In this document: positions 1 to 64,000 of the stretch, piece by piece
How the letters are laid out: each line of letters starts with the position of its first letter
Position numbering within the stretch: position 1 is the stretch's first letter
NCBI RefSeq assembly: GCF_988242995.1
Contig: NZ_OZ547043.1
Length of the DNA: 64,000 nucleotides
Reading direction: 5' to 3' (one strand)
Notes under the pieces: generated by a model
Told to the model about the DNA's origin: nothing
Database searches by the model: none
What the model saw: the letters and a program-made list of their open reading frames with translations, nothing else
Position numbers and translations under genes: made by a program

Positions 1-3000
1 TCCTGCCTGCGCCAGCTCGCCATATTGCGTACATAACGCCTGCAATTCTGGACGGTTTGCCGCCCATTCCCGCAGTGCATTTAGCGGCTGAGTCAATGCG
101 GCTTTCAACTGCGCATCGACCGGATACTCTGCATCCTGACGCGCGAGCGTCACTGCCAGTGCACTTTCCGGGCGATTCGCCAGCAGACGGTAGAGATAGA
201 GCGGACCGCCTGCTTTCGGCCCGGTGCCGGACAACCCTTCGCCGCCGAATGGCTGCACCCCGACCACTGCGCCCACCATATTACGGTTAACGTACAGGTT
301 ACCGACATGGGCCGAGCCAGTGACCTGGGCGATGGTTTCATCAATGCGCGTATGGACGCCAAGCGTCAGACCATAACCGGAAGCGTTAATTTGCTCGATC
401 AGCTCCGGCAGCTGGTTACGGTTATAACGCACCACATGCAGCACCGGACCAAAGACCTCTTTTTGCAATTCGGCAAAGTCATCCAGTTCAATCAGCGTCG
501 GGGCGACAAAGGTGCCGCTTTGCCATTCACGGGCATCTTCACTGTTTTCCCGCACTGCCTGGAACACCGGACGGCCTTTACTACGCATAGTCTGAATATG
601 ACGCTCAATATTGGCTTTCGCTTCGCTATCAATCACCGGACCGATATCGGTGGTCAGGCGACCAGGATTACCCATCCGGCATTCGGCCATTGCGCCGCGC
701 AGCATTTTCAACGTGTGGTCGGCAATCTCATCTTGCAGGCACAGCACGCGCAGTGCCGAACAACGCTGGCCCGCACTGTCGAACGCCGAGGCCAGCACAT
801 CTATTACTACTTGTTCGGTCAGGGCGGAGGAGTCGACAATCATCGCGTTCATACCGCCGGTTTCCGCGATGAGCGGAATAGGGCGACCCTGAGCGTCGAG
901 GCGGCTGGCGATATTGCGTTGCAGTAACGTAGCGACTTCGGTTGAACCGGTAAACATCACCCCGCGCACGCGATCATCACCCGTCAGTTGCGCGCCCACG
1001 GTTTCCCCCCGACCTGGCAGCAATTGCACCACGCCTGGCGGTACACCCGCCTCCACCAAAATGGCAATCCCTTGCGCGGCAATCAGCGGCGTTTGTTCTG
1101 CCGGTTTTGCCAGTACGCTGTTACCTGCCGCCAGTGCGGCAGCGATCTGCCCGGTGAAAATCGCCAGCGGGAAGTTCCACGGACTGATACATACCACAGG
1201 CCCTAATGGACGGTGGGTTTCGTTAGCGAAATCATCCCGCACCTGTCCGGCGTAGTAGTGGAGAAAATCGACCGCTTCGCGCACTTCGGCAATGGCGTTA
1301 CTGAAGGTTTTTCCGGCCTCACGCACCAGAATACCAATCAGTTGCTGCATCTGGCTTTCCATCAGCACGGCAGCGCGATGCAAAATTGCCGCGCGTTCAG
1401 CCGGAGGCGTGGCAAACCAGATTGGTGCGTTATTAACCGCACTTTCCAGCGCCTGTTCTACTTCACTCGGCGTGGCTTCGCGCACATAGCCCACAATATC
1501 TTTCGGCTCTGCCGGGTTAATAACGGGCGACATCTCACCAGCCGCGACCGATTGTTCCAGCATTGGCAAGGCCTGCCATTTTTGCAGTGCACTATTGAGC
1601 AGGGCAGAAGAGAGCGATGCCAGACGGTGTTCGTTAGCGAGATCCAGCCCTGCCGAGTTGTCGCGCCCGTGACCGTAAAGATCGCGCGGCAGGGGAATTT
1701 TCGGATGCGGTAATCCAGTTTGCCCTTCCTGTTGCGCCAGTTTTTCTACAGCAGTGACCGGATCGGCGACCAGTTCATCCAGGGGCAAAGAGGTGTCAGC
1801 AATACGGTTAACAAACGAGGTGTTAGCACCGTTTTCCAGCAGGCGACGCACCAGATACGCCAGCAGCGTTTCATGGGTACCGACAGGAGCATAAATACGA
1901 CACGGACGGTTAAGTTTGCCGTCGGCAACTTTCCCGGTGACCTGCTCATACAGTGGCTCGCCCATACCGTGCAGGCACTGGAACTCGTACTGACCCGGGT
2001 AGTAGTTCTGACCCGCCAGTTGATAAATTGCCGCCAGCGTATGGGCGTTATGCGTTGCGAACTGCGGGTAGATTAGATTCGGCACCGCCAGCAGCTTTTT
2101 CGCACAGGCGAGATATGAAACGTCGGTATACACCTTGCGGGTATAAACCGGATAACCTTCAAGGCCGTCCATCTGCGCGCGCTTGATTTCACTATCCCAG
2201 TACGCGCCTTTCACCAGGCGAATCATCAGACGGCGACGGCTGCGGGTGGCGAGATCAATCAGGTAATCAATCACCAGTGGGCAGCGTTTTTGATAAGCCT
2301 GAATAACAAAACCGATGCCGTTCCAGCCTGCCAGTTCCGGCTCGAAACAGAGTTTTTCCAGCAGATCGAGGGAGATCTCCAGACGATCGGCCTCTTCGGC
2401 ATCGATGTTAATACCAATATCGTACTGACGCGCCAGCAGGGTGAGTGATTTCAGACGTGGGTAAAGCTCTTCCATTACCCGGTCATACTGGGCGCGGCTG
2501 TAACGCGGATGCAGCGCCGACAGCTTGATTGAAATGCCCGGACCTTCATAGATGCCACGACCATTGGACGCTTTACCAATGGCGTGAATCGCCTGCTGAT
2601 AGGAAACCATATACGCCTGTGCATCTGCGGCGGTCAGCGCGGCTTCGCCCAGCATATCGTAGGAGTAACGGAAACCTTTCTCTTCCAGCTTGCGGGCATT
2701 GGCTAACGCTTCCGCGATGGTTTCGCCAGTGACGAACTGCTCGCCCATCAGGCGCATCGCCATATCCACACCTTTGCGGATCAGCGGTTCACCGCTCTTA
2801 CCGATAATGCGGTTCAGCGAGCGGGAGAGGCTGGCTTCGTTATGGGTGGAAACCAGTTTGCCGGTAAACAGCAGCCCCCAGGTGGCGGCATTAACAAACA
2901 GGGACGGGCTACGACCAATGTGTGACTGCCAGTTACCGTTGCTGATTTTGTCGCGAATTAACGCATCACGGGTGGCTTTGTCGGGAATACGCAACAACGC

Positions 3001-3510
3001 TTCTGCCAGACACATCAGCGCCACGCCTTCCTGCGATGACAGCGAAAACTCCTGCAATAACCCCTGGACCATACCTGCGCGACCACTGGCATTTTTTTGA
3101 TTACGCAGTTTATCGGCCAGTTGATATGCCAGTTTATGCGCCTGTTCAGCAACTGGCTGCGGCAGGCGGGCTTGTTCCAGCAGCATAGAAACCGCTTCGG
3201 TTTCCGGGCGGCGATAGGCAGCGGTGATAGCTGCGCGGGAAACCGACTGGGGCAAAATTTGCTCGGCAAAGTCGAGGAATGGCTGGTGTGGTTCCTCTGC
3301 CGGAGTGGGTGCTTCATCGCTCTCATTGGCAGCGCCAGAAAGCAGCGCAGGTAGCTCCGGAAGAGTATCGCTGTTTTCCAGTTGTTCAAGATAAGAAAAA
3401 ATCGCCTGCTTAATTAACCAGTGTGGCGTGCGATCGATACGTGTCGCGGCAGACTTAATACGCTCACGCGTCGCGTCGTCCAGCTTAACCCCCATGGTGG
3501 TGGTTCCCAT
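1..3510 (-). CDS. putA: PutA, bifunctional proline dehydrogenase / P5C dehydrogenase and put repressor; 3' end truncated by window edge
   Basis: Minus-strand frame runs from window edge to ATG at 3508-3510; N-terminus MGTTTMGVKLDD and window-edge residues match recalled PutA; not in ORF track because no stop inside window. Confidence 0.93.
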   Translation of the reverse strand, partial: MGTTTMGVKLDDATRERIKSAATRIDRTPHWLIKQAIFSYLEQLENSDTLPELPALLSGAANESDEAPTPAEEPHQPFLDFAEQILPQSVSRAAITAAYRRPETEAVSMLLEQARLPQPVAEQAHKLAYQLADKLRNQKNASGRAGMVQGLLQEFSLSSQEGVALMCLAEALLRIPDKATRDALIRDKISNGNWQSHIGRSPSLFVNAATWGLLFTGKLVSTHNEASLSRSLNRIIGKSGEPLIRKGVDMAMRLMGEQFVTGETIAEALANARKLEEKGFRYSYDMLGEAALTAADAQAYMVSYQQAIHAIGKASNGRGIYEGPGISIKLSALHPRYSRAQYDRVMEELYPRLKSLTLLARQYDIGINIDAEEADRLEISLDLLEKLCFEPELAGWNGIGFVIQAYQKRCPLVIDYLIDLATRSRRRLMIRLVKGAYWDSEIKRAQMDGLEGYPVYTRKVYTDVSYLACAKKLLAVPNLIYPQFATHNAHTLAAIYQLAGQNYYPGQYEFQCLHGMGEPLYEQVTGKVADGKLNRPCRIYAPVGTHETLLAYLVRRLLENGANTSFVNRIADTSLPLDELVADPVTAVEKLAQQEGQTGLPHPKIPLPRDLYGHGRDNSAGLDLANEHRLASLSSALLNSALQKWQALPMLEQSVAAGEMSPVINPAEPKDIVGYVREATPSEVEQALESAVNNAPIWFATPPAERAAILHRAAVLMESQMQQLIGILVREAGKTFSNAIAEVREAVDFLHYYAGQVRDDFANETHRPLGPVVCISPWNFPLAIFTGQIAAALAAGNSVLAKPAEQTPLIAAQGIAILVEAGVPPGVVQLLPGRGETVGAQLTGDDRVRGVMFTGSTEVATLLQRNIASRLDAQGRPIPLIAETGGMNAMIVDSSALTEQVVIDVLASAFDSAGQRCSALRVLCLQDEIADHTLKMLRGAMAECRMGNPGRLTTDIGPVIDSEAKANIERHIQTMRSKGRPVFQAVRENSEDAREWQSGTFVAPTLIELDDFAELQKEVFGPVLHVVRYNRNQLPELIEQINASGYGLTLGVHTRIDETIAQVTGSAHVGNLYVNRNMVGAVVGVQPFGGEGLSGTGPKAGGPLYLYRLLANRPESALAVTLARQDAEYPVDAQLKAALTQPLNALREWAANRPELQALCTQYGELAQAG

Positions 3511-3932
3511 GCCATTACTCCTGTTGTTCTGAAAGGTGCAACTTAACGTTATCGTGAAATATCCATGATGTTGCAACTTTGTGCAACCATGTTAAATGTG
3601 ACCTGCGTAGCAAGCTTAAAAATGAATGAAATGTTAATAAAAGAAATCGATATGACAGGGATTAAAAAAATAACTCAGACTTTTTCTCTGCGGCAGTTAA
3701 CATTTTTGAAAGGTGCAACCGCAAAAAATGTGAGAGAGTGCAACCTGATGAAAAATAGTGTCGCTGAGCACTAAAATTTAATGTAAATGGTGTGTTAAAT
3801 CGATTGTGAATAACCAGCGCTTCCGGCAGGATACGGTCGCCCTGGTAAAACATAAACTCTGCTACCCCGTTCCGGTGGCAGATATAACGGCAAGTTTCGA
3901 CATTGCCGATAATAATTTTTTGGAGACTTTAG
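3511..3932. promoter_or_regulatory. putA-putP divergent control region with five GTTGCA / TGCAAC PutA operator motifs
   Basis: Motifs at 3537-3542, 3570-3575, 3582-3587, 3714-3719, 3739-3744; AT-rich; lies between divergent putA and putP starts. Confidence 0.8.
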
Positions 3933-5441
<1,509 letters not shown>

Positions 5442-5485
5442 GGGAAGGCGTTTTACCGAAAATCCCACGTCATAATCAGAAGCAG

Positions 5486-5521
5486 GCAGAGGGCAATCAG
5501 TGATTGCCCTCTGCGTTTTTT
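5486..5521 (+). terminator. Rho-independent terminator after putP
   Basis: Inverted repeat GCAGAGGGCAATC..GATTGCCCTCTGC followed by T run. Confidence 0.7.
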
Positions 5522-5543
5522 CTCAAAATATTTTTACATTTTC

Positions 5544-5603
5544 TCATCATTATCACTACATTCCGCTTGTATTTTTCTTTGCCGTAATGATAATCGCTAT
5601 CAC
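5544..5603 (+). promoter_or_regulatory. Fur-box-like sites upstream of efeU
   Basis: TCATCATTATCAC (5544-5556) and GTAATGATAATCGCTATCAC (5584-5603) resemble the Fur consensus GATAATGATAATCATTATC; efeUOB is iron-regulated. Confidence 0.6.
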
Positions 5604-5660
5604 TGCGATTTACTTTTCTTTGCATAGATTGACTCAGAAAAACGTTTAAGGGTGGGTGGC

Positions 5661-6491
5661 ATGTTTGTTCCATTTCTCATTATGTTGCGCGAAGGACTTG
5701 AAGCCGCGCTGATTGTCAGTTTGATTGCCAGCTATCTTAAGCGTACCCAGCGAGGCCGATGGATTGGTGTGATGTGGATTGGCGTGTTGCTTGCCGCTGC
5801 GTTGTGCCTGGGCTTGGGTATCTTCATTAACGAAACCACCGGCGAATTTCCGCAAAAAGAACAGGAACTGTTTGAAGGTATCGTGGCGGTGATCGCCGTG
5901 GTGATCCTTACCTGGATGGTTTTCTGGATGCGCAAAGTGTCGCGCAACGTCAAAGTACAACTGGAGCAGGCAGTCGATAGCGCATTGCAGCGTGGAAATC
6001 ATCATGGCTGGGCGCTGGTGATGATGGTCTTTTTTGCCGTTGCAAGGGAGGGGCTGGAGTCGGTCTTTTTCCTGCTGGCGGCGTTTCAACAAGATGTCGG
6101 GATTTGGCCGCCGCTGGGTGCAATGCTCGGTCTTGCTACAGCCGTGGTGCTTGGCTTCCTGCTCTACTGGGGCGGTATTCGCCTCAATCTTGGTGCATTT
6201 TTTAAATGGACCAGTCTGTTTATTCTCTTCGTCGCCGCTGGGCTGGCAGCTGGTGCCATTCGCGCATTTCATGAAGCCGGATTGTGGAACCACTTTCAGG
6301 AAATCGCCTTCGATATGAGCGCGGTGCTCTCAACTCACTCGCTGTTTGGCACGCTGATGGAAGGGATTTTTGGCTATCAGGAAGCGCCAAGTGTCAGCGA
6401 AGTCGCCGTCTGGTTTATTTATCTCATCCCAGCGCTGGTGGCATTTGCGCTGCCGCCACGTGCAGGGGCGACAGCGTCTCGCTCCGCGTAA
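5661..6491 (+). CDS. efeU: EfeU ferrous iron permease (FTR1 family), intact reading frame
   Basis: Single uninterrupted frame; ATG at 5661 (ORF track begins at in-frame GTG 5652); multi-TM protein with REGLE-type motifs. Confidence 0.9.
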   Translation: MFVPFLIMLREGLEAALIVSLIASYLKRTQRGRWIGVMWIGVLLAAALCLGLGIFINETTGEFPQKEQELFEGIVAVIAVVILTWMVFWMRKVSRNVKVQLEQAVDSALQRGNHHGWALVMMVFFAVAREGLESVFFLLAAFQQDVGIWPPLGAMLGLATAVVLGFLLYWGGIRLNLGAFFKWTSLFILFVAAGLAAGAIRAFHEAGLWNHFQEIAFDMSAVLSTHSLFGTLMEGIFGYQEAPSVSEVAVWFIYLIPALVAFALPPRAGATASRSA

Positions 6492-6548
6492 CAAATACGA
6501 CGCAAACTCTTGCTTAGTTACAACATACTTTAAAGGGATAGTCTCGTC

Positions 6549-7676
6549 ATGACCATTAACTTCCGCCGTAACGCATTGCAGTTGAGCGTGGCTGCGCTGT
6601 TCTCTTCTGCTTTTATGGCTAACGCCGCCGATATTCCGCAAGTCAAAGTCACCGTGACGGATAAGCAGTGCGAACCGATGACCATTACGGTTAACGCCGG
6701 GAAAACACAGTTCATTATTCAGAACCACAGCCAGAAGGCGCTGGAGTGGGAGATCCTCAAAGGCGTGATGGTGGTGGAAGAGCGAGAAAATATCGCCCCT
6801 GGCTTTAGCCAGAAAATGACGGCGAATTTACAGCCTGGCGAATACGATATGACCTGCGGTCTGCTGACTAACCCGAAAGGGAAGTTGATCGTTAAAGGTG
6901 AAGCAACGGCGGATGCGGCGCAAAGCGATGCGCTGTTAAGTCTTGGTGGTGCAATTACTGCATATAAAGCGTATGTCATGGCGGAAACCACGCAGCTGGT
7001 GACCGACACCAAAGCCTTTACCGACGCTATTAAAGCAGGCGATATCGAAAAAGCAAAAGCACTGTATGCGCCGACGCGCCAGCACTATGAGCGCATTGAA
7101 CCGATTGCTGAACTGTTCTCCGATCTGGATGGTAGCATTGACGCCCGTGAAGATGATTACGAGCAAAAAGCCGCCGATCCAAAATTCACCGGTTTCCACC
7201 GTCTGGAAAAAGCATTGTTTGGCGATAACACCACCAAAGGGATGGATAAGTATGCCGACCAGCTTTATACCGATGTGGTCGATTTGCAAAAACGCATCAG
7301 TGAACTGGCTTTCCCTCCGTCAAAAGTGGTCGGCGGTGCAGCCGGACTGATTGAGGAAGTGGCAGCCAGCAAAATCAGCGGTGAAGAAGATCGCTACAGC
7401 CACACCGATCTGTGGGATTTCCAGGCTAACGTTGAAGGCTCGCAGAAAATTGTCGATCTGCTGCGTCCACAACTGCAAAAGGCCAACCCGGAACTGCTGG
7501 CAAAAGTCGATGCCAATTTCAAAAAGGTCGATACCATTCTGGCGAAATACCGTACTAAAGACGGTTTTGAAACCTACGACAAATTGACCGATGCTGACCG
7601 TAATGCGCTGAAAGGGCCGATTACTGCGCTGGCGGAAGATCTGGCGCAACTTCGCGGTGTGCTGGGGCTGGATTAA
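6549..7676 (+). CDS. efeO: EfeO periplasmic iron-binding component
   Basis: 375 aa with N-terminal signal peptide; matches recalled EfeO. Confidence 0.94.
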
Positions 7677-7681
7677 GCGTT

Positions 7682-8953
7682 ATGCAGTATGAAGATGAAA
7701 ACGGCGTGAATGAACCGTCACGCCGACGTTTACTGAAAGGGATTGGTGCGCTGGCGCTGGCGGGAAGTTGTCCGGTCGCTCATGCACAAAAAACGCAAAG
7801 TGCACCGGGTACGCTTTCACCGGATGCACGCAATGAGAAACAGCTGTTTTATGGTGAGCATCAGGCAGGGATCCTGACGCCACAACAGGCCGCAATGATG
7901 CTGGTGGCGTTTGATGTGCTTGCCAGCGATAAAGCCGATCTTGAGCGGTTGTTTCGCTTGTTGACTCAGCGTTTTGCTTTTCTGACTCAGGGCGGAGCAG
8001 CACCAGAAACGCCAAATCCGCGCCTGCCACCACTCGATTCCGGCATTCTTGGCGGCTACATTGCGCCCGATAATCTCACCATCACATTATCGGTGGGCCA
8101 CTCATTGTTTGATGAGCGCTTTGGCCTTGCGTCGCAGATGCCGAAAAAGTTGCAGAAGATGACGCGTTTCCCCAACGACTCGCTTGATGCAGCATTATGT
8201 CATGGTGATGTGTTGCTACAAATTTGCGCCAACACCCAGGATACGGTGATCCATGCGCTGCGCGATATCATCAAACACACGCCGGATTTGCTCAGTGTGC
8301 GCTGGAAGCGGGAAGGGTTTATTTCCGATCACGCGGCGCGTAGTAAAGGCAAAGAGACGCCGATTAATTTGCTGGGTTTCAAAGACGGCACTGCCAATCC
8401 CGATAGCCAGAATGATAAGTTGATGCAAAAAGTGGTGTGGGTGACGGCAGATCAGCAGGAGCCTGCGTGGACAATCGGCGGCAGCTACCAGGCGGTGCGG
8501 TTGATTCAGTTTCGGGTGGAATTTTGGGACAGAACGCCGCTGAAAGAACAGCAGACGATATTTGGGCGTGATAAGCAAACCGGCGCGCCGCTGGGAATGC
8601 AGCATGAGCATGATGTTCCCGATTACGCCAGCGATCCGGAAGGGAAGGTGATTGCGCTGGACAGCCATATCCGGCTGGCGAATCCCCGCACGCCAGAGAG
8701 TGAGTCAAGTCTGATGCTGCGTCGTGGCTACAGTTATTCGTTGGGCGTCACCAACTCCGGACAACTGGATATGGGGCTACTGTTTGTCTGCTATCAACAC
8801 GATCTGGAAAAAGGCTTCCTGACAGTACAAAAAAGGCTCAATGGCGAAGCGCTGGAGGAATACGTTAAACCTATCGGCGGCGGTTATTTTTTTTCGCTGC
8901 CGGGAGTGAAGGACGCGAACGATTATCTCGGAAGCGCGTTATTACAGGTTTGA
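7682..8953 (+). CDS. efeB: EfeB Tat-exported dye-decolorising (DyP-type) haem peroxidase
   Basis: 423 aa; twin-arginine motif SRRRLLKG near N-terminus. Confidence 0.94.
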
Positions 8954-8964
8954 ACGACGCAAAT

Positions 8965-9058
8965 ATGCCCGATGCGCAGGTTTATCGGGCATGAGTTTTG
9001 TGCACAAATTATTAATCACTTGTAGGTCGGGTAAGGCGTTCACGCCGCATCCGGCAAG
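8965..9058. repeat. Palindromic unit plus REP element in efeB-phoH spacer
   Basis: ATGCCCGAT..ATCGGGCAT palindrome and GTAGGTCGGGTAAGGCGTTCACGCCGCATCCGGCA typical REP sequence. Confidence 0.6.
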
Positions 9059-9108
9059 TTTTTACCAGTACTGCGAATCCTGCTGAAAGCACACAGCTTT
9101 TTTCATCA

Positions 9109-9126
9109 CTGTCATCACTCTGTCAT
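9109..9126 (+). promoter_or_regulatory. Pho box (PhoB binding site) of phoH promoter
   Basis: CTGTCAT CACT CTGTCAT: two perfect 7-bp direct repeats with 4-bp spacer, about 150 bp upstream of phoH ATG. Confidence 0.8.
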
Positions 9127-9275
9127 CTTTCCAGCAGAAACTAATGTCACTGAAATGGGTGTTTATCGTTAAACACAAGTAAATATAATGTTGCAATGAA
9201 TGCGAGTTCTGTTGTAATTATTAAGTAGCAGCGGAAGTTCCCGGCAGTGATAGTCAGTCACTATGGAGATCGCGG

Positions 9276-10340
9276 ATGGTAACGTCCTGTACTGGACATG
9301 TTTTAGATAATCAGCGCGCCACCACTCGCGGAGATTTCTCCTCCGGTAGCAACTTCGTCACTTTGTATTTTCAACCTCATCCTTTCTTTTCATGTGTTAC
9401 CGACGCCGTAAACGGTGCGCGTAGCCGTTTTTCGGCATTTTATCCAAAAGCAAACTATGGCTTACAAGGAAGCCAACCCTCTGATGTTCGTGCGCATAAT
9501 CGCGCTGCCAACGGCGCGTGTGATGAATACAAACAACTCAAGGTGCTCTCCATGGGAAGACAAAAAGCAGTGATCAAAGCTCGTCGCGAGGCAAAACGTG
9601 TGCTGAGACGGGATTCGCGCAGCCATAAGCAGCGTGAAGAAGAATCGGTCACCTCGCTTGTGCAGATGAGCGGCGTAGAAGCCATTGGTATGGCCCGCGA
9701 CAGTCGCGATACCTCGCCCATCCTCGCGCGAAATGAAGCGCAATTGCACTATCTGAAGGCTATTGAGAGTAAGCAGCTGATATTCGCCACGGGCGAAGCC
9801 GGGTGCGGAAAAACCTGGATCAGCGCAGCAAAAGCGGCAGAGGCCCTGATACATAAGGATGTCGACAGGATTATCGTCACCCGTCCAGTTCTGCAAGCCG
9901 ATGAAGATCTTGGCTTCTTACCTGGAGATATCGCAGAAAAGTTTGCTCCCTATTTTCGTCCGGTCTACGACGTGCTGGTCCGGCGCTTAGGGGCTTCCTT
10001 TATGCAGTACTGCCTGCGACCGGAAATAGGGAAGGTGGAAATTGCGCCGTTCGCCTATATGCGTGGACGTACCTTTGAAAATGCAGTCGTCATTCTTGAC
10101 GAGGCGCAGAATGTGACTGCCGCGCAAATGAAAATGTTTTTAACCCGCCTCGGGGAGAACGTGACGGTTATCGTCAACGGTGATATCACGCAATGCGATT
10201 TGCCTCGCGGCGTGCGCTCCGGATTAAGTGACGCGCTGGAACGTTTCGAAGAAGATGAAATGGTCGGGATCGTCCGATTCGGTAAAGAGGATTGCGTACG
10301 TTCGGCACTTTGCCAACGTACGCTACATGCATACAGTTAA
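9276..10340 (+). CDS. phoH: PhoH, phosphate-starvation-inducible ATP-binding protein
   Basis: 354 aa, Walker A GEAGCGKT; matches recalled PhoH. Confidence 0.95.
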   Translation: MVTSCTGHVLDNQRATTRGDFSSGSNFVTLYFQPHPFFSCVTDAVNGARSRFSAFYPKANYGLQGSQPSDVRAHNRAANGACDEYKQLKVLSMGRQKAVIKARREAKRVLRRDSRSHKQREEESVTSLVQMSGVEAIGMARDSRDTSPILARNEAQLHYLKAIESKQLIFATGEAGCGKTWISAAKAAEALIHKDVDRIIVTRPVLQADEDLGFLPGDIAEKFAPYFRPVYDVLVRRLGASFMQYCLRPEIGKVEIAPFAYMRGRTFENAVVILDEAQNVTAAQMKMFLTRLGENVTVIVNGDITQCDLPRGVRSGLSDALERFEEDEMVGIVRFGKEDCVRSALCQRTLHAYS

Positions 10341-10358
10341 GTGTATTATCGGTACAGA

Positions 10359-10388
10359 GCCCGGGCGAACCGGGCTTTGTTTTATTTC
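10359..10388 (+). terminator. Rho-independent terminator after phoH
   Basis: GCCCGG GCGAA CCGGGC hairpin followed by TTTGTTTTATTT. Confidence 0.7.
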
Positions 10389-10902
10389 ATTAACAGCAAA
10401 GACTTTCACTTCAGGTTAACGTTCAGGGGGGCGACTTTGAGCGTGTTGATAAGCTGAAATGAATTCTGGTTTAGATACTCTTACCAGGCATTTTTCGTCA
10501 TAGCACCCGACCAGTGTAATGCCGCCAGCGCGGAGAGTTTTTTGCCTATCTTTTTCCAGCCATTCAACCTGTACAGGAGGTCTGGTGCCAATTTTGCGTA
10601 TGAGGTTTAATCAGCAATGGGCCATAATTTGACTGACTGATTAACACCGAATATATTCTCCTGATTTTATTTTTTAGGGATAATATTAAAAATATAAGGT
10701 TAATCTTAATTAATTCTTCAGCTAATATTGTGTGTTGTTATTTTTTGTGGACGGCAAGCCGCAATGGCAAAATAGGTATGGTTGTAATAATCAAAACATG
10801 ATACTAACTATATATAGATCGTTGAATTGTTGGCATGTAACTCGCTACAGCGAGTAGCGTTAGTAATGAAATATAATCAACATGGATAGGTGAAGATTAA
10901 TT

Positions 10903-11589
10903 ATGAGCTTTATGGTTTTTGTAACTTGTTTGACAATTGCATTTGTCGCCGGTTTTGCTGTTGCCAGAAAATTGACACTCCGAAAAGTTGCCTCATCGGT
11001 AATCATCACTAGATCGCAACCAGTCCCTTCCTCTGCAACTTCCCCTGCGGCTAAGGCGTCGACAAGGAGCTATACACCGCAGAAAACCTATCGTGACTCT
11101 CGTTGGCAAGAACGAGATGAGTTGTTCCAGGGAATGGTTGCCGAAGGTATTTTATTGGAAGGAAAAGAGTGGTTAATTACGCGTTGTGAAAAAATTTATT
11201 TTGATAATCTGGAGAAATGGTTTGGACATTATTGTCATATCCATTGCCAGGTCTCTCTGGGGCGCTTGATCAACTTTCCAGAACAACCCGAGTTTAGCGA
11301 AGAAGAAAGAAAGCGTTTCTTTGCAATTTATAATGGAATGGCAATGGATTATGTTCTGGTTTCAAAGAAGAACAATAAAATAGTCTGTGTTATTGAGCTG
11401 GATGATCCGAGTCATGAAAGGGCAGATCGCATTATTCGTGACCGTTGGTTGAATACGATTATGACTATTGCACGGGTGCCTTTTGTACGAGCTTCTGTCA
11501 CTAAATTGGATGAAATCCCTCCGGTCTGGGATACCCGTGACAAAATTCGCCCATTAGCCGCGGCGACAAAGGGTGAACCGTTGCATTAA
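10903..11589 (+). CDS. Hypothetical membrane-anchored protein with C-terminal PD-(D/E)xK-like nuclease-type domain (resembles DUF2726 / NERD-like fold); orphan accessory gene
   Basis: 228 aa ORF; AGGTGA RBS about 10 nt before ATG; N-terminal hydrophobic helix (aa 4-24), S/T/P-rich linker, C-terminal block MDYVLV..VIELDDPSHERADRIIRDRWL..VPFVR; visibly AT-rich; not recognised as a K-12 gene. Confidence 0.65.
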   Translation: MSFMVFVTCLTIAFVAGFAVARKLTLRKVASSVIITRSQPVPSSATSPAAKASTRSYTPQKTYRDSRWQERDELFQGMVAEGILLEGKEWLITRCEKIYFDNLEKWFGHYCHIHCQVSLGRLINFPEQPEFSEEERKRFFAIYNGMAMDYVLVSKKNNKIVCVIELDDPSHERADRIIRDRWLNTIMTIARVPFVRASVTKLDEIPPVWDTRDKIRPLAAATKGEPLH

Positions 11590-11596
11590 CTAAGTA

Positions 11597-11674
11597 CCCC
11601 GGTCGGGGCTCCTCATCCCCCCGGTGTGTGCAATATACGAAAAAAAAGCCCGTACTTTCGTACGAGCTCTTCTT
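11597..11674. repeat. Copy 1 of a 78-bp module that equals the serX downstream terminator region
   Basis: Near-identical (3 differences) to 12489-12565, which sits directly 3' of intact serX; contains CCCCGGTCGGGG and CGTAC..GTACG hairpins and an A8/T8 run. Confidence 0.7.
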
Positions 11675-12385
11675 GTGCACAGAAAACCCCCAGCTAGGCT
11701 GGGGGTTCCGGAAAGCTTTCAGCTTTGAGCCAGTTATTAAAACCCCTTTTGATTTGTTAAAACACCTTGCGGTCTGGCAACTGCAAGTGTCAAACAAGAA
11801 ATCAAAAGGGGGTCCCAATGGGGGACGAAAAGAGCTTAGCGCACACCCGCTGGAACTGTAAATATCACATAGTTTTTGCGCCGAAATACCGAAGACTGGC
11901 GTTTTACGGAGAGAAGCGTAGGGCGATAGGCAGTATTTTGAGAAAGCTGTGTGAGTGGAAAAGCGTACGGATTCTGGAAGCAGAGTGCTGCGCAGATCAT
12001 ATCCATATGCTTGTGGAAATCCCACCCAAAATGAGCGTATCCGGCTTTATGGGATATCTGAAAGGGAAAAGCAGTCTGATGCTTTACGAGCAGTTTGGGG
12101 ATTTGAAATTCAAATACAGAAACAGGGAGTTCTGGTGCCGAGGGTACTATGTCGATACGGTGGGTAAGAACACGGCGAAGATACAGGACTACATAAAGCA
12201 CCAGCTTGAAGAGGATAAAATGGGAGAGCAGTTATCGATTCCCTATCCGGGCAGCCCGTTTACGGGCCGTAAGTAACGAAGTTGGATGCAAATGTCAGAT
12301 CGTGTGCGCCTGTTAGGGCGCGGCTGGTAACAGAGCCTTACAGGCGCATTTGAAAAACCTCCGGCTATGCCGGAGGATATTTATT
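11675..12385 (+). mobile_element. IS200-like insertion sequence (IS200/IS605 family), about 0.71 kb
   Basis: Single 152-aa HuH transposase; subterminal hairpins CCCCCAGC-TAG-GCTGGGGG (11687-11705) and CCTCCGGC-TAT-GCCGGAGG (12358-12376); no terminal inverted repeats; size as expected for IS200; exact ends approximate. Confidence 0.8.
11818..12276 (+). CDS. tnpA: IS200 transposase TnpA (Y1 HuH)
   Basis: 152 aa MGDEKSLAHTRWNCKYHIVFAPKYRR..HIHML..RGYYVDTVG; HuH motif and catalytic Tyr region; ORF track extends upstream to an in-frame start at 11767. Confidence 0.9.
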   Translation: MGDEKSLAHTRWNCKYHIVFAPKYRRLAFYGEKRRAIGSILRKLCEWKSVRILEAECCADHIHMLVEIPPKMSVSGFMGYLKGKSSLMLYEQFGDLKFKYRNREFWCRGYYVDTVGKNTAKIQDYIKHQLEEDKMGEQLSIPYPGSPFTGRK

Positions 12386-12391
12386 TAAATA

Positions 12392-12488
12392 TGGCGGTGA
12401 GGGGGGGATTGACTCGCTTCGCTCGCCCTGCGGGCAGCCCGCTCACTGCGTTCACGGTCTGTCCAACTGGCTGTCGCCAGTTGTCGAA
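12392..12488 (-). repeat. Degenerate copy of serX 3' end (19-bp exact direct repeat 12392-12410) plus 78 bp of unrelated sequence; att-like scar
   Basis: TGGCGGTGAGGGGGGGATT is identical to the 3' end of intact serX at 12572-12590; upstream part does not fold into a tRNA. Confidence 0.6.
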
Positions 12489-12565
12489 CCCCGGTCGGGG
12501 CTTCTCATCCCCCGGTGTGTGCAATATACGAAAAAAAAGCCCGTACCTTCGTACGAGCTCTTCTT
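12489..12565 (-). terminator. serX downstream hairpin/terminator region (copy 2 of the 78-bp module)
   Basis: On the serX sense strand the tRNA is followed by GCTCGTACGAAGGTACGGGC hairpin and T8. Confidence 0.65.
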
Positions 12566-12571
12566 TAAAGA

Positions 12572-12659
12572 TGGCGGTGAGGGGGGGATTCGAACCCCCG
12601 ATACGTTGCCGTATACACACTTTCCAGGCGTGCTCCTTCAGCCACTCGGACACCTCACC
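12572..12659 (-). tRNA. serX: tRNA-Ser (serX type)
   Basis: 88 nt, sense strand GGTGAGGTGTCCGAGTGGCTGAAGGAGCACGCCTGGAAAGTGTGTATACGGCAACGTATCGGGGGTTCGAATCCCCCCCTCACCGCCA; long variable arm typical of tRNA-Ser, encoded CCA. Confidence 0.9.
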
Positions 12660-12693
12660 AAATTGTTGTTCCTGTCTTGCTGGAACGGGCGCT

Positions 12694-12722
12694 AATTTAG
12701 GGAAATCATGACCTGAGGTCAA
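12694..12722 (-). promoter_or_regulatory. Putative sigma70 promoter of serX
   Basis: On minus strand TTGACC (12717-12722), 17-bp spacer, TAAATT (12694-12699), GC-rich discriminator, about 30 nt before the tRNA 5' end. Confidence 0.5.
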
Positions 12723-12853
12723 CAAACTTTTTTAAAAAATCGCGTGTTTATTCAAACTTCAATCAATATGCAGTTTTAATAAGCGAAATCTGCTTTTTTT
12801 GCCACCGACCACGGATTTGTTATGCTGGTGGCTTTTGTAGATCATAACGATAA

Positions 12854-13831
<978 letters not shown>

Positions 13832-13885
13832 TAAAGCATCTGGTTTCCTGCTATCCTTGGCGGGAATTGAATACAGGAGAGAGTT

Positions 13886-14623
13886 ATGTATCCCGTCGAC
13901 CTTCATATGCATACCGTTGCCAGCACGCATGCATATAGCACATTGAGTGATTACATTGCCCAGGCCAAACAAAAGGGCATTAAACTTTTTGCTATCACCG
14001 ATCATGGCCCGGATATGGAAGATGCGCCTCATCACTGGCACTTCATTAACATGCGTATCTGGCCGCGAGTGGTTGATGGGGTAGGGATCCTGCGCGGCAT
14101 CGAAGCTAACATTAAAAATGTTGATGGTGAAATTGATTGCAGCGGCAAAATGTTTGATTCGCTGGATCTGATTATTGCCGGTTTTCATGAGCCGGTTTTT
14201 GCGCCACATGACAAAGCGACCAATACGCAAGCGATGATCGCCACTATCGCCAGCGGCAATGTGCATATAATAAGCCATCCCGGAAATCCGAAATATGAAA
14301 TAGATGTTAAAGCCGTTGCTGAAGCAGCCGCGAAACATCAGGTGGCGCTGGAAATCAATAATTCCTCTTTTTTACACTCACGTAAGGGAAGTGAAGACAA
14401 TTGTCGTGCGGTAGCCGCAGCGGTACGTGACGCTGGAGGTTGGGTGGCATTAGGCTCGGATTCTCACACCGCGTTTACCATGGGTGAATTTGAAGAGTGT
14501 CTTAAAATCCTCGACGCGGTAGATTTTCCGCCAGAACGCATTTTGAATGTTTCTCCGCGCCGCTTACTGAACTTCCTTGAATCTCGCGGTATGGCACCGA
14601 TTGCGGAATTTGCAGACCTTTAA
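13886..14623 (+). CDS. ycdX: YcdX PHP-family zinc phosphatase
   Basis: 245 aa; HMHT motif at N-terminus. Confidence 0.94.
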
Positions 14624-14646
14624 TTACTAGTAATGGAAATATATTA

Positions 14647-15201
14647 ATGAACGAGTTTTCTATCCTCTGTCGTGTGCTGGGTTCGCTCTATTACCGCCAA
14701 CCACAAGATCCTTTACTGGTGCCGCTGTTTACCCTGATTCGTGAGGGGAAACTGGCTGCGAACTGGCCACTGGAGCAGGATGAGTTGCTGACACGTTTGC
14801 AGAAAAGCTGTGATATGACGCAAGTCTCTGCCGATTACAATGCGTTGTTTATCGGCGATGAATGTGCTGTGCCGCCATATCGTAGCGCATGGGTTGAGGG
14901 CGCGACGGAAGCGGAAGTGCGCGCTTTTCTTTCCGAACGGGGGATGCCATTAGCGGATACGCCAGCCGATCACATCGGCACATTGCTGCTCGCGGCTTCC
15001 TGGCTGGAAGATCAGTCAACGGAAGATGAGAGCGAAGCACTGGAAACACTGTTCAGTGAGTATCTGTTACCCTGGTGTGGTGCGTTCCTCGGCAAAGTGG
15101 AGGCTCATGCAACCACGCCTTTCTGGCGCACCATGGCACCGCTAACCCGCGATGCCATTAGTGCAATGTGGGACGAGCTGGAAGAAGATTCTGAAGAGTA
15201 A
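14647..15201 (+). CDS. ycdY: YcdY redox-enzyme-maturation-type chaperone
   Basis: 184 aa matches recalled YcdY. Confidence 0.93.
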   Translation: MNEFSILCRVLGSLYYRQPQDPLLVPLFTLIREGKLAANWPLEQDELLTRLQKSCDMTQVSADYNALFIGDECAVPPYRSAWVEGATEAEVRAFLSERGMPLADTPADHIGTLLLAASWLEDQSTEDESEALETLFSEYLLPWCGAFLGKVEAHATTPFWRTMAPLTRDAISAMWDELEEDSEE

Positions 15202-15302
15202 ATGTGATCTGCATCACTCATAACTGCAACAGATAATTTGCCGTTGCATAAAATGTGTGCTCGATCTCATTCATGGCCGCGTTTTCTGCTATCATGCGCG
15301 GC

Positions 15303-15794
15303 ATGAACATACTTCTCTCTATTGCAATCACAACAGGCATTCTCTCCGGTATCTGGGGATGGGTGGCTGTTTCCCTGGGCTTACTAAGCTGGGCGGGCTT
15401 CCTGGGCTGTACGGCCTACTTTGCCTGCCCGCAAGGTGGGCTGAAAGGGCTGGCGATCTCCGCTGCAACCCTGCTTAGTGGCGTGGTGTGGGCGATGGTC
15501 ATTATTTACGGTAGTGCATTGGCACCACATCTGGAAATTCTCGGTTATGTCATAACCGGTATTGTCGCGTTTCTGATGTGTATTCAGGCCAAACAGCTGC
15601 TGCTTTCATTTGTTCCGGGAACGTTTATAGGCGCATGCGCGACGTTTGCCGGGCAGGGTGACTGGAAACTGGTGTTACCTTCGCTGGCGCTCGGGTTGAT
15701 ATTTGGTTACGCAATGAAAAACAGCGGCCTGTGGCTGGCGGCGCGTAGTACGAAGATCGCTCACCGTGAGCAGCAAATCAAAAATAAAGCGTGA
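15303..15794 (+). CDS. ycdZ: YcdZ inner membrane protein (DUF1097)
   Basis: 163 aa from ATG 15303 (MNILLSIAITTG); ORF track begins upstream at 15255. Confidence 0.88.
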   Translation: MNILLSIAITTGILSGIWGWVAVSLGLLSWAGFLGCTAYFACPQGGLKGLAISAATLLSGVVWAMVIIYGSALAPHLEILGYVITGIVAFLMCIQAKQLLLSFVPGTFIGACATFAGQGDWKLVLPSLALGLIFGYAMKNSGLWLAARSTKIAHREQQIKNKA

Positions 15795-15858
15795 GGGGCA
15801 CTCACGCTTTCGCTTAAACAGTAAAATGCCGGATTATTAATTCCGGCATTTTTATCTA

Positions 15859-16692
15859 TCAGGATTCCGGTGGAACCGACATATGGCGGTATTTCACTAG
15901 AATGTCATTCTGCCGTTCTGCTTTATTTTGCAAATCCCAAAGACCGCGGTCGATACCATCATTAATCAGGAAAATGACGCCTGTTTCGATAGCCGACATT
16001 AGGCACAGCATAACGGGTTCGTTCGAGGTGTAACCTACTTCCCCTTCCAGCAAGCGCTGGTAGTCAATAAAGCGGAAAACCCCGGCCTGAACTTCATAGG
16101 AAAGTATCGTCTTACTAGTGTTCACCGAGGAGAGGATCTCGCCGGTACTCACATTGACGACGCGCAGGTTCACGGCAATCTGATCAAGCTGGTATTGCGT
16201 GTCGGCACCGATCCCAAAATATCTTGCCCCAACCCCGCCCGATTTGACGTTGCTTTCATAACCGATAATTGAACCTTCAACCATGATATTTGCCGCCGTT
16301 AAAGACTGCAGCGGGATTCGGTTATTAATGGCAACCGTACCGTTTTCTTGTGCCGCACGAATAATCTTGCGCTCGTTAAGCAGGTTTTGTAAGCCCTGGC
16401 GCTCCAGCGGTATAAACCAGCGAGAATCTTTCAATGCCGTGACCAGCATTGCCGTGGCGCTTTGCGGAACAGCAGTGGAGAAGTTACTTGCCGGGTAAGG
16501 TTTAAATTGCCCGGTTTCGTCCTGAATGTTGTATACCGAAACAAAGATCTTACCCGTCGGCGCTGGCAGATGGGTCAAATCTTTGTAGCTCTGAGCACGA
16601 GGCATTAATGTCGGTCTGGCGGCTTCTTTAGGCGGGGCGGTTAAGCATCCGCTCAGTAACATGACGGCAACCAAAAGAAATAAGCGCTGCAT
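15859..16692 (-). CDS. csgG: CsgG curli secretion channel lipoprotein
   Basis: 277 aa, lipobox LSGC. Confidence 0.96.
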   Translation of the reverse strand: MQRLFLLVAVMLLSGCLTAPPKEAARPTLMPRAQSYKDLTHLPAPTGKIFVSVYNIQDETGQFKPYPASNFSTAVPQSATAMLVTALKDSRWFIPLERQGLQNLLNERKIIRAAQENGTVAINNRIPLQSLTAANIMVEGSIIGYESNVKSGGVGARYFGIGADTQYQLDQIAVNLRVVNVSTGEILSSVNTSKTILSYEVQAGVFRFIDYQRLLEGEVGYTSNEPVMLCLMSAIETGVIFLINDGIDRGLWDLQNKAERQNDILVKYRHMSVPPES

Positions 16693-16718
16693 GATTATTT
16701 TCCTTATGAAGCTGGGGC

Positions 16719-17135
16719 TTAAAAATCGGTTGAGTTATTTTGTAAACCCGAAACCTGGATGGTCGAGGTTTGTCCGGTTTTACGATCTGTCACGTTCAAC
16801 TGCAATTGACCATCGCGGTTAGCAATATCAACAATATAATCGTTGGTCACCATGCGGCCCGGTTTACCGGTATTAATATTCGACAGTAGCCCACCTAAAA
16901 TTTGTGACTGGATGGCCTGAGTAAAGTTATCTAACGCTGAGGGTGTTTCAATACCATAGTCATCGTTATAGCTCGGATCTTTATACGAGTTTTGGGCCTG
17001 GGCGCTATTTAATAAAAAAGCGCCATTATTGGGGTTACCACCAAAGTTTGGATTACGGAACTGAAAAGTCATTGTTCCAGCCCAACTTAATGGCGAAATA
17101 AGCATGAGTAGAACTACTGCATGTTTGACACGCAT
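16719..17135 (-). CDS. csgF: CsgF curli assembly component
   Basis: 138 aa. Confidence 0.95.
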
Positions 17136-17159
17136 TGCAGCCTCCGAACAATTTTTTAT

Positions 17160-17549
17160 TTAGAATTCATCATGCGCCAAATCGCCCGTACTTAATAACG
17201 CCTGATTTATCTGGCGACGATTTAGTGCTTCTTCAGTTTGAATCAGTGCAAAGACGACAGTTTTTTCGAAGTCTCTTTTCAACGGGAATAAAAAAGTCTG
17301 GAAAATAACGTCCTGATTGACCGTTATAGTGATCCAGCTTCCCCATCGTGCACTGGGCCTTTCATTAATCGTTAAGTTACCCGTATAGTCACTTTCCCAT
17401 TTATCACTAAAGGCTCGGTAAAAATCATGGCCAATAGATGAAACAGTATGGTCAGTTAACAATCCCGGGACTTCTACCTCAACGGCGTGAAGATTCCCTG
17501 CGGCGAACAGAAATTCTGCCGCCACAATCCAGCGTAAATAACGTTTCAT
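17160..17549 (-). CDS. csgE: CsgE curli secretion specificity factor
   Basis: 129 aa. Confidence 0.95.
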
Positions 17550-17553
17550 GGCT

Positions 17554-18204
<651 letters not shown>

Positions 18205-18958
18205 GATGAAACCCCGCTTTTTTTATTGATCGCACACCTGACAGCTGCCTCTAAAATAGAAGCACCAGAAGTACTGACAGATGTTGCACTGCTGTGTGTA
18301 GTAATAAATCAGCCCTAAATGGGTAAAATATAAAACTAATGGATTACATCTGATTTCAATCTAGCCATTACAAATCTTAAATCAAGTGTTAAACATGTAA
18401 CTAAATGTAACTCGTTATATTAAAATGTTAATCTTAAGGTTTTGTTAAGTTTAGAAATGATAGAAAAGTTGTACATTTGGTTTTTATTGCACAATTTTAA
18501 AAAATCATACAAATGGTGCTAACTTACTAATAATGCATATAAAAAATATTTCGGTGTAGTCCTTTCGTCATGTAAAACGTTGTTGTTTTTTCTTCACACC
18601 TCCGTGGACAATTTTTTACTGCAAAAAGACGAGGTTTGTCACGGCTTGTGCGCAAGACATATCGCAGCAATCAGCGACGGGCAAGAAGAATGGCTGTCTG
18701 GTGATTTTTGATTGCGGAAAACGGAGATTTAAAAGAAAACAAAATATTTTTTTGCGTAGATAACAGCGTATTTACGTGGGTTTTAATACTTTGGTATGAA
18801 CAAAAAAAGAAAAATACAACGCGCGGGTGAGTTATTAAAAATATTTCCGCAGACATACTTTCCATCGTAACGCAGCGTTAACAAAATACAGGTTGCGTTA
18901 ACAACCAAGTTGAAATGATTTAATTTCTTAAATGTACGACCAGGTCCAGGGTGACAAC
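18205..18958. promoter_or_regulatory. csgD-csgB divergent intergenic control region
   Basis: 754 bp, strongly AT-rich; contains GTTACATTTAGTTACATGTTTAACAC on the csgD strand (about 18386-18414), consistent with the OmpR/CpxR region of the csgD promoter. Confidence 0.8.
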
Positions 18959-19414
18959 ATGAAAAACAAATTGTTATTTATGATGTTAACAATACTGGGT
19001 GCGCCTGGGATTGCAGCCGCAGCAGGTTATGATTTAGCTAATTCAGAATATAACTTCGCGGTAAATGAATTGAGTAAGTCTTCATTTAATCAGGCAGCCA
19101 TAATTGGTCAAGCTGGGACTAATAATAGTGCTCAGGTACGGCAGGGAGGCTCAAAACTTTTGGCGGTTGTTGCGCAAGAAGGTAGTAGCAATCGGGCAAA
19201 GATTGACCAGACAGGAGATTATAACCTTGCATATATTGATCAGGCGGGCAGTTCCAACGATGCCAGTATTTCGCAAGGTGCTTATGGTAATACTGCGATG
19301 ATTATCCAGAAAGGTTCTGGTAATAAAGCAAATATTACACAGTATGGTACTCAAAAAACGGCAATTGTAGTGCAGAGACAGTCGCAAATGGCAATTCGCG
19401 TGACACAACGTTAA
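18959..19414 (+). CDS. csgB: CsgB minor curlin nucleator
   Basis: 151 aa from ATG 18959 (MKNKLLFMMLTILG); ORF track begins upstream at 18932. Confidence 0.93.
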   Translation: MKNKLLFMMLTILGAPGIAAAAGYDLANSEYNFAVNELSKSSFNQAAIIGQAGTNNSAQVRQGGSKLLAVVAQEGSSNRAKIDQTGDYNLAYIDQAGSSNDASISQGAYGNTAMIIQKGSGNKANITQYGTQKTAIVVQRQSQMAIRVTQR

Positions 19415-19454
19415 TTACTATTCGACTTTTAAATCAATCCGATGGGGGTTTTAC

Positions 19455-19910
19455 ATGAAACTTTTAAAAGTAGCAGCAATTGCAGCAATCGTATTCTCCG
19501 GTAGCGCTCTGGCAGGTGTTGTTCCTCAGTACGGCGGCGGCGGTAACCACGGTGGTGGCGGTAATAATAGCGGCCCAAATTCAGAGCTGAACATTTACCA
19601 GTACGGTGGCGGTAACTCTGCACTTGCTCTGCAAGCTGACGCCCGTAACTCTGATCTGACCATTACCCAGCACGGCGGCGGTAACGGCGCAGATGTTGGC
19701 CAAGGTTCTGATGACAGCTCAATCGATCTGACTCAGCGTGGTTTCGGCAACAGCGCTACTCTTGATCAGTGGAATGGTAAAGATTCTACTATGACTGTTA
19801 AACAGTTCGGTGGCGGTAACGGTGCTGCTGTTGACCAGACTGCATCTAACTCCAGCGTTAACGTCACTCAGGTTGGCTTTGGTAACAACGCGACCGCTCA
19901 TCAGTACTAA
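19455..19910 (+). CDS. csgA: CsgA major curlin subunit
   Basis: 151 aa with five imperfect S-x5-Q-x-G-x-G-N-x-A repeats. Confidence 0.97.
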   Translation: MKLLKVAAIAAIVFSGSALAGVVPQYGGGGNHGGGGNNSGPNSELNIYQYGGGNSALALQADARNSDLTITQHGGGNGADVGQGSDDSSIDLTQRGFGNSATLDQWNGKDSTMTVKQFGGGNGAAVDQTASNSSVNVTQVGFGNNATAHQY

Positions 19911-19967
19911 TACACATCTGTATTAAAGAAACAGGGCGCAAGCCCTGTTTTTTTTCGGGAGAAGAAT

Positions 19968-20351
<384 letters not shown>

Positions 20352-20352
20352 G

Positions 20353-20732
<380 letters not shown>

Positions 20733-20826
20733 GTTTCTGAACAACTCACCTTGCTGAGCAGAAAAATGCGATTTAACCAAAAAGCCTGCTGTACACTTAA
20801 GAAACAAGAAGGTGTAAGGAGGCGTT

Positions 20827-21360
20827 ATGAAAACGCGTATTCATGTTGTGCAGGGTGATATTACCAAACTGGCCGTTGATGTGATTGTGAATGCGGCTAA
20901 TCCGTCATTAATGGGAGGCGGCGGCGTCGATGGGGCCATTCATCGCGCAGCGGGTCCGGCTCTGCTGGATGCCTGTTTAAAAGTCAGGCAACAGCAGGGC
21001 GATTGCCCTACGGGGCATGCCGTTATTACGCTTGCAGGCGATCTTCCCGCTAAAGCCGTAGTGCACACCGTCGGGCCAGTCTGGCGTGGTGGTGAACAAA
21101 ACGAAGACCAGCTTTTGCAGGATGCCTATCTCAATAGTCTGCGACTGGTGGCGGCAAACAGCTATACGTCAGTGGCATTTCCTGCAATCAGTACTGGGGT
21201 TTATGGTTACCCTCGTGCGGCAGCGGCTGAAATCGCAGTAAAAACCGTTTCAGAATTTATTACCCGTCACGCTTTACCCGAACAGGTATACTTTGTCTGT
21301 TATGATGAAGAAAACACCCACCTCTACGAAAGACTCCTTACCCAACAAGGAGATGAATGA
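20827..21360 (+). CDS. ymdB: YmdB macrodomain O-acetyl-ADP-ribose deacetylase
   Basis: 177 aa. Confidence 0.93.
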
Positions 21361-21361
21361 T

Positions 21362-22783
21362 TTGCCCCGGCTGGCGAGCGCGGTGCTGCCACTGTGTTCG
21401 CAACATCCCGGTCAGTGTGGCCTTTTCCCTCTGGAGAAAAGTCTGGATGCGTTTGCCGCCCGGTATCGTCTGGCCGAAATGGCAGAGCATACGCTGGATG
21501 TTCAGTATTACATCTGGCAGGACGATATGTCGGGTCGGTTACTGTTTTCCGCCCTGTTAGCCGCAGCAAAGCGTGGCGTTCGCGTCCGTTTGTTGCTGGA
21601 CGACAACAATACACCCGGACTTGACGACATTTTACGCTTGCTTGACAGTCATCCCCGCATTGAAGTCCGGCTTTTTAATCCTTTCTCGTTTCGCTTGCTA
21701 CGTCCGCTTGGTTATATCACCGACTTTTCCCGTCTCAATCGCCGTATGCACAATAAAAGTTTCACTGTTGATGGCGTGGTGACGCTGGTAGGGGGGCGAA
21801 ATATTGGTGATGCCTATTTTGGGGCAGGGGAAGAGCCACTTTTTTCGGATTTAGATGTCATGGCAATAGGACCAGTTGTAGAGGACGTTGCCGATGATTT
21901 CGCCCGCTACTGGTATTGCAAATCGGTTTCACCCTTACAGCAGGTGCTGGATGTCCCGGAAGGTGAAATGGCGGATCGCATCGAGTTACCAGCATCCTGG
22001 CACAACGATGCCATGACGCATCGTTATTTACGCAAAATGGAATCCAGCCCGTTTATAAATCATCTGGTTGATGGAACGTTGCCGCTTATCTGGGCGAAAA
22101 CACGTTTATTAAGTGATGATCCGGCGAAAGGGGAAGGCAAGGCAAAACGGCATTCACTGTTACCGCAGCGCCTGTTCGATATCATGGGCTCACCCAGTGA
22201 ACGCATCGATATTATCTCTTCCTATTTTGTACCGACACGCGCAGGTGTGGCGCAACTCTTACGGATGGTGAGAAAAGGGGTAAAGATTGCGATCCTAACC
22301 AATTCTCTTGCCGCTAACGATGTTGCTGTCGTCCATGCCGGATACGCACGCTGGCGCAAAAAATTGCTCCGCTACGGCGTGGAATTATATGAACTCAAGC
22401 CGACGCGTGAACAAAGTAGTACGTTACACGATCGCGGCATAACCGGTAATTCCGGTGCCAGCCTGCATGCTAAAACCTTTAGCATCGATGGTAAAACGGT
22501 GTTTATCGGCTCTTTCAATTTCGATCCGCGTTCAACATTGCTCAATACTGAAATGGGCTTCGTGATAGAGAGCGAAACGCTGGCACAGTTAATTGATAAA
22601 CGCTTTATTCAGAGCCAGTATGATGCGGCCTGGCAGCTCCGTCTGGACAGGTGGGGACGGATCAACTGGGTTGATCGTCATGCAAAGAAAGAGATTGTTC
22701 TCAAAAAAGAACCCGCCACCAGTTTCTGGAAGCGGGTTATGGTCAGACTGGCGTCGATATTGCCTGTGGAATGGTTATTGTAA
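21362..22783 (+). CDS. clsC: ClsC cardiolipin synthase C (phospholipase D family)
   Basis: Two HxK-x4-D motifs (HNKSFTVDG, HAKTFSIDG); start ambiguous: ATG at 21353 overlaps ymdB stop, TTG at 21362 gives the 473-aa form I recall. Confidence 0.88.
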   Translation: MPRLASAVLPLCSQHPGQCGLFPLEKSLDAFAARYRLAEMAEHTLDVQYYIWQDDMSGRLLFSALLAAAKRGVRVRLLLDDNNTPGLDDILRLLDSHPRIEVRLFNPFSFRLLRPLGYITDFSRLNRRMHNKSFTVDGVVTLVGGRNIGDAYFGAGEEPLFSDLDVMAIGPVVEDVADDFARYWYCKSVSPLQQVLDVPEGEMADRIELPASWHNDAMTHRYLRKMESSPFINHLVDGTLPLIWAKTRLLSDDPAKGEGKAKRHSLLPQRLFDIMGSPSERIDIISSYFVPTRAGVAQLLRMVRKGVKIAILTNSLAANDVAVVHAGYARWRKKLLRYGVELYELKPTREQSSTLHDRGITGNSGASLHAKTFSIDGKTVFIGSFNFDPRSTLLNTEMGFVIESETLAQLIDKRFIQSQYDAAWQLRLDRWGRINWVDRHAKKEIVLKKEPATSFWKRVMVRLASILPVEWLL

Positions 22784-22790
22784 ACGCGGC

Positions 22791-23948
22791 TTAACGGGCT
22801 GGTGCTTTATCGTTCTCACGCTTAACAACCGGTTTACCAGAGAACAAAAACTTCAGTAACGGGATGCGTAAATGAATTTCATACAGAATTATCGCAATCC
22901 CTACTACGAATATCAGGCCACAGAGAAAACCAAGCCAGTTGGAGGTGATGTGCGGTGTAATGTATGCGCCGAAAAACAGCGTTAACGGGTGGTGAACCAG
23001 ATAGATAAACAGCGATGCGTTAACAAAATAAGTCACCCGCGCTGACTGGAAGTTAAGCAAACGGTGGCCAAAGGAGAAGACCACATTTACCATCCACAGA
23101 CCGAGGACCATGGTGATCACCGACTCGGTTTCGTACATCCAGGCATCGCCACTGCCATAGCGCTGGTTGAGTAAATAAGCGACAAACGCCAATGCTGCTG
23201 CAAGGGTACAGCCACGAGACGGCGTGGTAAACAAGGCTTTAAGGTGAGGGAAAATGAAAGCCAGTGCGCCGAGGATAAAGAACGGCAAATAAAATAGCGT
23301 TTGCATGACAATAAAATTGAACATGCCGTTACTCAGAATGGGCGGATACACAATAAAAATCGTTCTTCTTATTACCGCATAGCCGATGCCGAGGCACAAA
23401 AAAATCACCGATAGTTTTACCATCGAGAATTTTTTATTCGTTTTATCAGAATTTTCTAAATTATTTCTGATGCGTTTAAATATCCATACGCACAGCGTCG
23501 TCATGACTACTAACACCAGTAAAAACCACAGGTGTGATATTAATTCCCAGGCCAACGTATTATATTTGTCATACAATGACAGGCCAGGCCAACTTTCCGC
23601 TTTCCCTTTGACGTATTGCAGCATAATAAATTGCGGTAATGTCAGTAGGGGGATGGCTGTTAACATCGGGATACCTACACGTTCGACACGTACTTTCCAC
23701 CATTTTTTCAAGGGATAGCGTAAAAAAAGCATGTAGGAAAAGTACCCGGATATAACGAAAAATACCTGCATGCGGAACGAGTGGATGAAGTCATTAAAAA
23801 GGGTCAGCCACAATGACGGTTCGGCGCTATTCACATGCCATGTATGGCTCGAATAGATTAAAGAAATATGAAAAGGGATCCCTAACAACATCAGCCAGGC
23901 GCGGATGGAGTCGAGGAAATATTCACGTTGCGCGGGTACTGGATTCAT
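22791..23948 (-). CDS. opgC: OpgC, OPG succinylation membrane protein
   Basis: 385 aa polytopic acyltransferase-3 family. Confidence 0.93.
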
Positions 23949-24230
23949 ATATGGTTAACTAATCTCGGATTTTTCGTCTTATCCCTGTCGGGTTATGCCT
24001 TTAGGCTTGTTGCCATAGCGACACCGACCTGACCGCGCCAGGCGCAGGCTTCAAGGTTTTAATGCATAGCATCATCGCTACCACTAACCAGAATGGAAGC
24101 GTCTGTAAGACGGTTGATAAATAAATTTGCTGGCAAACCCTACACGAAGTCGATGCTTCTGTCTTTAGGAGAAGCACGGAAAGTGAAAACGGTTGCAATC
24201 AGGTGCTTAATCCATGAGCCAGCGTGCTGA

Positions 24231-28413
<4,183 letters not shown>

Positions 28414-28423
28414 AAACGTAGTT

Positions 28424-28521
28424 GCCTGATGCGCTACGCTTATCAGGCCTACATCGCTCCTGCAACGTGTTGATTTTGCAAGATTTTGTAGGTCGGATAA
28501 GGCGTTCACGCCACATCTGGC
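28424..28521. repeat. Two REP elements (BIME-like) after opgH
   Basis: GCCTGATGCGCTACGCTTATCAGGC and GTAGGTCGGATAAGGCGTTCACGCCACATCTGGC. Confidence 0.6.
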
Positions 28522-28543
28522 AAAAACAACGAGCCAATAAAAA

Positions 28544-28569
28544 TACCGGCGTTATGCCGGTATTTTTTT
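28544..28569 (+). terminator. Rho-independent terminator upstream of yceK
   Basis: ACCGGC GTTA TGCCGGT hairpin followed by T7. Confidence 0.6.
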
Positions 28570-28585
28570 ACGGAAGAGGTATCAA

Positions 28586-28813
28586 ATGCGTTTAATTGTG
28601 GTGAGCATCATGGTGACCTTGCTGAGTGGCTGTGGCAGCATTATTAGTCGCACTATACCGGGGCAGGGGCATGGCAACCAATATTATCCCGGTGTGCAAT
28701 GGGATGTGCGTGACTCCGCCTGGCGTTATGTCACAATCCTTGATCTGCCATTCTCCCTGGTTTTTGATACTTTACTGCTGCCGATCGACATTCATCATGG
28801 CCCGTATGAGTAA
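28586..28813 (+). CDS. yceK: YceK lipoprotein
   Basis: 75 aa, lipobox LSGC. Confidence 0.9.
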   Translation: MRLIVVSIMVTLLSGCGSIISRTIPGQGHGNQYYPGVQWDVRDSAWRYVTILDLPFSLVFDTLLLPIDIHHGPYE

Positions 28814-29188
28814 TTAACGTTCATCCCACTCATCAGCTGCTGCGCGTCCTTCCTCGGTATCCAGCGGTGGCTCAAGCTGAAATTCCCCCTCGTCCCATTC
28901 ATGTAATGTATTCTCTTCCTGCCACTCCTGGCGGATCTCTATCTCATCATAGTCGCCATCAAAGACACTTTGCGCGGCTTCACCGCTAAGCATAGGTAAA
29001 CATTCACCTTCTTCCCCTTCGTCGGCAAAAAACTCAACTTGCCACATGATGTCGCCGTCCTGCAAAACGTATTTTTGGGCATTGAACTGTTGCACATTCG
29101 CATCTTCGGCGTCGATGCCGGGGTTGTCTGCAAGAAATTCTTCGCGTGCAGCGTCAATGGCTTCTTCAAGCGTTGCGTACATGGTCAT
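28814..29188 (-). CDS. msyB: MsyB acidic protein
   Basis: 124 aa, extremely D/E-rich. Confidence 0.92.
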   Translation of the reverse strand: MTMYATLEEAIDAAREEFLADNPGIDAEDANVQQFNAQKYVLQDGDIMWQVEFFADEGEEGECLPMLSGEAAQSVFDGDYDEIEIRQEWQEENTLHEWDEGEFQLEPPLDTEEGRAAADEWDER

Positions 29189-29270
29189 CACGATTCTCCC
29201 TTTGAGTTGATGAGGTTTCAGGGAAAAGGATAGCTGATTCTCCGCTTTTGCAAGTATGAAAGGCGAAAAA

Positions 29271-30497
29271 TCAGTTCGATACCTGGGGTATTCGACGACG
29301 ACGTAGACTGTTCCATGAATAGGCTGCGTTGAATAACACTACGCCAGCGGTGACGAGAAATACCGCTCTGAAACCGTAGTTCGCTGAAATCGCGGCTCCC
29401 ATCAATGGTCCGGTAACGTTTCCAATATCACGAAACGACTGGTTATAGCTGAAGATACGCCCGGCTATTTGGTTGCTCGAGTTGTAAACCAACAGTGTCT
29501 GTACGGCGGGGAGTAGTGCACCATCGGCGGCACCGAGCAAAAAACGTAAAATCCCAAGTTGTAATGGCGTCTGAACGTATGACATTGGGATCAACAGCAG
29601 TACAGAAAAGATCAGCGCCGTAATCAGGATCTTTTCGGGGCCGATTCGATCGCCAAGTTTGCCGAGTCGTGGTGCACTCAGCAGAGCCGCCACGCCTGGC
29701 ACCGAGGCGATCATGCCACTGATAAAGGCGACGTTACTGACGTTACCCGCCAGTTCGCGGACATACAGCGTCAGAATGGGGGCAATTGAGCCCGTCGCCA
29801 CCTGGATGATTAACGTAGTGACAAACAGGCTGAGTACCAGTTTCGGGTTTTTAAGTGATGTCACCACTTCCCGCATGTGCAGCATCTCTTTTTTGCTGAC
29901 CGGCTGGAATTTTTCTCTGATGCAAAACAGGGTGACGAAAAAGCAGAGTATGAGCACACTGGCGGTAATAAAGAATACCGGACGTAAGCCGTAGCTATCG
30001 GCGAGCAGGCCGCCAGCCATTGGGCCGAGCAACGCACCACTAACGCCGCCTGTGGAGAGCGTACCCAGCGCCCAGCCGCTTTTATTACGCGGTACTTGTG
30101 TGGCGATAAGAGCATTAGCGTTGGGGACAAATCCGCCAAGTAACCCAAGAAGCGCCCGTAGGATCAAAAACTGCCAGATATTTTGTGCCAGCCCCATCAA
30201 CACCATCACGATGCCCATGCCGAGGGCAGAGCGTAATAGCATGAGTTTGCGGCCTTTACGGTCGGCGAGTCCACCCCAAAACGGTGAGGCGATGGCCGAA
30301 AATAAAAATGTAATGCTGAAGACAATACCGGACCACATATTCAAGGCGGAGTGGCCCGTAACGCCAAGCTGCTCAACGTAGAGGGGTAAGAAGGGCATTA
30401 CCAGGCTGAAGGCGGCACCCGTAAGAAAACAGCCTAGCCAGGCGACGATCAGGTTTCGTTTCCAGTTTATAGGGGTGTCATTTTCACAGGGTGACAT
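29271..30497 (-). CDS. mdtG: MdtG MFS multidrug efflux transporter
   Basis: 408 aa, 12-TM MFS. Confidence 0.95.
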
Positions 30498-30630
30498 AGC
30501 AATCCGCTGTTGGTGCGCCAGGCGCGGTGAACATAAGAAGAAAAGATAAGCACACTAATTATGCGCCCGACTTCCAGGGGGCGCAATCCAGAGAGCTTTT
30601 ATCGCTAAATCAGGGGGATTTGCTGTGGTA

Positions 30631-30661
30631 ATGCCGGATACCCTTCTGAAGCATCCGGCAT
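30631..30661. terminator. Palindromic hairpin between mdtG start and lpxL stop (likely lpxL terminator)
   Basis: ATGCCGGAT..ATCCGGCAT inverted repeat. Confidence 0.5.
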
Positions 30662-30668
30662 GGGAGAT

Positions 30669-31589
30669 TTAATAGCGTGAAGGAACGCCTTCCGGGCGTG
30701 TTTTAAAGCGACGGTGTAACCACATATACTGCTCTGGTGCCATCATGATGCATTTTTCGACCACTTTGTTCATCCACGCGGCGGTGGTTTCGGCATCATC
30801 CAGCGGCGGAGAACACTCTGGCGGCAGCATAATCAACTGATACCCTTTGCCATCTGGCTTACGGCGTGGAACGAAGGGCACCAGACATGCGCCGGACATC
30901 CGTGCCAGCATCCAGGTTCCGGTCGTGGTCGCAGCCTGCTCAACGGCAAACAACGGGACGAAAACGCTTGAGCGCGGGCCGTAATCATGATCCGGTGCGT
31001 ACCAGACCACTTCGCCTTTTTTCAGGGCTTTAATCATGCCTTTTAAATCTTTGCGGTCGAGCATCGATTTATTTGAGCGCAAACGGCCCCAGGTTTGTAG
31101 CCAGTCAATCAGTGGATTATCGTTCGGGCGGTAAACGCCAATCCCCGGTTCCTGCATACCAAACTGCCGCGCACCCAGCTCCAGTGTCAGAAAATGGATG
31201 CCAACTAACAGGATGCCGCGTTTTTGCGCCTGCACGTCACGAATGTGTTCCATGCCGATCACTTCCGTCCAGCGGGCGATTCTGCGGTCCGGCCAGAACC
31301 ACGCCATGCCAGTTTCCATCAGTCCCATGCCAACGGATTCGAAATTCTTCACCACCATTTTACGGCGTTCTTGTTCGCTCATTTCCGGGAAGCACAGTTC
31401 CAGGTTGCGATGCACAATTTTTGCGCGTCGTTTCATAAAACGTAACGCAAGTTTTCCTAATCCACAACCGAGGCGGTAGATAACCGGGTAGGGCAATTGC
31501 ACGACTAACCAAAGTACGCCAATACCCAACCAGGTTAACCAATAACGCGGATGAAGTAGTGCGGTGGAGAACTTGGGTAGATTCGTCAT
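30669..31589 (-). CDS. lpxL: LpxL lipid A lauroyl acyltransferase
   Basis: 306 aa from ATG at 31587-31589 ([17 protein letters not shown]); ORF track begins upstream. Confidence 0.95.
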
Positions 31590-31813
31590 ATCAATCCTGT
31601 TTTTCAACCTATACGGGCAATTGTATGTATTGTCGCATTTTTTCGCCCGCAACCAAAATTTGTGGCTGAAGACTGGGCGAAATTGCCGCGCTTGTAAATA
31701 ACAAATAATTTTTAATGCGCAAATGTAGCGTAAAATGTGTGGATGTTAATTATCGATAATTGCTATATCATGCCGCGGATTTTTACTTTCCCATCTCGCA
31801 GGAACCGTACACC

Positions 31814-32866
31814 ATGCCAGTGTTACACAACCGCATTTCCAACGACGCGTTAAAAGCCAAAATGTTGGCTGAGAGCGAACCGCGAACCACCATTTCGTTT
31901 TATAAGTATTTCCACATCGCCGATCCTAAGGCGACCCGTGACGCTTTATATCAGCTGTTTACCGCGCTGAATGTTTTTGGGCGAGTGTATCTGGCGCATG
32001 AGGGTGTTAACGCGCAAATCAGCGTACCTGCGAGCAATGTTGAAACATTTCGCGCACAGCTCTATGCCTTCGACCCGGCTTTAGAGGGCTTACGCCTGAA
32101 TATCGCGTTGGATGATGACGGGAAATCCTTCTGGGTTCTGCGCATGAAGGTACGCGATCGCATTGTTGCCGACGGTATTGACGATCCTCACTTTGATGCC
32201 AGCAATGTGGGTGAGTATCTGCAAGCGGCGGAAGTGAACGCCATGCTTGACGATCCCGATGCATTGTTTATCGACATGCGTAACCACTATGAGTATGAAG
32301 TGGGGCACTTTGAAAACGCGCTGGAAATTCCGGCAGATACCTTCCGTGAGCAGCTGCCAAAAGCAGTCGAGATGATGCAGGCACATAAAGATAAAAAAAT
32401 CGTTATGTACTGCACCGGTGGCATTCGTTGTGAAAAGGCCAGTGCCTGGATGAAACATAACGGATTCAATAAAGTCTGGCATATCGAGGGCGGAATTATT
32501 GAATACGCCCGCAAGGCGCGCGAGCAGGGTTTACCGGTACGTTTTATTGGCAAAAATTTTGTTTTTGACGAGCGGATGGGCGAACGTATATCTGATGAGA
32601 TTATCGCGCATTGCCACCAGTGCGGTGCGCCGTGCGACAGCCATACCAACTGTAAAAATGATGGCTGCCACCTGCTGTTTATTCAGTGTCCAGTATGTGC
32701 GGAAAAATACAAAGGTTGTTGTAGTGAGATTTGCTGCGAAGAAAGCGCGTTACCGCCTGAAGAACAGCGACGCCGTCGGGCAGGACGTGAAAATGGCAAT
32801 AAGATCTTTAATAAGTCTCGTGGACGTCTGAATACAACACTGGGCATTCCTGATCCAACAGAATAA
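31814..32866 (+). CDS. trhO: TrhO (YceA) rhodanese-domain tRNA uridine hydroxylase
   Basis: 350 aa from ATG 31814 ([16 protein letters not shown]); C-terminal Cys-rich tail. Confidence 0.93.
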
Positions 32867-32872
32867 ATATCA

Positions 32873-32897
32873 TTGCCGGATGCGTGTCATCCGGCAA
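32873..32897. terminator. Bidirectional hairpin between convergent trhO and yceI
   Basis: TTGCCGGATG CGTGT CATCCGGCAA. Confidence 0.55.
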
Positions 32898-32907
32898 CAT
32901 TTCACTC

Positions 32908-33483
32908 TTACTTCTGCTGTACGCCTTCCACTGAAATAATCAGATCCACTTCCTGAGAAGCTGGACCTAAATCTGTTTTGATATTGAAGTCCTTGAGCTT
33001 AATTTTGCCTTCGGCCTCGAAGCCTGCACGTTTACCACCCCACGGGTCGTCGCCTTGACCAATTAATTTCGCTTCCAGCGTGACGGGTTTGGTTACGCCA
33101 TTCAGCGTCAGATCGCCGGTAATATCCAGTTCGTCACCGTCTTTCTTCACGCTGGTGGAGGTGAATGTTGCCTGTGGATATTTTGCGGTATTGAGGAAAT
33201 CTGCACTGCGAAGATGTTTATCGCGTTCGGCGTGATTAGTATCGACGCTGGTGGTGTTAATTGTCACATTCACTTTATCGGCAGCTGGATTTTTTTCATC
33301 AAAGGTAAAAGTACCGTCGAAATCTTTAAAGGTGCCATATAACCAGCTATAGCCAAGATGCTGGATGCGGAAGTTAACAAAGGCGTGCTGACCTTCTTTG
33401 TCAATTTTGTAATCGGCGGCAACCGCTGAACCGGCAGAGAACATCAGGGAAGCGAAGGTTAAACCAAGCAGGCTTTTTTTCAT
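32908..33483 (-). CDS. yceI: YceI periplasmic polyisoprenoid-binding protein
   Basis: 191 aa with signal peptide. Confidence 0.95.
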
Positions 33484-33486
33484 TTT

Positions 33487-34053
33487 TTATACTCCATAGT
33501 CAGATGACGACTTTCCCAGCATGCGCTTCAGAGTGTCGTCTTTATCGATGAAATGATGCTTCAGGGCCATAAATCCATGCATAACGGACAGTACTACGAC
33601 GCTCCACGCGAGCCAAAAATGCAGGGCACCGGCAAAGTCAGCCTGTGCGCCAGCGTCGGCGAGGGTCGCGGGGACGTCAAACCAGCCAAAAACGCTGATC
33701 GGTTTACCATCGGCAGTTGAGATCAGATAGCCGCTGATGCCGATGGCGAACAGCAATAAGTACAATGCGAGATGTCCAGCCTTTGCGCCAAGACGAGTCA
33801 TGGGCGAATAACTCTGCAGCGGACCCGGCGGTGGAGATATGACGCGCCACAGAACGCGAATAACCAGCCCCATCATTAACAAAATGCCGATGCTTTTATG
33901 CACTTCGGGTGCTTTGTGATACCAGCCATCGTAATAACTGAGCGTGACCATCCACAGACCTAAAGCAAACATGCCGTAGACAATAATTGCGCTTAGCCAA
34001 TGGAAGGCCGCAGATATAACACCATAGCGTTCAGGGGTATTTGTGAATGACAT
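33487..34053 (-). CDS. yceJ: YceJ cytochrome b561 family protein
   Basis: 188 aa from ATG at 34051-34053 (MSFTNTPERYGVISAAFHW). Confidence 0.9.
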   Translation of the reverse strand: MSFTNTPERYGVISAAFHWLSAIIVYGMFALGLWMVTLSYYDGWYHKAPEVHKSIGILLMMGLVIRVLWRVISPPPGPLQSYSPMTRLGAKAGHLALYLLLFAIGISGYLISTADGKPISVFGWFDVPATLADAGAQADFAGALHFWLAWSVVVLSVMHGFMALKHHFIDKDDTLKRMLGKSSSDYGV

Positions 34054-34313
34054 AAGTGCATCCAAAACGAATTTGCGAGAGAAAGAAAATGGCGTGTCGG
34101 AGAATGAAATGCAACACAAAAATAACAAATTGAATGATATTTATTTTTATTTCAATAATTTTGAATTAATAATGAAAGAATCTTCATAAGTTTAGTGGAT
34201 TCAGCATTTGGAAGGTCTGGTGAGTGCTGTAGAGGCAGGAAGAATCTCATTCAATTTTTCACGCTAAATGAAAGGGAGATTAAATATTTGTCAGTTTATG
34301 TCAGTACGGAAAA

Positions 34314-34427
34314 CTAAAAATAAAACACATAGATCAGATCCATAATTGCCAACAATCCCCAGAGAAAAAGATAAAGCATCAGATGCTCGCGAATATTATT
34401 GATGAGATAGTGCAACAGCCGACGCAT
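34314..34427 (-). CDS. yceO: YceO small membrane protein
   Basis: 37-aa frame [37 protein letters not shown], below ORF-track cutoff, found by reading; recalled K-12 length is longer, so the 3' end may differ. Confidence 0.5.
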
Positions 34428-34474
34428 TAAATACTCCTGTAAAAACGGCCTCATTCTGGAGGCCGTAATGATGA

Positions 34475-35593
34475 TTATTGGAAGCGGGAAAGCCTGAATG
34501 GCGTCAAATCAAAATCGCTTTTTTTGTCTTGCGCAAAATCGGCAGCTATTTCCCCTAAAACTGACGCAAATTTAAAACCGTGCCCACTCAGGCCGGTAAT
34601 GAGCAGTGTATTATCGTGGCCGGGTAGGGTATCGATAATAAAATCTTCGTCAGGCGAATTATCATAGGTGCAGGCAGCGCCGTACAGGCAGCAACCGATA
34701 CCCGGCAATACATTGCGCAAGAACGGGAAGGCTTCCGAACCATCGCTGACCACTTCCGCAAACGGAACACGTTCATCCGCTGAATGGATAACCTGGCCTC
34801 CGTTATGTTTGCCAATCTTCAACGCGTCGTTTTCTGCCGGAAAACCATAATATTGATCGCCATTGGGCAGTTCACCGGTAAACGCCGGGAATTTATTCTT
34901 CACGCTATAGCGACCATCGGCCTGATACCAGGCAAATACTTTGCGTATGGGCTGGACAGGCAGCTCCGGGAGCAGGTCTTTTACCCATGTTCCCGCGCAG
35001 ACAATCGCTTTTTTCGCCTGATAATAACCGTCAGCCGTTTCAATAGTTACGCCATCATCGTCATGACGAATTGCGGTGACCGGGCAGTTGAACAGCTGCG
35101 CACAGCCCGCTTCCTTCGCCAGTTGGATCCAGGTTTTAATCGCCAGTTCGCTGCGCAAAAAACCGGAATCAGTCTCAAATAAGCCGATGTAGTTGTCCGG
35201 GACGCGTATTTCTGGCCAGCGGGCCATAATCCCTTGCGCATCGAGCTTTTCAACGTTGAGTTGCCATTGTTTGGCGCTGTGGGCGACGTTGGCGAGAAAT
35301 GTGGAATCAGCCGGGCCAAGGTTAATGACGCCAGAGCGTACAAAAATGGGATCTTCTTCGTTGTGGCGGGAGAGTTCATCCCACAGCGTTTGCGCGCGGA
35401 GAACCAGTGGGACATACTTTTCGCCTTCACCATAAGCATGGCGAATTAATCGCGTATCGCCGTGGTGGCTGCCGTGTTGATGCGGTGGCATATGGGCGTC
35501 GGTCATAAGCACGTTTAAACCGGCGCGGGTTGCATAATACCCGGCGGCAGCGCCTACGGAACCGCTGCCAATAATGATGAGATCGTATTTCAT
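34475..35593 (-). CDS. solA: SolA N-methyl-L-tryptophan oxidase
   Basis: 372 aa, N-terminal GSGSVG FAD-binding motif. Confidence 0.95.
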
Positions 35594-35707
35594 TTTTTTC
35601 TCTCTGCTCTCATGGTTTAAGCAGAGTAATTAACTGAATGCAGATATACAACCCAGAAATGGTAAAGGCACCGGTGAGGTGCCTTTTGGGTGGATGGTCA
35701 TGTCATG

Positions 35708-35962
35708 TTAATGACGCCGATACTCGTTTACCGGGAAATCACCGGATTCAATTTTGGCGATTCCTGCTTCTAATATCGAAATAAATTGTCTGGCAACATC
35801 AGTGGTTAACCAGAGCGTCTGACCAACTTCAGTCCCTTCCTGCTCGGACTTATTTGGGGTCTGGTAGTGCAAACGCAACATCAGCGCATCATAGCTATCA
35901 ACGGTGCTGATGTCCCACCCTACGAGCGGATGAGTCTGAATGACTTCATTATTTTTTTCCAT
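35708..35962 (-). CDS. bssS: BssS biofilm regulator
   Basis: 84 aa MEKNNEVIQTHPLVGWD. Confidence 0.92.
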   Translation of the reverse strand: MEKNNEVIQTHPLVGWDISTVDSYDALMLRLHYQTPNKSEQEGTEVGQTLWLTTDVARQFISILEAGIAKIESGDFPVNEYRRH

Positions 35963-36214
35963 CATGGCCCCCTAATTCGTGTTACTAGACAACGTTATTC
36001 GAGGTTCAATGCGTTTTTATCTGAAGCAACTTCAGTATACCAATAAGTAAGGGTATTCACCGAATTTTTAAAGGGGGGAACAGATAAATTTTTGCTTTTA
36101 AGATTTATATGAACAATAAAACAGCATGTCATTCATATTTTTTTAGCATATTGTGCAATTATTTTGAGGAAGTGTAGAAATTTTGTACTCGAAATTTGTA
36201 AGTAAAATAAAAAA

Positions 36215-36230
36215 GCCGGGGCGACCCGGC
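36215..36230 (-). terminator. dinI terminator hairpin
   Basis: GCCGGGGCGACCCGGC flanked by A/T runs immediately after dinI stop. Confidence 0.55.
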
Positions 36231-36251
36231 AAAAACAAAAATCACTGCATA

Positions 36252-36497
36252 TTATTCGCTGACAAACCAGTCATCGGCGCTTTCCCACGTTTCCTGGAGA
36301 ATTTCGCTAATGCGCTGTTTATCTTCTTTTGTCGCGCCAATAACCGATAAATTATTCGCTGCGGCATAACGTACCGATACGTGGCCTTCATTATCAGGAA
36401 ACGCATACTGAATACGGCGGGAAAGTTCGCCAGCCAGGGCGTCAATAGCCCCAGCTGGCAATGGAGAAGTTTTCGCTATGGTGACTTCAATTCGCAT
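36252..36497 (-). CDS. dinI: DinI DNA-damage-inducible protein
   Basis: 81 aa MRIEVTIAKTSPLPAG; ORF track gives a longer frame starting upstream. Confidence 0.93.
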   Translation of the reverse strand: MRIEVTIAKTSPLPAGAIDALAGELSRRIQYAFPDNEGHVSVRYAAANNLSVIGATKEDKQRISEILQETWESADDWFVSE

Positions 36498-36518
36498 AAT
36501 AGCCCCCTGTTGAATATA

Positions 36519-36534
36519 CTGGTTATTTATACAG
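36519..36534 (-). promoter_or_regulatory. LexA (SOS) box of dinI
   Basis: Minus-strand CTGTATAAATAACCAG fits CTGT-N8-ACAG consensus, about 20 nt upstream of dinI ATG. Confidence 0.8.
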
Positions 36535-36570
36535 GTAAAATAACCTAATGACAACAGGAAGCTACGATTT

Positions 36571-37617
36571 TTATTGTTTAACGGACCAGCGTACCGTTTC
36601 CCCAGCGAGGAATGGCACCAGGGTGTCATCAGTCAGTGCGATGCTTTCAGCAACCTGTTGCTCTTCACGTACCAGTTCGATGAATGTGTCGTTGACCGGC
36701 AACCCGTAGAACTGCGGGCCGTTTACAGAACAGAATGCTTCAAAGTGCGGCAGAGCATTCATCTCTTCAAAGACGGTAGCGTAACTGCCCAGCGCGGTTG
36801 GGGCGTTGAAGCAGCCCGCGCAGCCGCAGCTGCTCTCTTTGCGATGACGTGCATGCGGCGCAGAATCCGTACCGAGGAATACGCGATTAAAACCGCTGGC
36901 GACCAGTTCACGCAATGCCTGTTGGTGAATATTGCGTTTGAGGATGGGTAGACAATACAGATGTGGACGCACGCCACCAACCAGCATATGGTTGCGGTTA
37001 AACATCAGATGCTGCGGAGTGATGGTGGCAGCCAGCCGTTCATTTCCGTTACGGACATAGTCGGCAGCATCTTTGGTGGTGATGTGCTCAAAAACGACTT
37101 TCAGCGCAGTCAGGCGCTGGCGCAGCGGTTCCATCACGCTTTCAATAAAGCGCGCTTCACGATCAAAAATGTCGATATCTGCATGTGTCACTTCACCATG
37201 CACCAGTAACGGCATACCGATTTTTTCCATGCGCTCAAGTACCGGCATGATTGCGTCAACTGACGTCACGCCGTGACTGGAGTTAGTAGTTGCGTTTGCC
37301 GGGTAAAGTTTTGCAGCGGTGAACACGCCTTCGTTAAATCCACGCTCAAGCTCATTAGGGTCTAGTGAATCTGTCAAATAACAGGTCATCAGCGGGGTGA
37401 AATCGTGCCCGGCAGGTACGGCGTCAAGAATACGCTGGCGATACGCCACGGCAGCCTCAACGGTGGTCACGGGCGGAGCCAGATTGGGCATTACGATAGC
37501 CCGTCCATAAATTTCGCTGGTATACGGCACGACAGTTTTTAACATGTCGCCATCGCGGAGGTGAAGGTGCCAGTCGTCTGGGCGGCGGATCTTTAATACC
37601 TGGGATGGTGCAGTCAT
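36571..37617 (-). CDS. pyrC: PyrC dihydroorotase
   Basis: 348 aa, HxH zinc motif near N-terminus. Confidence 0.97.
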
Positions 37618-37668
37618 TAATCTCTATGCTCCGGCTGAAGGGATGTTTTTGCCGGACACAAAGGATAA

Positions 37669-37684
37669 GCGGAAACGTTTTCCT
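37669..37684 (-). promoter_or_regulatory. PurR-box-like operator in pyrC promoter
   Basis: GCGGAAACGTTTTCCT resembles PurR consensus ACGCAAACGTTTTCNT. Confidence 0.6.
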
Positions 37685-37700
37685 TTGCACGAAAAATAAA

Positions 37701-37716
37701 GGGCGCGAATGCGCCC
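37701..37716 (-). terminator. yceB terminator hairpin
   Basis: GGGCGC GAAT GCGCCC followed by T-rich run on minus strand. Confidence 0.6.
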
Positions 37717-37722
37717 TCGTGA

Positions 37723-38283
37723 TTAATCAGTAAACGGAATGACAATTTCGCCTGGCTTCACTTCAATGCCTTTCGCCAGTTTCTTCGCCATTGCTTCGCC
37801 CTGGCTGCCATCTTCGCGCAGGACGTAAGCAGGTTGCTGGTTAAAGTAATTGCGTAATGCCTGGTTCAGATAGGGAAGCAACGTTTGCATCACCGTTTGC
37901 ATTTTTTCCGGTTGTACCGTCGCATCGACCACTTCCATCTCTTTCAGGAAGATCGCGCCTTTTTCTTTATCAAACACGGGCAGCGCTTTCAGCTTCAGTT
38001 TCATGGTCGCTTTCTGGCTACCGAACAGGGAGTTCATGTCCAGATTGGCGTCTCCGGTTAGGGTAACCTTATTCGGCTCTTCGCGACCAATTTGGCTGGT
38101 CAGGTTTGTCAGAACAATATGGGCATCAGCCACGCCGGGTAAACCGATATCTTTTGAGAAATTATTATGTTTCGCAAGCGACTGGTTAATTTCTTGTTCG
38201 GTGATGGTGTATTGGGTGAGTTGATTACAGCCAACGAGCAGGCCACTGACGATCAATGCAGCGGCAAATAAAAACTTGTTCAT
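37723..38283 (-). CDS. yceB: YceB lipoprotein (DUF1439)
   Basis: 186 aa from ATG at 38281-38283 (MNKFLFAAALIVSGLLVGC). Confidence 0.9.
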   Translation of the reverse strand: MNKFLFAAALIVSGLLVGCNQLTQYTITEQEINQSLAKHNNFSKDIGLPGVADAHIVLTNLTSQIGREEPNKVTLTGDANLDMNSLFGSQKATMKLKLKALPVFDKEKGAIFLKEMEVVDATVQPEKMQTVMQTLLPYLNQALRNYFNQQPAYVLREDGSQGEAMAKKLAKGIEVKPGEIVIPFTD

Positions 38284-38416
38284 GGTAGTCCTCGACATGA
38301 AATCTGCGTCAATATCCTGACACAACGCAGCATGTGTCACCAGCGATAAACGCGCCAGCAGAAAAAACTGAAAACGGCGGCAACCCGCGAATACAGGCTG
38401 CCGCGGCGGGTCAGGA

Positions 38417-39064
38417 TTAAATCGCCATTGATGATAACAAATTGATTTGTGTCTGTTTCGCCATATTATCGCGGTAATCAGCAACGCGGCTTGGCCAGTT
38501 GATTCCGGCTACCAGCGTCAGATTACGCAGTAGCGGAAATAGCTGAATATCATCTTCCGAAAGTTCGCCATTCACGGCGTTCGGTTTGACGATCAGTTTG
38601 TCCAGCGCACGTAAATCATCGCTGATATTCTTAATCAGACCGTCAGAGTGGGCCAGCAGGTCGGCAAAATTACCCGCGCTGGCCTCTTTCTTGTCGACGA
38701 AATATTTGCGCGCGGCAGGAGTAGAAAACTCATCAAATGCCGATTTGGCAAAACGCGGCAACAGCAGTTTGTTGGCGTAGCCATTGACCTTGCGCAGCCA
38801 CTCTTCAATGGCAGGGGAACGTTTGCCGGTCAGTAACGGTTTGCCGTCGAGTTTATCGACATAGTGAACGATGTCCATGCTTTCTGGCATATAGCGGCTG
38901 TCATCTTTTTGCAGAATGGGAACCTGTTTTTGACCGACCATCCGGGTGGGTGTTTCTGCGTCGTCGTTGAGCAGAACATGTAATTCGACGGGGATATTTT
39001 TCAGGCCGAAAATCATGCGGGCTTTGAGGCAGTAAGGGCAGTGATCGTAAATGTATAGCTTCAC
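38417..39064 (-). CDS. grxB: GrxB glutaredoxin 2
   Basis: 215 aa, CPYC active site. Confidence 0.95.
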   Translation of the reverse strand: MKLYIYDHCPYCLKARMIFGLKNIPVELHVLLNDDAETPTRMVGQKQVPILQKDDSRYMPESMDIVHYVDKLDGKPLLTGKRSPAIEEWLRKVNGYANKLLLPRFAKSAFDEFSTPAARKYFVDKKEASAGNFADLLAHSDGLIKNISDDLRALDKLIVKPNAVNGELSEDDIQLFPLLRNLTLVAGINWPSRVADYRDNMAKQTQINLLSSMAI

Positions 39065-39127
39065 GTGACTCCTCCATTTGGCTGTCAGTTCACTTTCAGT
39101 ATGGAGGAGTCAGGGGGGAGTATCAAA

Positions 39128-40336
39128 TCAGGCGTCGCGTTCCAGCAAACGACGCGCGGCGCGTTTCTGGCTAAACTGCCAACCCAGCGCAAGGAAAGTG
39201 AAGATGCCAACAATACCCAGCATCATCCACGGAAGCTCTGGCTGGTGCGCCGATTTGCCCAGGTCAAACAGCCAGCCGCCACCGATATAACCAATAGCGC
39301 CGCCAATCGCCAGACCCAGACGGCTAAACCCCATATAGCTGCCGCGAGCTCTTGCGTCTGCCAGCGAAGCACTTAAGGTTTCACGCGCAGGCTCGGCAAT
39401 GATCGACCCGATATAAAACAGACAAATCAGGGTGAAAAGTTGTTGCAGACCGCTGACCATGCCCACCGGCATCATGCTTAATGACATTATCAACAGCCCA
39501 GCCATCAACCGGTGTTCCAGACGAAAATGCTTTTCACTCCAGCGGGCGATAGGATAGAGCAACGTTAACGACAGACACGCTTCAATGGCATACATCCATT
39601 TAACGGCAGAGGGCGCGCCAGCCACGTCGTTGACCATAATTGGCAGCATCAGCATCACTTGTACAGCCAGCATGTAGTAACCCGCCAGCGTCAGGACATA
39701 GGTGACAAAACGCTTGTCGCGCATCACGCGGGTCATGCCTTCGCGAACGGGCGTGCGTACAGTGGAGAGCTTCCATGCCGGTAACAACCACGCATTGAAC
39801 GCTGCACACAGCACAAACAAAACTGCCCCTGTGGCGCAGACCAGGCGAAAGTCGTATTGCAACAGCCAGCTCCCCAACAATGCGCCAATGACCGCACCGG
39901 CACTGTCCTGCATCATCAACAGCGAGAAAAAACGACCACGCTGCTGTGGACGGATTAATTTCACCACCAGCGCCGAACGCGGCGGATCAAACAACGTGCC
40001 GCCGAGTCCCGAAAGCAGGCATGAAAACCACAGTAGCCACGGTTCGTGGGCGATACCCATTGTGGCGAATCCGGCGGCACGCATCAGCATACCGGTAACA
40101 ATCATCGGTTTGGCACCAAAGCGGTCGGCAATTGCTCCGCCGAAAATACCCAGACCTTGCTGAATAAACTGGCGTAGGCCGAGGGCAATACCGACCATGA
40201 CGGCGGCCCAGCCCATTTGATCAACGAAGCGGATAGAGATCAGCGGGAAGACAACAAAGAACCCCAGCACGACCAGCATATTATCGATGAGCAGGAAATA
40301 TTTACCCAGGTTCCTGGCCTGCGACACGCGGGACAT
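39128..40336 (-). CDS. mdtH: MdtH MFS transporter
   Basis: 402 aa from ATG at 40334-40336 ([14 protein letters not shown]). Confidence 0.93.
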
Positions 40337-40571
40337 TTCCCCTCCCGGGAAATAAAAGATGAGCACTTTCTATTCTGCATTGCCGCTAAGACTTTTCCCA
40401 TCACTTCGGGGACAATATTTTTTTATCAAAACGTCGCTTTGATAGAGAGTTTTTATCAAATATGTGAATAATGCAGAAAATGGCATTCTGGACTTTTCAC
40501 AGGGTCTGGTTGCGCAGGTATAGTAATACTTACAGCGTATTAAAGACGTTACGGGAAGGAGTAGGTATAGA

Positions 40572-41814
<1,243 letters not shown>

Positions 41815-41815
41815 A

Positions 41816-42739
41816 GTGAAAAAATTACGTATCGGCGTAGTGGGATTAGGCGGCATTGCGCAAAAAGCGTGGTTACCGGTGCTGGCGGCAGCGTCTGACT
41901 GGATGTTACAAGGAGCCTGGTCGCCTACGCGCGCGAAAGCCCTGCCAATTTGTGAAAGCTGGCGCATTCCTTATGCCGATTCGTTATCCAGCCTTGCCGC
42001 CAGTTGCGATGCGGTTTTTGTGCATTCCAGCACCGCCAGCCACTTTGACGTGGTCAGTACGTTACTCAATGCGGGGGTACATGTCTGTGTCGATAAACCG
42101 CTGGCAGAAAATCTGCGCGATGCTGAACGGCTGGTGGAACTTGCGGCGCGGAAAAAACTGACGTTGATGGTCGGTTTTAACCGTCGTTTCGCACCACTCT
42201 ACGGTGAGTTAAAAACGCAACTCGCCACCGCAGCCTCGCTAAGAATGGATAAACATCGTAGCAATAGCGTCGGGCCACACGATCTTTATTTCACGTTGCT
42301 GGATGATTATCTGCATGTGGTGGATACCGCGCTGTGGTTGTCGGGCGGCAAAGCCTCTCTGGATGGCGGTACGCTACTGACTAACGACGCTGGCGAAATG
42401 CTGTTTGCCGAGCACCATTTTTCGGCCGGTCCTTTGCAGATCACCACCTGTATGCATCGCCGTGCCGGAAGCCAGCGTGAAACCGTGCAGGCCGTGACTG
42501 ACGGTGCGCTCATCGACATTACGGATATGCGCGAATGGCGTGAGGAGCGCGGGCAGGGCGTAGTGCATAAACCGATTCCTGGTTGGCAGAGTACGCTTGA
42601 GCAACGTGGATTTGTCGGCTGTGCGCGGCACTTCATTGAATGTGTGCAAAATCAGACAGTTCCGCAAACCGCCGGCGAACAGGCAGTGCTGGCGCAACGT
42701 ATCGTTGACAAGATCTGGCGCGATGCGATGAGTGAATAA
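41816..42739 (+). CDS. yceM: YceM (MviM) Gfo/Idh/MocA-family oxidoreductase
   Basis: 307 aa from GTG 41816 right after yceH stop; Rossmann GVVGLGGIAQKA. Confidence 0.9.
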   Translation: MKKLRIGVVGLGGIAQKAWLPVLAAASDWMLQGAWSPTRAKALPICESWRIPYADSLSSLAASCDAVFVHSSTASHFDVVSTLLNAGVHVCVDKPLAENLRDAERLVELAARKKLTLMVGFNRRFAPLYGELKTQLATAASLRMDKHRSNSVGPHDLYFTLLDDYLHVVDTALWLSGGKASLDGGTLLTNDAGEMLFAEHHFSAGPLQITTCMHRRAGSQRETVQAVTDGALIDITDMREWREERGQGVVHKPIPGWQSTLEQRGFVGCARHFIECVQNQTVPQTAGEQAVLAQRIVDKIWRDAMSE

Positions 42740-42761
42740 ACCCTGTAACATCTGGCGGTAG

Positions 42762-44384
<1,623 letters not shown>

Positions 44385-44423
44385 CAATGCATTCCGGCCT
44401 GCAGTGCAGGCCGGAGATAATCT

Positions 44424-44840
44424 TCAGATCGAAATCTTTTTACTGCCGCGATGGGTTGTTGAGGTCTGACCGTTTGCCCCATATAGCGTCGGTTCCTGAT
44501 GCGGTTTCAACATTTCCAGTGCTTGTTGGTTGCGCTCAATCTGTCCTTCCAGTAACCAGCCGTTATGTTGATTCATTTGGCGTAGTTGCTGCGTTTTCAC
44601 AGTAATTTCCTGCCAGCGTTGACTAATATCAACGCTATTTGCTGCATTGGGTTCTTTCCTGCGTAACTGTTCGAGGTAATCCAGCGTCGCCAGCAGAGAG
44701 CTTTTTTGTTCTGTAATCCATTGCAACTGGCTGCCGTTGATCTGCCCCATAGAGAGATGTTGCTGCTCTTGATCCATTACCGTTTTGAGATCGTTAAGCA
44801 CAGCGGACATCTGGTCGAGGATCTCTGCAAGACGCGTCAT
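44424..44840 (-). CDS. flgN: FlgN flagellar export chaperone
   Basis: 138 aa. Confidence 0.95.
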   Translation of the reverse strand: MTRLAEILDQMSAVLNDLKTVMDQEQQHLSMGQINGSQLQWITEQKSSLLATLDYLEQLRRKEPNAANSVDISQRWQEITVKTQQLRQMNQHNGWLLEGQIERNQQALEMLKPHQEPTLYGANGQTSTTHRGSKKISI

Positions 44841-44844
44841 ACGA

Positions 44845-45138
44845 TCAGTTACTCTGCAAGTCTTGCTGCGCTTCGTTGATCAGCGCATCGGCAATTTTGC
44901 CGGTGTCCATTTTTAGTTCACCGTTACGAATCGCCAGTTTTAACGCTTCGACACGTTCAAGATTGATATCACTGCTGCCGGGTTGCATCAGTTTTGCTTG
45001 CGCGTCGCTTAACGTCACACTGGTGCTGGTGGAGGCGGTTGTTTTTGCCGCCCGGGTGTTCGTTACGGGCGCGTCAATGGTTTCGCGCGGTTGAACGGTG
45101 CTTACGGGCTTCAGAGGCGAAGTGCGATCAATACTCAT
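44845..45138 (-). CDS. flgM: FlgM anti-sigma-28 factor
   Basis: 97 aa. Confidence 0.95.
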
Positions 45139-45181
45139 GGTTTATTCCTCATTGAGGGCGCTTTTATCATGTGTTGCTTAT

Positions 45182-45208
45182 TTATCGGCAAGGGACGGGT
45201 AATCTTTA
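45182..45208 (-). promoter_or_regulatory. Sigma-28 (FliA) class 3 promoter for flgMN
   Basis: On minus strand TAAAGATT - 11 nt - GCCGATAA (consensus TAAAGTTT-N11-GCCGATAA) between flgA stop and flgM start. Confidence 0.6.
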
Positions 45209-45213
45209 ACAGC

Positions 45214-45873
45214 TTACAGGTTTATAAGAATATTCCCATCTGCATCAACAACGCCGCTGACCACCTGTCCCGATACCATGCGCACCCGCGCATTCTGTGC
45301 GACGGCTGCATTGTTCAGCGCCTGACCTTCTGCGTTGGCGCTAAACCCATCACCACTGGCGATCACGTTGACGCGTTGTCCCGCTTTTACCCGCCATGCC
45401 TGGCGAAACTGGGTTAACTGGATAGGTTGATCGGGTGATAGATCGCGCAGGCTAACGGCATCAACAAGTTGATTGATATCCAGCACCGTACGCGGTGGCA
45501 AGGTGTCCAGCCGTCCGCGTTTCAGTTTGACATTGCCAGCTTCCAGCTTTCCTCCCCGCACAATGGGCATTGCGGCAACCACATAATTTCCTGTGGCCTG
45601 CACATAAACCTGTAAATATCGTTTGTCGTTACCGCAGCGTGCCAACACATTCACATTGCCCCACAGGCGGGAATTATTGCTCATCGAAAGCAATGGCTGC
45701 TCGCACGGCGGTAGTAGATTGGGCGCTGTACGAATAGAAACACGAACCTCATCACTTACCCCCGCGAGCTGGGCGCTAAAAAAGGTGTGCAATTGCGATG
45801 TGAGATTGCTCGCCGCACTTAACGGACTGAACAGTATCGCGATGATCGCCACGCTACGTTTTATTGCCAGCAT
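45214..45873 (-). CDS. flgA: FlgA P-ring assembly chaperone
   Basis: 219 aa. Confidence 0.95.
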   Translation of the reverse strand: MLAIKRSVAIIAILFSPLSAASNLTSQLHTFFSAQLAGVSDEVRVSIRTAPNLLPPCEQPLLSMSNNSRLWGNVNVLARCGNDKRYLQVYVQATGNYVVAAMPIVRGGKLEAGNVKLKRGRLDTLPPRTVLDINQLVDAVSLRDLSPDQPIQLTQFRQAWRVKAGQRVNVIASGDGFSANAEGQALNNAAVAQNARVRMVSGQVVSGVVDADGNILINL

Positions 45874-46027
45874 TTTCGCCCCCTGCCATTTCTACAACGT
45901 GAATTGTACCTGTCCGCAATGACCATCAACGGCATAAATAGCGACCCATTTTGCGTTTATTCCGCCGATAACGCGCGCGTAAAGGCATTTAAGCTGATGG
46001 CAGAATTTTGATACCTGCGGAGGAGAT
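45874..46027. promoter_or_regulatory. Divergent flgA / flgB class 2 (FlhDC-dependent) promoter region
   Basis: Position between divergent flagellar operons; motifs not resolved by eye. Confidence 0.55.
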
Positions 46028-46444
46028 ATGCTCGATAAGCTCGACGCCGCCTTACGTTTTCAACAAGAGGCGCTCAATCTGCGCGCCCAGCGTCAGGAAG
46101 TGCTGGCAGCAAACATCGCCAATGCCGATACCCCTGGTTATCAGGCGCGCGATATCGATTTTGCCAGTGAACTTAAAAAAGTCATGCAACGTGGACGGGA
46201 TGCAACCAGTGTGGTTGCACTGACGATGACCTCAACGCAACACATTCCGGCGCAGGCGCTGACGCCTCCTACCGCAGAACTGCAATACCGTATTCCGGAC
46301 CAGCCTTCGCTTGACGGTAATACCGTCGATATGGATCGCGAACGCACCCAGTTTGCCGATAACAGCCTGCAATACCAGATGAGCCTTAGCGCGTTGAGCG
46401 GGCAAATCAAAGGCATGATGAACGTTTTACAGAGCGGAAATTAA
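46028..46444 (+). CDS. flgB: FlgB proximal rod protein
   Basis: 138 aa. Confidence 0.95.
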
Positions 46445-46447
46445 CGG

Positions 46448-46852
46448 ATGGCACTGCTGAATATTTTTGATATCGCCGGGTCGGCGTTAACTGCCCAGTC
46501 CCAGCGCCTGAACGTGGCGGCCAGTAATCTGGCGAATGCTGATAGCGTGACCGGTCCCGATGGACAGCCATATCGGGCAAAACAGGTGGTATTCCAGGTT
46601 AACGCTGCACCAGGTGCTGCGACAGGCGGCGTAAAGGTTGCCGATGTTATAGAAAGTCAGGCCCCGGACAAACTGGTTTATGAACCGGGTAATCCGCTGG
46701 CGGATGCAAAGGGCTACGTGAAAATGCCAAACGTTGATGTCGTCGGAGAGATGGTTAACACCATGTCGGCGTCACGCAGCTATCAGGCCAATGTTGAAGT
46801 GCTCAACACGGTGAAAAGCATGATGCTGAAAACCCTTACGCTCGGTCAATAA
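46448..46852 (+). CDS. flgC: FlgC proximal rod protein
   Basis: 134 aa. Confidence 0.95.
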
Positions 46853-46863
46853 AGGAGAAAGCT

Positions 46864-47559
46864 ATGTCCATTGCGGTAACCACCACCGATCCGACAAATA
46901 CCGGCGTCAGCACCACCAGTAGTAGTTCGCTCACGGGCAGCAACGCCGCAGATTTACAAAGCAGTTTTCTGACTTTGTTGGTGGCGCAGCTGAAAAACCA
47001 GGACCCGACCAATCCAATGGAAAATAACGAGCTGACGTCGCAACTGGCACAAATCAGCACGGTCAGCGGGATTGAAAAACTCAATACCACGCTCGGATCT
47101 ATTTCCGGACAGATTGATAACAGCCAGTCGTTACAGGCCAGTAACCTGATCGGTCACGGCGTGATGATCCCCGGCACCACTGTTCTTGCGGGAACCGGCA
47201 GTGAAGAAGGGGCTGTAACCACGACCACGCCGTTTGGTGTTGAGCTGCAACAGGCGGCAGACAAAGTTACGGCCACCATCACCGATAAAAACGGTGCGGT
47301 TGTCCGTACCATTGATATCGGTGAACTGACTGCCGGAGTCCACAGTTTCACCTGGGACGGTACGTTGACTGACGGCAGCACTGCGCCGAACGGTTCTTAC
47401 AATGTAGCGATTAGCGCCAGTAACGGTGGTACACAACTGGTTGCCCAGCCGCTGCAGTTTGCTCTGGTGCAGGGTGTGATCCGCGGCAACAACGGTAATA
47501 CGCTGGATCTCGGCACTTACGGCACCACCACCCTCGACGAAGTACGGCAGATAATTTAA
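46864..47559 (+). CDS. flgD: FlgD hook capping protein
   Basis: 231 aa. Confidence 0.95.
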   Translation: MSIAVTTTDPTNTGVSTTSSSSLTGSNAADLQSSFLTLLVAQLKNQDPTNPMENNELTSQLAQISTVSGIEKLNTTLGSISGQIDNSQSLQASNLIGHGVMIPGTTVLAGTGSEEGAVTTTTPFGVELQQAADKVTATITDKNGAVVRTIDIGELTAGVHSFTWDGTLTDGSTAPNGSYNVAISASNGGTQLVAQPLQFALVQGVIRGNNGNTLDLGTYGTTTLDEVRQII

Positions 47560-47583
47560 GCCTTCACATTTCAGGAGTCAGTC

Positions 47584-48789
47584 ATGGCCTTTTCTCAAGC
47601 GGTTAGCGGATTAAACGCTGCCGCCACCAACCTCGATGTTATTGGCAACAATATCGCCAACTCCGCCACCTACGGCTTTAAATCAGGCACGGCCTCTTTT
47701 GCCGATATGTTTGCCGGTTCGAAAGTGGGACTGGGGGTAAAAGTTGCCGGTATCACTCAGGACTTTACCGATGGCACGACCACCAACACCGGGCGAGGTC
47801 TGGACGTTGCTATCAGCCAGAACGGTTTTTTCCGTCTGGTAGACAGCAACGGTTCGGTGTTCTACAGCCGTAACGGACAATTTAAGCTGGATGAAAACCG
47901 TAACCTGGTGAATATGCAAGGTTTACAGCTGACGGGTTACCCGGCAACCGGTACGCCGCCGACTATTCAGCAAGGGGCGAATCCGACCAATATTTCGATC
48001 CCGAATACCCTGATGGCAGCGAAAACTACCACCACGGCATCGATGCAGATCAACCTGAATTCCAGTGATCCGCTTCCCTCTGTTAACGCATTTGATGCCA
48101 GCAATGCGGATAGCTATAACAAAAAAGGTTCGGTGACTGTTTTCGATAGTCAGGGTAATGCTCATGACATGAGCGTCTACTTTGTGAAGACCGGGGATAA
48201 TAACTGGCAGGTCTACACCCAGGATAGTAGTGATCCAAACAGCATTGCGAAGACAGCGACAACACTGGTGTTTAATGCCAATGGCGTTCTGACCTCAGAG
48301 CCAACAGCGAATATTTCCACCGGCGCAATTAACGGCGCAGATCCCGCCACGTTTAGCCTGAGTTTCCTCAACTCCATGCAGCAAAATACCGGTGCTAACA
48401 ACATTGTGGCAACCACCCAGAACGGCTACAAACCGGGCGATCTGGTGAGTTATCAAATCAATGATGACGGTACGGTTGTCGGCAACTATTCCAACGAACA
48501 AACCCAACTGCTGGGGCAGATTGTACTGGCGAACTTTGCCAACAACGAAGGTCTGGCATCCGAAGGCGACAACGTCTGGTCTGCGACGCAATCTTCTGGC
48601 GTGGCGCTGTTGGGGACAGCCGGGACGGGCAACTTTGGCACCCTGACCAACGGTGCGCTGGAAGCGTCCAACGTCGATCTCAGTAAAGAACTGGTCAATA
48701 TGATCGTTGCCCAGCGTAACTATCAGTCTAACGCCCAGACCATCAAAACCCAGGACCAGATCCTCAACACGCTGGTTAACTTACGCTAA
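47584..48789 (+). CDS. flgE: FlgE hook protein
   Basis: 401 aa; one residue shorter than the 402 aa I recall for K-12. Confidence 0.95.
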   Translation: MAFSQAVSGLNAAATNLDVIGNNIANSATYGFKSGTASFADMFAGSKVGLGVKVAGITQDFTDGTTTNTGRGLDVAISQNGFFRLVDSNGSVFYSRNGQFKLDENRNLVNMQGLQLTGYPATGTPPTIQQGANPTNISIPNTLMAAKTTTTASMQINLNSSDPLPSVNAFDASNADSYNKKGSVTVFDSQGNAHDMSVYFVKTGDNNWQVYTQDSSDPNSIAKTATTLVFNANGVLTSEPTANISTGAINGADPATFSLSFLNSMQQNTGANNIVATTQNGYKPGDLVSYQINDDGTVVGNYSNEQTQLLGQIVLANFANNEGLASEGDNVWSATQSSGVALLGTAGTGNFGTLTNGALEASNVDLSKELVNMIVAQRNYQSNAQTIKTQDQILNTLVNLR

Positions 48790-48808
48790 TCGCTGACGGG
48801 ATAGCTCA

Positions 48809-49564
48809 ATGGATCACGCAATTTATACCGCGATGGGAGCAGCCAGCCAGACGCTGAATCAACAGGCGGTAACTGCCAGTAATCTGGCCAATGCCTCAAC
48901 GCCCGGTTTTCGCGCGCAGTTAAATGCCTTGCGCGCAGTGCCGGTGGAAGGGCTTTCACTGCCTACGCGCACGCTGGTAACGGCGTCAACGCCGGGTGCA
49001 GACATGACGCCCGGCAAGATGGATTACACCTCGCGCCCGCTGGACGTTGCGTTGCAGCAGGATGGCTGGCTGGCCGTGCAGACCGCTGACGGTAGCGAAG
49101 GGTATACGCGTAATGGCAGCATTCAGGTTGATCCCACCGGGCAACTGACAATTCAGGGACATCCGGTGATAGGCGAGGCTGGGCCAATTGCTGTGCCGGA
49201 AGGGGCGGAAATCACTATTGCTGCCGATGGCACAATCTCGGCGCTGAATCCGGGCGATCCGGCAAATACGGTTGCGCCAGTGGGGCGTCTGAAACTGGTG
49301 AAAGCCACGGGCAGCGAAGTGCAGCGCGGTGACGACGGCATTTTTCGTTTAAGCGCAGAAAGCCAGGCCACGCGTGGGCCTGTACTGCAGGCAGAGCCAA
49401 CCTTGCGTGTGATGTCGGGTGTTCTGGAAGGCAGTAACGTCAATGCCGTTGCGGCAATGAGCGACATGATTGCCAGCGCGCGGCGTTTTGAAATGCAGAT
49501 GAAGGTGATCAGCAGCGTCGATGATAACGCAGGCCGTGCCAACCAACTGCTGTCGATGAGTTAA
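48809..49564 (+). CDS. flgF: FlgF proximal rod protein
   Basis: 251 aa. Confidence 0.95.
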   Translation: MDHAIYTAMGAASQTLNQQAVTASNLANASTPGFRAQLNALRAVPVEGLSLPTRTLVTASTPGADMTPGKMDYTSRPLDVALQQDGWLAVQTADGSEGYTRNGSIQVDPTGQLTIQGHPVIGEAGPIAVPEGAEITIAADGTISALNPGDPANTVAPVGRLKLVKATGSEVQRGDDGIFRLSAESQATRGPVLQAEPTLRVMSGVLEGSNVNAVAAMSDMIASARRFEMQMKVISSVDDNAGRANQLLSMS

Positions 49565-49607
49565 TTAATCGATTGATGACATTGCAATAAAAGCGCGCGG
49601 ACTGTTC

Positions 49608-49642
49608 CCTCGCCCCTTTGGGGAGAGGTTAGGGTGAGGGGA
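49608..49642. repeat. GC-rich palindromic intergenic repeat in flgF-flgG spacer
   Basis: CCCTCGCCCCTTTGGGGAGAGGTTAGGGTGAGGGG; resembles a recurrent E. coli intergenic repeat class (family name not verified). Confidence 0.4.
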
Positions 49643-49682
49643 AATGCGCACCGCCGCGTGCTTCTGCTCTGCTTGTCACTAA

Positions 49683-50483
<801 letters not shown>

Positions 50484-50535
50484 GGCATAACCGGTGGCAG
50501 ATTCACCGGTTTACTGATTTTTGAAGATGATAGCC

Positions 50536-51234
50536 ATGCAAAAAAACGCTGCGCATACTTATGCCATTTCCAGCTTGTTGGTGCTTTCACTAACCGGCTG
50601 CGCCTGGATACCCTCCACGCCGCTGGTACAGGGGGCGACCAGTGCACAACCGGTTCCCGGTCCGACGCCCGTCGCCAACGGTTCTATTTTCCAGTCTGCT
50701 CAGCCGATTAACTATGGCTATCAACCGTTGTTTGAAGATCGTCGACCACGCAATATTGGCGATACGCTGACCATCGTGTTGCAGGAGAACGTCAGCGCCA
50801 GCAAAAGCTCCTCTGCGAATGCCAGCCGTGACGGTAAAACTAATTTTGGCTTTGATACTGTGCCGCGCTATTTGCAGGGGCTGTTTGGTAACGCTCGTGC
50901 CGATGTCGAAGCCTCCGGTGGTAACACGTTCAACGGAAAGGGCGGGGCCAATGCCAGCAATACCTTTAGCGGCACGTTGACGGTGACGGTTGACCAGGTA
51001 CTGGTCAACGGCAACCTGCATGTGGTGGGTGAAAAACAGATCGCCATTAATCAGGGTACCGAATTTATTCGCTTCTCTGGTGTAGTTAATCCACGCACTA
51101 TCAGCGGCAGCAATACCGTACCGTCTACTCAGGTGGCGGATGCGCGCATTGAATACGTAGGCAATGGCTACATTAACGAAGCGCAAAATATGGGCTGGTT
51201 GCAGCGTTTCTTCCTCAACCTGTCACCAATGTAA
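50536..51234 (+). CDS. flgH: FlgH L-ring lipoprotein
   Basis: 232 aa from ATG 50536 ([22 protein letters not shown]). Confidence 0.93.
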
Positions 51235-51245
51235 GTGAGGCTGTG

Positions 51246-52343
51246 GTGATTAAATTTCTCTCTGCATTAATTCTTTTACTGGTTACCACGGCGGCTCAGG
51301 CTGAGCGTATTCGCGATCTCACCAGTGTTCAGGGGGTAAGGCAAAACTCACTGATTGGCTATGGCCTGGTGGTGGGGCTGGATGGAACTGGTGACCAGAC
51401 AACCCAGACGCCGTTTACCACACAAACGCTTAATAACATGCTCTCACAGCTGGGAATTACCGTTCCGACGGGCACCAATATGCAGCTAAAAAACGTCGCT
51501 GCGGTAATGGTGACGGCGTCACTTCCGCCGTTTGGACGCCAGGGGCAAACCATCGATGTGGTGGTATCTTCCATGGGTAATGCCAAAAGCTTGCGTGGCG
51601 GTACGTTGTTGATGACACCGCTTAAGGGCGTTGACAGTCAGGTGTATGCGCTGGCGCAGGGCAATATTCTGGTTGGCGGCGCAGGAGCCTCCGCTGGCGG
51701 TAGCAGTGTTCAGGTGAACCAACTGAACGGTGGACGGATCACCAATGGTGCGGTTATTGAACGTGAATTGCCCAGCCAGTTTGGCGTCGGGAATACCCTT
51801 AATTTGCAACTTAACGACGAAGATTTCAGCATGGCGCAGCAAATCGCTGACACCATCAACCGCGTGCGTGGATATGGCAGCGCCACCGCGTTAGATGCGC
51901 GGACTATTCAGGTGCGCGTACCAAGTGGCAACAGTTCCCAGGTCCGTTTCCTTGCCGATATCCAGAATATGCAGGTTAATGTTACCCCGCAGGACGCTAA
52001 AGTAGTGATTAACTCGCGCACCGGTTCGGTGGTGATGAATCGCGAAGTGACCCTCGACAGCTGCGCGGTAGCGCAGGGAAATCTTTCAGTAACAGTTAAT
52101 CGCCAGGCCAATGTCAGCCAGCCAGATACACCGTTTGGTGGTGGGCAGACTGTGGTTACTCCACAAACGCAGATCGATTTACGCCAGAGCGGCGGTTCGC
52201 TGCAAAGCGTACGTTCCAGCGCCAGCCTCAATAACGTGGTGCGTGCGCTCAATGCGCTGGGCGCTACGCCGATGGATCTGATGTCCATACTGCAATCAAT
52301 GCAAAGTGCGGGATGTCTGCGGGCAAAACTGGAAATCATCTGA
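51246..52343 (+). CDS. flgI: FlgI P-ring protein
   Basis: 365 aa from GTG 51246 ([12 protein letters not shown]); ORF track starts one codon earlier. Confidence 0.93.
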
Positions 52344-53284
52344 TGATCAGCGACAGCAAACTACTGGCAAGTGCGGCCTGGGATGCACAATCGCTCAACG
52401 AACTTAAGGCGAAAGCGGGCGAAGATCCGGCGGCAAATATCCGTCCGGTGGCCCGCCAGGTGGAAGGGATGTTCGTGCAGATGATGTTGAAAAGCATGCG
52501 CGACGCTTTACCAAAAGATGGCCTGTTCAGCAGCGAGCACACTCGCCTGTATACCAGTATGTATGACCAGCAGATTGCCCAACAGATGACGGCGGGCAAA
52601 GGTCTGGGGCTGGCAGAGATGATGGTTAAACAGATGACGCCAGAACAACCATTGCCAGAGGAGTCCACGCCAGCAGCACCGATGAAATTCCCGCTCGAAA
52701 CCGTGGTGCGTTATCAAAATCAGACGCTTTCGCAGCTGGTGCAAAAGGCCGTACCACGTAACTACGATGATTCGCTGCCGGGTGACAGTAAAGCATTCCT
52801 CGCGCAACTCTCGTTGCCCGCCCAACTGGCAAGCCAGCAAAGCGGTGTGCCACATCATTTGATCCTCGCTCAGGCGGCGCTGGAATCTGGCTGGGGACAA
52901 CGGCAAATCCGCCGTGAAAACGGCGAGCCGAGCTATAACCTGTTTGGCGTCAAAGCCTCTGGCAACTGGAAAGGGCCAGTCACTGAAATCACCACGACTG
53001 AATATGAAAATGGCGAAGCGAAGAAAGTAAAAGCGAAGTTTCGGGTCTACAGCTCGTATCTGGAAGCATTGTCGGATTACGTTGGGCTGTTAACGCGTAA
53101 CCCGCGCTACGCCGCCGTGACGACCGCCGCGAGTGCGGAGCAGGGGGCGCAGGCCCTACAGGACGCGGGCTATGCCACCGATCCTCACTATGCCCGCAAA
53201 CTCACCAACATGATTCAGCAGATGAAATCGATAAGCGACAAGGTGAGCAAAACCTACAGCATGAACATTGATAATCTGTTCTGA
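52343..53284 (+). CDS. flgJ: FlgJ rod-cap protein / peptidoglycan hydrolase
   Basis: 313 aa from ATG 52343, overlapping flgI stop by 1 nt. Confidence 0.93.
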   Translation: MISDSKLLASAAWDAQSLNELKAKAGEDPAANIRPVARQVEGMFVQMMLKSMRDALPKDGLFSSEHTRLYTSMYDQQIAQQMTAGKGLGLAEMMVKQMTPEQPLPEESTPAAPMKFPLETVVRYQNQTLSQLVQKAVPRNYDDSLPGDSKAFLAQLSLPAQLASQQSGVPHHLILAQAALESGWGQRQIRRENGEPSYNLFGVKASGNWKGPVTEITTTEYENGEAKKVKAKFRVYSSYLEALSDYVGLLTRNPRYAAVTTAASAEQGAQALQDAGYATDPHYARKLTNMIQQMKSISDKVSKTYSMNIDNLF

Positions 53285-53289
53285 ATAAC

Positions 53290-53316
53290 TCAAGTCCGGC
53301 GGGTCGCTGCCGATAA
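53290..53316 (+). promoter_or_regulatory. Sigma-28 class 3 promoter for flgKL
   Basis: GCCGATAA -10 element at 53309-53316; -35 is a weaker match (5 of 8 to TAAAGTTT). Confidence 0.5.
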
Positions 53317-53349
53317 TACTCTGTAATTGAAGGCTTATAAGGAACCTCC

Positions 53350-54993
53350 ATGTCCAGCTTGATCAATAACGCTATGAGCGGACTGAACGCGGCCCAGGCG
53401 GCGTTAAATACGGCAAGTAATAATATTTCCAGCTATAACGTTGCCGGATATACCCGCCAAACCACTATTATGGCGCAGGCCAATAGCACGTTGGGCGCTG
53501 GCGGCTGGGTTGGCAATGGCGTCTACGTTTCTGGTGTGCAGCGTGAGTATGATGCGTTTATTACCAACCAGTTACGTGCTGCGCAGACGCAAAGTAGCGG
53601 CCTGACTGCCCGCTATGAGCAGATGTCGAAAATCGACAATATGCTCTCCACCAGTACCTCTTCGCTGGCAACACAGATGCAGGATTTCTTCACCAGCCTG
53701 CAAACGCTGGTGAGTAACGCGGAAGATCCGGCAGCGCGCCAGGCGATGATTGGGAAATCAGAAGGGTTGGTGAATCAGTTTAAAACCACCGATCAATATC
53801 TGCGCGACCAGGACAAACAGGTCAATATCGCGATAGGTGCCAGCGTTGATCAGATCAACAATTACGCTAAACAAATCGCCAGCCTGAACGATCAGATCTC
53901 TCGCCTGACAGGCGTGGGGGCAGGGGCGTCACCTAACAATCTGCTGGATCAACGCGATCAACTGGTGAGCGAATTAAACCAGATTGTTGGCGTAGAAGTC
54001 AGCGTTCAGGATGGTGGCACTTATAACATCACGATGGCCAATGGCTACTCACTGGTTCAGGGAAGTACGGTGCGGCAACTTGCGGCAGTTCCTTCCAGCG
54101 CCGACCCTTCTCGTACGACTGTCGCTTATGTTGATGGGACGGCAGGCAATATTGAGATCCCGGAGAAATTACTGAATTCCGGGTCACTGGGCGGCATTCT
54201 GACATTCCGTTCTCAGGATCTTGACCAGACGCGTAATAAGCTTGGACAACTGGCGCTGGCATTTGCCGAGGCTTTCAACACCCAACACAAAGCCGGATTT
54301 GATGCTAACCGCGATGCTGGTGAAGATTTCTTTGCTATCGGTAAGCCCGCGGTTCTGCAAAACACGAAAAACAAAGGTGACGTTGCGATCGGTGCAACGG
54401 TAACTGATGCCTCCGCGGTACTGGCGACAGATTACAAAATCTCGTTCGATAATAATCAGTGGCAGGTCACCCGCCTTGCCAGTAATACCACTTTTACGGT
54501 GACGCCGGATGCCAACGGTAAAGTGGCATTTGATGGTCTGGAGTTGACGTTTACAGGAACGCCTGCCGTTAACGACAGCTTCACACTGAAACCGGTAAGT
54601 GACGCCATCGTCAACATGGATGTATTAATCACCGACGAAGCGAAAATCGCCATGGCGAGCGCAGAAGATGCGGGTGATAGCGACAACCGCAACGGTCAGG
54701 CCCTGCTCGATCTGCAAAGCAACAGTAAAACGGTGGGCGGTGCGAAATCCTTTAACGACGCTTATGCCTCGTTAGTGAGTGATATCGGTAATAAAACCGC
54801 GACGTTGAAAACCAGTAGCACCACGCAAGGTAATGTGGTGACGCAGCTTTCCAATCAGCAGCAGTCGATTTCCGGTGTCAATCTCGATGAGGAGTACGGA
54901 AATCTGCAACGTTTTCAGCAGTATTACCTCGCGAATGCGCAGGTTCTGCAGACGGCAAACGCGATTTTTGATGCGCTGATTAACATTCGCTAA
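53350..54993 (+). CDS. flgK: FlgK hook-associated protein 1
   Basis: 547 aa. Confidence 0.95.
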   Translation: MSSLINNAMSGLNAAQAALNTASNNISSYNVAGYTRQTTIMAQANSTLGAGGWVGNGVYVSGVQREYDAFITNQLRAAQTQSSGLTARYEQMSKIDNMLSTSTSSLATQMQDFFTSLQTLVSNAEDPAARQAMIGKSEGLVNQFKTTDQYLRDQDKQVNIAIGASVDQINNYAKQIASLNDQISRLTGVGAGASPNNLLDQRDQLVSELNQIVGVEVSVQDGGTYNITMANGYSLVQGSTVRQLAAVPSSADPSRTTVAYVDGTAGNIEIPEKLLNSGSLGGILTFRSQDLDQTRNKLGQLALAFAEAFNTQHKAGFDANRDAGEDFFAIGKPAVLQNTKNKGDVAIGATVTDASAVLATDYKISFDNNQWQVTRLASNTTFTVTPDANGKVAFDGLELTFTGTPAVNDSFTLKPVSDAIVNMDVLITDEAKIAMASAEDAGDSDNRNGQALLDLQSNSKTVGGAKSFNDAYASLVSDIGNKTATLKTSSTTQGNVVTQLSNQQQSISGVNLDEEYGNLQRFQQYYLANAQVLQTANAIFDALINIR

Positions 54994-55004
54994 GGGGAGA
55001 TAAA

Positions 55005-55958
55005 ATGCGTTTCAGTACCCAGATGATGTACCAGCAAAACATGCGCGGCATCACCAACTCTCAGGCAGAATGGATGAAGTACGGCGAACAGATGTCGACG
55101 GGTAAGCGAGTCGTTAACCCTTCAGATGATCCCATTGCTGCATCACAAGCTGTTGTTCTCTCCCAGGCACAGGCGCAAAACAGCCAGTACACGCTGGCGC
55201 GTACTTTCGCCACTCAAAAAGTGTCACTGGAAGAGAGTGTACTTAGCCAGGTCACCACTGCTATCCAGAATGCTCAGGAAAAAATTGTCTACGCCAGCAA
55301 TGGCACCTTGAGTGACGATGACCGGGCCTCGCTGGCTACGGATATTCAGGGGCTTCGTGACCAGTTGCTGAATCTGGCGAACACCACTGACGGTAACGGG
55401 CGCTACATTTTTGCCGGTTATAAAACAGAGACTGCGCCGTTTAGCGAAGAGAAAGGGAAATACGTCGGTGGAGCAGAAAGTATTAAACAACAGGTCGATG
55501 CTTCGCGTTCGATGGTGATAGGGCACACGGGTGACAAAATTTTCGACAGTATTACCAGCAACGCGGTAGCGGAACCAGACGGTAGCGCTTCTGAAACAAA
55601 TCTTTTTGCCATGCTGGATAGCGCCATCGCAGCCCTGAAAACGCCGGTCGCGGATAGCGAAGCGGATAAAGAAACCGCCGCTGCGGCACTGGATAAAACC
55701 AACCGCGGACTGAAAAACTCGCTGAACAATGTGCTGACTGTTCGCGCGGAATTAGGCACGCAGCTGAACGAACTGGAGTCGCTGGATTCATTAGGTAGCG
55801 ATCGCGCTTTAGGGCAAACGCAGCAGATGAGCGATCTGGTTGATGTGGACTGGAATGCAACTATTTCATCTTACATCATGCAGCAAACGGCATTGCAGGC
55901 ATCGTATAAAGCATTTACCGATATGCAGGGATTGTCGCTCTTCCAGCTCAACAAATAA
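55005..55958 (+). CDS. flgL: FlgL hook-associated protein 3
   Basis: 317 aa. Confidence 0.95.
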   Translation: MRFSTQMMYQQNMRGITNSQAEWMKYGEQMSTGKRVVNPSDDPIAASQAVVLSQAQAQNSQYTLARTFATQKVSLEESVLSQVTTAIQNAQEKIVYASNGTLSDDDRASLATDIQGLRDQLLNLANTTDGNGRYIFAGYKTETAPFSEEKGKYVGGAESIKQQVDASRSMVIGHTGDKIFDSITSNAVAEPDGSASETNLFAMLDSAIAALKTPVADSEADKETAAAALDKTNRGLKNSLNNVLTVRAELGTQLNELESLDSLGSDRALGQTQQMSDLVDVDWNATISSYIMQQTALQASYKAFTDMQGLSLFQLNK

Positions 55959-55999
55959 TTTCGCTTTAAAACATATCATGAAACTGGGTATGTTTTGTC

Positions 56000-56035
56000 T
56001 GCCCGCTCTGGGATCGCCGGGGCGGGCATTTTTTT
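56000..56035 (+). terminator. Rho-independent terminator after flgL
   Basis: TGCCCGC ... GCGGGCA stem followed by T7. Confidence 0.6.
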
Positions 56036-56103
56036 GCCTATTTTGTATTGTTGGTTAGCAAGGATGCCATTCGATGAATTTTAATATGTTGATTCAAAGA
56101 TGA

Positions 56104-56133
56104 AATAAAAAAGCCCTGGCAGTTACCAGGGCT
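56104..56133 (-). terminator. Rho-independent terminator after rne
   Basis: AGCCCTGG CAGTTA CCAGGGCT hairpin with T-run on minus strand. Confidence 0.6.
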
Positions 56134-56152
56134 TGATTGCTTGAGCTAATTA

Positions 56153-59100
56153 TTACTCAACAGGTTGCGGACGCGCAGGAGCGGCAGAGGCATGATGCGT
56201 TGCCGTATGACCACCTGCGGCACCTTTGCCTTCGAAAGCAAAAGTAGGGCGCTGCCAGTCACTGTGACGCGGTGCCTCCGGAACATATTCCGGTGCCGGA
56301 GCGCGTGTCATTGGCGCGGTAGCGTGGTTATGCTCAACGGTGACCTCAGGTTTAACCGCGGCTACCGTTTCAACTTCTGCTGCGACTTCAGCGACGACTG
56401 GCGCGGCAGGTTGAGCAACAACTTCAGGTTCAGCAACCACAACCTCAGCAGTTTCGGCAACTTCTTCAATATCAGCCGTCTCTTCCTGCGGTTCAACCAC
56501 CGGTTCTGCGTGTTCTGCAACTTCCTGGGCTACGGCAACATCAGACTCGGTAATCACCTGCGGCTGTTCAGTTACCGCGGCGGCAATCACTTCAGGATGC
56601 GTAGTTTCAACCACTTCAGGTTGCGGTTCGGCAACCTGAACGGGGGCTTCTACAACTTCAGCCACTTCTTCAACAACCGGTGCGCTAACAACAGGTTCGA
56701 CAGCGGCGGCGACAGGGACCTCAGTCACCATCGGCTGCACTTGTACTTCTTCCTGTTCGCGCTGCTCTTCGACCTGTACATCTTGCGGACGTACAATTGG
56801 ATAGCGGATCCATACTTTGCCAGAGGCCAGTTCCGGAGATGCGCACGCTACGGTCAACGGCATTGGCGATTGGGTTGGATAACGCTCGTCACGATAGCGA
56901 CGACGACGCTGACCACTCACGCGCAGGTGACGAGGCGAGCGGCGAGAACGACGCGGCATGCCACCGTTGTCACGGTTATCGGCATTGTTCTCTTCTTGCT
57001 GTTCTGGTGCAGCTTGCGCTACGACTGGCAGCGGGACTTTCACCAGTTCTGTGCGTGGAGCTGGCGCTTCCTGAACAATTGGTTCGGCAGCGACAGTTTC
57101 TTCAACCACCGGTGCGACTACCGCCTCTTCGGCTACGCTTTGCTCGTAACGCACTTTCTGATTGAGCTGACGCTGTTTACGACGCGGCTGAACCGGACGT
57201 ACACGTTCTTCCTGTTCGGTTTCCTGAACAGATTGCTCTTCAACATTCAGCGCCTTCGCTTCTTGTTGCGCCTGACGTTTATCATCGTTACGGCGGCGGC
57301 TACGTTCACGACGCGGCGCTTGCTGCTCGTCGGTGGTACGTGCTTTTTCCGTTACCTCAGCCTGCTGACGGCTCTCACGCGTCTCGGCAGTCTGCTGCTG
57401 TGCCTGGCGACGATTACGACGGTTTTCTTCGCGATTATCGCTGCCTTCAGTACGTTCACTACGGGTGTCGCGGCGCTCATTACGGTCACGGCGGTTGTTC
57501 TGACGAGGCTTGCGACGATCCTGTTGACGTTCCGGTTTCGCTTCTGCTTTCGGTGCTGGTTGCTCGGTCGGTTTGGTTTCTTCACCACCGCTGAACAGCG
57601 CTTTCAGTGCGCCGAAGAAACGGCTTAACAGCCCAGGTTGTGCAGGAGCTGCTGGTGTTGCCGGTGCAGCTTTAGGTGCTGGGGCTACGACAGGCGCGGC
57701 AGGTTCAGCTGGGGTTGGTGCTGGCGGCACATCCGGCATGGCAAAGGTAGCCAGCGCAGGTTGTTCCGGACGCTTACGTTCAGCGAACTCTTCTTCAGAC
57801 GGCAGCGCCATCGCTTCTTCATGCAGCTTCGGCAGCATGTAGCTTAAGGTTGGGGTTTCTTCCCCTTTGCGAACGCGCAGCACATGGTAGTGCGGGGTTT
57901 CCATCTGATCGTTTGGCACAATCACACAGCGCACGCCGTCCTGACGAGTTTCAATCGCATTCACTGCAGAACGTTTTTCATTCAGCAGATAAGAAGCGAT
58001 TGGCACAGGAACAATGGCGTGAACTTCCTGGGTGTTCTCTTTCAGCGCTTCTTCTTCGATCAGACGCAGAATAGAGAGCGACAGCGATTCGTTGTCACGC
58101 ACGGTACCGGTACCGGAGCAGCGCGGGCAGACGTGATGGCTGGATTCACCCAGTGATGGGCTCAGGCGCTGACGGGACATTTCCAGCAGGCCAAAGCGAG
58201 AAATATGGCTGATTTGAATACGCGCACGGTCCTGACGCACCGCTTCACGCAGACGGTTTTCTACCGCACGCTGGTGGCGTACTGGCGTCATGTCGATGAA
58301 GTCGATAACAATCAGGCCGCCGAGGTCACGCAGGCGCAGCTGACGAGCAATCTCATCGGCAGCTTCGAGGTTGGTGTTAAACGCGGTTTCTTCAATATCG
58401 CCGCCGCGGGTCGCGCGTGCGGAGTTGATGTCGATGGCGGTTAACGCTTCGGTGCTGTCGATAACAATGGAACCACCGGATGGCAGACGAACTTCACGCT
58501 GGAAGGCGGACTCAATCTGTGACTCGATCTGGTAGTGGCTGAACAGCGGGATCTCGCCGGTGTACAGTTTGATTTTGCTGCTGAAATCCGGGCGACCTAA
58601 TGCAGCGATATGCTGACGTGCCAGTTCGAGCACTTTCGGGTTATCGATAAGGATTTCGCCGATATCCTGACGTAAGTAATCGCGGAATGCGCGAACGATG
58701 ACGTTGCTCTCCTGATGAATCAGGAATGGAGCAGGGCGGCTTTCAGCGGCTTTTTTGATGGCTTCCCAGTGTTTCAGACGGAAGCTTAAATCCCATTGCA
58801 GCGCCTCAGCAGATTTGCCGACGCCAGCGGTGCGCACGATAAGCCCCATGCCTTCCGGCAGTTCAAGGCTCGCCAGTGCTTCTTTTAATTCGGTACGGTC
58901 GTCGCCTTCGATACGGCGAGAAATGCCACCCGCGCGCGGGTTGTTCGGCATCAGAACCAGATAGCTACCCGCCAGACTGATAAAGGTGGTTAATGCCGCG
59001 CCTTTGTTGCCGCGCTCTTCTTTATCGATCTGAACAATGACTTCCTGACCTTCACGCAACACATCTTTAATGTTGGGACGACCATGAGCACTGTAGTTAG

Positions 59101-59338
59101 CAGGGAAATATTCGCGGGCAATTTCTTTTAGTGGGAGGAAACCGTGACGTTCAGCGCCGTAATCAACAAAAGCAGCTTCCAGACTCGGTTCAATGCGGGT
59201 GATTTTACCTTTGTAGATGTTTGCCTTTTTCTGCTCGTGCCCTGGACTTTCAATATCCAGGTCATACAGACGCTGCCCATCTACAAGGGCAACGCGCAAC
59301 TCTTCCTGCTGAGTTGCGTTGATTAACATTCTTTTCAT
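56153..59338 (-). CDS. rne: RNase E
   Basis: 1061 aa; N-terminal S1/catalytic domain; Arg-rich and acidic/Pro-rich low-complexity C-terminal scaffold. Confidence 0.97.
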
Positions 59339-59699
59339 CGTAACTTACTCATTATTCTTACATTGACGACTAAGCTGCGGGCAAAGTAACGCCTTTCCGG
59401 GTGTGAACCGATGGCCTCGTGTCTAGTCGCGTCGCCAACCTCACGGTTATCGTCAGCTCAAAGAGGCGCAGAGTGTCGGTTGCCCGTTTTTCATGCGGAA
59501 AAACAGCGCAATTATCAAAGAAACAGACTGGGTATTACTCTCCAGAAATATTTCCATCTACCGGTAAGGACTGCAACCCGCAGCCCGCTAACTGCCTGAA
59601 AGATCAATACGTCTTACGCCATTGCTGCGTGGATGATCGGTCGGGCAAAATGGGTTATTCCGTAAAATTTCTTGTTTTAACAAGGATGGACACGGAAAC
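59339..59699 (-). promoter_or_regulatory. rne 5' leader (autoregulatory UTR) and promoter region
   Basis: Long untranslated region upstream of rne ATG; known to mediate RNase E autoregulation; exact transcription start not determined here. Confidence 0.55.
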
Positions 59700-59793
59700 G
59701 GCCTCATTATTCCACTGCAAGCCTTGTTATAGCAAGATGACTTTTACCATTTATCACCCGCTTACTCACAGTTTTTTCACTTCTTGCTGGTGA
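59473..59793 (+). CDS. yceQ: YceQ-like ORF antisense to the rne leader (doubtful gene)
   Basis: Open frame only; overlaps rne 5' UTR on opposite strand; likely non-coding. Confidence 0.25.
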
Positions 59794-59910
59794 TTGGTTT
59801 AATAACCATCAATAAAGTGATCACGTAGTGAAGTAATAAGGTGCAAAACTAAATATAAGCATAGAAAAATGAGTGGCGCGAATCCTGTTGGCTAATTAGA
59901 ATCGCCCACC

Positions 59911-60870
59911 ATGAAAACAGAGACTCCATCCGTAAAAATTGTTGCTATCACCGCTGACGAAGCGGGGCAACGTATCGATAACTTTTTGCGTACCCAATTG
60001 AAAGGCGTACCAAAAAGTATGATTTACCGTATTTTGCGTAAAGGCGAAGTGCGGGTGAACAAAAAACGTATTAAGCCTGAATATAAACTCGAAGCGGGTG
60101 ATGAGGTGCGTATCCCACCGGTTCGCGTTGCTGAACGGGAAGAAGAGGCGGTTTCGCCACATCTGCAAAAGGTGGCGGCGCTGGCGGACGTCATCTTATA
60201 TGAAGATGACCATATCCTGGTGCTGAATAAACCTTCCGGTACGGCGGTACATGGCGGTAGTGGTTTAAGCTTCGGCGTTATCGAAGGTTTGCGGGCGTTG
60301 CGCCCGGAAGCGCGGTTCCTTGAACTGGTTCATCGTCTCGACCGGGACACTTCAGGTGTGTTGCTGGTAGCGAAAAAACGCTCGGCGTTGCGTTCTCTGC
60401 ATGAGCAATTACGTGAAAAAGGGATGCAAAAAGATTACCTGGCGCTGGTGCGCGGTCAGTGGCAGTCGCATGTGAAGAGCGTTCAAGCGCCGTTATTGAA
60501 AAATATTCTGCAAAGCGGCGAACGTATCGTGCGTGTCAGTCAGGAAGGCAAACCGTCGGAAACACGCTTTAAAGTGGAAGAACGCTATGCTTTTGCCACC
60601 CTGGTGCGTTGTAGCCCGGTAACAGGGCGTACTCATCAGATCCGTGTGCATACACAGTATGCGGGTCATCCGATTGCCTTTGACGATCGCTACGGTGACC
60701 GTGAATTTGACAGACAGCTCACTGAAGCCGGCACGGGATTAAATCGTCTGTTCCTGCACGCCGCAGCGTTGAAGTTTACCCATCCGGGGACCGGAGAGGT
60801 GATGCGTATCGAAGCGCCGATGGATGATGGTTTGAAGCGTTGTTTGCAAAAACTGCGTAACGCGCGCTAA
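59911..60870 (+). CDS. rluC: RluC 23S rRNA pseudouridine synthase
   Basis: 319 aa, S4 domain plus RluA-family catalytic motif HRLDRDTSG. Confidence 0.95.
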   Translation: MKTETPSVKIVAITADEAGQRIDNFLRTQLKGVPKSMIYRILRKGEVRVNKKRIKPEYKLEAGDEVRIPPVRVAEREEEAVSPHLQKVAALADVILYEDDHILVLNKPSGTAVHGGSGLSFGVIEGLRALRPEARFLELVHRLDRDTSGVLLVAKKRSALRSLHEQLREKGMQKDYLALVRGQWQSHVKSVQAPLLKNILQSGERIVRVSQEGKPSETRFKVEERYAFATLVRCSPVTGRTHQIRVHTQYAGHPIAFDDRYGDREFDRQLTEAGTGLNRLFLHAAALKFTHPGTGEVMRIEAPMDDGLKRCLQKLRNAR

Positions 60871-60902
60871 TACGAGCATATAAGCATGATAATGGGCGGT
60901 TG

Positions 60903-60975
60903 GCCTGATAAGGCGTTTACGCCGCATCAGGCTGCCAGCACCGATTGCCGGATGCGACGTAAACGCATCCGGCGC
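60903..60975. repeat. Two REP elements between rluC and yceF
   Basis: GCCTGATAAGGCGTTTACGCCGCATCAGGC and TGCCGGATGCGACGTAAACGCATCCGGCGC. Confidence 0.6.
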
Positions 60976-60981
60976 AAACAA

Positions 60982-61566
60982 CTATCCCATCAGCGGGTTT
61001 TTCCCTTCACGACGTAACATCTGACACAGCGCGATTAGCGGTAAACCAACCAGCGTGTTAGGATCACGCCCCTCTAAACGCTCAAACAGCGTAATGCCAA
61101 ATCCTTCACTCTTAAAGCTACCCGCGCAGTGCAGGGGATGCTCCTTACGCACGTAATTATCAATCTCCGCCTCGCTCAGGTGACGGAAATGGACGTCAAA
61201 AGGCTCCACTTCTGTTTGCAGATGCCCATTCGCCGAATTAAACAACGCCAGTCCAGTATAGAAGGTGACGATATTGCCGCTGGCTTTACGTAATTGCAGA
61301 CGGGCATTTTCTTCCGTTAACGGTTTACCGGTGATTTCGCCATCAAGAACACATACCTGGTCTGAACCAATAATTAAATGATCCGGATAACGTGACGCCA
61401 GAGATTGCGCTTTTTCTTGTGCCAGTCGAAGCACCAACTGTCGCGGTGATTCGTCGCTGCGTGGGGTTTCGTCGACCTCGGGTGCTGCACATTCAAAAGA
61501 GATTTGCAGTTTTTCCAGAAGAGCGCGACGCCAGGGCGAGGTGGAGGCTAAAATAAGTTTAGGCAT
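60982..61566 (-). CDS. yceF: YceF Maf-like nucleotide pyrophosphatase
   Basis: 194 aa from ATG at 61564-61566 ([14 protein letters not shown]). Confidence 0.9.
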
Positions 61567-61569
61567 ATT

Positions 61570-61724
61570 TTTTTCCATCAGATATAGCGTATTGATGATA
61601 GCCATTTTAAACTATGCGCTTCGTTTTGCAGGTTGATGTTCGTTATCAGCACTGAACGAAAATAAAGCAGTAACCCGCAATGTGTGCGAATTATTGGCAA
61701 AAGGCAACCACAGGCTGCCTTTTT
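61570..61724 (+). ncRNA. sraB: Probable SraB small RNA locus upstream of yceD
   Basis: Recalled to lie in the yceF-yceD spacer; plus-strand hairpin GGCAACC..GGCTGCC followed by T5 at about 61703-61724 would be its terminator; 5' end not determined. Confidence 0.3.
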
Positions 61725-61752
61725 CTTTGACTCTATGACGTTACAAAGTTAA

Positions 61753-62286
<534 letters not shown>

Positions 62287-62325
62287 TTGGTGCTCCCCGT
62301 TGGATCGGGGATAAACCGTAATTGA

Positions 62326-62511
<186 letters not shown>

Positions 62512-62591
62512 TCACGCGTCTGCGTGATGAAGCTTAGTGAGGATTTTCCCCAGGCAACTGGGGAAAGACCAAACCGGGCGGCGACGATACC

Positions 62592-63662
62592 TTGACACGT
62601 CTAACCCTGGCGTTAGATGTCATGGGAGGGGATTTTGGCCCTTCCGTGACAGTGCCTGCAGCATTGCAGGCACTGAATTCTAATTCGCAACTCACTCTTC
62701 TTTTAGTCGGCAATCCCGACGCCATCACGCCATTACTTGCTAAAGCTGACTTTGAACAACGTTCGCGTCTGCAGATTATTCCTGCGCAGTCAGTTATCGC
62801 CAGTGATGCCCGGCCTTCGCAAGCTATCCGCGCCAGTCGTGGGAGTTCAATGCGCGTGGCCCTGGAGCTGGTGAAAGAAGGTCGAGCGCAAGCCTGTGTC
62901 AGTGCCGGTAATACCGGGGCGCTGATGGGGCTGGCAAAATTATTACTCAAGCCCCTGGAGGGGATTGAGCGTCCGGCGCTGGTGACGGTATTACCGCATC
63001 AGCAAAAGGGCAAAACGGTGGTCCTCGATTTAGGGGCCAACGTCGATTGTGACAGCACAATGTTGGTGCAATTTGCCATTATGGGCTCAGTCCTGGCTGA
63101 AGAGGTGGTGGAAATTCCCAATCCTCGCGTGGCGTTGCTCAATATTGGTGAAGAAGAAGTAAAGGGTCTCGACAGTATTCGGGATGCCTCAGCGGTGCTT
63201 AAAACAATCCCTTCTATCAATTATATCGGCTATCTTGAAGCCAATGAGTTGTTAACTGGCAAGACAGATGTGCTGGTTTGTGACGGCTTTACAGGAAATG
63301 TCACATTAAAGACGATGGAAGGTGTTGTCAGGATGTTCCTTTCTCTGCTGAAATCTCAGGGTGAAGGGAAAAAACGGTCGTGGTGGCTACTGTTATTAAA
63401 GCGTTGGCTACAAAAGAGCCTGACGAGGCGATTCAGTCACCTCAACCCCGACCAGTATAACGGCGCCTGTCTGTTAGGATTGCGCGGCACGGTGATAAAA
63501 AGTCATGGTGCAGCCAATCAGCGAGCTTTTGCGGTCGCGATTGAACAGGCAGTGCAGGCGGTGCAGCGACAAGTTCCTCAGCGAATTGCCGCTCGCCTGG
63601 AATCTGTATACCCAGCTGGTTTTGAGCTGCTGGACGGTGGCAAAAGCGGAACTCTGCGGTAG
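62592..63662 (+). CDS. plsX: PlsX phosphate acyltransferase
   Basis: 356 aa. Confidence 0.95.
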
Positions 63663-63729
63663 CAGGACGCTGCCAGCGAACTCGCAGTTTGCAAGTGACG
63701 GTATATAACCGAAAAGTGACTGAGCGTAC

Positions 63730-64000
63730 ATGTATACGAAGATTATTGGTACTGGCAGCTATCTGCCCGAACAAGTGCGGACAAACGCCGATTTGGAAAA
63801 AATGGTGGACACCTCTGACGAGTGGATTGTCACTCGTACCGGTATCCGCGAACGCCACATTGCCGCGCCAAACGAAACCGTTTCAACCATGGGCTTTGAA
63901 GCGGCGACACGCGCAATTGAGATGGCGGGCATTGAGAAAGACCAGATTGGCCTGATCGTTGTGGCAACGACTTCTGCTACGCACGCTTTCCCGAGCGCAG
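63730..64000 (+). CDS. fabH: FabH beta-ketoacyl-ACP synthase III, 5' part only (window edge)
   Basis: [43 protein letters not shown] from ATG 63730. Confidence 0.95.

Follow-up and report, generated by a model that had tools for sequence, protein, structure and literature searches.

The ymdB-clsC locus

The window analysed here, a stretch of 64,000 nucleotides in all, is the csgBAC-ymdA-ymdB-clsC-opgC region of E. coli. E. coli ETEC1738 is 100 per cent identical over the region, and its genes there are annotated as ymdB and clsC. The YmdB protein matches NF001660, the O-acetyl-ADP-ribose deacetylase equivalog model, at 375.3 bits (cut-off 271) over residues 1–177 of 177, and the ymdAB-clsC operon is cited in PMC7492729. 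A preliminary description made from the letters alone had named both genes and their operon context, and these results bear it out. ClsC has two HKD motifs (HxK(x)4D), H150-N-K152...D157 and H389-A-K391...D396, which are invariant in fifty homologues, and its homologues carry PF13091 and PF00614 (PLDc_2 / phospholipase-D-type). Because its scores against the NCBIfam cardiolipin synthase models fall below the cut-offs (95 vs 290 for the ClsA-type model, 83 vs 281 for ClsB), ClsC is, judged by these models, a paralogue of ClsA and ClsB and a member of neither family. The ymdB-clsC pair is a known operon with an ordinary junction, and the ambiguity of its start site is already on record. The question of where clsC begins is an annotation refinement that leaves the gene identities unchanged. 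The genes and candidate start sites, in window coordinates, are as follows.

20827 to 21360, + strand: ymdB coding sequence, a 177-aa macrodomain O-acetyl-ADP-ribose deacetylase (open reading frame list, NF001660, and RefSeq annotation)
21302 to 22783, + strand: long clsC coding sequence (PGAP), 493 aa, overlapping ymdB by 59 nt in the +1 frame
21285 to 21301, + strand: GGTATACTTTGTCTGTT, U-rich and nearly invariant, directly 5' of ATG 21302; candidate Shine-Dalgarno-independent initiation region
21302 to 21307, + strand: ATGATG, two upstream in-frame clsC start candidates, 59 and 56 nt inside ymdB
21353 to 21355, + strand: ATG, the first candidate of the preliminary description, with a 476-aa product; Escherichia only
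21362 to 21364, + strand: TTG, the clsC start annotated in K-12 MG1655 (b1046), 473 aa
21357 to 21560, + strand: out-of-frame 67-aa open reading frame, whose ATG overlaps the ymdB stop 4 nt past the Shine-Dalgarno sequence

The 3' end of ymdB reads GGA GAT GAA TGA, with the TGA stop at 21358–21360, and the 12-mer ATGAATGATTTG covers 21353–21364. Two clsC starts had been proposed at this junction. The first, a clsC-frame ATG at 21353–55, is present; it begins 5 nt ahead of the TGA and makes an overlap of 8 nt. The second, the TTG at 21362–64, is indeed in the clsC frame but does not come immediately after the stop, as T21361 intervenes, and the range originally given for the junction (21353–21362) was too short and split this codon. 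The list of two candidates was also incomplete, since the clsC frame is open from 21242 and additionally contains TTG 21293, ATG 21302, and ATG 21305. The last two arise from ymdB codons: ATG 21302 is the Tyr159 codon TAT plus G, and ATG 21305 is the Asp160 codon GAT plus G.

Relative to the stop, ATG 21353 lies at −5 nt and TTG 21362 at +2 nt, and the genes form a short-overlap pair only if either of these codons is used. Start-like codons (ATG, GTG, or TTG) account for 6.6 per cent of clsC codons, and about 2.4 per cent of four-codon spans in clsC contain two of them. The paired start codons at the junction are thus mildly unusual and not compelling alone. The out-of-frame open reading frame at 21357 shows no experimental signal in the INRI-seq and ribosome-profiling data examined and is probably a by-product of the sequence.

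Existing annotations disagree on the start of clsC. K-12 MG1655 has TTG 21362 (473 aa), and NCBI PGAP has ATG 21302 (493 aa). The PGAP locus, 2003–3484, corresponds to 21302–22783 of the window, and the same start is called in three divergent E. coli strains.

Conservation of the candidate upstream start and its reading frame

In Salmonella, Enterobacter, Leclercia, Lelliottia, and others, the upstream ATG is the sole canonical clsC start. No ATG, GTG, or TTG lies between it and the protein core in Lelliottia, Leclercia, Intestinirhabdus, Enterobacter, Superficieibacter, or Salmonella, and ClsC homologues are 490–498 aa long across the Enterobacteriaceae. By comparison, the start codons at the junction are narrowly distributed. 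ATG 21353 is kept in E. coli, E. albertii, E. fergusonii, and the lineage L003, and is absent outside Escherichia. A start codon at the TTG 21362 position was found only in E. coli, L003, C. sedlakii, and the Citrobacter freundii group (where it is an ATG at exactly that position); the codon is TTA in E. albertii, and in Salmonella, Enterobacter, Leclercia, Lelliottia, and Intestinirhabdus the junction offers no start codon.

The presence of the upstream ATG is not in itself informative. The YmdB residues Tyr/Phe-Asp-Glu yield an ATG with P = 0.72–0.95 under neutral codon choice, and we dropped its conservation alone as evidence. We place the evidential weight on the open frame, on specific synonymous codons, and on conservation of the flanking nucleotides.

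Apart from C. werkmanii, all lineages with the overlap keep the clsC frame open along the ymdB tail. Under neutral synonymous recoding, the probability of an open frame is roughly 0.17–0.30 per lineage in eleven of fourteen lineages. All fourteen have an open frame, and the product of these probabilities is 10^-6.9, assuming independent lineages. Leu171 of YmdB, which precedes the ACC codon, is encoded by CTT or CTC in nineteen of nineteen species, though CTY makes up just 24 per cent of Leu codons. With CTG, TTG, TTA, or CTA at this position, the clsC frame would acquire a TGA or TAA stop, while the neighboring Leu170 carries no such risk and varies freely.

Synonymous codons are invariant in three of the twelve columns of the ymdB tail vs one of 116 columns in the body of the gene (Fisher p = 0.0024). 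The three invariant tail codons are Tyr159 TAT (which makes the ATG), Glu162 GAA (a Lys codon in clsC), and Thr172 ACC (a Pro codon in clsC), and TAT is used in all fourteen species that have Tyr at position 159. Third-position conservation in ymdB peaks in the six-codon interval at codon 154 (0.75 vs a mean of 0.43, sd 0.08), and the ten most conserved intervals all fall within codons 151–162. The GGTATACTTTGTCTGTT motif is shared between genera, and nowhere in ymdB is third-position conservation higher. Both arrangements offered in the preliminary description, ATG 21353 or TTG 21362, miss the best-supported candidate, ATG 21302, which is the one canonical start common to the Enterobacteriaceae, annotated by PGAP, and set in a part of ymdB with low synonymous variation.

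Lineages in which the two genes do not overlap give a similar picture. The clsC gene of Phytobacter is separated from an intact ymdB, yet it keeps a decayed relic of the ymdB tail with an open clsC frame; this relic carries ATATACTT...CTGCT-ATG and no longer codes for YmdB. In Erwiniaceae and Mixta, also without an overlapping ymdB, ClsC begins 13–16 codons ahead of the core. In distant lipoprotein homologues the lipobox Cys is found 19–22 residues ahead of the core, which is the Met1 position of the long ClsC.

The extension is not universal, though. In C. werkmanii the long frame is gone, and the only possible start is an ATG in place of the TTG, set in an ATGA overlap. The ClsC proteins of Hafnia and Pluralibacter have merely 5–7 residues ahead of the core. 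In addition, residues 1–19 are disordered in the AlphaFold model of ClsC, and the folded core begins two residues past the TTG 21362 start. Given these three observations, the N-terminal extension is dispensable for the fold, and the short form could suffice in E. coli.

Several YmdB-ClsC fusion proteins of 651–653 aa (P0001, P0002, P0010, P0011) were considered as possible products of a programmed frameshift. This idea was rejected, as the shifts occur at four differing sites in ymdB, and the fusions look like independent frameshift mutations or assembly errors.

Junction structure and published initiation data

Two further elements, both within the coding region of ymdB, affect how the junction starts might be used.

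21334 to 21339, + strand: CUCCUU, in the ymdB Leu170-Leu171 codons; 5' arm of a predicted hairpin, pairing with AAGGAG
21347 to 21352, + strand: AAGGAG Shine-Dalgarno sequence, inside the ymdB Gln-Gly-Asp codons; 3' arm of the same hairpin

The duplex of AAGGAG with the anti-Shine-Dalgarno sequence has an energy of −8.5 kcal/mol. AAGGAG lies 8–9 nt from TTG 21362 and directly against ATG 21353 (0 nt), which places the TTG far ahead of the ATG. The upstream ATG 21302 has only a weak Shine-Dalgarno-like match (−3.8 kcal/mol at 13–16 nt). AAGGAG is itself predicted to be paired, with a probability of 0.89–1.0 in three sequence contexts, in a hairpin of 6 bp, and both ATG 21353 and TTG 21362 are predicted to be unpaired. 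This masking hairpin is restricted to E. coli, E. fergusonii, and L003; E. albertii has one mismatch, and no equivalent was seen elsewhere. We dropped the idea of a conserved masking hairpin due to this narrow range. The GGAG-like motifs of other genera derive from Gly-Asp/Glu codons and are not followed by a start codon. A scan of 20700–21500 returned two terminator-like hits vs 0.9 expected, one of which is the minus-strand image of the Shine-Dalgarno hairpin, and the other of which (21410–21422) looks like a chance match. An Rfam search over 20700–21700 gave no match at E<=1.

We then compared these predictions with published initiation data. TetRP reads (PMC4909307 Table S2) number 0/30.1/16.1 at ATG −57, which is ATG 21305, and 0/0/5.7 at the TTG. 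The authors flagged the −57 site as "not conclusive (5' ORF)", and it is covered by elongating ymdB ribosomes (PMC4909307). INRI-seq (PMC9825163), which detected about 70 per cent of annotated starts overall, gave 0 CPM at TTG 21362 in five of five replicates and no peak or alternative start call at ATG 21353. The clsC transcript in that experiment had the Shine-Dalgarno sequence, ATG-9 (i.e. ATG 21353), and the TTG, and the upstream ATGs were outside it. The null result may be partly an artefact, as the synthetic 5' GGGG pairs with CCCC just past the TTG. In vivo Ribo-RET counts were 0 at TTG 21362 vs 51 at the ymdB start. We found no clsC, ymdC, or ymdB entries in the supplements of TRAINSPOTTER N-terminomics, Salmonella riboproteogenomics, and Giess 2017, or in Cappable-seq transcription-start tables, queried by gene name and by coordinate prefix, and no ClsC N-terminal peptide or start-codon mutagenesis in the literature and supplements searched.

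One alternative is that the K-12 annotation is right, and that a 473-aa ClsC is made from TTG 21362 by termination-reinitiation, with ribosomes held by AAGGAG and restarting 2 nt downstream. The conservation farther upstream would then reflect something besides a start site. The annotation of b1046 presumably rests on the strong, E. coli-specific Shine-Dalgarno sequence with its ideal spacing to the TTG, and several of the results above agree with it: the codon is predicted to be unpaired, the same position holds an ATG in the Citrobacter freundii group and the sole possible start in C. werkmanii, and the folded core starts two residues on. Masking of the Shine-Dalgarno sequence would also make expression dependent on ymdB translation, which fits the boost that ymdB gives to ClsC (PMC8027125). 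Still, E. albertii has lost the codon, start codons at or near the position are missing from most genera, and the TTG drew zero INRI-seq and Ribo-RET counts and TetRP reads in just one of three values. A start at the TTG also leaves unexplained the open frame, the restriction of Leu171 to CTY, and the peak of synonymous conservation around codon 159. We therefore consider it unlikely that the TTG is the principal start.

A 476-aa ClsC from ATG 21353 would require terminating ymdB ribosomes to back up 5 nt and reinitiate, and we regard this as very improbable. AUG is the strongest start codon, the one at 21353 is predicted to be unpaired, and each of the four Escherichia lineages examined has it, even E. 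albertii, which lacks the TTG. However, the Shine-Dalgarno sequence directly abuts it, INRI-seq called no alternative start there, and the codon, confined to Escherichia, is a passive product of the ymdB codons GAT GAA.

The conserved tract upstream of ATG 21302 could also be read as a promoter internal to ymdB. GGTATACTTTGTCTGTT contains a −10-like TATACT at 21287–21292, from which a transcript could begin near 21299 with a leader of 0–3 nt, and ATG 21302 would be a leaderless-type start. This is a variant of the upstream-start explanation and not an exclusive rival to it. TATACT is the −10 hexamer favoured by sigma-S. It matches TATAAT at five of six positions and lies 9 nt from the ATG, a distance fixed in most genera, and Phytobacter keeps it in DNA that has ceased to encode YmdB. 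The site has no Shine-Dalgarno sequence, its start is always ATG, and ClsC acts in stationary phase (PMC5574711). Nevertheless, a sigma-70-type consensus scan of 20700–21500 was empty, and there is no −35 element. Citrobacter Cu233 and FP75 have a degraded TATACT, and Cedecea and Buttiauxella lack it, although the U-rich tract and the ATG are kept; the predicted transcription start is G21299, not A21302. We consider an internal promoter improbable.

Proposed initiation of clsC and comparison with known systems

From the comparative evidence we infer a start usage in E. coli in which ATG 21302 or its neighbor ATG 21305 is probably the main start of clsC, with a secondary start at the TTG possible. 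Initiation at the upstream ATGs would yield a 493-aa ClsC, the first ~20 residues of which would be hydrophilic and disordered and precede the folded phospholipase-D core as a tail. Ribosomes would engage ATG 21302 without a Shine-Dalgarno sequence, via the conserved, weakly structured, U-rich GGTATACTTTGTCTGTT, and the need to maintain this initiation region would constrain synonymous sites in ymdB. The junction, consisting of AAGGAG, ATG 21353, TGA, and TTG 21362, would be a more recent feature, present in Escherichia and, as regards the 21362 position, also in some Citrobacter. Because its Shine-Dalgarno sequence is predicted to be locked in the 6-bp CUCCUU hairpin, the junction would provide at most a secondary start, at TTG 21362, which is spaced 9 nt from AAGGAG, and not at ATG 21353. 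This start would become usable only when the hairpin is melted by ribosomes on ymdB or on the long clsC frame, a form of coupling by unmasking. The link between clsC translation and ymdB put forward in the preliminary description is thus a reasonable idea, but at the junction such coupling may operate as a secondary mechanism only, in Escherichia and some Citrobacter.

It had been suggested that the start used could not be determined from sequence, which now appears too pessimistic, as Shine-Dalgarno spacing, predicted hairpin masking, and comparative data separate the candidates. Start ambiguities that are "undecidable" from a single sequence can often be ranked; here, synonymous-site conservation and stop-codon avoidance across orthologous operons sufficed.

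The position of the start also bears on the relationship between ymdB and ClsC. Clones with an adjacent ymdB yield more ClsC "by an unknown mechanism" (PMC8027125), and the ClsC of the literature, with 473 aa and 53,666 Da, is the TTG form. If the start lies inside ymdB, this suggests that the effect of ymdB on ClsC is at least partly cis-acting. One tentative hypothesis, which we consider plausible but somewhat short of even, is that the long-puzzling need of ClsC for ymdB to reach full activity is largely a cis effect of a misplaced K-12 start annotation, and that the YmdB protein itself is not required. If so, constructs beginning at or near the TTG are without the start, the initiation region, and the first twenty codons, and with only a hairpin-masked Shine-Dalgarno sequence left they would make little ClsC. 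The title of a 2024 paper by Sawasato and Bogdanov reportedly states that ClsC substrate specificity does not require the ymdB product, and the cis interpretation agrees with that title. More generally, which start is right matters to anyone cloning, deleting, or tagging clsC or ymdB. A clean ymdB deletion or kan insertion removes the upstream clsC start together with its initiation region, and a clsC clone from the annotated TTG lacks both.

The closest known system is that of ClsC and YmdB reported by Tan et al. 2012 (PNAS 109:16504), as described in PMC8027125 and PMC4966929. The genes are the same, but the protein in the literature is the TTG form, while the start and initiation region proposed here lie inside ymdB.

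The locus also shares features with short-overlap coupled operon pairs (ATGA/TGATG), as the genes lie on the same strand in one operon, with AAGGAG inside ymdB 9 nt from the TTG, and C. werkmanii has a true ATGA overlap of this kind. In contrast to such pairs, most Enterobacteriaceae have no junction start, and the conserved start is ~60 nt upstream, which is too distant for simple termination-reinitiation.

The RNA phage MS2 coat-replicase pair is the textbook case of coupling by unmasking of a hairpin-sequestered ribosome-binding site. The predicted pairing of the Shine-Dalgarno sequence with CUCCUU inside the upstream coding region resembles that arrangement, though the hairpin here is a predicted one of just 6 bp, confined to E. 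coli, E. fergusonii, and L003.

Finally, the overlap resembles long out-of-frame overlaps on the same strand in its length (59–66 nt), its +1 frame, its peak of third-position conservation, and its avoidance of stops in the second frame. It differs from that class in that the overlap encodes a disordered tail of ClsC, which has been lost in at least one lineage. For this reason, selection appears to act mainly on the open frame and the initiation region, and not on a folded dual-coded domain.

Candidate start codons at the ymdB–clsC junction

The locus reads csgBAC-ymdA-ymdB-clsC-opgC, as in E. coli. Of 5,426 complete E. coli genomes, 5,423 have a match to positions 20800-22800, and strain ETEC1738 is 100% identical over this region. 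Both HKD motifs of ClsC are invariant. The features considered here, all on the same strand, are:

20827-21360, ymdB, equivalog NF001660 (O-acetyl-ADP-ribose deacetylase), score above cut-off
21302/21305, ATG ATG in the clsC frame, within ymdB codons Tyr159-Asp160-Glu161
21353, ATG at the junction
21362, TTG at the junction

The ymdB stop lies at 21358-60. In the ymdB frame the tail reads ...CAA CAA GGA GAT GAA TGA, and in the clsC frame the junction reads AAG GAG ATG AAT GAT TTG CCC CGG. This confirms an ATG (21353) in the clsC frame 5 nt ahead of the ymdB stop, as reported in the preliminary description. The second codon reported there, TTG 21362, exists and is in frame, though one base separates it from the stop that it was said to follow immediately. 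The list of these two codons was incomplete, as ATG ATG 21302/21305 is also in frame inside ymdB. About 2.4% of spans of four clsC codons contain two start-like codons, and by this frequency the pair at the junction is unremarkable.

The Shine-Dalgarno sequence directly adjoins ATG 21353, while AAGGAG is 8-9 nt from TTG 21362 (duplex -8.5 kcal/mol). A 6-bp hairpin with a 7-nt loop is predicted between AAGGAG (21347-52) and CUCCUU (21334-39), with pairing probabilities of 0.89-1.0 in three sequence contexts, so the Shine-Dalgarno sequence would be free mainly during ribosome passage. Among the sampled E. coli strains that diverge most, no change occurs in any of the four candidate starts, in the Shine-Dalgarno sequence or in either hairpin arm; over the 91-nt junction, identity is 95.6% or more in 5,423 genomes.

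An out-of-frame ATG, 4 nt past AAGGAG and over the ymdB stop (aATGa), begins a 67-aa ORF (21357-21560); its E. fergusonii counterpart is GTG, and INRI-seq gave no initiation signal at ATG 21357. Within clsC, ~50 nt past TTG, a terminator-like stem-loop, GGTCAGTGTGGCC then TTTTCCCTCT, occupies 21410-21422 and is probably a chance hit (2 hits vs 0.9 expected).

The probable upstream start inside ymdB

Forty codons upstream of TTG stay open in the clsC frame, and the annotations conflict. In MG1655 (b1046, NP_415564.2) clsC starts at TTG (473 aa), and the mass of 53,666 Da in the lipid literature is that of this form. PGAP starts the gene at ATG 21302 (493 aa, a 59-nt overlap with ymdB) in ETEC1738 and in three divergent strains. 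The Shine-Dalgarno-like match for ATG 21302 is weak and 13 nt upstream; opening the local structure costs little. TATACT (21287-21292), 9 nt 5' of ATG 21302, is kept in many genera. The hexamer matches the -10 preferred by sigma-S promoters and would be a candidate -10 element; the site has no -35 element.

Given YmdB residues Tyr/Phe-Asp-Glu, neutral codon choice yields ATG with P=0.72-0.95, and we dropped conservation of the upstream ATG as evidence by itself. Its presence alone is not significant, and the case for the upstream start rests on four other signals. The clsC frame is open across the ymdB tail, with neutral recoding at P ~0.17-0.30 per lineage in 11 of 14 lineages (combined P = 10^-6.9, assuming independent lineages). 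In 19/19 species the codon for Leu171 of ymdB, ahead of ACC, is CTT or CTC; CTY accounts for 24% of Leu codons, and any non-CTY Leu codon would put a stop into the clsC frame. Leu170, which carries no such risk, uses five codons. Invariant synonymous codons occupy 3/12 columns in the ymdB tail vs 1/116 in the body (p=0.0024). Those of the tail (Tyr159 TAT, Glu162 GAA and Thr172 ACC) correspond to clsC ATG, Lys and Pro, and the sole body column is Tyr155 TAC, 12 nt ahead of ATG 21302. Third-position conservation across 17 lineages is highest at codon 154 (0.75 vs a gene-wide 0.43 +/- 0.08), with the ten top windows all within codons 151-162, and (G/A)GTATACTTTGTCTGYT-ATG is nearly unchanged between genera.

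Tetracycline-inhibited ribosome profiling placed a new ymdC (clsC) ATG start at -57, window position 21305, with read depths of 0/30.1/16.1 compared to 0/0/5.7 for the annotated one; the authors label the new start 'not conclusive (5' ORF)', as strongly expressed ymdB overlies the site (PMC4909307). The synthetic clsC transcript used in INRI-seq began 30 nt ahead of TTG, and included the Shine-Dalgarno sequence, ATG 21353 and TTG and excluded the upstream ATGs (PMC9825163). It gave 0 CPM in 5/5 replicates, with no alternative start at ATG 21353, in an experiment that detected ~70% of annotated starts; in vivo Ribo-RET values in the same table are 0 for clsC and 51 for ymdB (PMC9825163). The in vitro null fits the predicted hairpin, and may come partly from the synthetic 5' GGGG pairing with CCCC past TTG.

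Comparison across lineages

We surveyed 80 loci with ClsC relatives from species-representative genomes, adding Salmonella and E. fergusonii. Among the surveyed loci, the ymdB/clsC overlap is confined to Enterobacteriaceae. Every overlapping locus but Citrobacter werkmanii has an ATG 57-66 nt upstream of position 0 (the codon aligned to TTG 21362). The junction starts are lineage-specific among these loci.

Start-like codons near the junction, by lineage
ATG at -9 (E. coli 21353): only Escherichia
TTG at 0 (E. coli 21362): E. coli, the Escherichia lineage L003, E. fergusonii, C. sedlakii; E. albertii has TTA
ATG at 0: C. freundii group
No ATG/GTG/TTG: Salmonella, Lelliottia, Leclercia, Intestinirhabdus, Enterobacter, Superficieibacter

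Phytobacter massiliensis (L019, 2317-2495) offers a natural experiment: downstream of an intact ymdB come a ~115-nt spacer and then the decayed remains of a ymdB 3' end (QIYLSCYDNKNARR). These remains retain ATATACTT...CTGCT-ATG and the open frame and supply the clsC start; clsC therefore kept this start after parting from ymdB. The arrangement suggests that ymdB was once rearranged or replaced while the clsC 5' end was preserved.

C. werkmanii NBRC 105721 (L006) lacks 2 nt that C. youngae has, ~70 nt ahead of the clsC match. This deletion interrupts the long frame and lengthens ymdB into a classical ATGA overlap, with an ATG aligned to the E. coli TTG; a further change (GAT to GAC) removes the upstream ATG. 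This would be the only lineage found restricted to short ClsC, in a draft assembly where an error is possible. The Intestinirhabdus alba (L011) ymdB match is limited to residues 113-177, with an earlier end (TGA after ...RLLT). In this species ymdB is possibly shortened or decaying, next to an intact long clsC frame and upstream ATG. Fused proteins of 651-653 aa join an N-terminal part of YmdB to full ClsC (P0001 and P0002 in E. coli; P0010 and P0011, Salmonella-like), with the frame switch near ymdB residues 84, 124, 73 and 33, respectively. They resemble the products of separate frameshifts in ymdB or of misassembly, made possible by a clsC frame that is open far upstream in those strains.

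An AlphaFold2 model of the 493-aa ClsC from 50 homologues (pTM 0.80) has residues 1-19 disordered and the first helix starting at residue 23. The extension is thus placed outside the predicted fold. C. werkmanii, which has lost it, is consistent with this placement, and activity would be possible for either isoform. Where ymdB does not overlap, ClsC begins 13-16 codons ahead of the conserved phospholipase-D core in Erwiniaceae and Mixta and 5-7 codons ahead in Hafnia and Pluralibacter. Homologues in Betaproteobacteria and in other Gammaproteobacteria (47-53% identical; loci L042-L081, e.g. L056, L061, L066, L068, L080) have a signal peptide of the lipoprotein type, with a lipobox (L-[AG]-G-C) at its end and a conserved LPxLxxR motif after it. 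In 22/42 loci the Cys of the lipobox is found 19-22 residues ahead of the core, a position that coincides with Met1 of the long E. coli ClsC. The signal peptide is lost in Enterobacterales; its presence in distant homologues bears on the membrane side faced by ClsC, a question raised in PMC8027125.

Reading of the overlap

On balance we lean towards ATG 21302 (or 21305) as the ancestral and main clsC start in E. coli, with a conserved initiation region independent of a Shine-Dalgarno sequence. Direct support in E. coli itself is weak, and one related species lives with the short form alone. The junction starts are most likely a younger feature, of Escherichia and, at the 21362 position, some Citrobacter. 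Among them only TTG 21362 is plausible as a secondary start, which would be coupled to ymdB translation via release of the Shine-Dalgarno sequence from its hairpin. We rank ATG 21353 last of the three candidates. The comparison flags the clsC start of the reference annotation as probably wrong and offers a simple cis explanation for the reported dependence of ClsC on ymdB. The feature itself is an ordinary operon overlap between well-known genes.

Follow-up and report, generated by a model that had tools for sequence, protein, structure and literature searches.

FlgM, the anti-sigma-28 factor, is encoded downstream of the class 2 gene flgA, and the locus raises the question of whether the short gap between the two genes carries a promoter of its own for flgM and flgN, and by which sigma factor such a promoter would be read. 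The stretch of DNA analysed (64,000 nucleotides; hereafter the window) contains in this gap a site that is almost certainly the known FliA (sigma-28) class 3 promoter of E. coli flgMN. Both this promoter with its sigma factor and the double (class 2 and class 3) expression of flgM are long-established knowledge. The motif, its position, the chance statistics, the deep conservation and the absence of a terminator were established in the present analysis; published data on the identical sequence back FliA binding in vivo and in vitro, the loss of flgM mRNA upon mutation of fliA and the overlap of the two operons. The discovery value is little; the case serves as a useful positive control, in which a regulatory element was located to the base from the letters alone.

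The flgA-flgM gap and its sigma-28 motif

The gene identities (Table 1) were consistent between Pfam, the MG1655 annotation and the RefSeq annotation of E. coli genomes with 99.5% identity. The 1.8 kb surrounding the site showed 99.5% identity to several E. coli genomes (ST2747-type), and this region was matched in 5425 of 5426 complete genomes. The comparison with MG1655 covered 161 bases and revealed one difference, which lies inside flgM, the gap itself being identical.

The open reading frame of flgA, including its stop codon (TAA, 45216-45214), ends at 45214, and the flgM start codon occupies 45138-45136. The initial annotation had reported a match to the FliA consensus at 45182-45208, in the 75-bp gap after flgA. 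Direct reading of the window confirmed all of its coordinates and sequences, and the gap extends from 45139 to 45213. On the minus strand, positions 45208 to 45182 read TAAAGATT-ACCCGTCCCTT-GCCGATAA; the plus-strand letters are TTATCGGC (45182-45189) and AATCTTTA (45201-45208). The sigma-28 consensus TAAAGTTT-N11-GCCGATAA was matched at 15 of 16 positions, i.e. with one mismatch. The -35 element begins 5 nt past the flgA stop codon, and flgM is on the strand of the promoter, with 43 nt between the end of the -10 element and its ATG. Among the Rfam matches across the window, no family overlapped the promoter.

Table 1. Positions of the promoter elements, genes and other features in the window
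Feature	Position	Strand	Remarks
flgA, 219 aa, upstream class 2 gene	45214..45873	-	RefSeq, MG1655 annotation, Pfam PF13144
-35 element TAAAGATT	45201..45208	-	7/8 vs consensus TAAAGTTT
Spacer ACCCGTCCCTT, 11 bp	45190..45200	-	Length fixed, sequence free except last T (45190)
-10 element GCCGATAA	45182..45189	-	8/8 vs consensus
Probable sigma-28 transcription start (A)	45174	-	8 nt after -10 element
Class 3 leader of flgM	45139..45173	-	Shine-Dalgarno GAGG 45150-45147; upstream complementary CCTC 45157-45154
flgM, anti-sigma-28 factor, 97 aa	44845..45138	-	First gene of class 3 unit; Pfam PF04316
flgN, export chaperone for FlgK/FlgL, 138 aa	44424..44840	-	Second gene of class 3 unit; Pfam PF05130
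murJ	ends 44384	+	Local gene order
flgB	from 46028	+	Local gene order
Rfam matches (rne 5' UTR element, SraB, PyrC leader, Ysr251, STnc490, ES056, ES036, tRNA)	59363-59699, 61560-61728, 37618-37667, 10142-10335, 11685-11808, 18260-18351, 28445-28487, 12575-12659		Far from the site

Chance expectation and conservation

Consensus matches do arise randomly in general, and the window has 11 copies of the octamer GCCGATAA by itself, so that a chance match without promoter function was weighed as an explanation of the site. With at most one mismatch, however, the site was the sole match on the two strands of the 64-kb window (expected, 0.00), and none of 100 dinucleotide-preserving shuffles yielded such a match. 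The motif was also kept with fixed spacing in all 103 orthologous loci among the matches listed, and binding was published both by FliA ChIP-seq (PMC4183435) and by gSELEX (PMC5493296). The chance reading is already refuted by the conservation and the binding data, and we assign it a vanishingly small probability. When up to three mismatches were allowed, the window contained four matches against 0.54 expected, one of which is the published flgKL promoter (53290-53316). As regards the GCCGATAA octamer, 2.1 copies were expected in the window and none of 100 shuffles reached the observed number; three of the 11 copies lie in flg regulatory regions, and codon-level bias may be a cause of the remaining ones.

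Orthologous loci were picked with a degenerate DNA pattern for the FlgM peptide ELKMD-x-GKIA, the promoter playing no part in the selection. At least 120 loci were retrieved, of which 103 with enough upstream sequence were used, and 99 unique segments served for the column statistics. The matches listed included Escherichia, Salmonella, Citrobacter, Enterobacter, Kluyvera, Kosakonia, Buttiauxella, Cedecea, Pantoea, Erwinia, Mixta, Serratia and Edwardsiella. Upstream of flgM, the arrangement TAAAG-N3-N11-GCCGAT was present in 103/103 of these loci with 1-4 mismatches to the consensus, and the spacer was 11 bp long in every one of them. Among the 99 unique segments of the matches listed, TAAAG was conserved at 100% (2.0 bits per base), GCCGAT at 97-100% and the A after GCCGAT at 96%, values that are inflated by anchoring on the best match, and the spacer columns held 0.07-0.36 bits only. 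Two positions outside the search pattern were also conserved among the matches listed, namely the T directly 5' of the -10 element (45190; 98%) and the A located 8 nt after it (45174; 93%). Shuffling of the intergenic region locus by locus gave p <= 0.013 for each of the listed loci and 0 for most.

The flgA stop codon was used as a motif-independent anchor. In 85 of 102 listed loci from several families, the -35 element started 5 or 6 nt past this codon, and the codon itself was TAA in 98 of the 102. Within E. coli, the 111-bp promoter region was at least 99% identical in 5300 of 5425 genomes, the corresponding number for the surrounding 1.8 kb being only 553. Judged from these sequence comparisons, purifying selection on the promoter is very strong throughout Enterobacterales, and the promoter provides a conservation picture of such a promoter: invariant hexamers, fixed spacing and free spacer sequence.

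Four loci (L040, L044, L084 and L111) were considered as motif-free exceptions and rejected as such, the motif being located 5-6 nt after the flgA stop in all four; three of them have long leader insertions, and the flgM of L044 appears disrupted. In L111 (Serratia sp. Ag1), 332 nt lie between the -10 element and the flgM start codon, compared with about 90 nt in other Serratia, and the extra leader DNA resembles an inserted repeat element with long inverted repeats. In L044 (Enterobacter sp. EA-1), the promoter is intact and a normal FlgM N-terminus is out of frame with the C-terminal part, which indicates either a pseudogene or an assembly error. Three further loci did not fit the names of their sources: an Enterobacteriaceae-type flgA-flgM locus under 'Chryseobacterium sp. 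18061' (L081), a Pantoea-type locus under 'Enterobacter ludwigii' (L057) and a Serratia-type locus under 'uncultured Klebsiella' (L041). Contamination or mislabelling is the likely cause.

FliA dependence, read-through and the transcription start

For flgMN of MG1655, the site listed from FliA ChIP-seq is the identical 28-mer TAAAGATTACCCGTCCCTTGCCGATAAA (Fitzgerald, Bonocora & Wade 2014, PMC4183435), and its FAT score of 48 places it among the strongest sites in the portion of the table covered. In gSELEX, the reconstituted sigma-28 (RpoF) holoenzyme alone selected the flgA/flgM spacer with an intensity of 15.0 (Shimada et al., PMC5493296). In microarrays, flgM mRNA was 6.9-fold lower upon deletion of fliA and 2.0-fold higher upon FliA overexpression (Zhao et al., PMC1935009). 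In the ChIP-seq study, flgM expression was restored by fliA overexpression in an flhD deletion, and the data supported the overlapping operons flgAMN (class 2, FlhDC) and flgMN (class 3) (PMC4183435). When FlhDC was supplied, a lacZ reporter fused to the fragment upstream of flgM became active in a 2026 study (PMC12781870), and reporter-based modelling treated pflgM as a class 3 promoter with a class 2 signal near background (PMC4295839). Since these data were obtained on the identical sequence, the experiment on FliA dependence that the initial annotation had asked for has in essence been done.

Transcription arriving from flgA was considered next to initiation at the site. A scan of the minus strand between 44300 and 46100 detected no terminator-like site, and the predicted RNA folds of the flgA-flgM junction (z = +0.66) and of the leader (z = +0.95) were not above those of shuffled controls. 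A FlhD/FlhC ChIP-seq peak was located at flgAMN/flgB and the flgAMN value fell from 319 to 3 in an flhD deletion (PMC4183435); activation of flgAP1 by FlhD4C2 in vitro has been described (PMC12781870). Because no terminator was found between flgA and flgM, class 2 read-through combined with class 3 initiation is the supported reading. The expression of flgM by both routes, as first proposed from the letters, agrees with the ChIP-seq data and overlapping operons of PMC4183435 as well as with the terminator scan.

The sigma-28 transcription start was provisionally placed at the A at 45174, with a leader of 36 nt, because the conservation of this A agrees with the leader of a published fusion: the flgM::gfp construct '+1 to 105', which ends after 23 codons, implies a 5' UTR of 36 nt (Romilly et al., PMC7549644). 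One loose end is that the published 5' end falls within the -35 element. The sole flgM start listed is MG1655 1129417 (version 2 coordinates, minus strand; Kim et al. 2012, PMC3415461; Cho et al. 2014, PMC3923258; one laboratory), which corresponds to window position 45204, the G of TAAAG; the flgM start codon follows 66 nt and the probable sigma-28 start 30 nt downstream of it. Its counts were 14 and 21 in the two datasets (PMC3415461, PMC3923258), and the later paper assigned it to sigma-70, with both sigma-70 and sigma-28 in the ChIP column (PMC3923258).

The recurrence of this start in two datasets from the same laboratory (PMC3415461, PMC3923258), its assignment and the sigma-70 ChIP signal in the region (PMC3923258) would fit an internal flgMN promoter that is, or includes, a sigma-70 promoter within the 3'-terminal part of flgA with its start at 45204. 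The hexamers available to such a promoter are weak, however (TAAGCT, 3/6; ATGGGA, 3/6), and lack conservation outside the flgA stop codon, and a sigma-70 scan was empty on the minus strand at the site. The -10-like hexamer TAAGCT (45216-45211) overlaps the flgA stop codon, which is its only conserved part, the last T being present in 31% of the matches listed. In addition, the counts are low, the end at 45204 could stem from processing of flgAMN mRNA, and a sigma-70 promoter would leave both FliA binding and FliA dependence unexplained. We therefore consider this explanation improbable; 45204 may be at most a minor additional start or a processing end of flgAMN, and does not replace the sigma-28 promoter. 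A different explanation accepts the FliA site as true and regards it as physiologically minor, most flgM mRNA being supplied by the class 2 promoter of flgA, with the class 3 promoter mattering only at high FliA activity, e.g. in flagellar repair or swarming. Consistent with this, RNA-seq of motile MG1655 gave flgMN values of 451 in the wild type and 318 in the fliA deletion, a small difference that was not flagged significant, and the authors held that FliA adds little to dual-regulated transcripts under the conditions used, although the promoter can be very active upon fliA overexpression (PMC4183435). The 6.9-fold decrease in the microarrays (PMC1935009) and the very strong purifying selection on the promoter across Enterobacterales speak against a minor role, which we regard as rather unlikely. 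The difference between the two measurements, -6.9-fold and 451 to 318, indicates that the class 3 share depends on strain and condition.

With the sigma-28 promoter as the preferred reading, the FliA holoenzyme would bind TAAAGATT (-35) and GCCGATAA (-10), 11 bp apart and directly past the flgA stop, and transcription would begin at the A at 45174, about 8 nt further downstream. The product would be an mRNA with a 36-nt leader for FlgM and FlgN. As no terminator separates flgA from flgM, flgM would also be read through from the FlhDC-activated class 2 flgA promoter, and FlgM would thus be present before completion of the hook-basal body and would keep FliA inactive. After export of FlgM has released FliA, flgM would be re-expressed under FliA, which would constitute negative feedback on FliA. 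The initial annotation had called the dual expression the basis of the FlgM/FliA checkpoint. The dual class 2/class 3 expression held, but by established knowledge the checkpoint does not rest on the dual promoter as such. The checkpoint consists in the export of FlgM via the completed hook-basal body; what the class 3 promoter contributes is the negative feedback loop from FliA to flgM and the late expression of FlgN.

The flgM leader and related promoters

E. coli and E. albertii share a spacing of 43 nt between the -10 element and the flgM start codon. Among the matches listed, this spacing was 58-64 nt in most Enterobacteriaceae (Salmonella, Citrobacter, Enterobacter, Kluyvera, Kosakonia), 67-73 nt in Erwinia/Pantoea and 88-97 nt in Serratia, and short leaders also occurred in Pluralibacter gergoviae (40 nt) and two Buttiauxella (44-45 nt). 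The leader of Escherichia, including E. albertii, is short by about 17-22 nt among these matches, and the alignment gap spans about 22 columns.

Within the E. coli leader, the minus-strand sequence CCTC-AAT-GAGG (45147-45157) places a 4-bp complement of the flgM Shine-Dalgarno sequence 3 nt upstream of the latter. The CCTC-N3-GAGG arrangement was present in 52 of the 103 listed loci. In the 48 Enterobacteriaceae-type leaders listed, the predicted pairing of the Shine-Dalgarno core was 0.89 compared with 0.59 for shuffled upstream sequence; the listed Erwiniaceae-type leaders (0.60 vs 0.62) and the remaining ones showed no excess. A conserved Shine-Dalgarno-sequestering hairpin was rejected: as the excess was confined to Enterobacteriaceae, the apparent covariation from CCTC/GAGG to CCTG/CAGG lacks support as a structure of the whole family. 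An ATG located 4 nt past the probable transcription start opens a frame of 11 codons (ATGATAAAA...; 45135-45170, minus strand), whose TGA stop overlaps the flgM ATG. This frame is probably not a conserved small open reading frame, a leader ATG being present in 55 of the 103 listed loci with variable length and stop and with no consistent peptide.

The 75-bp gap might hold an extra regulatory layer, in which class 2 read-through or the termination of flgA translation would interfere with class 3 initiation, or in which the two mRNAs would differ in translatability. We raise this because the -35 element follows the flgA stop so closely in 85 of the 102 listed loci, because a sigma-70-assigned 5' end lies inside the E. 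coli -35 element, because Escherichia has lost about 17-22 nt of leader and because the CCTC-N3-GAGG of Enterobacteriaceae could pair with the Shine-Dalgarno sequence; we nevertheless hold such a layer to be very unlikely. Transcript-specific translational control, which is reported for flgM in Salmonella, would fit it.

Two promoters were reportedly described for flgM of Salmonella enterica by Gillen and Hughes in 1993, and the dual class 2/class 3 logic of that promoter is common to E. coli. In S. enterica subsp. arizonae, the listed Salmonella locus L104 has its promoter at the same position, 5 nt past the flgA stop, with TAAAGATT as the -35 element and the same 11-bp spacing. Its -10 element is GCCGATGA, with one mismatch more than that of E. 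coli, and its -10-to-ATG distance is 59 nt, whereas that of E. coli is 43 nt. The E. coli K-12 flgMN promoter, as given in PMC4183435, has the same motif string, genes and gap as the window, which represents another strain with no difference in the promoter.

The flgKL class 3 promoter (TCAAGTCCGGCGGGTCGCTGCCGATAA, plus strand) is located within the window in front of flgK, behind the class 2 operon flgB-J. Its site TCAAGTCCGGCGGGTCGCTGCCGATAAT is a FliA ChIP-seq site with a FAT score of 47 (PMC4183435). The flgKL and flgM promoters are both internal FliA promoters after a class 2 operon, with a perfect -10 element and an 11-bp spacer, but the -35 element of flgKL (TCAAGTCC, three mismatches) is much weaker than that of flgM, which has one mismatch.

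An exact copy of GCCGATAA was also observed upstream of flgB, in the flgA-flgB intergenic region (45964-45971, plus strand), where the -35 element (CCCATTTT) is poor. This site is probably flgBP2, which is sigma-28-dependent and MarA-activated according to PMC12781870. The covered portion of the ChIP-seq table contains no FliA peak in the flgA-flgB intergenic region, and neither flgA nor flgB was rescued by FliA overexpression in the flhD deletion, as stated in the legend of Fig. S6 (PMC4183435). Given a sigma-28 flgAP2, the 'class 2' transcription of flgA may not be purely sigma-70. According to PMC12781870, flgAP2 and flgBP2 are sigma-28-dependent and belong to the same gene cluster as the flgM promoter; they overlap the FlhDC site and are repressed by FlhDC, and flgBP2 needs MarA. 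In contrast to both, the flgM promoter is activator-independent and strong.

Follow-up and report, generated by a model that had tools for sequence, protein, structure and literature searches.

The flgE gene on contig NZ_OZ547043.1 (NCBI RefSeq assembly GCF_988242995.1) encodes a flagellar hook protein that is one residue shorter than that of Escherichia coli K-12. This raises the question of whether the missing codon is an error, a lesion, or ordinary variation between strains, and of where in the hook protein it falls. We examined a stretch of 64,000 nucleotides from this contig, referred to here as the window, in which positions are counted from the first letter. The gene and the signal immediately upstream of it are located as follows.

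47584 to 48789, plus strand: coding sequence of the hook protein gene flgE, 401 codons followed by a stop codon (from the open reading frame list and the sequence)
47573 to 47577, plus strand: putative ribosome-binding site AGGAG, 6 nt 5' of the ATG (read from the sequence)

The reading frame is intact, running from an ATG start to a TAA stop over 401 aa. The identity of the product is clear: the protein scores 546.6 bits against the NCBIfam FlgE equivalog NF004238.1 (cut-off 400) over aa 1-401, and contains, in order, the PF00460 rod motif (aa 6-33), PF22692 corresponding to domain D1 (aa 76-145), PF07559 (FlgE_D2, aa 157-282) and the PF06429 C-terminal FlgEFG motif (aa 356-400), with all four Pfam matches exceeding their gathering scores. 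Furthermore, the protein is colinear over its full length (aa 1-401) with Salmonella FlgE (6jzt, aa 1-403; E = 3.2e-223). The reading frames upstream of the gene encode FlgB, FlgC and FlgD and those downstream FlgF and FlgG, placing the gene in the order flgD-flgE-flgF within a flgBCDEFGHIJKL cluster, in a region that is colinear with the annotated K-12 and ST2747 loci. Over the 24 kb from 36000 to 60000, the best matching complete E. coli genome is also ST2747 (NZ_CP007392.1), and gene order from dinI to rne is fully colinear with it. No complete genome exceeds 99.2% identity across this interval, so that the RefSeq complete genomes include no close representative of the source strain.

An earlier note on this DNA had claimed that flgE is one codon shorter here than in K-12, had considered the difference most likely to lie in the surface-exposed variable domain of the hook protein, and had proposed pairwise alignment with K-12 FlgE as the check. 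The K-12 length that it gave is right, as flgE of K-12 MG1655 (b1076; contig NZ_CM151407.1, protein WP_000885873.1) is annotated at 1209 nt and 402 aa. When the alignment was performed the two proteins were 97% identical and differed in length by exactly one in-frame gap of 3 nt, present in both the protein and the DNA alignments.

48307 to 48312, plus strand: site of the length difference, GCG AAT in the window with one extra AAT (Asn) in K-12 (columns 727-729 of the DNA alignment, and codon table)

The gap falls between codons 242 (GCG, 48307-48309) and 243 (AAT, 48310-48312) of the window gene. At this point K-12 reads GCG AAT AAT ATC and the window GCG AAT ATT (48307-48315), and the AAT AAT repeat of K-12 allows the gap to be assigned to either copy of the AAT. 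The remaining amino acid differences between the two proteins are confined to two patches. The first, at aa 166-171, reads SVNAFD in the window and TVTPFS in K-12, a difference of four substitutions. The second, at aa 229-253, reads V..VLTSEPTA-NIS..D in the window and E..TLVDGAMANNIA..E in K-12, and contains 13 substitutions in addition to the missing Asn. Both patches lie within the outermost domain of the hook.

48019 to 48432, plus strand: region encoding domain D2 (aa 146-283), mapped by alignment from Salmonella Ala145-Lys284 (PMC5873038) and overlapping PF07559 at aa 157-282

The Salmonella limits are numbered without Met1 (PMC5873038), and alternative limits of Ser147-Gly282 have been given (PMC6769732). 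The hook's outermost layer is built from domain D2 (PMC6874566, PMC6769732), and as the indel and every amino acid difference from K-12 fall within it, the placement proposed in the earlier note held. Exposure of the variable stretches is read here from these published domain assignments rather than from coordinates. Had the one-codon difference arisen from faulty sequencing or assembly of the window, or from a wrong K-12 length, neither the annotated 402 aa of MG1655 nor the independent occurrence of the shorter protein would be expected. The exact 401-aa protein of the window is recorded as E. coli FlgE on 89 independent contigs, nothing that favors an error came to light, and we give an artefact practically no credence. 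In many complete genomes, flgE alleles of 1206 nt carry a full-length annotation.

Given that the difference is real, we asked which of the two lengths is common and which came first. The 5,426 complete E. coli genomes were queried with a 95-nt patch of the window type and, reciprocally, with a 98-nt patch of the K-12 type. The window-type patch was matched in 3,892 genomes, 81 of which are low-identity (60-80%) gapped matches to K-12-type alleles, leaving approximately 3,811. The K-12-type patch was matched at 95% identity or above in 1,602. This split of roughly 70/30 comes from a complete-genome collection that over-represents laboratory and clinical lineages, and is not an unbiased population frequency. 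In a spread sample of full-gene matches, 27 alleles were 1206 nt long and 12 were 1209 nt. The collection also contains five flgE matches on plasmid-labelled records, and in NZ_OZ392478.1 the gene is split into two places, the better of which covers 55%, suggesting an interrupted gene.

The 90%-identity cluster to which the window protein belongs includes the FlgE proteins of Escherichia albertii and Escherichia sp. 93.0816, each 401 aa in length. At the indel loop itself, the extra residue is absent from E. albertii, Escherichia sp. 93.0816 and Salmonella (LESGGTV-NITTG), that is, from all three outgroups examined, and the K-12 form is therefore read as derived. On these sequences the shorter form is both the majority and the ancestral length in E. 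coli, and the 402 aa of K-12 is a derived one-codon insertion carried by a minority. The earlier note was thus correct that the lengths differ, but its direction has to be reversed, as the outgroups and the majority length indicate that the window lost no codon and that K-12 gained one. Its further suggestion, that the difference represents strain variation and not loss of function, was borne out by the intact reading frame, the FlgE equivalog score and the share of complete genomes in the same length class. Viewed against K-12 alone the window gene does appear shortened, as it would after a recent, private deletion of one codon in its lineage. However, such a deletion would not be found in some 3,811 complete genomes and in every outgroup examined at the loop, and it would be an isolated event, whereas the indel sits in a 25-codon block that differs from K-12 at 27 of approximately 97 nucleotides. 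We consider a private deletion exceedingly improbable.

Whether a change in D2 affects the hook depends on what the domain does. D2-D2 interactions determine hook supercoiling, which is stabilized by a 6-start array of D2 domains (PMC5873038, PMC6874566), and so changes in D2 could in principle matter, including to the extent that the shorter allele impairs the hook and leaves the strain partly non-motile. To locate the relevant residues we used the 24 6-start D2-D2 contact residues published by Kato et al. (PMC6874566), all of which match their published residue type at the Salmonella positions to which they map, providing a control for the mapping. We compared these across 11 alleles chosen for diversity, consisting of the window, K-12, E. 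coli CFSAN061771 and eight others that span the identity classes of the second patch. No variation was found at any of the 24 contact residues among the 11 sampled alleles. The indel loop (aa 235-245) is itself flanked by the conserved contact stretches A232-N233 and N250-A252. A low-confidence structure prediction of the window protein, made from a shallow alignment of 10 sequences (mean pLDDT 41.6, with 54-83 in the D2 part; pTM 0.34), gives a weak hint that predicted β-strands flank aa 215-222 and aa 231-240.

Impairment of the hook by the shorter allele sits poorly with these observations. The reading frame is unbroken, none of the published D2-D2 contact residues is altered, alleles of this class form the majority in E. 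coli and include that of the motile O157:H7, and the flgBCDEFGHIJKL cluster of the window is colinear with intact annotated clusters. We therefore regard impairment as very improbable, and infer from the conserved core and contact residues that the window FlgE would polymerize into a working universal-joint hook. By the same reasoning from sequence, both length forms presumably assemble working hooks.

The distribution of differences along the gene indicates how the two forms came to differ so sharply over so short a distance. The 100-nt bin that contains the indel has 27 substitutions and the gap relative to K-12, against a background of approximately 1-2 per 100 nt in the flg region. Among the 11 alleles there are 28 variable protein positions, 27 of which lie in aa 163-253 and hence within D2 (hypergeometric P = 1.5e-12, a value that is descriptive only, given that the sample was picked for diversity). 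Alignment of the alleles resolves the variation into three segments, designated A, B and C.

48070 to 48102, plus strand: segment A (aa 163-173; published hypervariable region HVR1), DPLPSVNAFDA in the window and DPLPTVTPFSA in K-12
48208 to 48264, plus strand: segment B (aa 209-227; first part of published HVR2), K-12-like NSIAKTATT in the window and TGTAEPAMK-like in O157:H7 and others
48268 to 48342, plus strand: segment C (aa 229-253; second part of published HVR2), containing the length difference and the 13 amino acid differences from K-12

No site in the protein varies more than codon 239 in segment C (48298-48300, GAG encoding Glu in the window), at which the 11 alleles have E, D, N or G. 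The segments are combined differently from allele to allele. With 0 for K-12 or K-12-like versions, B1 for the version of O157:H7 and C1 for the 401-aa type, the window has the arrangement A1-B0-C1, K-12 A0-B0-C0, O157:H7 A1-B1-C1 and 19KM1831 A0'-B1-C1. All four pairings of A and B segments are present in the 11-allele sample. Consistent with this, the four-gamete test was failed by 663 of 2145 informative site pairs, and in a PHI-style permutation of site order none of 5000 permutations reached the observed low incompatibility between neighboring sites. Together, these two results indicate intragenic recombination in flgE.

E. coli FlgE has in fact been presented as a representative case of 'typical mosaic evolution' in a screen of E. 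coli surface proteins (Cao et al. 2025, PMC12175518). Data Set S1 of that study gives two types for HVR1 at 161-173 (DPLPTVTPFSA, that of K-12, and DPLPSVNAFDA) and 10 types for HVR2 at 211-264, that of K-12 containing ...TLVDGAMANNIATG... This catalogue designates the HVR1 string of the window HVR1_1_0 and takes K-12 as the reference, HVR1_0/HVR2_0. The HVR2 string of the window had no match in the accessible portion of the HVR2 list. The catalogued HVR2 is divided here into segments B and C, which combine differently among the 11 alleles. Two features of the mosaic pattern described by Cao et al., a conserved backbone with short hypervariable regions and intragenic recombination, are both present in the flgE alleles compared here. 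The polymorphism that underlies the length difference is therefore one that has already been catalogued (PMC12175518), and the difference is ordinary strain variation.

Divergence from K-12 is also raised outside flgE. Two further bins, 47283-47382 in flgD and 48880-48979 in flgF, show 8 and 9 differences, respectively, against the background of approximately 1-2; the accessible part of the supplement to PMC12175518 has an FlgF2 sheet among its mosaic families. In addition, the spacer between flgF and flgG (49565-49700, 136 nt in the window) cannot be aligned to the 171-nt spacer of K-12. The K-12 spacer contains a REP-like palindrome, GCCGGATAAGGCGTTTACGCCGCATCCGGC, whereas the window and CFSAN061771 have a different, G-rich element, CTCGCCCCTTTGGGGAGAGGTTAGGGTGAGGGG, and it looks as though one intergenic repeat element has been replaced by another.

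We estimated synonymous (dS) and non-synonymous (dN) divergence pairwise by the Nei-Gojobori method. Between the window and K-12, segment C gave a dS of 1.29 and a dN of 0.29 (dN/dS approximately 0.22), and segment A a dS of 0.58 and a dN of 0.27. For the same pair, dS was 0-0.01 and dN 0 in D0, Dc and D1, and dS was 0.10 and dN 0 in D2 outside the patches. Segment B, which differs between the window and O157, gave a dS of 1.65 and a dN of 0.20 (dN/dS approximately 0.12). Classic positive selection was considered as a source of the patch divergence but not adopted, as dS in the patches is raised even more than dN, and dN/dS between the major types is below 1. Because silent-site divergence is raised as well, exchange of old, divergent segments is favored over a recent burst of adaptive change. 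Within the 401-aa class, segment C differs between the window and O157, and between the window and AR_0104, by five non-synonymous and no synonymous changes, an outcome that has a probability of approximately 0.22 under neutrality (S 19.7, N 55.3) and is not significant.

Taken together, we consider it very probable that the window flgE is an ordinary functional allele in which D2 types have been shuffled by recombination, with the length difference carried by the stretch at aa 229-253. Under the mechanism that we propose, the core domains D0, Dc and D1 and the D2-D2 contacts would be held under strong purifying selection as the builders of the tube and of the 6-start D2 array. The three short hypervariable stretches of D2 would exist as a limited set of old and highly divergent sequence types; lying outside the contacts, they could tolerate substitutions and a change in length of one residue. 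Homologous recombination within the gene would then move stretch types between strain backgrounds, and the extra Asn of the K-12-type stretch probably arose by tandem duplication of AAT.

What drives the variability is a separate matter. The variable loops probably face outward, where they may be met by phages or antibodies, and would not be needed for subunit packing, so that their variability could be either tolerated or favored. It is possible, if doubtful, that the D2 stretches and the indel are selectively neutral, with relaxed constraint on loops that do not take part in packing, redistribution by recombination, and no pressure from phages or the immune system. The low dN/dS values of segments C and B, neither of which exceeds 1, fit neutrality, as does the finding that Salmonella from which the whole of D2 has been deleted still forms hooks, albeit straight ones (PMC5873038), indicating that the domain tolerates change. 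In contrast, dS values of approximately 1.3-1.6 in the patches, compared with 0-0.1 outside them, imply segment types far older than the surrounding gene. Drift within a single recombining species explains such values poorly, but long-term maintenance or import from other species would account for them. That all five differences in segment C within the 401-aa class are non-synonymous adds a hint against neutrality and no more. Neutrality contests only the driver proposed here, not the description of the alleles.

More speculatively, the D2 segment types, including the K-12 loop with its extra Asn, could be polymorphisms that predate E. coli, which it has in common with other Escherichia species or acquired from them, and that are kept by frequency-dependent selection from flagellotropic phages or host antibodies, and loop length might also tune the D2-array packing that sets supercoiling; taken as a whole, we think this unlikely. 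An antigenic cause of the length difference in FlgE, which the earlier note had also raised, is plausible.

Comparison with known hook proteins places the window allele among its relatives. K-12 FlgE shares its gene, operon position and domain order, and is identical to it in D0, Dc and D1; the window protein is one Asn shorter at aa 242/243, and this and all 4 + 13 substitutions between them are in D2. The closest allele in a complete genome is WP_000885855.1 of E. coli strains CFSAN061771, N3 and ST2747, which has the same length of 401 aa, the same three D2 segment types and 99.6% DNA identity. The only amino acid difference between the two proteins is D239 in WP_000885855.1 in place of E239 in the window. 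Salmonella enterica FlgE, the fold and domains of which have been solved (PDB 6jzt, 3a69, 1wlg, 6k3i; 403 aa with Met1), is 88% identical to the window protein, with near-identity in the core and the D2-D2 contacts and with the differences concentrated in D2. Its two additional residues follow window aa 224, and at the site of the K-12 insertion neither Salmonella nor the window has an extra residue. In Campylobacter jejuni, where hypervariability of FlgE has long been known, the exposed central region of the protein differs from strain to strain and is a hot spot for recombination, according to the account of Luneberg et al. 1998 given in PMC4866539, which attributed the variation to immune pressure. 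The C. jejuni protein is much larger than E. coli FlgE, with extra domains and far more extensive variability.

These comparisons indicate that K-12 is atypical of E. coli in the length of its FlgE, and there is no cause to mark an flgE of 401 aa as truncated or unusual. The combination of a conserved hook core with recombining D2 loops that avoid the packing contacts is of modest interest for the evolution of surface antigens, for hook epitopes and for hook-binding phages, as an instance of a pattern that has already been described (PMC12175518).

Follow-up and report, generated by a model that had tools for sequence, protein, structure and literature searches.

In the window, which is the whole stretch of 64,000 nucleotides analysed here, a short GC-rich palindrome lies between two flagellar genes, in a spacer limited as follows:

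48809-49564, plus strand: flgF coding sequence, from its open reading frame and from the RefSeq annotation of the 100%-identical strain 1190 and other genomes; stop codon TAA at 49562-49564
49565-49700, plus strand: flgF-flgG spacer of 136 nt, from the open reading frame limits and from comparison with the Citrobacter spacer
49701-50483, plus strand: flgG coding sequence, an open reading frame with its ATG at 49701, and RefSeq annotation

The names flgF and flgG come from the RefSeq annotation of the 100%-identical E. coli strain 1190, and thousands of genomes carry them likewise. The earlier note on this DNA had described the spacer as 136 nt long and, apart from the palindrome, ordinary; the length holds, and the spacer stands out against its short flg neighbours, flgD-flgE (24 nt) and flgE-flgF (19 nt). 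No feature is annotated beneath the palindrome in the flgF-flgG spacer of the RefSeq genomes, and a small open reading frame or sRNA within the 136 nt was not found, either among open reading frames of at least 40 amino acids or in the annotation. Downstream of flgG, the flgH open reading frame starts with TTG at 50521 and offers an alternative in-frame ATG at 50536 (MQKNAAH...), giving a flgG-flgH spacer of 37 or 52 nt.

The palindrome is the 35-mer CCCTCGCCCCTTTGGGGAGAGGTTAGGGTGAGGGG, present once in the 64-kb window, on the plus strand at 49607-49641. The earlier note had seen it correctly and placed it at 49608-49642, one base too far to the right. Its nested inverted repeats pair CCCC (49613-49616) with GGGG (49620-23) and CCCTC (49607-11) with GAGGG (49636-40), again as described there. 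A search for uninterrupted inverted repeats with a 6-nt seed does not list these arms, because each uninterrupted arm is shorter than the seed; their pairing is recovered by folding. Is the 35-mer a chance palindrome in a unique spacer? Its single copy in the 64-kb window could be taken that way. However, shuffling the window 100 times yields no match to it, it lies one edit from published copies of a known repeat, and it recurs at a median of 14 places per E. coli genome across 5425 genomes. The sequence exceeds chance, and the chance reading, to which we give practically no credence, is refuted.

The counts come from a genome-wide search in which a 51-nt query centred on the 35-mer matched a median of 14 places per genome (maximum 29) in 5425 of 5426 complete E. 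coli genomes, with 17 places in strain 1190; a query made from the intact allele gave a median of 5 megablast places per genome. The repeat is not unique, and the recurrent class of E. coli intergenic repeats suspected in the earlier note can be named: multi-copy and one edit from published copies, it is BoxC, also known as PIT or TMECO. TMECO is the name used by Holder et al. (2015, PMC4666352), who give BoxC and PIT as earlier names and CCCTCNCCC-N3-6-GGGNGAGGG-N3-GGGNGAGGG as the consensus. They count 23 strict copies in K-12; over 56 strains their total is 823, or about 14.7 per genome, with which our median of 14 agrees. The name PIT goes back to Maher and co-workers (2000, as cited in PMC4666352), and BoxC has been catalogued as a repeat of 56 bp with 32 copies (PMC2267715). 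A literature search under the name TMECO returned Holder et al. only.

The window 35-mer stands at edit distance 1 from the K-12 'type A mm' copies nos 7, 11 and 15 (CCCTCGCCCCTTTGGGGAGAGGGTTAGGGTGAGGGG), the single edit against this 36-mer being the loss of one G from the middle block, and 12 of the 23 K-12 copies lie within an edit distance of 2. The repeat unit extends beyond the 35-mer: alignment with 10 K-12 copies reveals a shared left arm of about 20 nt (consensus AAAAACGnGCnCGGACGGTC; AAAAGCGCGCGGACTGTT in the window) and a short shared right arm, GAA(AA), which fit the 56-bp BoxC unit of PMC2267715. The unit thus measures about 56-60 bp, and the window copy spans approximately 49586-49651, with the following parts:

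49586-49606, plus strand: BoxC left arm AATAAAAGCGCGCGGACTGTT (family consensus AAAAACGnGCnCGGACGGTC), from the alignment with 10 K-12 copies
49607-49615, plus strand: C block CCCTCGCCC, block 1 of the triplex motif
49616-49620, plus strand: loop 1, CTTTG
49621-49628, plus strand: G block 2, GGGAGAGG, truncated by deletion of one G relative to the intact GGGAGAGGG
49629-49631, plus strand: loop 2, TTA, the 'type A' mark in Holder et al.
49632-49640, plus strand: G block 3, GGGTGAGGG, predicted to pair fully with the C block in RNA, including one G-U pair
49641-49651, plus strand: BoxC right arm GAAATGCGCAC, from the alignment with K-12 copies; only GAA(AA) is clearly conserved family-wide

In its three-block sequence, its TTA second loop ('type A') and its G mismatch ('mm'), the window copy resembles the published family, as it does in its conserved left arm of about 20 nt, its multiple copies, its strain-variable locus and its intergenic position, here between the flgF stop and the flgG start. 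It differs by the missing G of the middle block (GGGAGAGG). Its placement inside an operon is a minority case for which K-12 offers the precedents pstA-pstB and yihS-yihR; a literature search for experiments on the pstA-pstB BoxC copy found nothing relevant. In O157:H7 the same flgF-flgG spacer holds an intact 36-mer, and other strains also carry intact orthologues. Because of these orthologous copies and the shared arms, an origin from BoxC is little in doubt, and on sequence grounds the palindrome is a slightly damaged type A copy of BoxC (PIT, TMECO), a degenerate member by descent.

The locus appears to have been catalogued already, without gene names. In O157:H7 Sakai the intact 36-mer between flgF and flgG lies at 1493882-1493917 of NC_002695.2, and TMECO no. 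27 in Table S8 of Holder et al. is given at 1493741-1493776 of an older Sakai record (PMC4666352). As no. 27 is the only Table S8 copy between 0.71 and 2.96 Mb, the two very probably correspond. Both the repeat family and the type of element are known, and the presence of a copy here is in itself an ordinary finding.

The lost G has consequences for the assignment of the copy. The strict TMECO pattern finds no match anywhere in the window, because the middle block counts 8 nt after the loss, while the orthologous copies in O157, CP52E, NT1N25 and PapRG all match it. The window copy is therefore not a strict TMECO and, by sequence, corresponds to the 'TMECO mutated' class of Holder et al. (PMC4666352). 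The G-quadruplex motif (four runs of at least 3 G, loops of 1-7 nt) is likewise without a match in the window spacer and present in the intact alleles, as GGGGAGAGGGTTAGGGTGAGGGG, so that the same lost G accounts for the failure of both the strict triplex consensus and the G-quadruplex motif. Altogether, 1942-1943 genomes have BoxC at flgF-flgG and form a decay series: intact copies (O157, CP52E, NT1N25, PapRG), the window type, which differs by the missing G alone (25 genomes at ≥99% identity), the L003-type, in which C>T, C>A and G>T are added to the deletion (611 genomes, likewise at ≥99%), and one 154-nt hybrid in strain HH97. The L003-type substitutions all keep the RNA pairing, C>U standing opposite G and C>A pairing with G>U; this could reflect selection on the hairpin or, equally, templated mutation in a quasi-palindrome.

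The spacer of HH97 (NZ_CP116409.1, 60-213) is unique. In place of the BoxC left arm it has AGGCTAAGCGCCGGGCGGGCTATGGGGG, its CTATGGGGGC is similar to the K-12 allele described below, and its third G block is changed to GGGATGAGGGG. Such an allele may have arisen by recombination or represent an intermediate, or else the G-rich stretch may have been misassembled.

How did a repeat come to lie between flgF and flgG? In 73 of 78 flg loci, drawn from divergent Escherichia and from other Enterobacterales in a set that does not include Salmonella, E. fergusonii, E. marmotae, E. ruysiae or Shigella, the flgF-flgG spacer measures only 8-39 nt. Several Citrobacter species have a 13-nt spacer, TACAGGACATTTT, which recurs unchanged as the final 13 nt of the window spacer. 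Read from these alignments, the long spacer is derived, through an Escherichia-specific insertion of 123-158 nt placed right after the flgF stop; relative to the Citrobacter 13 nt, the insertion in the window corresponds to the first 123 nt of the spacer, 49565-49687. The strict TMECO pattern is absent from the outgroup flg loci. Within E. coli the insertion exists in two main forms, a BoxC allele in 1942-1943 genomes (about 36%) and a BIME allele in about 3480 (about 64%), K-12 among them. The earlier note had suggested looking for the repeat in other flgF-flgG spacers: about 36% of E. coli have it there, and about 64% of E. coli and most of the other Enterobacterales examined do not.

The two alleles share their outer flanks, namely about 17 nt ending in ATGACA on the left and TTGTCACTAATCCAC on the right, and differ in an inner block of 91 nt in the window and about 126 nt in K-12. 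The parts outside the BoxC unit are:

49571-49581, plus strand: left flank GATTGATGACA, common to the BoxC and BIME alleles, from alignments and folds; 5' arm of a predicted outer stem
49582-49672, plus strand: allele-specific block of 91 nt, in whose place about 64% of E. coli genomes have a REP/BIME-pair block of about 126 nt
49654-49663, plus strand: CCGCGTGCTT, predicted partner of AAGCGCGCGG at 49591-49600 in a second-level stem of the BoxC allele only
49674-49684, plus strand: right flank TGTCACTAATC, common to both alleles; 3' arm of the predicted outer stem
49688-49700, plus strand: TACAGGACATTTT, the ancestral 13-nt spacer with the flgG Shine-Dalgarno AGGA at 49691-49694, from the Citrobacter comparison and folds

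The K-12 inner block recurs at least 40 times per genome and contains canonical REP palindromes, which identifies it, from its sequence, as a BIME (a REP pair). Since the RefSeq features of MG1655 include no annotated repeat at flgF-flgG, this identity is drawn from the copy number and from matches to the other REPs of the window. E. albertii and the divergent E. coli SCPM-O-B-8794 have a BIME-type spacer as well. Because the BIME form is shared with E. albertii it is probably the older one, and the BIME filling would be ancestral in Escherichia, with BoxC a later replacement. When a synthetic empty site was used as the query in E. coli, the 12 best listed matches, among which the ranking contained ties, were all two-piece, with spans of 337 or 371 nt.

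The shared flanks GATTGATGACA (49571-49581) and TGTCACTAATC (49674-49684) form imperfect inverted repeats, and in the folds of every allele they pair to enclose the whole insertion. This arrangement suggests, on the strength of the predicted folds, that a palindromic unit was inserted first and had its interior exchanged afterwards. A MITE-like mobile element would have terminal inverted repeats and a target-site duplication. On direct reading, the flg site shows no such duplication. In the family at large, 10 of 12 BoxC copies show a copy-specific outer stem beyond the core in their minimum free energy folds. RNAalifold on the 12 copies recovered the invariant core only, with no consensus outer pairs and no covariation, and for this reason the copy-specific stems are not claimed as a feature of the family. 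An Rfam 15 scan at a permissive E-value returned only chance-level eukaryotic families (E ≥0.46, scores far below gathering).

The two fillings resemble each other in kind. Like BoxC, REP and BIME elements are short, GC-rich, palindromic intergenic repeats with predicted mRNA hairpins, and in about 64% of E. coli genomes and in E. albertii a pair of them occupies exactly the same position in this spacer. They differ in sequence, which is unrelated to BoxC, and in abundance, with at least 40 places per genome for REP against about 14 for BoxC. The possibility that the window palindrome is a REP was also considered and ruled out, since the REP pattern (GCCGGATG...CATCCGGC, up to 3 mismatches) has no match in the window spacer. 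That pattern matches the window only at 9026-9055 and 60903-60932, where REP-like palindromes, GTCGGGTAAGGCGTTCACGCCGCATCCGGC and GCCTGATAAGGCGTTTACGCCGCATCAGGC, are found. For REP, effects on mRNA stability are documented, and a transposase family (RAYT) is dedicated to it; to our knowledge, neither an effect on mRNA stability nor a RAYT-like transposase has been documented for BoxC. In K-12, BoxC copies nos 15, 19 and 23 lie within about 30-60 nt of a REP (frlR-yhfS, pstA-pstB and near gntP), and BoxC and REP often share intergenic regions, as they alternate at flgF-flgG.

Outside these two families, the same junction has received other sequences. In Enterobacter sp. ENT03 the spacer measures 140 nt (1061-1200 of the extracted locus) and is an ERIC/IRU-like repeat, with matches of about 86% identity at a median of 13 places in each E. 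coli genome; by sequence comparison, a third repeat family has here inserted independently at the flgF-flgG junction. ERIC/IRU, too, is an enterobacterial intergenic palindromic repeat that fills this spacer in ENT03; its unit of about 127 bp is different, unrelated in sequence and absent from the window spacer. Enterobacteriaceae bacterium RIT691 and Rouxiella aceris have spacers of 55 and 72 nt, upstream of position 1201 of the extracted loci, and the 55-nt spacer of RIT691 contains a perfect hairpin, AGAAGGGAAAAACGCGTTTTTCCCTTCT. E. albertii NBRC 107761 has a 152-nt spacer of BIME type in which the second REP is shortened. Its flgF carries an in-frame TAG at about 788-790 of the locus where E. 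coli has ACG (...LKLVKA*GSEVQ...), and from the sequence this flgF looks like a pseudogene.

As RNA, the 35-mer is predicted to fold at -19.2 kcal/mol (z -2.2) and the 51-mer at -21.0 kcal/mol (z -1.5); folded as DNA, the palindrome reaches -7.1 kcal/mol. The sense strand gives the more stable hairpin, -19.2 kcal/mol against -14.1 for the antisense. The earlier note would have given up its reading for a sequence unique in the genome and without stable structure; the repeat is multi-copy, and folding does predict a stable hairpin of about -19 kcal/mol. Its predicted stability is only modestly above that of shuffles of the same composition, because letters from one C-rich and two G-rich blocks pair well in any order. 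For the spacer as a whole, all alleles outdo their shuffles (z -2.8 to -4.6). The insert is strongly folded in all Escherichia alleles (z -2.1 to -4.6), and in every predicted fold a common outer stem closes it and the flgG Shine-Dalgarno remains unpaired.

A GC-rich hairpin between two genes might be an intrinsic terminator or an attenuator, or the spacer might hold an internal promoter for flgG. The hairpin, however, is not followed by a U-tract, the next bases being GAAAUGCGC (GAAATGCGC), and scans of 49300-49900 returned no terminator-like and no sigma-70-like sites. Further evidence comes from the follow-up work of Maher and co-workers, which, in the part relayed by PMC4666352, describes PIT elements as inactive both as promoters and as terminators, as leaving RNA polymerase and reverse transcriptase unaffected and as having no effect in vivo; in vitro they blocked DNA polymerase. 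A role in starting or ending transcription is accordingly very improbable.

The earlier note had proposed that the hairpin could stabilise the mRNA or be a site of its processing, and in this way set the flgF:flgG ratio. In such a reading, it would form a barrier to 3'-exonucleases or a processing site, uncouple the stability of flgBCDEF from that of flgG and what follows, and so tune FlgF:FlgG as REP does in some operons. The mRNA-stabilising effect of REP hairpins is well established, and several features of the junction are consistent with the proposal: a stable RNA hairpin is predicted on the sense strand, the whole spacer beats its shuffles in all alleles, the alternative allele carries REP hairpins, and the L003-type substitutions keep the pairing. 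The stoichiometry of the rod also agrees, with 5 FlgF and 24 FlgG, an approximately 5-fold excess of FlgG for which Salmonella is the reference (PMC11673145). Against this, 73 of 78 related flg loci lack the insertion, either of two unrelated repeats can fill the site within E. coli, and the copy is decaying in the strains that have the BoxC allele. The single compensatory pair could also have arisen by template switching in a quasi-palindrome, and PIT/BoxC, to the extent that PMC4666352 relays the work, was inactive as a terminator and as a promoter and left RNA polymerase unaffected. The proposal thus finds no support in a repeat that about 64% of E. coli lack, that decays where it is present and in whose place relatives have short spacers, and we regard regulation of this kind as unlikely. 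A passive effect of the hairpin on the stability of the flg mRNA is possible, given the predicted folds.

A broader form of the idea would place selection on the junction rather than on BoxC. It is conceivable that Escherichia has been selected for a strongly folded RNA insert, be it BIME or BoxC, whose outer stem frees the flgG Shine-Dalgarno, so that independent initiation and a barrier at the 3' end replace the 13-nt spacer and help to achieve the roughly 5-fold FlgG excess; the tight 13-nt spacer of relatives would possibly be translationally coupled. We hold this to be more doubtful still than the tuning of the ratio by the hairpin. If it were true, BoxC would be a functional analogue of REP on mRNA.

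At the DNA level, the G-rich strand might transiently adopt an intrastrand triplex, a hairpin or a G-quadruplex that stalls replication or attracts repair, making the spacer a rearrangement hotspot and perhaps driving the replacement of BIME by BoxC. E. coli has at least five alleles of this single spacer (BIME in two lengths, 170-171 nt and 152 nt; BoxC, either intact or with the G deleted; and the 154-nt HH97 hybrid), and polymerase stops, triplex formation in vitro and a higher variability of TMECO loci than of controls have been reported (PMC4666352). The triplex concerns the isolated G-rich strand, for which CD and NMR on intact type A and B oligonucleotides indicate an intrastrand purine triplex; it was not found in duplex DNA, nor was it detected by DMS footprinting in vivo, and the variability concerns the sequence around TMECO loci (PMC4666352). 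Variability between close strains, a trait of the family, is also found here, in the BoxC and BIME alleles, the three BoxC subtypes and the one hybrid. Yet REP/BIME loci are variable too, and the source of instability need not be BoxC. Moreover, the window copy lacks the strict three-block register and the G-quadruplex motif, so its activity should be weaker; one triplet lost and a shifted register should likewise weaken its triplex. We therefore offer a DNA-level activity as a tentative possibility only; it would explain the variability, would give the element no cellular function and is compatible with a passenger.

The explanation that we favour, with considerable confidence, is that the palindrome is a degenerate BoxC copy within an Escherichia-specific insertion and most likely a neutral or selfish passenger, with no evidence that it sets the FlgF:FlgG ratio. 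A first event would have introduced 123-158 nt between the flgF stop and the ancestral 13-nt ribosome-binding spacer of flgG. In some E. coli, about 36% of the complete genomes, a BoxC unit would then have taken the place of the core of the insertion, and the copy in the window subsequently lost one G from its middle block, as seen against the intact alleles. The structure of the flgB operon is well established. BoxC would be transcribed together with it and appear in the mRNA as a hairpin of about -19 kcal/mol, in which the C block is predicted to pair with either G block. It would be tolerated because the ribosome-binding site of flgG is untouched, the Shine-Dalgarno being intact and predicted to be unpaired. 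The several alleles of this single spacer fit the reported variability of TMECO loci. Three points weigh against a passenger: every Escherichia allele keeps a strongly structured insert at this junction in the predicted folds, which could reflect selection rather than history, the three L003-type substitutions all keep the RNA pairing, and the approximately 5-fold excess of FlgG makes differential expression at the junction plausible.

Modestly new are the BIME/BoxC dimorphism of the junction and its 13-nt ancestral state. For annotation, it is a matter of hygiene to label the motif as a decayed copy of the BoxC/PIT/TMECO repeat instead of a flagellar regulatory element, and the flgF-flgG spacer could be used as a simple typing marker. 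For the biology of these repeats, a single operon junction provides a natural experiment, with 13 nt in Citrobacter and relatives, BIME in about 64% of E. coli and BoxC, intact and decayed, in about 36%. These three states offer a clean way to test what repeats do to the downstream gene of an operon.

Follow-up and report, generated by a model that had tools for sequence, protein, structure and literature searches.

A 487-codon open reading frame antisense to rne as a very probable by-product of the composition of the RNase E scaffold region

The rne gene, encoding RNase E, is an essential and heavily studied gene of E. coli, and in the strain analysed here an open reading frame of 487 codons runs along its opposite strand. 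This raises the question of whether the frame is a gene in its own right or results from the way in which rne is written. A true gene would mean that a 487-amino-acid protein is hidden inside an essential E. coli gene, which would be remarkable, and the evidence is strongly against it. The open frame is almost certainly a passive side effect of the rne coding sequence, without function, and we infer that it is not translated.

In the open reading frame listing of the window, i.e. the whole 64,000-nt stretch of DNA that was analysed, the frame occupies positions 56165-57628 of the plus strand, with a TTG start and a TAA stop, which recovers exactly the coordinates of the 487-codon antisense frame that the original prediction had placed inside rne. 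From stop to stop the open stretch comprises 492 codons, with an upstream in-frame TAA at 56147. The frame lies entirely within rne (56153..59338, minus strand) and is codon-aligned with it, as (56165-56153) mod 3 = 0, spanning rne sense codons 572-1058. The expectation of several long stop-free frames on this strand was correct for one antisense frame and not for the remaining two, which contain 20 and 9 stops in the same stretch. The RNase E/G catalytic domain, the S1 domain, the thioredoxin-like small domain and the C-terminal PNPase-binding motif of rne were recognised, the four Pfam E-values being 1e-98, 2e-31, 2e-17 and 1e-12, the rne5 5′ UTR element scored 260 bits, and the flgL-rne-rluC synteny is present, with neighbours matching those of K-12 MG1655. 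The features of the locus are the following:

56000..56028, plus strand: strong intrinsic terminator after flgL (12-pair stem, then T7)
56111..56134, minus strand: intrinsic terminator hairpin of rne with a T run, 31 nt upstream of the antisense TTG as read on the plus strand
56153..59338, minus strand: rne, RNase E, 1061 aa (Pfam S1, RNase_E_G, RNase_E_G_Thio and PNPase_C)
56156..57751, minus strand: disordered non-catalytic C-terminal half of RNase E, residues 530-1061 (coordinates derived from rne; limits from PMC4435900)
56165..56275, minus strand: PNPase-binding site, residues 1022-1058 (Pfam PNPase_C, PF12111), opposite the 5′ end of the open frame
56165..57628, plus strand: open frame of 487 codons opposite rne codons 572-1058, very probably a non-coding by-product
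57593..57646, minus strand: membrane-targeting sequence (MTS), residues 565-582 (from the sequence; limits from PMC4435900)
57626..57628, plus strand: TAA ending the antisense frame, reverse complement of the TTA codon of Leu571 within the membrane-targeting helix

The non-catalytic region of gamma-proteobacterial RNase E (530-1061) has been described as a disordered scaffold with an ANR-rich and an AEPV-rich bias, tandem repeats and microdomains (PMC4435900). The sense strand under the frame is identical in kind to this known region, with the MTS, the PNPase-binding site, the compositional bias and a 24-nt tandem repeat located in rne beneath the antisense frame, and no difference between the two was found. 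The C-terminal half had been characterised beforehand as Arg-rich and then Glu/Pro/Ala-rich, which agrees with the bipartite bias reported in PMC4435900. It is rich in E, A, V, R, P and Q and poor in Leu and Ser, these two amounting to 1.8% and 3.7% in the region of the open frame versus 10.2% and 6.6% in the N-terminal half of RNase E. Going upstream from the disordered region, Leu first becomes frequent in the MTS, which fixes the 3′ limit of the antisense frame in this strain. The real feature at this locus is the RNase E non-catalytic region, and the antisense frame is its shadow.

In the codon-aligned register an antisense stop (TAA, TAG or TGA) is possible only opposite the sense codons TTA (Leu), CTA (Leu) and TCA (Ser). 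The rne gene contains 12 of these stop-making codons, all of them within codons 5-571 and none in codons 572-1061. Among the 487 sense codons under the frame there are 9 for Leu and 18 for Ser, and these 27 are written as CTG, CTC, TTG, AGC, TCT, AGT or TCG, the commoner Leu and Ser choices in the genome. Leu and Ser being scarce, and none of them being written as TTA, CTA or TCA, the frame therefore stays open up to Leu571. Mechanistically, the antisense frame is the exact reverse complement of the rne codons, codon for codon. The disordered scaffold, in which Glu, Ala, Val, Arg, Pro and Gln predominate, offers few Leu and Ser residues opposite which a stop could arise, and the frame remains open from the 3′ end of rne until the Leu571 codon of the membrane-targeting helix supplies the first TTA. 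On this explanation nothing maintains the frame, and neutral synonymous changes in rne lengthen, shorten or break it.

The alternative that survives best, and that we nevertheless regard as unlikely, is very low-level antisense transcription and translation of the frame, yielding an unselected product without a role and possibly representing a proto-gene. This reading shares with the by-product explanation both the origin of the frame and its lack of function, and differs only on whether there is any product. Antisense transcription and translation of unannotated ORFs have been reported to be widespread, and pervasive at a low level, in E. coli (PMC7457138), proteomics has detected dozens of unannotated ORFs, antisense ones included, according to the accessible part of PMC11195188, and a chance SD-like motif (GAGG) lies 5-8 nt upstream of an internal ATG at 56195 (+). 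Appreciable transcription is argued against by the terminators upstream of the frame and the lack of a promoter consensus. The flgL terminator at 56000..56028, at which the sRNA FlgO ends in the K-12 annotation, should block read-through from flgKL into the antisense frame. A consensus scan, which is itself no evidence either way, identified no promoter-like site between this terminator and the frame, and a single weak match (9/12) inside it, at 56769-56797 (+), that likewise says nothing for or against function. No SD precedes the TTG at 56165. As regards published data, rne is not mentioned in the text and the one accessible supplement of the recoding and proteomics study PMC11195188, and a literature phrase search for "rne antisense" returned an engineered antisense construct only. 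Among the entries listed in the accessible part of a transcription start site (TSS) study of strain EDL933, the canonical rne TSS is the only one for this gene, the antisense tables of that part ending before about 1.59 Mb, short of rne. Less probable still is that occasional expression yields a young proto-protein of about 480 aa, confined to the species and encoded opposite the RNase E scaffold region, and that this expression might also interfere with the rne mRNA.

Returning to the by-product explanation, the respective contributions of codon choice and amino-acid composition can be separated. Codon optimisation alone, in which a well-expressed rne avoids the rare codons TTA, CTA and TCA while composition is irrelevant, as has been proposed for dnaK and rpoB, is a very improbable account. 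The three codons are indeed minority codons in the window (TTA 13%, CTA 3%, TCA 10.5%), and the tendency of highly expressed genes to avoid rare codons has been given as the origin of many frame -1 ORFs (bioRxiv 10.1101/724807). However, the N-terminal half of rne, which is equally expressed, contains 11-12 stop-making codons and no long antisense run, and a 490-codon stretch with N-terminal-like Leu/Ser content would be open with a probability of 4e-6, versus 0.03-0.07 for the real composition; on these two grounds codon optimisation was rejected as the sole cause. Across 80 rne genes, moreover, the C-terminal halves use stop-making codons above the N-terminal prediction, with 406 observed versus 240.5 expected from N-terminal usage (a ratio of 1.69). 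Codon choice contributes to the open frame, and amino-acid composition is its main cause.

The length of the frame was compared with several null expectations. When synonymous codons were permuted with the protein fixed, the median longest run was 295 codons and P(≥490) was 0.10; when codons were redrawn from the codon usage of the window, again with the protein fixed, these values were 253 codons and 0.036. The closed-form frame -1 formula of Moshensky & Alexeevski (bioRxiv 10.1101/724807) gave P = 0.028-0.067 for this allele and P = 0.008-0.020 for the 563-codon K-12 allele. These P values, which are not corrected for gene number per genome, are nothing unusual when an E. coli genome holds several thousand genes. 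Once the Leu/Ser counts and the codon usage are taken into account, stop avoidance is not significant. The length does fall towards the upper end of the null distributions (P about 0.03-0.10, and 0.008-0.02 for the K-12 allele), so that mild avoidance of stops may, formally, have contributed. Permuting the order of the sense codons left the antisense frame open in 200 of 200 trials. The attribution of the frame to compositional bias in the original prediction is thus borne out by the Leu/Ser scarcity, by these permutations and by nulls without significant stop avoidance. A chance ORF in random sequence was rejected, as in 2000 mononucleotide shuffles of the interval the longest run averaged 132 codons and never exceeded 306, the A-poor plus strand (17% A) explaining part of the length. 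At antisense codon position 3 the share of A is as low as 4.7%.

The most far-reaching alternative is a genuine antisense overlapping gene, whose transcription would start at an internal promoter or read through from another and whose functional product, about 480 aa long, would abound in Phe, Leu, Arg and Thr. It is encouraged by the state of the frame within the species, as not one of the 11 E. coli alleles examined (the window strain and ten RefSeq strains) interrupts it. In the ten other strains Leu571 is encoded by the synonymous TTG and the frame extends to codon 499, reaching 563 codons. As evidence for a gene this openness is uninformative: 27 Leu/Ser codons are at risk, the alleles share ancestry, and in a neutral simulation at about 38 differences the frame stayed open in 47% of single comparisons. 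Against the overlapping gene, a synonymous TTG-to-TTA change in the window strain takes 73 codons off the K-12-type frame. A strain labelled E. coli (L001) has a dS of 0.35 from the window and for this reason does not count as a conspecific here, the ten RefSeq strains taking that place; it is treated as a divergent Escherichia.

The open frame is not conserved in related genomes, be it E. albertii, Salmonella, L001 or the rne genes of other Enterobacterales. E. albertii has five stop-making codons in the C-terminal half of rne, three of them within the interval of the frame, while Salmonella has three and L001 one in that half. A neutral simulation constrained by the sense frame only expects 3-4 antisense stops, with which the E. 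albertii and Salmonella counts agree, so that the nearest relatives carry 1-5 stops at a neutral rate. Several of these stops result from synonymous changes in the codons of conserved Leu residues, and those seen in E. albertii and Salmonella include CTG-to-CTA at codons 725, 770 and 828. The longest antisense run differs in its boundaries among all of the 79 other Enterobacterales rne genes, and its median length there is 315 codons (139-704). Across rne genes, GC3 correlates with the longest run (rho = 0.64, p = 2e-10) and expected with observed stop-making codons (rho = 0.67).

The substitutions track the codon structure of the sense frame. In two Escherichia comparisons about 75% of the differences (119/159 and 143/193) fall at sense position 3, and the sense omega of rne, 0.00-0.03 over the N-terminal half, rises to about 0.1 over the C-terminal half. 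Purifying selection on the antisense product was not seen: its omega is about 1 (0.88-1.63, the value of 0.88 coming from the E. albertii comparison), and the sense dS under the frame is not depressed, at 0.42-0.55 versus 0.35-0.43 in the N-terminal half. The E. albertii value lies below the crude simulated range of 1.20-2.56 (predicted about 1.7). The sense-only simulation treats every replacement as equally acceptable and takes no account of the fact that position-1 replacements usually outnumber those at position 2, so the low value was taken as a weakness of the model and the non-coding antisense frames of flgK, flgL and rluC were used as empirical controls instead. These gave an omega of 1.15-2.55, and controls with a lower sense omega gave 1.5-1.6.

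Codon usage was compared on both strands, a check proposed with the original prediction, and the antisense frame scored 0.053, which is non-coding-like, while the sense strand scored 0.35 there; genes scored 0.25 ± 0.15 and antisense frames 0.10 ± 0.12. It has been argued that codon usage is a weak criterion for embedded ORFs (PMC7457138). The antisense product matched no Pfam family at E ≤ 1, and among 5.8 billion proteins it belongs to five clusters, none of which is named as a gene of its own and all of which are antisense translations of rne or a chimera. In RefSeq, rne is the sole annotation beneath the match in 30 of the 30 listed records and in 10 of the 10 retrieved regions. The text and 18 supplements of the survey of E. 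coli antisense genes by Zehentner et al. do not mention rne. With a frame broken in relatives, an antisense omega of about 1, a non-coding score, no domain and only rne annotated, the view that this is not a gene is upheld, and an overlapping gene is extremely unlikely in spite of the GAGG at -8 to -5 of ATG 56195, the weak internal promoter-like match and the long translated antisense ORFs reported elsewhere (accessible parts of PMC8850804 and PMC7103648), its start lacking a promoter consensus and lying behind a strong terminator.

The phenomenon of long codon-aligned antisense ORFs is already known. The closest likeness is to the frame -1 antiparallel ORFs (AORFs or "shadow ORFs") such as that of dnaK, which share the codon-aligned register, with stops only opposite TTA, CTA and TCA, and in which purifying selection acts on the sense gene but not on the antisense translation. 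Both can mislead annotation, and ORFs of >1800 bp opposite dnaK have been mis-annotated as "NAD-specific glutamate dehydrogenase" (Pfam PF10712) (bioRxiv 10.1101/724807). The dnaK AORF recurs across many genomes and has been put down mainly to the avoidance of rare codons by a gene that is both highly expressed and highly conserved, whereas the rne frame arises mainly from Leu/Ser scarcity in a fast-evolving disordered region, has shifting boundaries and has given rise to no protein family. Reported antisense genes, namely the 603-bp pop, which lies opposite ompA in E. coli O157:H7 (PMC7103648), and the Pseudomonas aeruginosa genes olg1 and olg2 of 957 and 1536 nt (PMC8850804), resemble it, as far as the accessible parts of these sources go, in being long ORFs fully embedded antisense in an annotated gene. 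For all of them RNA-seq and Ribo-seq signal is reported there, and for olg1/olg2 purifying selection as well; in contrast, the rne frame failed the selection test, is unconserved, and evidence of its expression was not found in the literature searched.

The locus is informative for the quality control of genome annotation. The original prediction had called the frame a trap for gene callers. In the three contigs examined that encode the antisense "protein", such a call arose only where the assembly damages rne, the interruption being a 100-N gap, 11 indels or a contig end that folds back. The locus shows precisely why a disordered region poor in Leu and Ser can leave hundreds of codons open in its codon-aligned antisense frame, and also when annotation fails, namely where gaps in the scaffold, erroneous indels or folded-back contig ends break rne.

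The original prediction placed a 487-codon antisense open frame at 56165-57628, and the ORF listing returned exactly these coordinates and this length. The frame is wholly enclosed by a 1061-aa minus-strand ORF that is annotated as rne, the gene for RNase E, in all E. coli genomes checked:

56165..57628, plus strand: antisense ORF, 487 aa, TTG start, TAA stop
56153..59338, minus strand: rne, Pfam S1, RNase_E_G, RNase_E_G_Thio and PNPase_C
59363-59699, minus strand: Rfam rne5 5' UTR element preceding rne, 260 bits

The closest in-frame stop upstream is a TAA at 56147, giving a stop-to-stop open length of 492 codons, and no Rfam match was found within 56165-57628. The distance from the rne stop to the ORF start is a multiple of three. 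Antisense codons therefore pair one-to-one with sense codons (rne codons 572-1058) as their reverse complements, and the only sense codons that can give rise to an antisense stop (TAA, TAG or TGA) are TTA (Leu), CTA (Leu) and TCA (Ser). All 12 such codons in rne lie within positions 5-571, with none beyond 571, and the TAA of the ORF is the complement of the Leu571 TTA. As Leu571 belongs to the membrane-targeting helix of RNase E (residues 565-582; PMC4435900), the antisense frame is closed by the first Leu-rich element lying upstream of the disordered scaffold.

Opposite the ORF, leucine and serine account for only 9 (1.8%) and 18 (3.7%) of 487 sense codons, compared to 10.2% and 6.6% of rne residues 1-529, and all 27 are synonyms other than TTA, CTA and TCA. 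The sense product is instead composed of Glu (15%), Ala (13.5%), Val (13%), Arg (11%), Pro (10%) and Gln (9%), matching the published non-catalytic region (residues 530-1061), which is intrinsically disordered with an ANR-rich proximal and an AEPV-rich distal part (PMC4435900). A 24-nt imperfect tandem repeat (2.3 copies, 56581-56636) in the AEPV-rich part is consistent with the report of tandem repeats as a conserved feature of this region (PMC4435900). On the plus strand of the interval A makes up 17%, and 4.7% at antisense codon position 3. When sense codon order was permuted the frame stayed open in 200 of 200 trials: openness depends on codon content alone. Composition thus stands as the cause, although not low complexity as such, which had been proposed; the cause is the scarcity of Leu and Ser together with ordinary codon preference. 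Nor are there several long stop-free frames, as had been stated, because the other two antisense frames contain 20 and 9 stops within this interval.

The frame greatly exceeds the length expected of random sequence: mononucleotide shuffles of the interval (n=2000) gave a mean longest run of 132 codons and a maximum of 306. The right null keeps the RNase E protein fixed, and here the length is not beyond expectation: permuting synonymous codons within rne gave a median of 295 (P(>=490) = 0.10) and drawing codons from the window's genes a median of 253 (P(>=490) = 0.036). The frame -1 formula of Moshensky & Alexeevski (bioRxiv 10.1101/724807) returned P = 0.028-0.067 for the window allele, 0.008-0.020 for the 563-codon K-12 allele and 4e-6 for 490 codons at N-terminal-like Leu/Ser content. 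The longest antisense run within the window is that of rne, followed by one of 246 codons.

A longer frame of 563 codons (sense codons 499-1061) occurs in ten E. coli strains, K-12, O157:H7 and CFT073 among them. Leu571 is TTG in all ten and TTA in the window strain and E. albertii, and relative to the ten this synonymous difference cuts 73 codons off the putative product. The C-terminal rne allele of the window strain is a rare one: of 5425 E. coli genomes, only 88 reach at least 99% identity to it and most have 97-98%. Stop-making codons in the C-terminal half number five in E. albertii (three within the ORF interval), three in Salmonella enterica subsp. arizonae and one in L001 (NZ_JAATUR010000009.1, labelled Escherichia coli). 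Several of those in relatives result from synonymous change at a conserved Leu, and simulated sense-only selection predicted a gain of 3-4 stops at such divergence. The L001 genome is probably not typical E. coli but a divergent lineage of Escherichia, judging from dS values of 0.35-0.60 to the window in rne, flgK, flgL and rluC, similar to those of E. albertii.

Since the third position of a sense codon is the first of its antisense codon, constraint on the antisense frame would lower sense dS. Sense dS was not depressed under the ORF (0.42-0.55, versus 0.35-0.43 in the N-terminal half), sense omega was about 0.10, and sense position 3 held 119 of 159 differences from L001 and 143 of 193 from E. 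albertii. Antisense omega was 0.88-1.63 in six comparisons, versus 1.15-2.55 for the non-coding antisense of flgK, flgL and rluC. Against a simple simulation (1.1-2.6), which takes no account of amino-acid exchangeability, the figure for E. albertii is a little low; an omega close to 1 does not, in any event, amount to purifying selection.

Comparing codon usage on both strands, by log-odds trained on the window's genes, gave 0.053 for the ORF and 0.35 for the sense strand (genes 0.25 +/- 0.15; non-coding antisense frames 0.10 +/- 0.12). The putative product (Phe 14%, Leu 13%, Arg 13%, Thr 10%) had no Pfam match. No Shine-Dalgarno sequence precedes TTG 56165, and a GAGG at -8 to -5 of ATG 56195 is regarded as chance. 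Two terminators lie upstream of the ORF as read on the plus strand, with no promoter-like site between them and the ORF on that strand:

56000-56028, plus strand: strong terminator after flgL
56111-56134, minus strand: rne terminator hairpin

The K-12 sRNA FlgO is annotated at the flgL 3' end; its window equivalent (~55958-56035, plus strand) ends at the first of these terminators and matched no Rfam family at E <= 0.01. Low-level translation of the frame into an unselected proto-protein is considered improbable. Among the papers and datasets that could be searched, none reports an antisense gene or transcript in rne. Undepressed sense dS, antisense omega around 1 and a non-coding-like codon score support the earlier view that this is not a gene. 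Antisense genes reported as real, such as pop and olg1/olg2, are described as backed by expression data (PMC7103648, PMC8850804) and, for olg1/olg2, also by selection evidence (PMC8850804).

Further features of the neighbourhood are:

59419-59793, plus strand: 124-aa GTG ORF, counterpart of K-12 yceQ (b1085, DUF2655), antisense to rne5
60902-60974, both strands: naRNA4-like (REP-type) element downstream of rluC, just below the Rfam gathering score
61560-61728, plus strand: SraB sRNA, Rfam, 210 bits

The yceQ counterpart is likewise probably spurious; it has one of the lowest coding scores in the window (-0.13), and PGAP placed no CDS at its position in nine other E. coli strains.

The warning that the frame is a trap for gene callers proved justified. 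In RefSeq, rne alone was annotated under the match in 30 of 30 records among the matches listed, and it was the sole gene overlapping the interval in ten retrieved E. coli regions. Five protein clusters (5.8 billion searched) matched the antisense product, and the encoding contigs were inspected for three:

L091, metagenome scaffold with a 100-N gap within rne: P0003, 268 member sequences
L093, genome assembly, rne with 11 indels and several neighbouring genes split: P0001
L092 4001-6282 (NCBI LVRK01000076.1), contig end folded back on itself: P0004, 760 aa, named 'ribonuclease E, partial'

Due to the fold-back P0004 is a chimera of sense residues 1-576 and an antisense translation back over roughly codons 745-552; its lack of stops is owed solely to an antisense frame that is both codon-aligned and open. 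In every case examined, the sense gene at which the trap fired was damaged.

Open antisense frames of this kind are an already known phenomenon: frame -1 antiparallel ORFs, the TTA/CTA/TCA logic and the absence of purifying selection have been described, as have ORFs of >1800 bp opposite dnaK that led to the spurious Pfam family PF10712 (bioRxiv 10.1101/724807). The rne genes of 79 other Enterobacterales loci (L001-L080 except L035, whose sequence was too short) had longest codon-aligned antisense runs of 139-704 codons (median 315), with boundaries varying by species and length correlating with GC3 (rho = 0.64). With the window added (n=80), the number of stop-making codons in the C-terminal half tracked what Leu/Ser counts and N-terminal codon usage predict (rho = 0.67). 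The 406 observed exceed the 240.5 expected (1.7x), and stops are therefore not avoided across the family; this excess suggests that codon selection is weaker in the scaffold region of rne.

Follow-up and report, generated by a model that had tools for sequence, protein, structure and literature searches.

The 572-bp spacer that separates rne from rluC in this Escherichia coli sequence is very probably a control region shared by the two divergent genes, with no gene of its own. The open frame annotated there in K-12 as yceQ (b1085) can, with strong confidence, be described as a chance reading frame lying antisense to the rne leader, and as an artefact of annotation. The conserved secondary structure of that leader, which includes the hp2 stem-loop and the hp3 domain, is backed by compensatory base changes. 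Throughout this text, the window is the whole stretch of 64,000 nucleotides of contig NZ_OZ547043.1 (assembly GCF_988242995.1) that was analysed, with positions counted from its first letter; adding 1085029 to a window position gives the K-12 coordinate.

The rne-rluC spacer and the structured rne leader

The coding sequence of RNase E (rne, 1061 aa) occupies 56153..59338 on the minus strand, and that of the 23S rRNA pseudouridine synthase RluC (319 aa), whose product carries the Pfam PseudoU_synth_2 and S4 domains, occupies 59911..60870 on the plus strand, both as determined from open reading frames and RefSeq annotation. With the start-codon end of rne at 59338, the spacer runs from 59339 to 59910 and measures exactly 572 bp, so that the length originally predicted for it is borne out to the base by the reading frame coordinates. 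The spacer is 100% identical to that of E. coli O157:H7 chromosomes, differs from the K-12 spacer by at most a few bases, and was found in 5425 of 5426 complete E. coli genomes. Records labelled as plasmids account for 5 of the 5439 places that match it. A wider set of 80 Enterobacterales loci was collected by way of the conserved RNase E N-terminus, and wherever a locus reaches far enough, rluC and rne are divergent.

The minus strand of the spacer carries a match to the Rfam family RF00040 (rne5) at 59363..59699, covering model positions 1-333 of 333 with 260.1 bits (E = 3.7e-82) against a gathering score of 180 bits, and this match abuts the rne start at 59338 on the same strand. The gathering score was also reached in 15 of 20 diverse Enterobacterales loci. 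The rne promoter P1, described below, predicts a +1 near 59699, 361 nt from the AUG, and the 5' untranslated leader, counted from the P1 start and ending one base short of the AUG, therefore spans 59339..59699 (361 nt, minus strand) by the Rfam match and the predicted promoter together. This length agrees with the published value of 361 nt (PMC8200214). The rne mRNA would start near 59699, and its first 361 nt are predicted to fold as hp1, hp2 and a multi-branched hp3.

The 5'-terminal stem-loop hp1 (59658..59697, minus strand, RNA nt 3-42) is present both in the minimum-free-energy fold and in the Rfam consensus structure, and its sequence varies between species. The stem-loop hp2 (59592..59648, minus strand, RNA nt 52-108 of the fold) is conserved; its apical part GCAGCAAUGGCGUAAGACGU (59609-59628) shows 98-99% identity across 78 species, and pairs of its outer stem covary (CG:31 UA:14; GC:38 AU:5). 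The hp3 domain (59375..59583, minus strand) is multi-branched and closed by a long-range 11-bp stem formed by GGGCUGCGGGU and GCCCGCAGCU. This closing stem is recovered as an RNAalifold helix pairing columns 180-190 with 447-457, is 97.4% paired, and has 6 of its 11 pairs changed on both sides. The inner helices of hp3 covary as well (for example UA:31 CG:17), and together with the long-range stem they show 85-97% identity across species. Identity is about 90% in the rne translation-initiation region and only 49-58% at the apex of one branch of hp3 (59509-59560).

An RNAalifold consensus of 49 Enterobacterales leaders contains 40 pairs, in which 98.2% of cells are standard pairs. Two-sided changes were found at 18 of the 40 pairs, as compared with 8.7±1.6 in shuffles, none of 500 of which reached 18; the structure was derived from the same 49-leader alignment on which covariation was tested, which biases these counts in its favour, and the independent Rfam model agrees with it. 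When the partners were slid by 1-3 columns, only 3-8 two-sided pairs were left. For its composition, the leader has an unremarkable minimum free energy (z = -0.62 against shuffles), and the support for structure is therefore placed on covariation and the Rfam model, not on folding energy. The family match, a promoter that yields a 361-nt leader, and covariation over 49 species bear out the part of the original prediction that placed a structured rne 5' UTR in the spacer.

The rne leader reportedly confers RNase E-dependent feedback (Jain and Belasco in 1995, Diwa in 2000, Schuck in 2009), and the last two of these studies are said to have identified hp2 as the sensor to which RNase E binds. 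A published summary of the mechanism likewise has RNase E binding hp2 and thereby hastening decay of rne mRNA (PMC10760160). Under this published model, binding of RNase E to hp2 would speed the decay of its own message, and RNase E synthesis would track demand.

Several further RNA features lie elsewhere in the window. The small RNA SraB (RF00077, 210 bits) was found at 61560-61728 on the plus strand, between yceF and yceD, and is likewise present in E. albertii and Citrobacter loci. Rfam matches above the gathering score also mark the antisense RNA Ysr251 (10142-10335, minus strand), STnc490 (11685-11808, plus strand), a tRNA (12575-12659, minus strand), ES056 (18260-18351, minus strand), ES036, also called CssrF (28445-28487, minus strand), and the PyrC leader (37618-37667, minus strand).

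Divergent promoters and natural insertions

A strict scan of 59200..60050 returned a single sigma-70-like site, the rne promoter P1 (59706..59735, minus strand), which consists of TTGCTA, an 18-nt spacer and an extended -10 of the form TG-n-AATAAT. Its -10 (CATTATT on the plus strand) and its -35 (ATAGCAAG) are invariant or nearly so in the 33 species shown, with a per-block identity of about 0.92 for the hexamers. This extended -10 sigma-70 promoter, read from 59735 to 59706, is predicted to drive rne. Ow et al. reportedly described three rne promoters in 2002, two of them (p2 and p3) further upstream. A relaxed scan gave one further candidate for an rne promoter on the minus strand, with TATATT at 59857..59852, and this candidate is not conserved in other genera. 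Just upstream of P1 lies a double DnaA box, TTATCACCC gc TTACTCACA (59749..59770). Its conservation is confined to Enterobacteriaceae, where Escherichia, Citrobacter, Enterobacter, Phytobacter and genera related to them keep the motif; Erwiniaceae and Yersiniaceae do not conserve it. A published DnaA ChIP-seq peak at K-12 coordinate 1144772, labelled '(yceQ) rne', contains the double DnaA box motif (PMC11317965).

At the other end of the spacer, within its final 40 bp, a relaxed scan identified an rluC promoter at 59873..59902 on the plus strand, made up of a GTGGCG box (59873-59878), an 18-nt spacer and a TAGAAT -10 (59897..59902). The -10 ends 8 nt before the rluC ATG at 59911, and the intervening CGCCCACC is GC-rich and contains no Shine-Dalgarno sequence. 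This arrangement is held across the order; TTAGAAT starts 14-15 nt before the rluC ATG in 73 of 74 Enterobacterales species, and the GTGGCG box precedes TTAGAAT by exactly 23 nt in 71 of 73, while the 12-14 nt between the box and the -10 vary freely across species. Transcription of rluC would start at the AUG or within 2 nt of it, which would give a leaderless or near-leaderless mRNA, and rluC is in fact listed as a known leaderless E. coli gene (PMC8794815, PMC8921622). The divergent rluC promoter that had been proposed for the spacer is confirmed by the position of TAGAAT 8 nt from the ATG, by the lack of a Shine-Dalgarno sequence between them, and by this published listing.

The -35 region of the rluC promoter holds a AGTGGCGC(T)A box (59872-59881) that is invariant, yet matches the sigma-70 -35 consensus at only 3 of 6 positions. 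By inspection, the GTGGCGC box fits none of the sigma-54, sigma-32, sigma-24 or sigma-28 consensus motifs. The distance from the P1 -35 to the rluC -10 (59736-59896) is about 166 bp, and it is 164-168 bp in most of 73 species. This distance is near-constant, yet the sequence at 59779-59850 within it is only 21-57% identical across species. The exceptions are Serratia with 144 bp, Pectobacterium with 179 bp, and Hafnia, Brenneria and one Pantoea with 195-200 bp, which amounts to deviations of about 12, 22 or 30 bp. One speculative proposal, which we consider unlikely as a whole, is that the AGTGGCGC(T)A box and the steady distance of about 166 bp could mark a factor site or a shared divergent-promoter element that couples RNase E and RluC expression and that, separately, yceQ could be a young protein found only in Escherichia.

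An RpoS SELEX peak that is listed beside yceQ was also considered as a possible feature of the spacer. The peak was set aside, as its source flags it as lying inside rluC (PMC5493296). Read in what we presume to be the earlier K-12 numbering, its coordinate is within the coding sequence of rluC and outside the spacer.

Natural insertions mark which parts of the spacer can be interrupted. In E. coli O121 strain 201805972, a copy of ISEc11 sits at 59774-59776, where it truncates the 3' end of the yceQ frame and leaves P1 and the DnaA boxes intact. In E. coli ECSD228, IS1 has duplicated a 9-bp target at 59852-59860, where it sits immediately upstream of the core promoter of rluC. These two natural insertions show that E. 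coli does not require the sequence upstream of about 59776.

The rne leader itself is interrupted by a repeat of 108-128 nt in Pseudocitrobacter, several Citrobacter, Pluralibacter, Kluyvera, Erwinia persicina and one metagenome-assembled genome. The repeat lies at a site equivalent to 59557 in seven loci, after 59656 in one and after 59536 in another. Its core, CTCACCCCAG..ACTTAC...GTAAG...CTGGG, resembles what we take to be the ERIC/IRU consensus, and each E. coli genome has 1-4 unannotated places that match the Citrobacter copy at 60-90% identity. The three interrupted leaders that were tested, all with the repeat at the site equivalent to 59557, stay above the rne5 gathering threshold.

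The yceQ frame opposite the leader

The plus strand of the spacer contains an open frame of 124 codons that starts with GTG at 59419 and ends at 59793, and that we judge to be spurious. The K-12 annotation of yceQ uses a later GTG at 59473 and has 106 codons (59473..59793, plus strand; K-12 1144502..1144822), and the K-12 record names the product 'DUF2655 domain-containing protein'. An antisense frame of 106-124 codons had been predicted here, and it is present as ORF 59419..59793, opposite the rne5 match at 59363..59699 on the minus strand. In the RefSeq genomes listed, PGAP annotates no gene in the spacer, and the one feature found there is an IS1 transposase. Of 5000 dinucleotide shuffles, 0.5% had a plus-strand frame that reached 124 codons or more and 2% had one that reached 106 or more; the median of the longest frame was 53 codons. 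As the frame is longer than composition predicts, it is a real feature of the sequence, though this is not in itself evidence of a gene.

This excess of length is one of the points in favour of the view that yceQ is a genuine but very young protein gene of 106 aa, restricted to Escherichia, which arose de novo and is translated weakly or conditionally. The frame also has a Shine-Dalgarno-like AAGAGG 6 nt before the K-12 GTG at 59473, the window, K-12 and E. albertii all have it whole, and its K-12 annotation as a DUF2655 protein still stands. We nevertheless regard such a gene as very improbable indeed, since its frame, its substitutions and the published experiments all speak against it. When the K-12 frame was projected through a 79-sequence alignment of the spacer, indels of non-3n length and/or in-frame stops broke it in 75 of the 78 other species, even where nucleotide identity is 75-90%. 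Among these are the nearest genera, in which the frame is lost at 85-90% identity; over Citrobacter, Enterobacter and Lelliottia the range is 82-90%. Outside Escherichia the frame survives only in a single sequence, from Phytobacter, in which four 1-nt indels compensate for one another. Variation within E. coli points the same way, as variants from E. coli and Shigella switch frame partway, the ISEc11 insertion described above disrupts the frame in a clinical O121 strain, and the record labelled E. coli SCPM-O-B-8794 has lost the stop codon (TGA to CGA at 59791), which lengthens the frame by a few codons. The same record has a cluster of substitutions at 59806-59829.

The substitutions in the yceQ frame show no bias towards the third codon position, with 49/44/50 variable columns and 436/234/382 pairwise substitutions at positions 1, 2 and 3, respectively. 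In the control, the first 600 nt of rne from the same genomes, the corresponding substitutions are 140/21/1597. Searches of the yceQ product returned no match in Pfam-A at E <= 0.01 and none in NCBIfam at E <= 1, so that the domain named in the K-12 record has no matching model in the current families. A search of 5.8 billion proteins found only 30 relatives, all from Enterobacteriaceae, with erratic lengths (61-156 aa) and query coverage down to 30%. The aligned relatives have only one 27-residue stretch of peptide in common (59563-59646), and this stretch is what results when the near-invariant hp2 and long-range stem are translated in antisense. In addition, strict and relaxed scans gave no promoter-like site on the plus strand upstream of yceQ.

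Published experiments lead to the same reading of yceQ as a non-coding frame. Price et al. found no ribosome-profiling reads for yceQ under three growth conditions, reported that its ORF is disrupted in some strains, recovered transposon insertions in yceQ only in the orientation able to drive rne, and concluded that no protein is encoded (10.1101/038851). These insertions lie within the frame and are viable. Goodall et al. came to the same conclusion by TraDIS, namely that yceQ is not essential, as did Rousset et al. by CRISPRi, in which only targeting of the strand that blocks rne took effect. The Keio and PEC collections formerly counted yceQ among the essential genes, an apparent essentiality that belongs to the promoter and leader of rne. 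The protein conservation of yceQ and its essentiality are thus, in all likelihood, only apparent, both being properties of the leader and promoter of rne on the opposite strand. The original prediction, which held yceQ to be probably an artefact of the leader, agrees with the loss of the frame in 75 of 78 species, the absence of a coding pattern in its substitutions and the lack of a current family model. It had named conservation and ribosome footprints as the observations that would speak for a translated yceQ, and both came out negative, the former in the conservation test made here and the latter in the published ribosome profiling.

Transcription of the plus strand without translation was also weighed, in which 59419..59793 would be a non-coding antisense RNA (an 'excludon') that pairs with the rne leader and modulates rne through RNase III or transcriptional interference. 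In ExcludonFinder, rne-yceQ is one of 16 divergent overlaps that occur in 50% or more of 58 E. coli RNA-seq samples. This entry was not accepted as a sign of antisense transcription: the rne 5' UTR overlaps the yceQ annotation, which suffices for the call, and the call does not imply that the plus strand is transcribed. A weak promoter-like site inside the frame on the plus strand (59488..59515, 4+4 matches) would be compatible with such an RNA, but the leader is at its least conserved where this site lies (49-58% identity), the strict scan gave no plus-strand promoter at all, and CRISPRi guides that would block plus-strand transcription caused no fitness defect. An antisense RNA of this kind is therefore highly unlikely. 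Together, a young Escherichia-only protein and an antisense transcript make up a small residue of uncertainty beside the reading of yceQ as a chance frame, and neither of them is positively supported.

Meaning and comparison with known systems

The rne leader and the spurious nature of yceQ are already known in every essential respect. The leader is a classic feedback device that sets the global capacity for mRNA decay, and nothing new is added on the leader itself. For annotation, yceQ (b1085) is best treated as a non-gene, and DUF2655 serves as an example of how a conserved structured RNA can yield a convincing-looking protein family on its antisense strand. Two small additions may be of use to annotators, namely the order-wide architecture of the leaderless rluC promoter and the tolerance of the leader for an ERIC-like mobile repeat.

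When compared with the characterised rne5 element (RF00040), the leader described here agrees in its position and strand directly upstream of rne, in its length of 361 nt, and in its conserved hp2 and hp3 with covariation. There is no substantive difference between them, and the window carries the E. coli sequence that defined the element. The rluC message belongs with the leaderless E. coli mRNAs rhlB, rluC, racR, hprR, dicA, as well as cohE, a list in which rluC itself stands, and to this the present comparison adds that the spacing from promoter to AUG is conserved across Enterobacterales. Finally, the open frame is the same ORF as yceQ/b1085, with the same coordinates in the window. Orientation-biased transposon or CRISPRi effects of the kind seen at yceQ, which arise from polar or promoter effects on an adjacent essential gene, are likewise found at rnc/era, psrO/pnp and sroG/ribB. 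Those three pairs are cases in which the affected locus lies upstream in an operon, whereas yceQ differs from them in being antisense to a 5' UTR.
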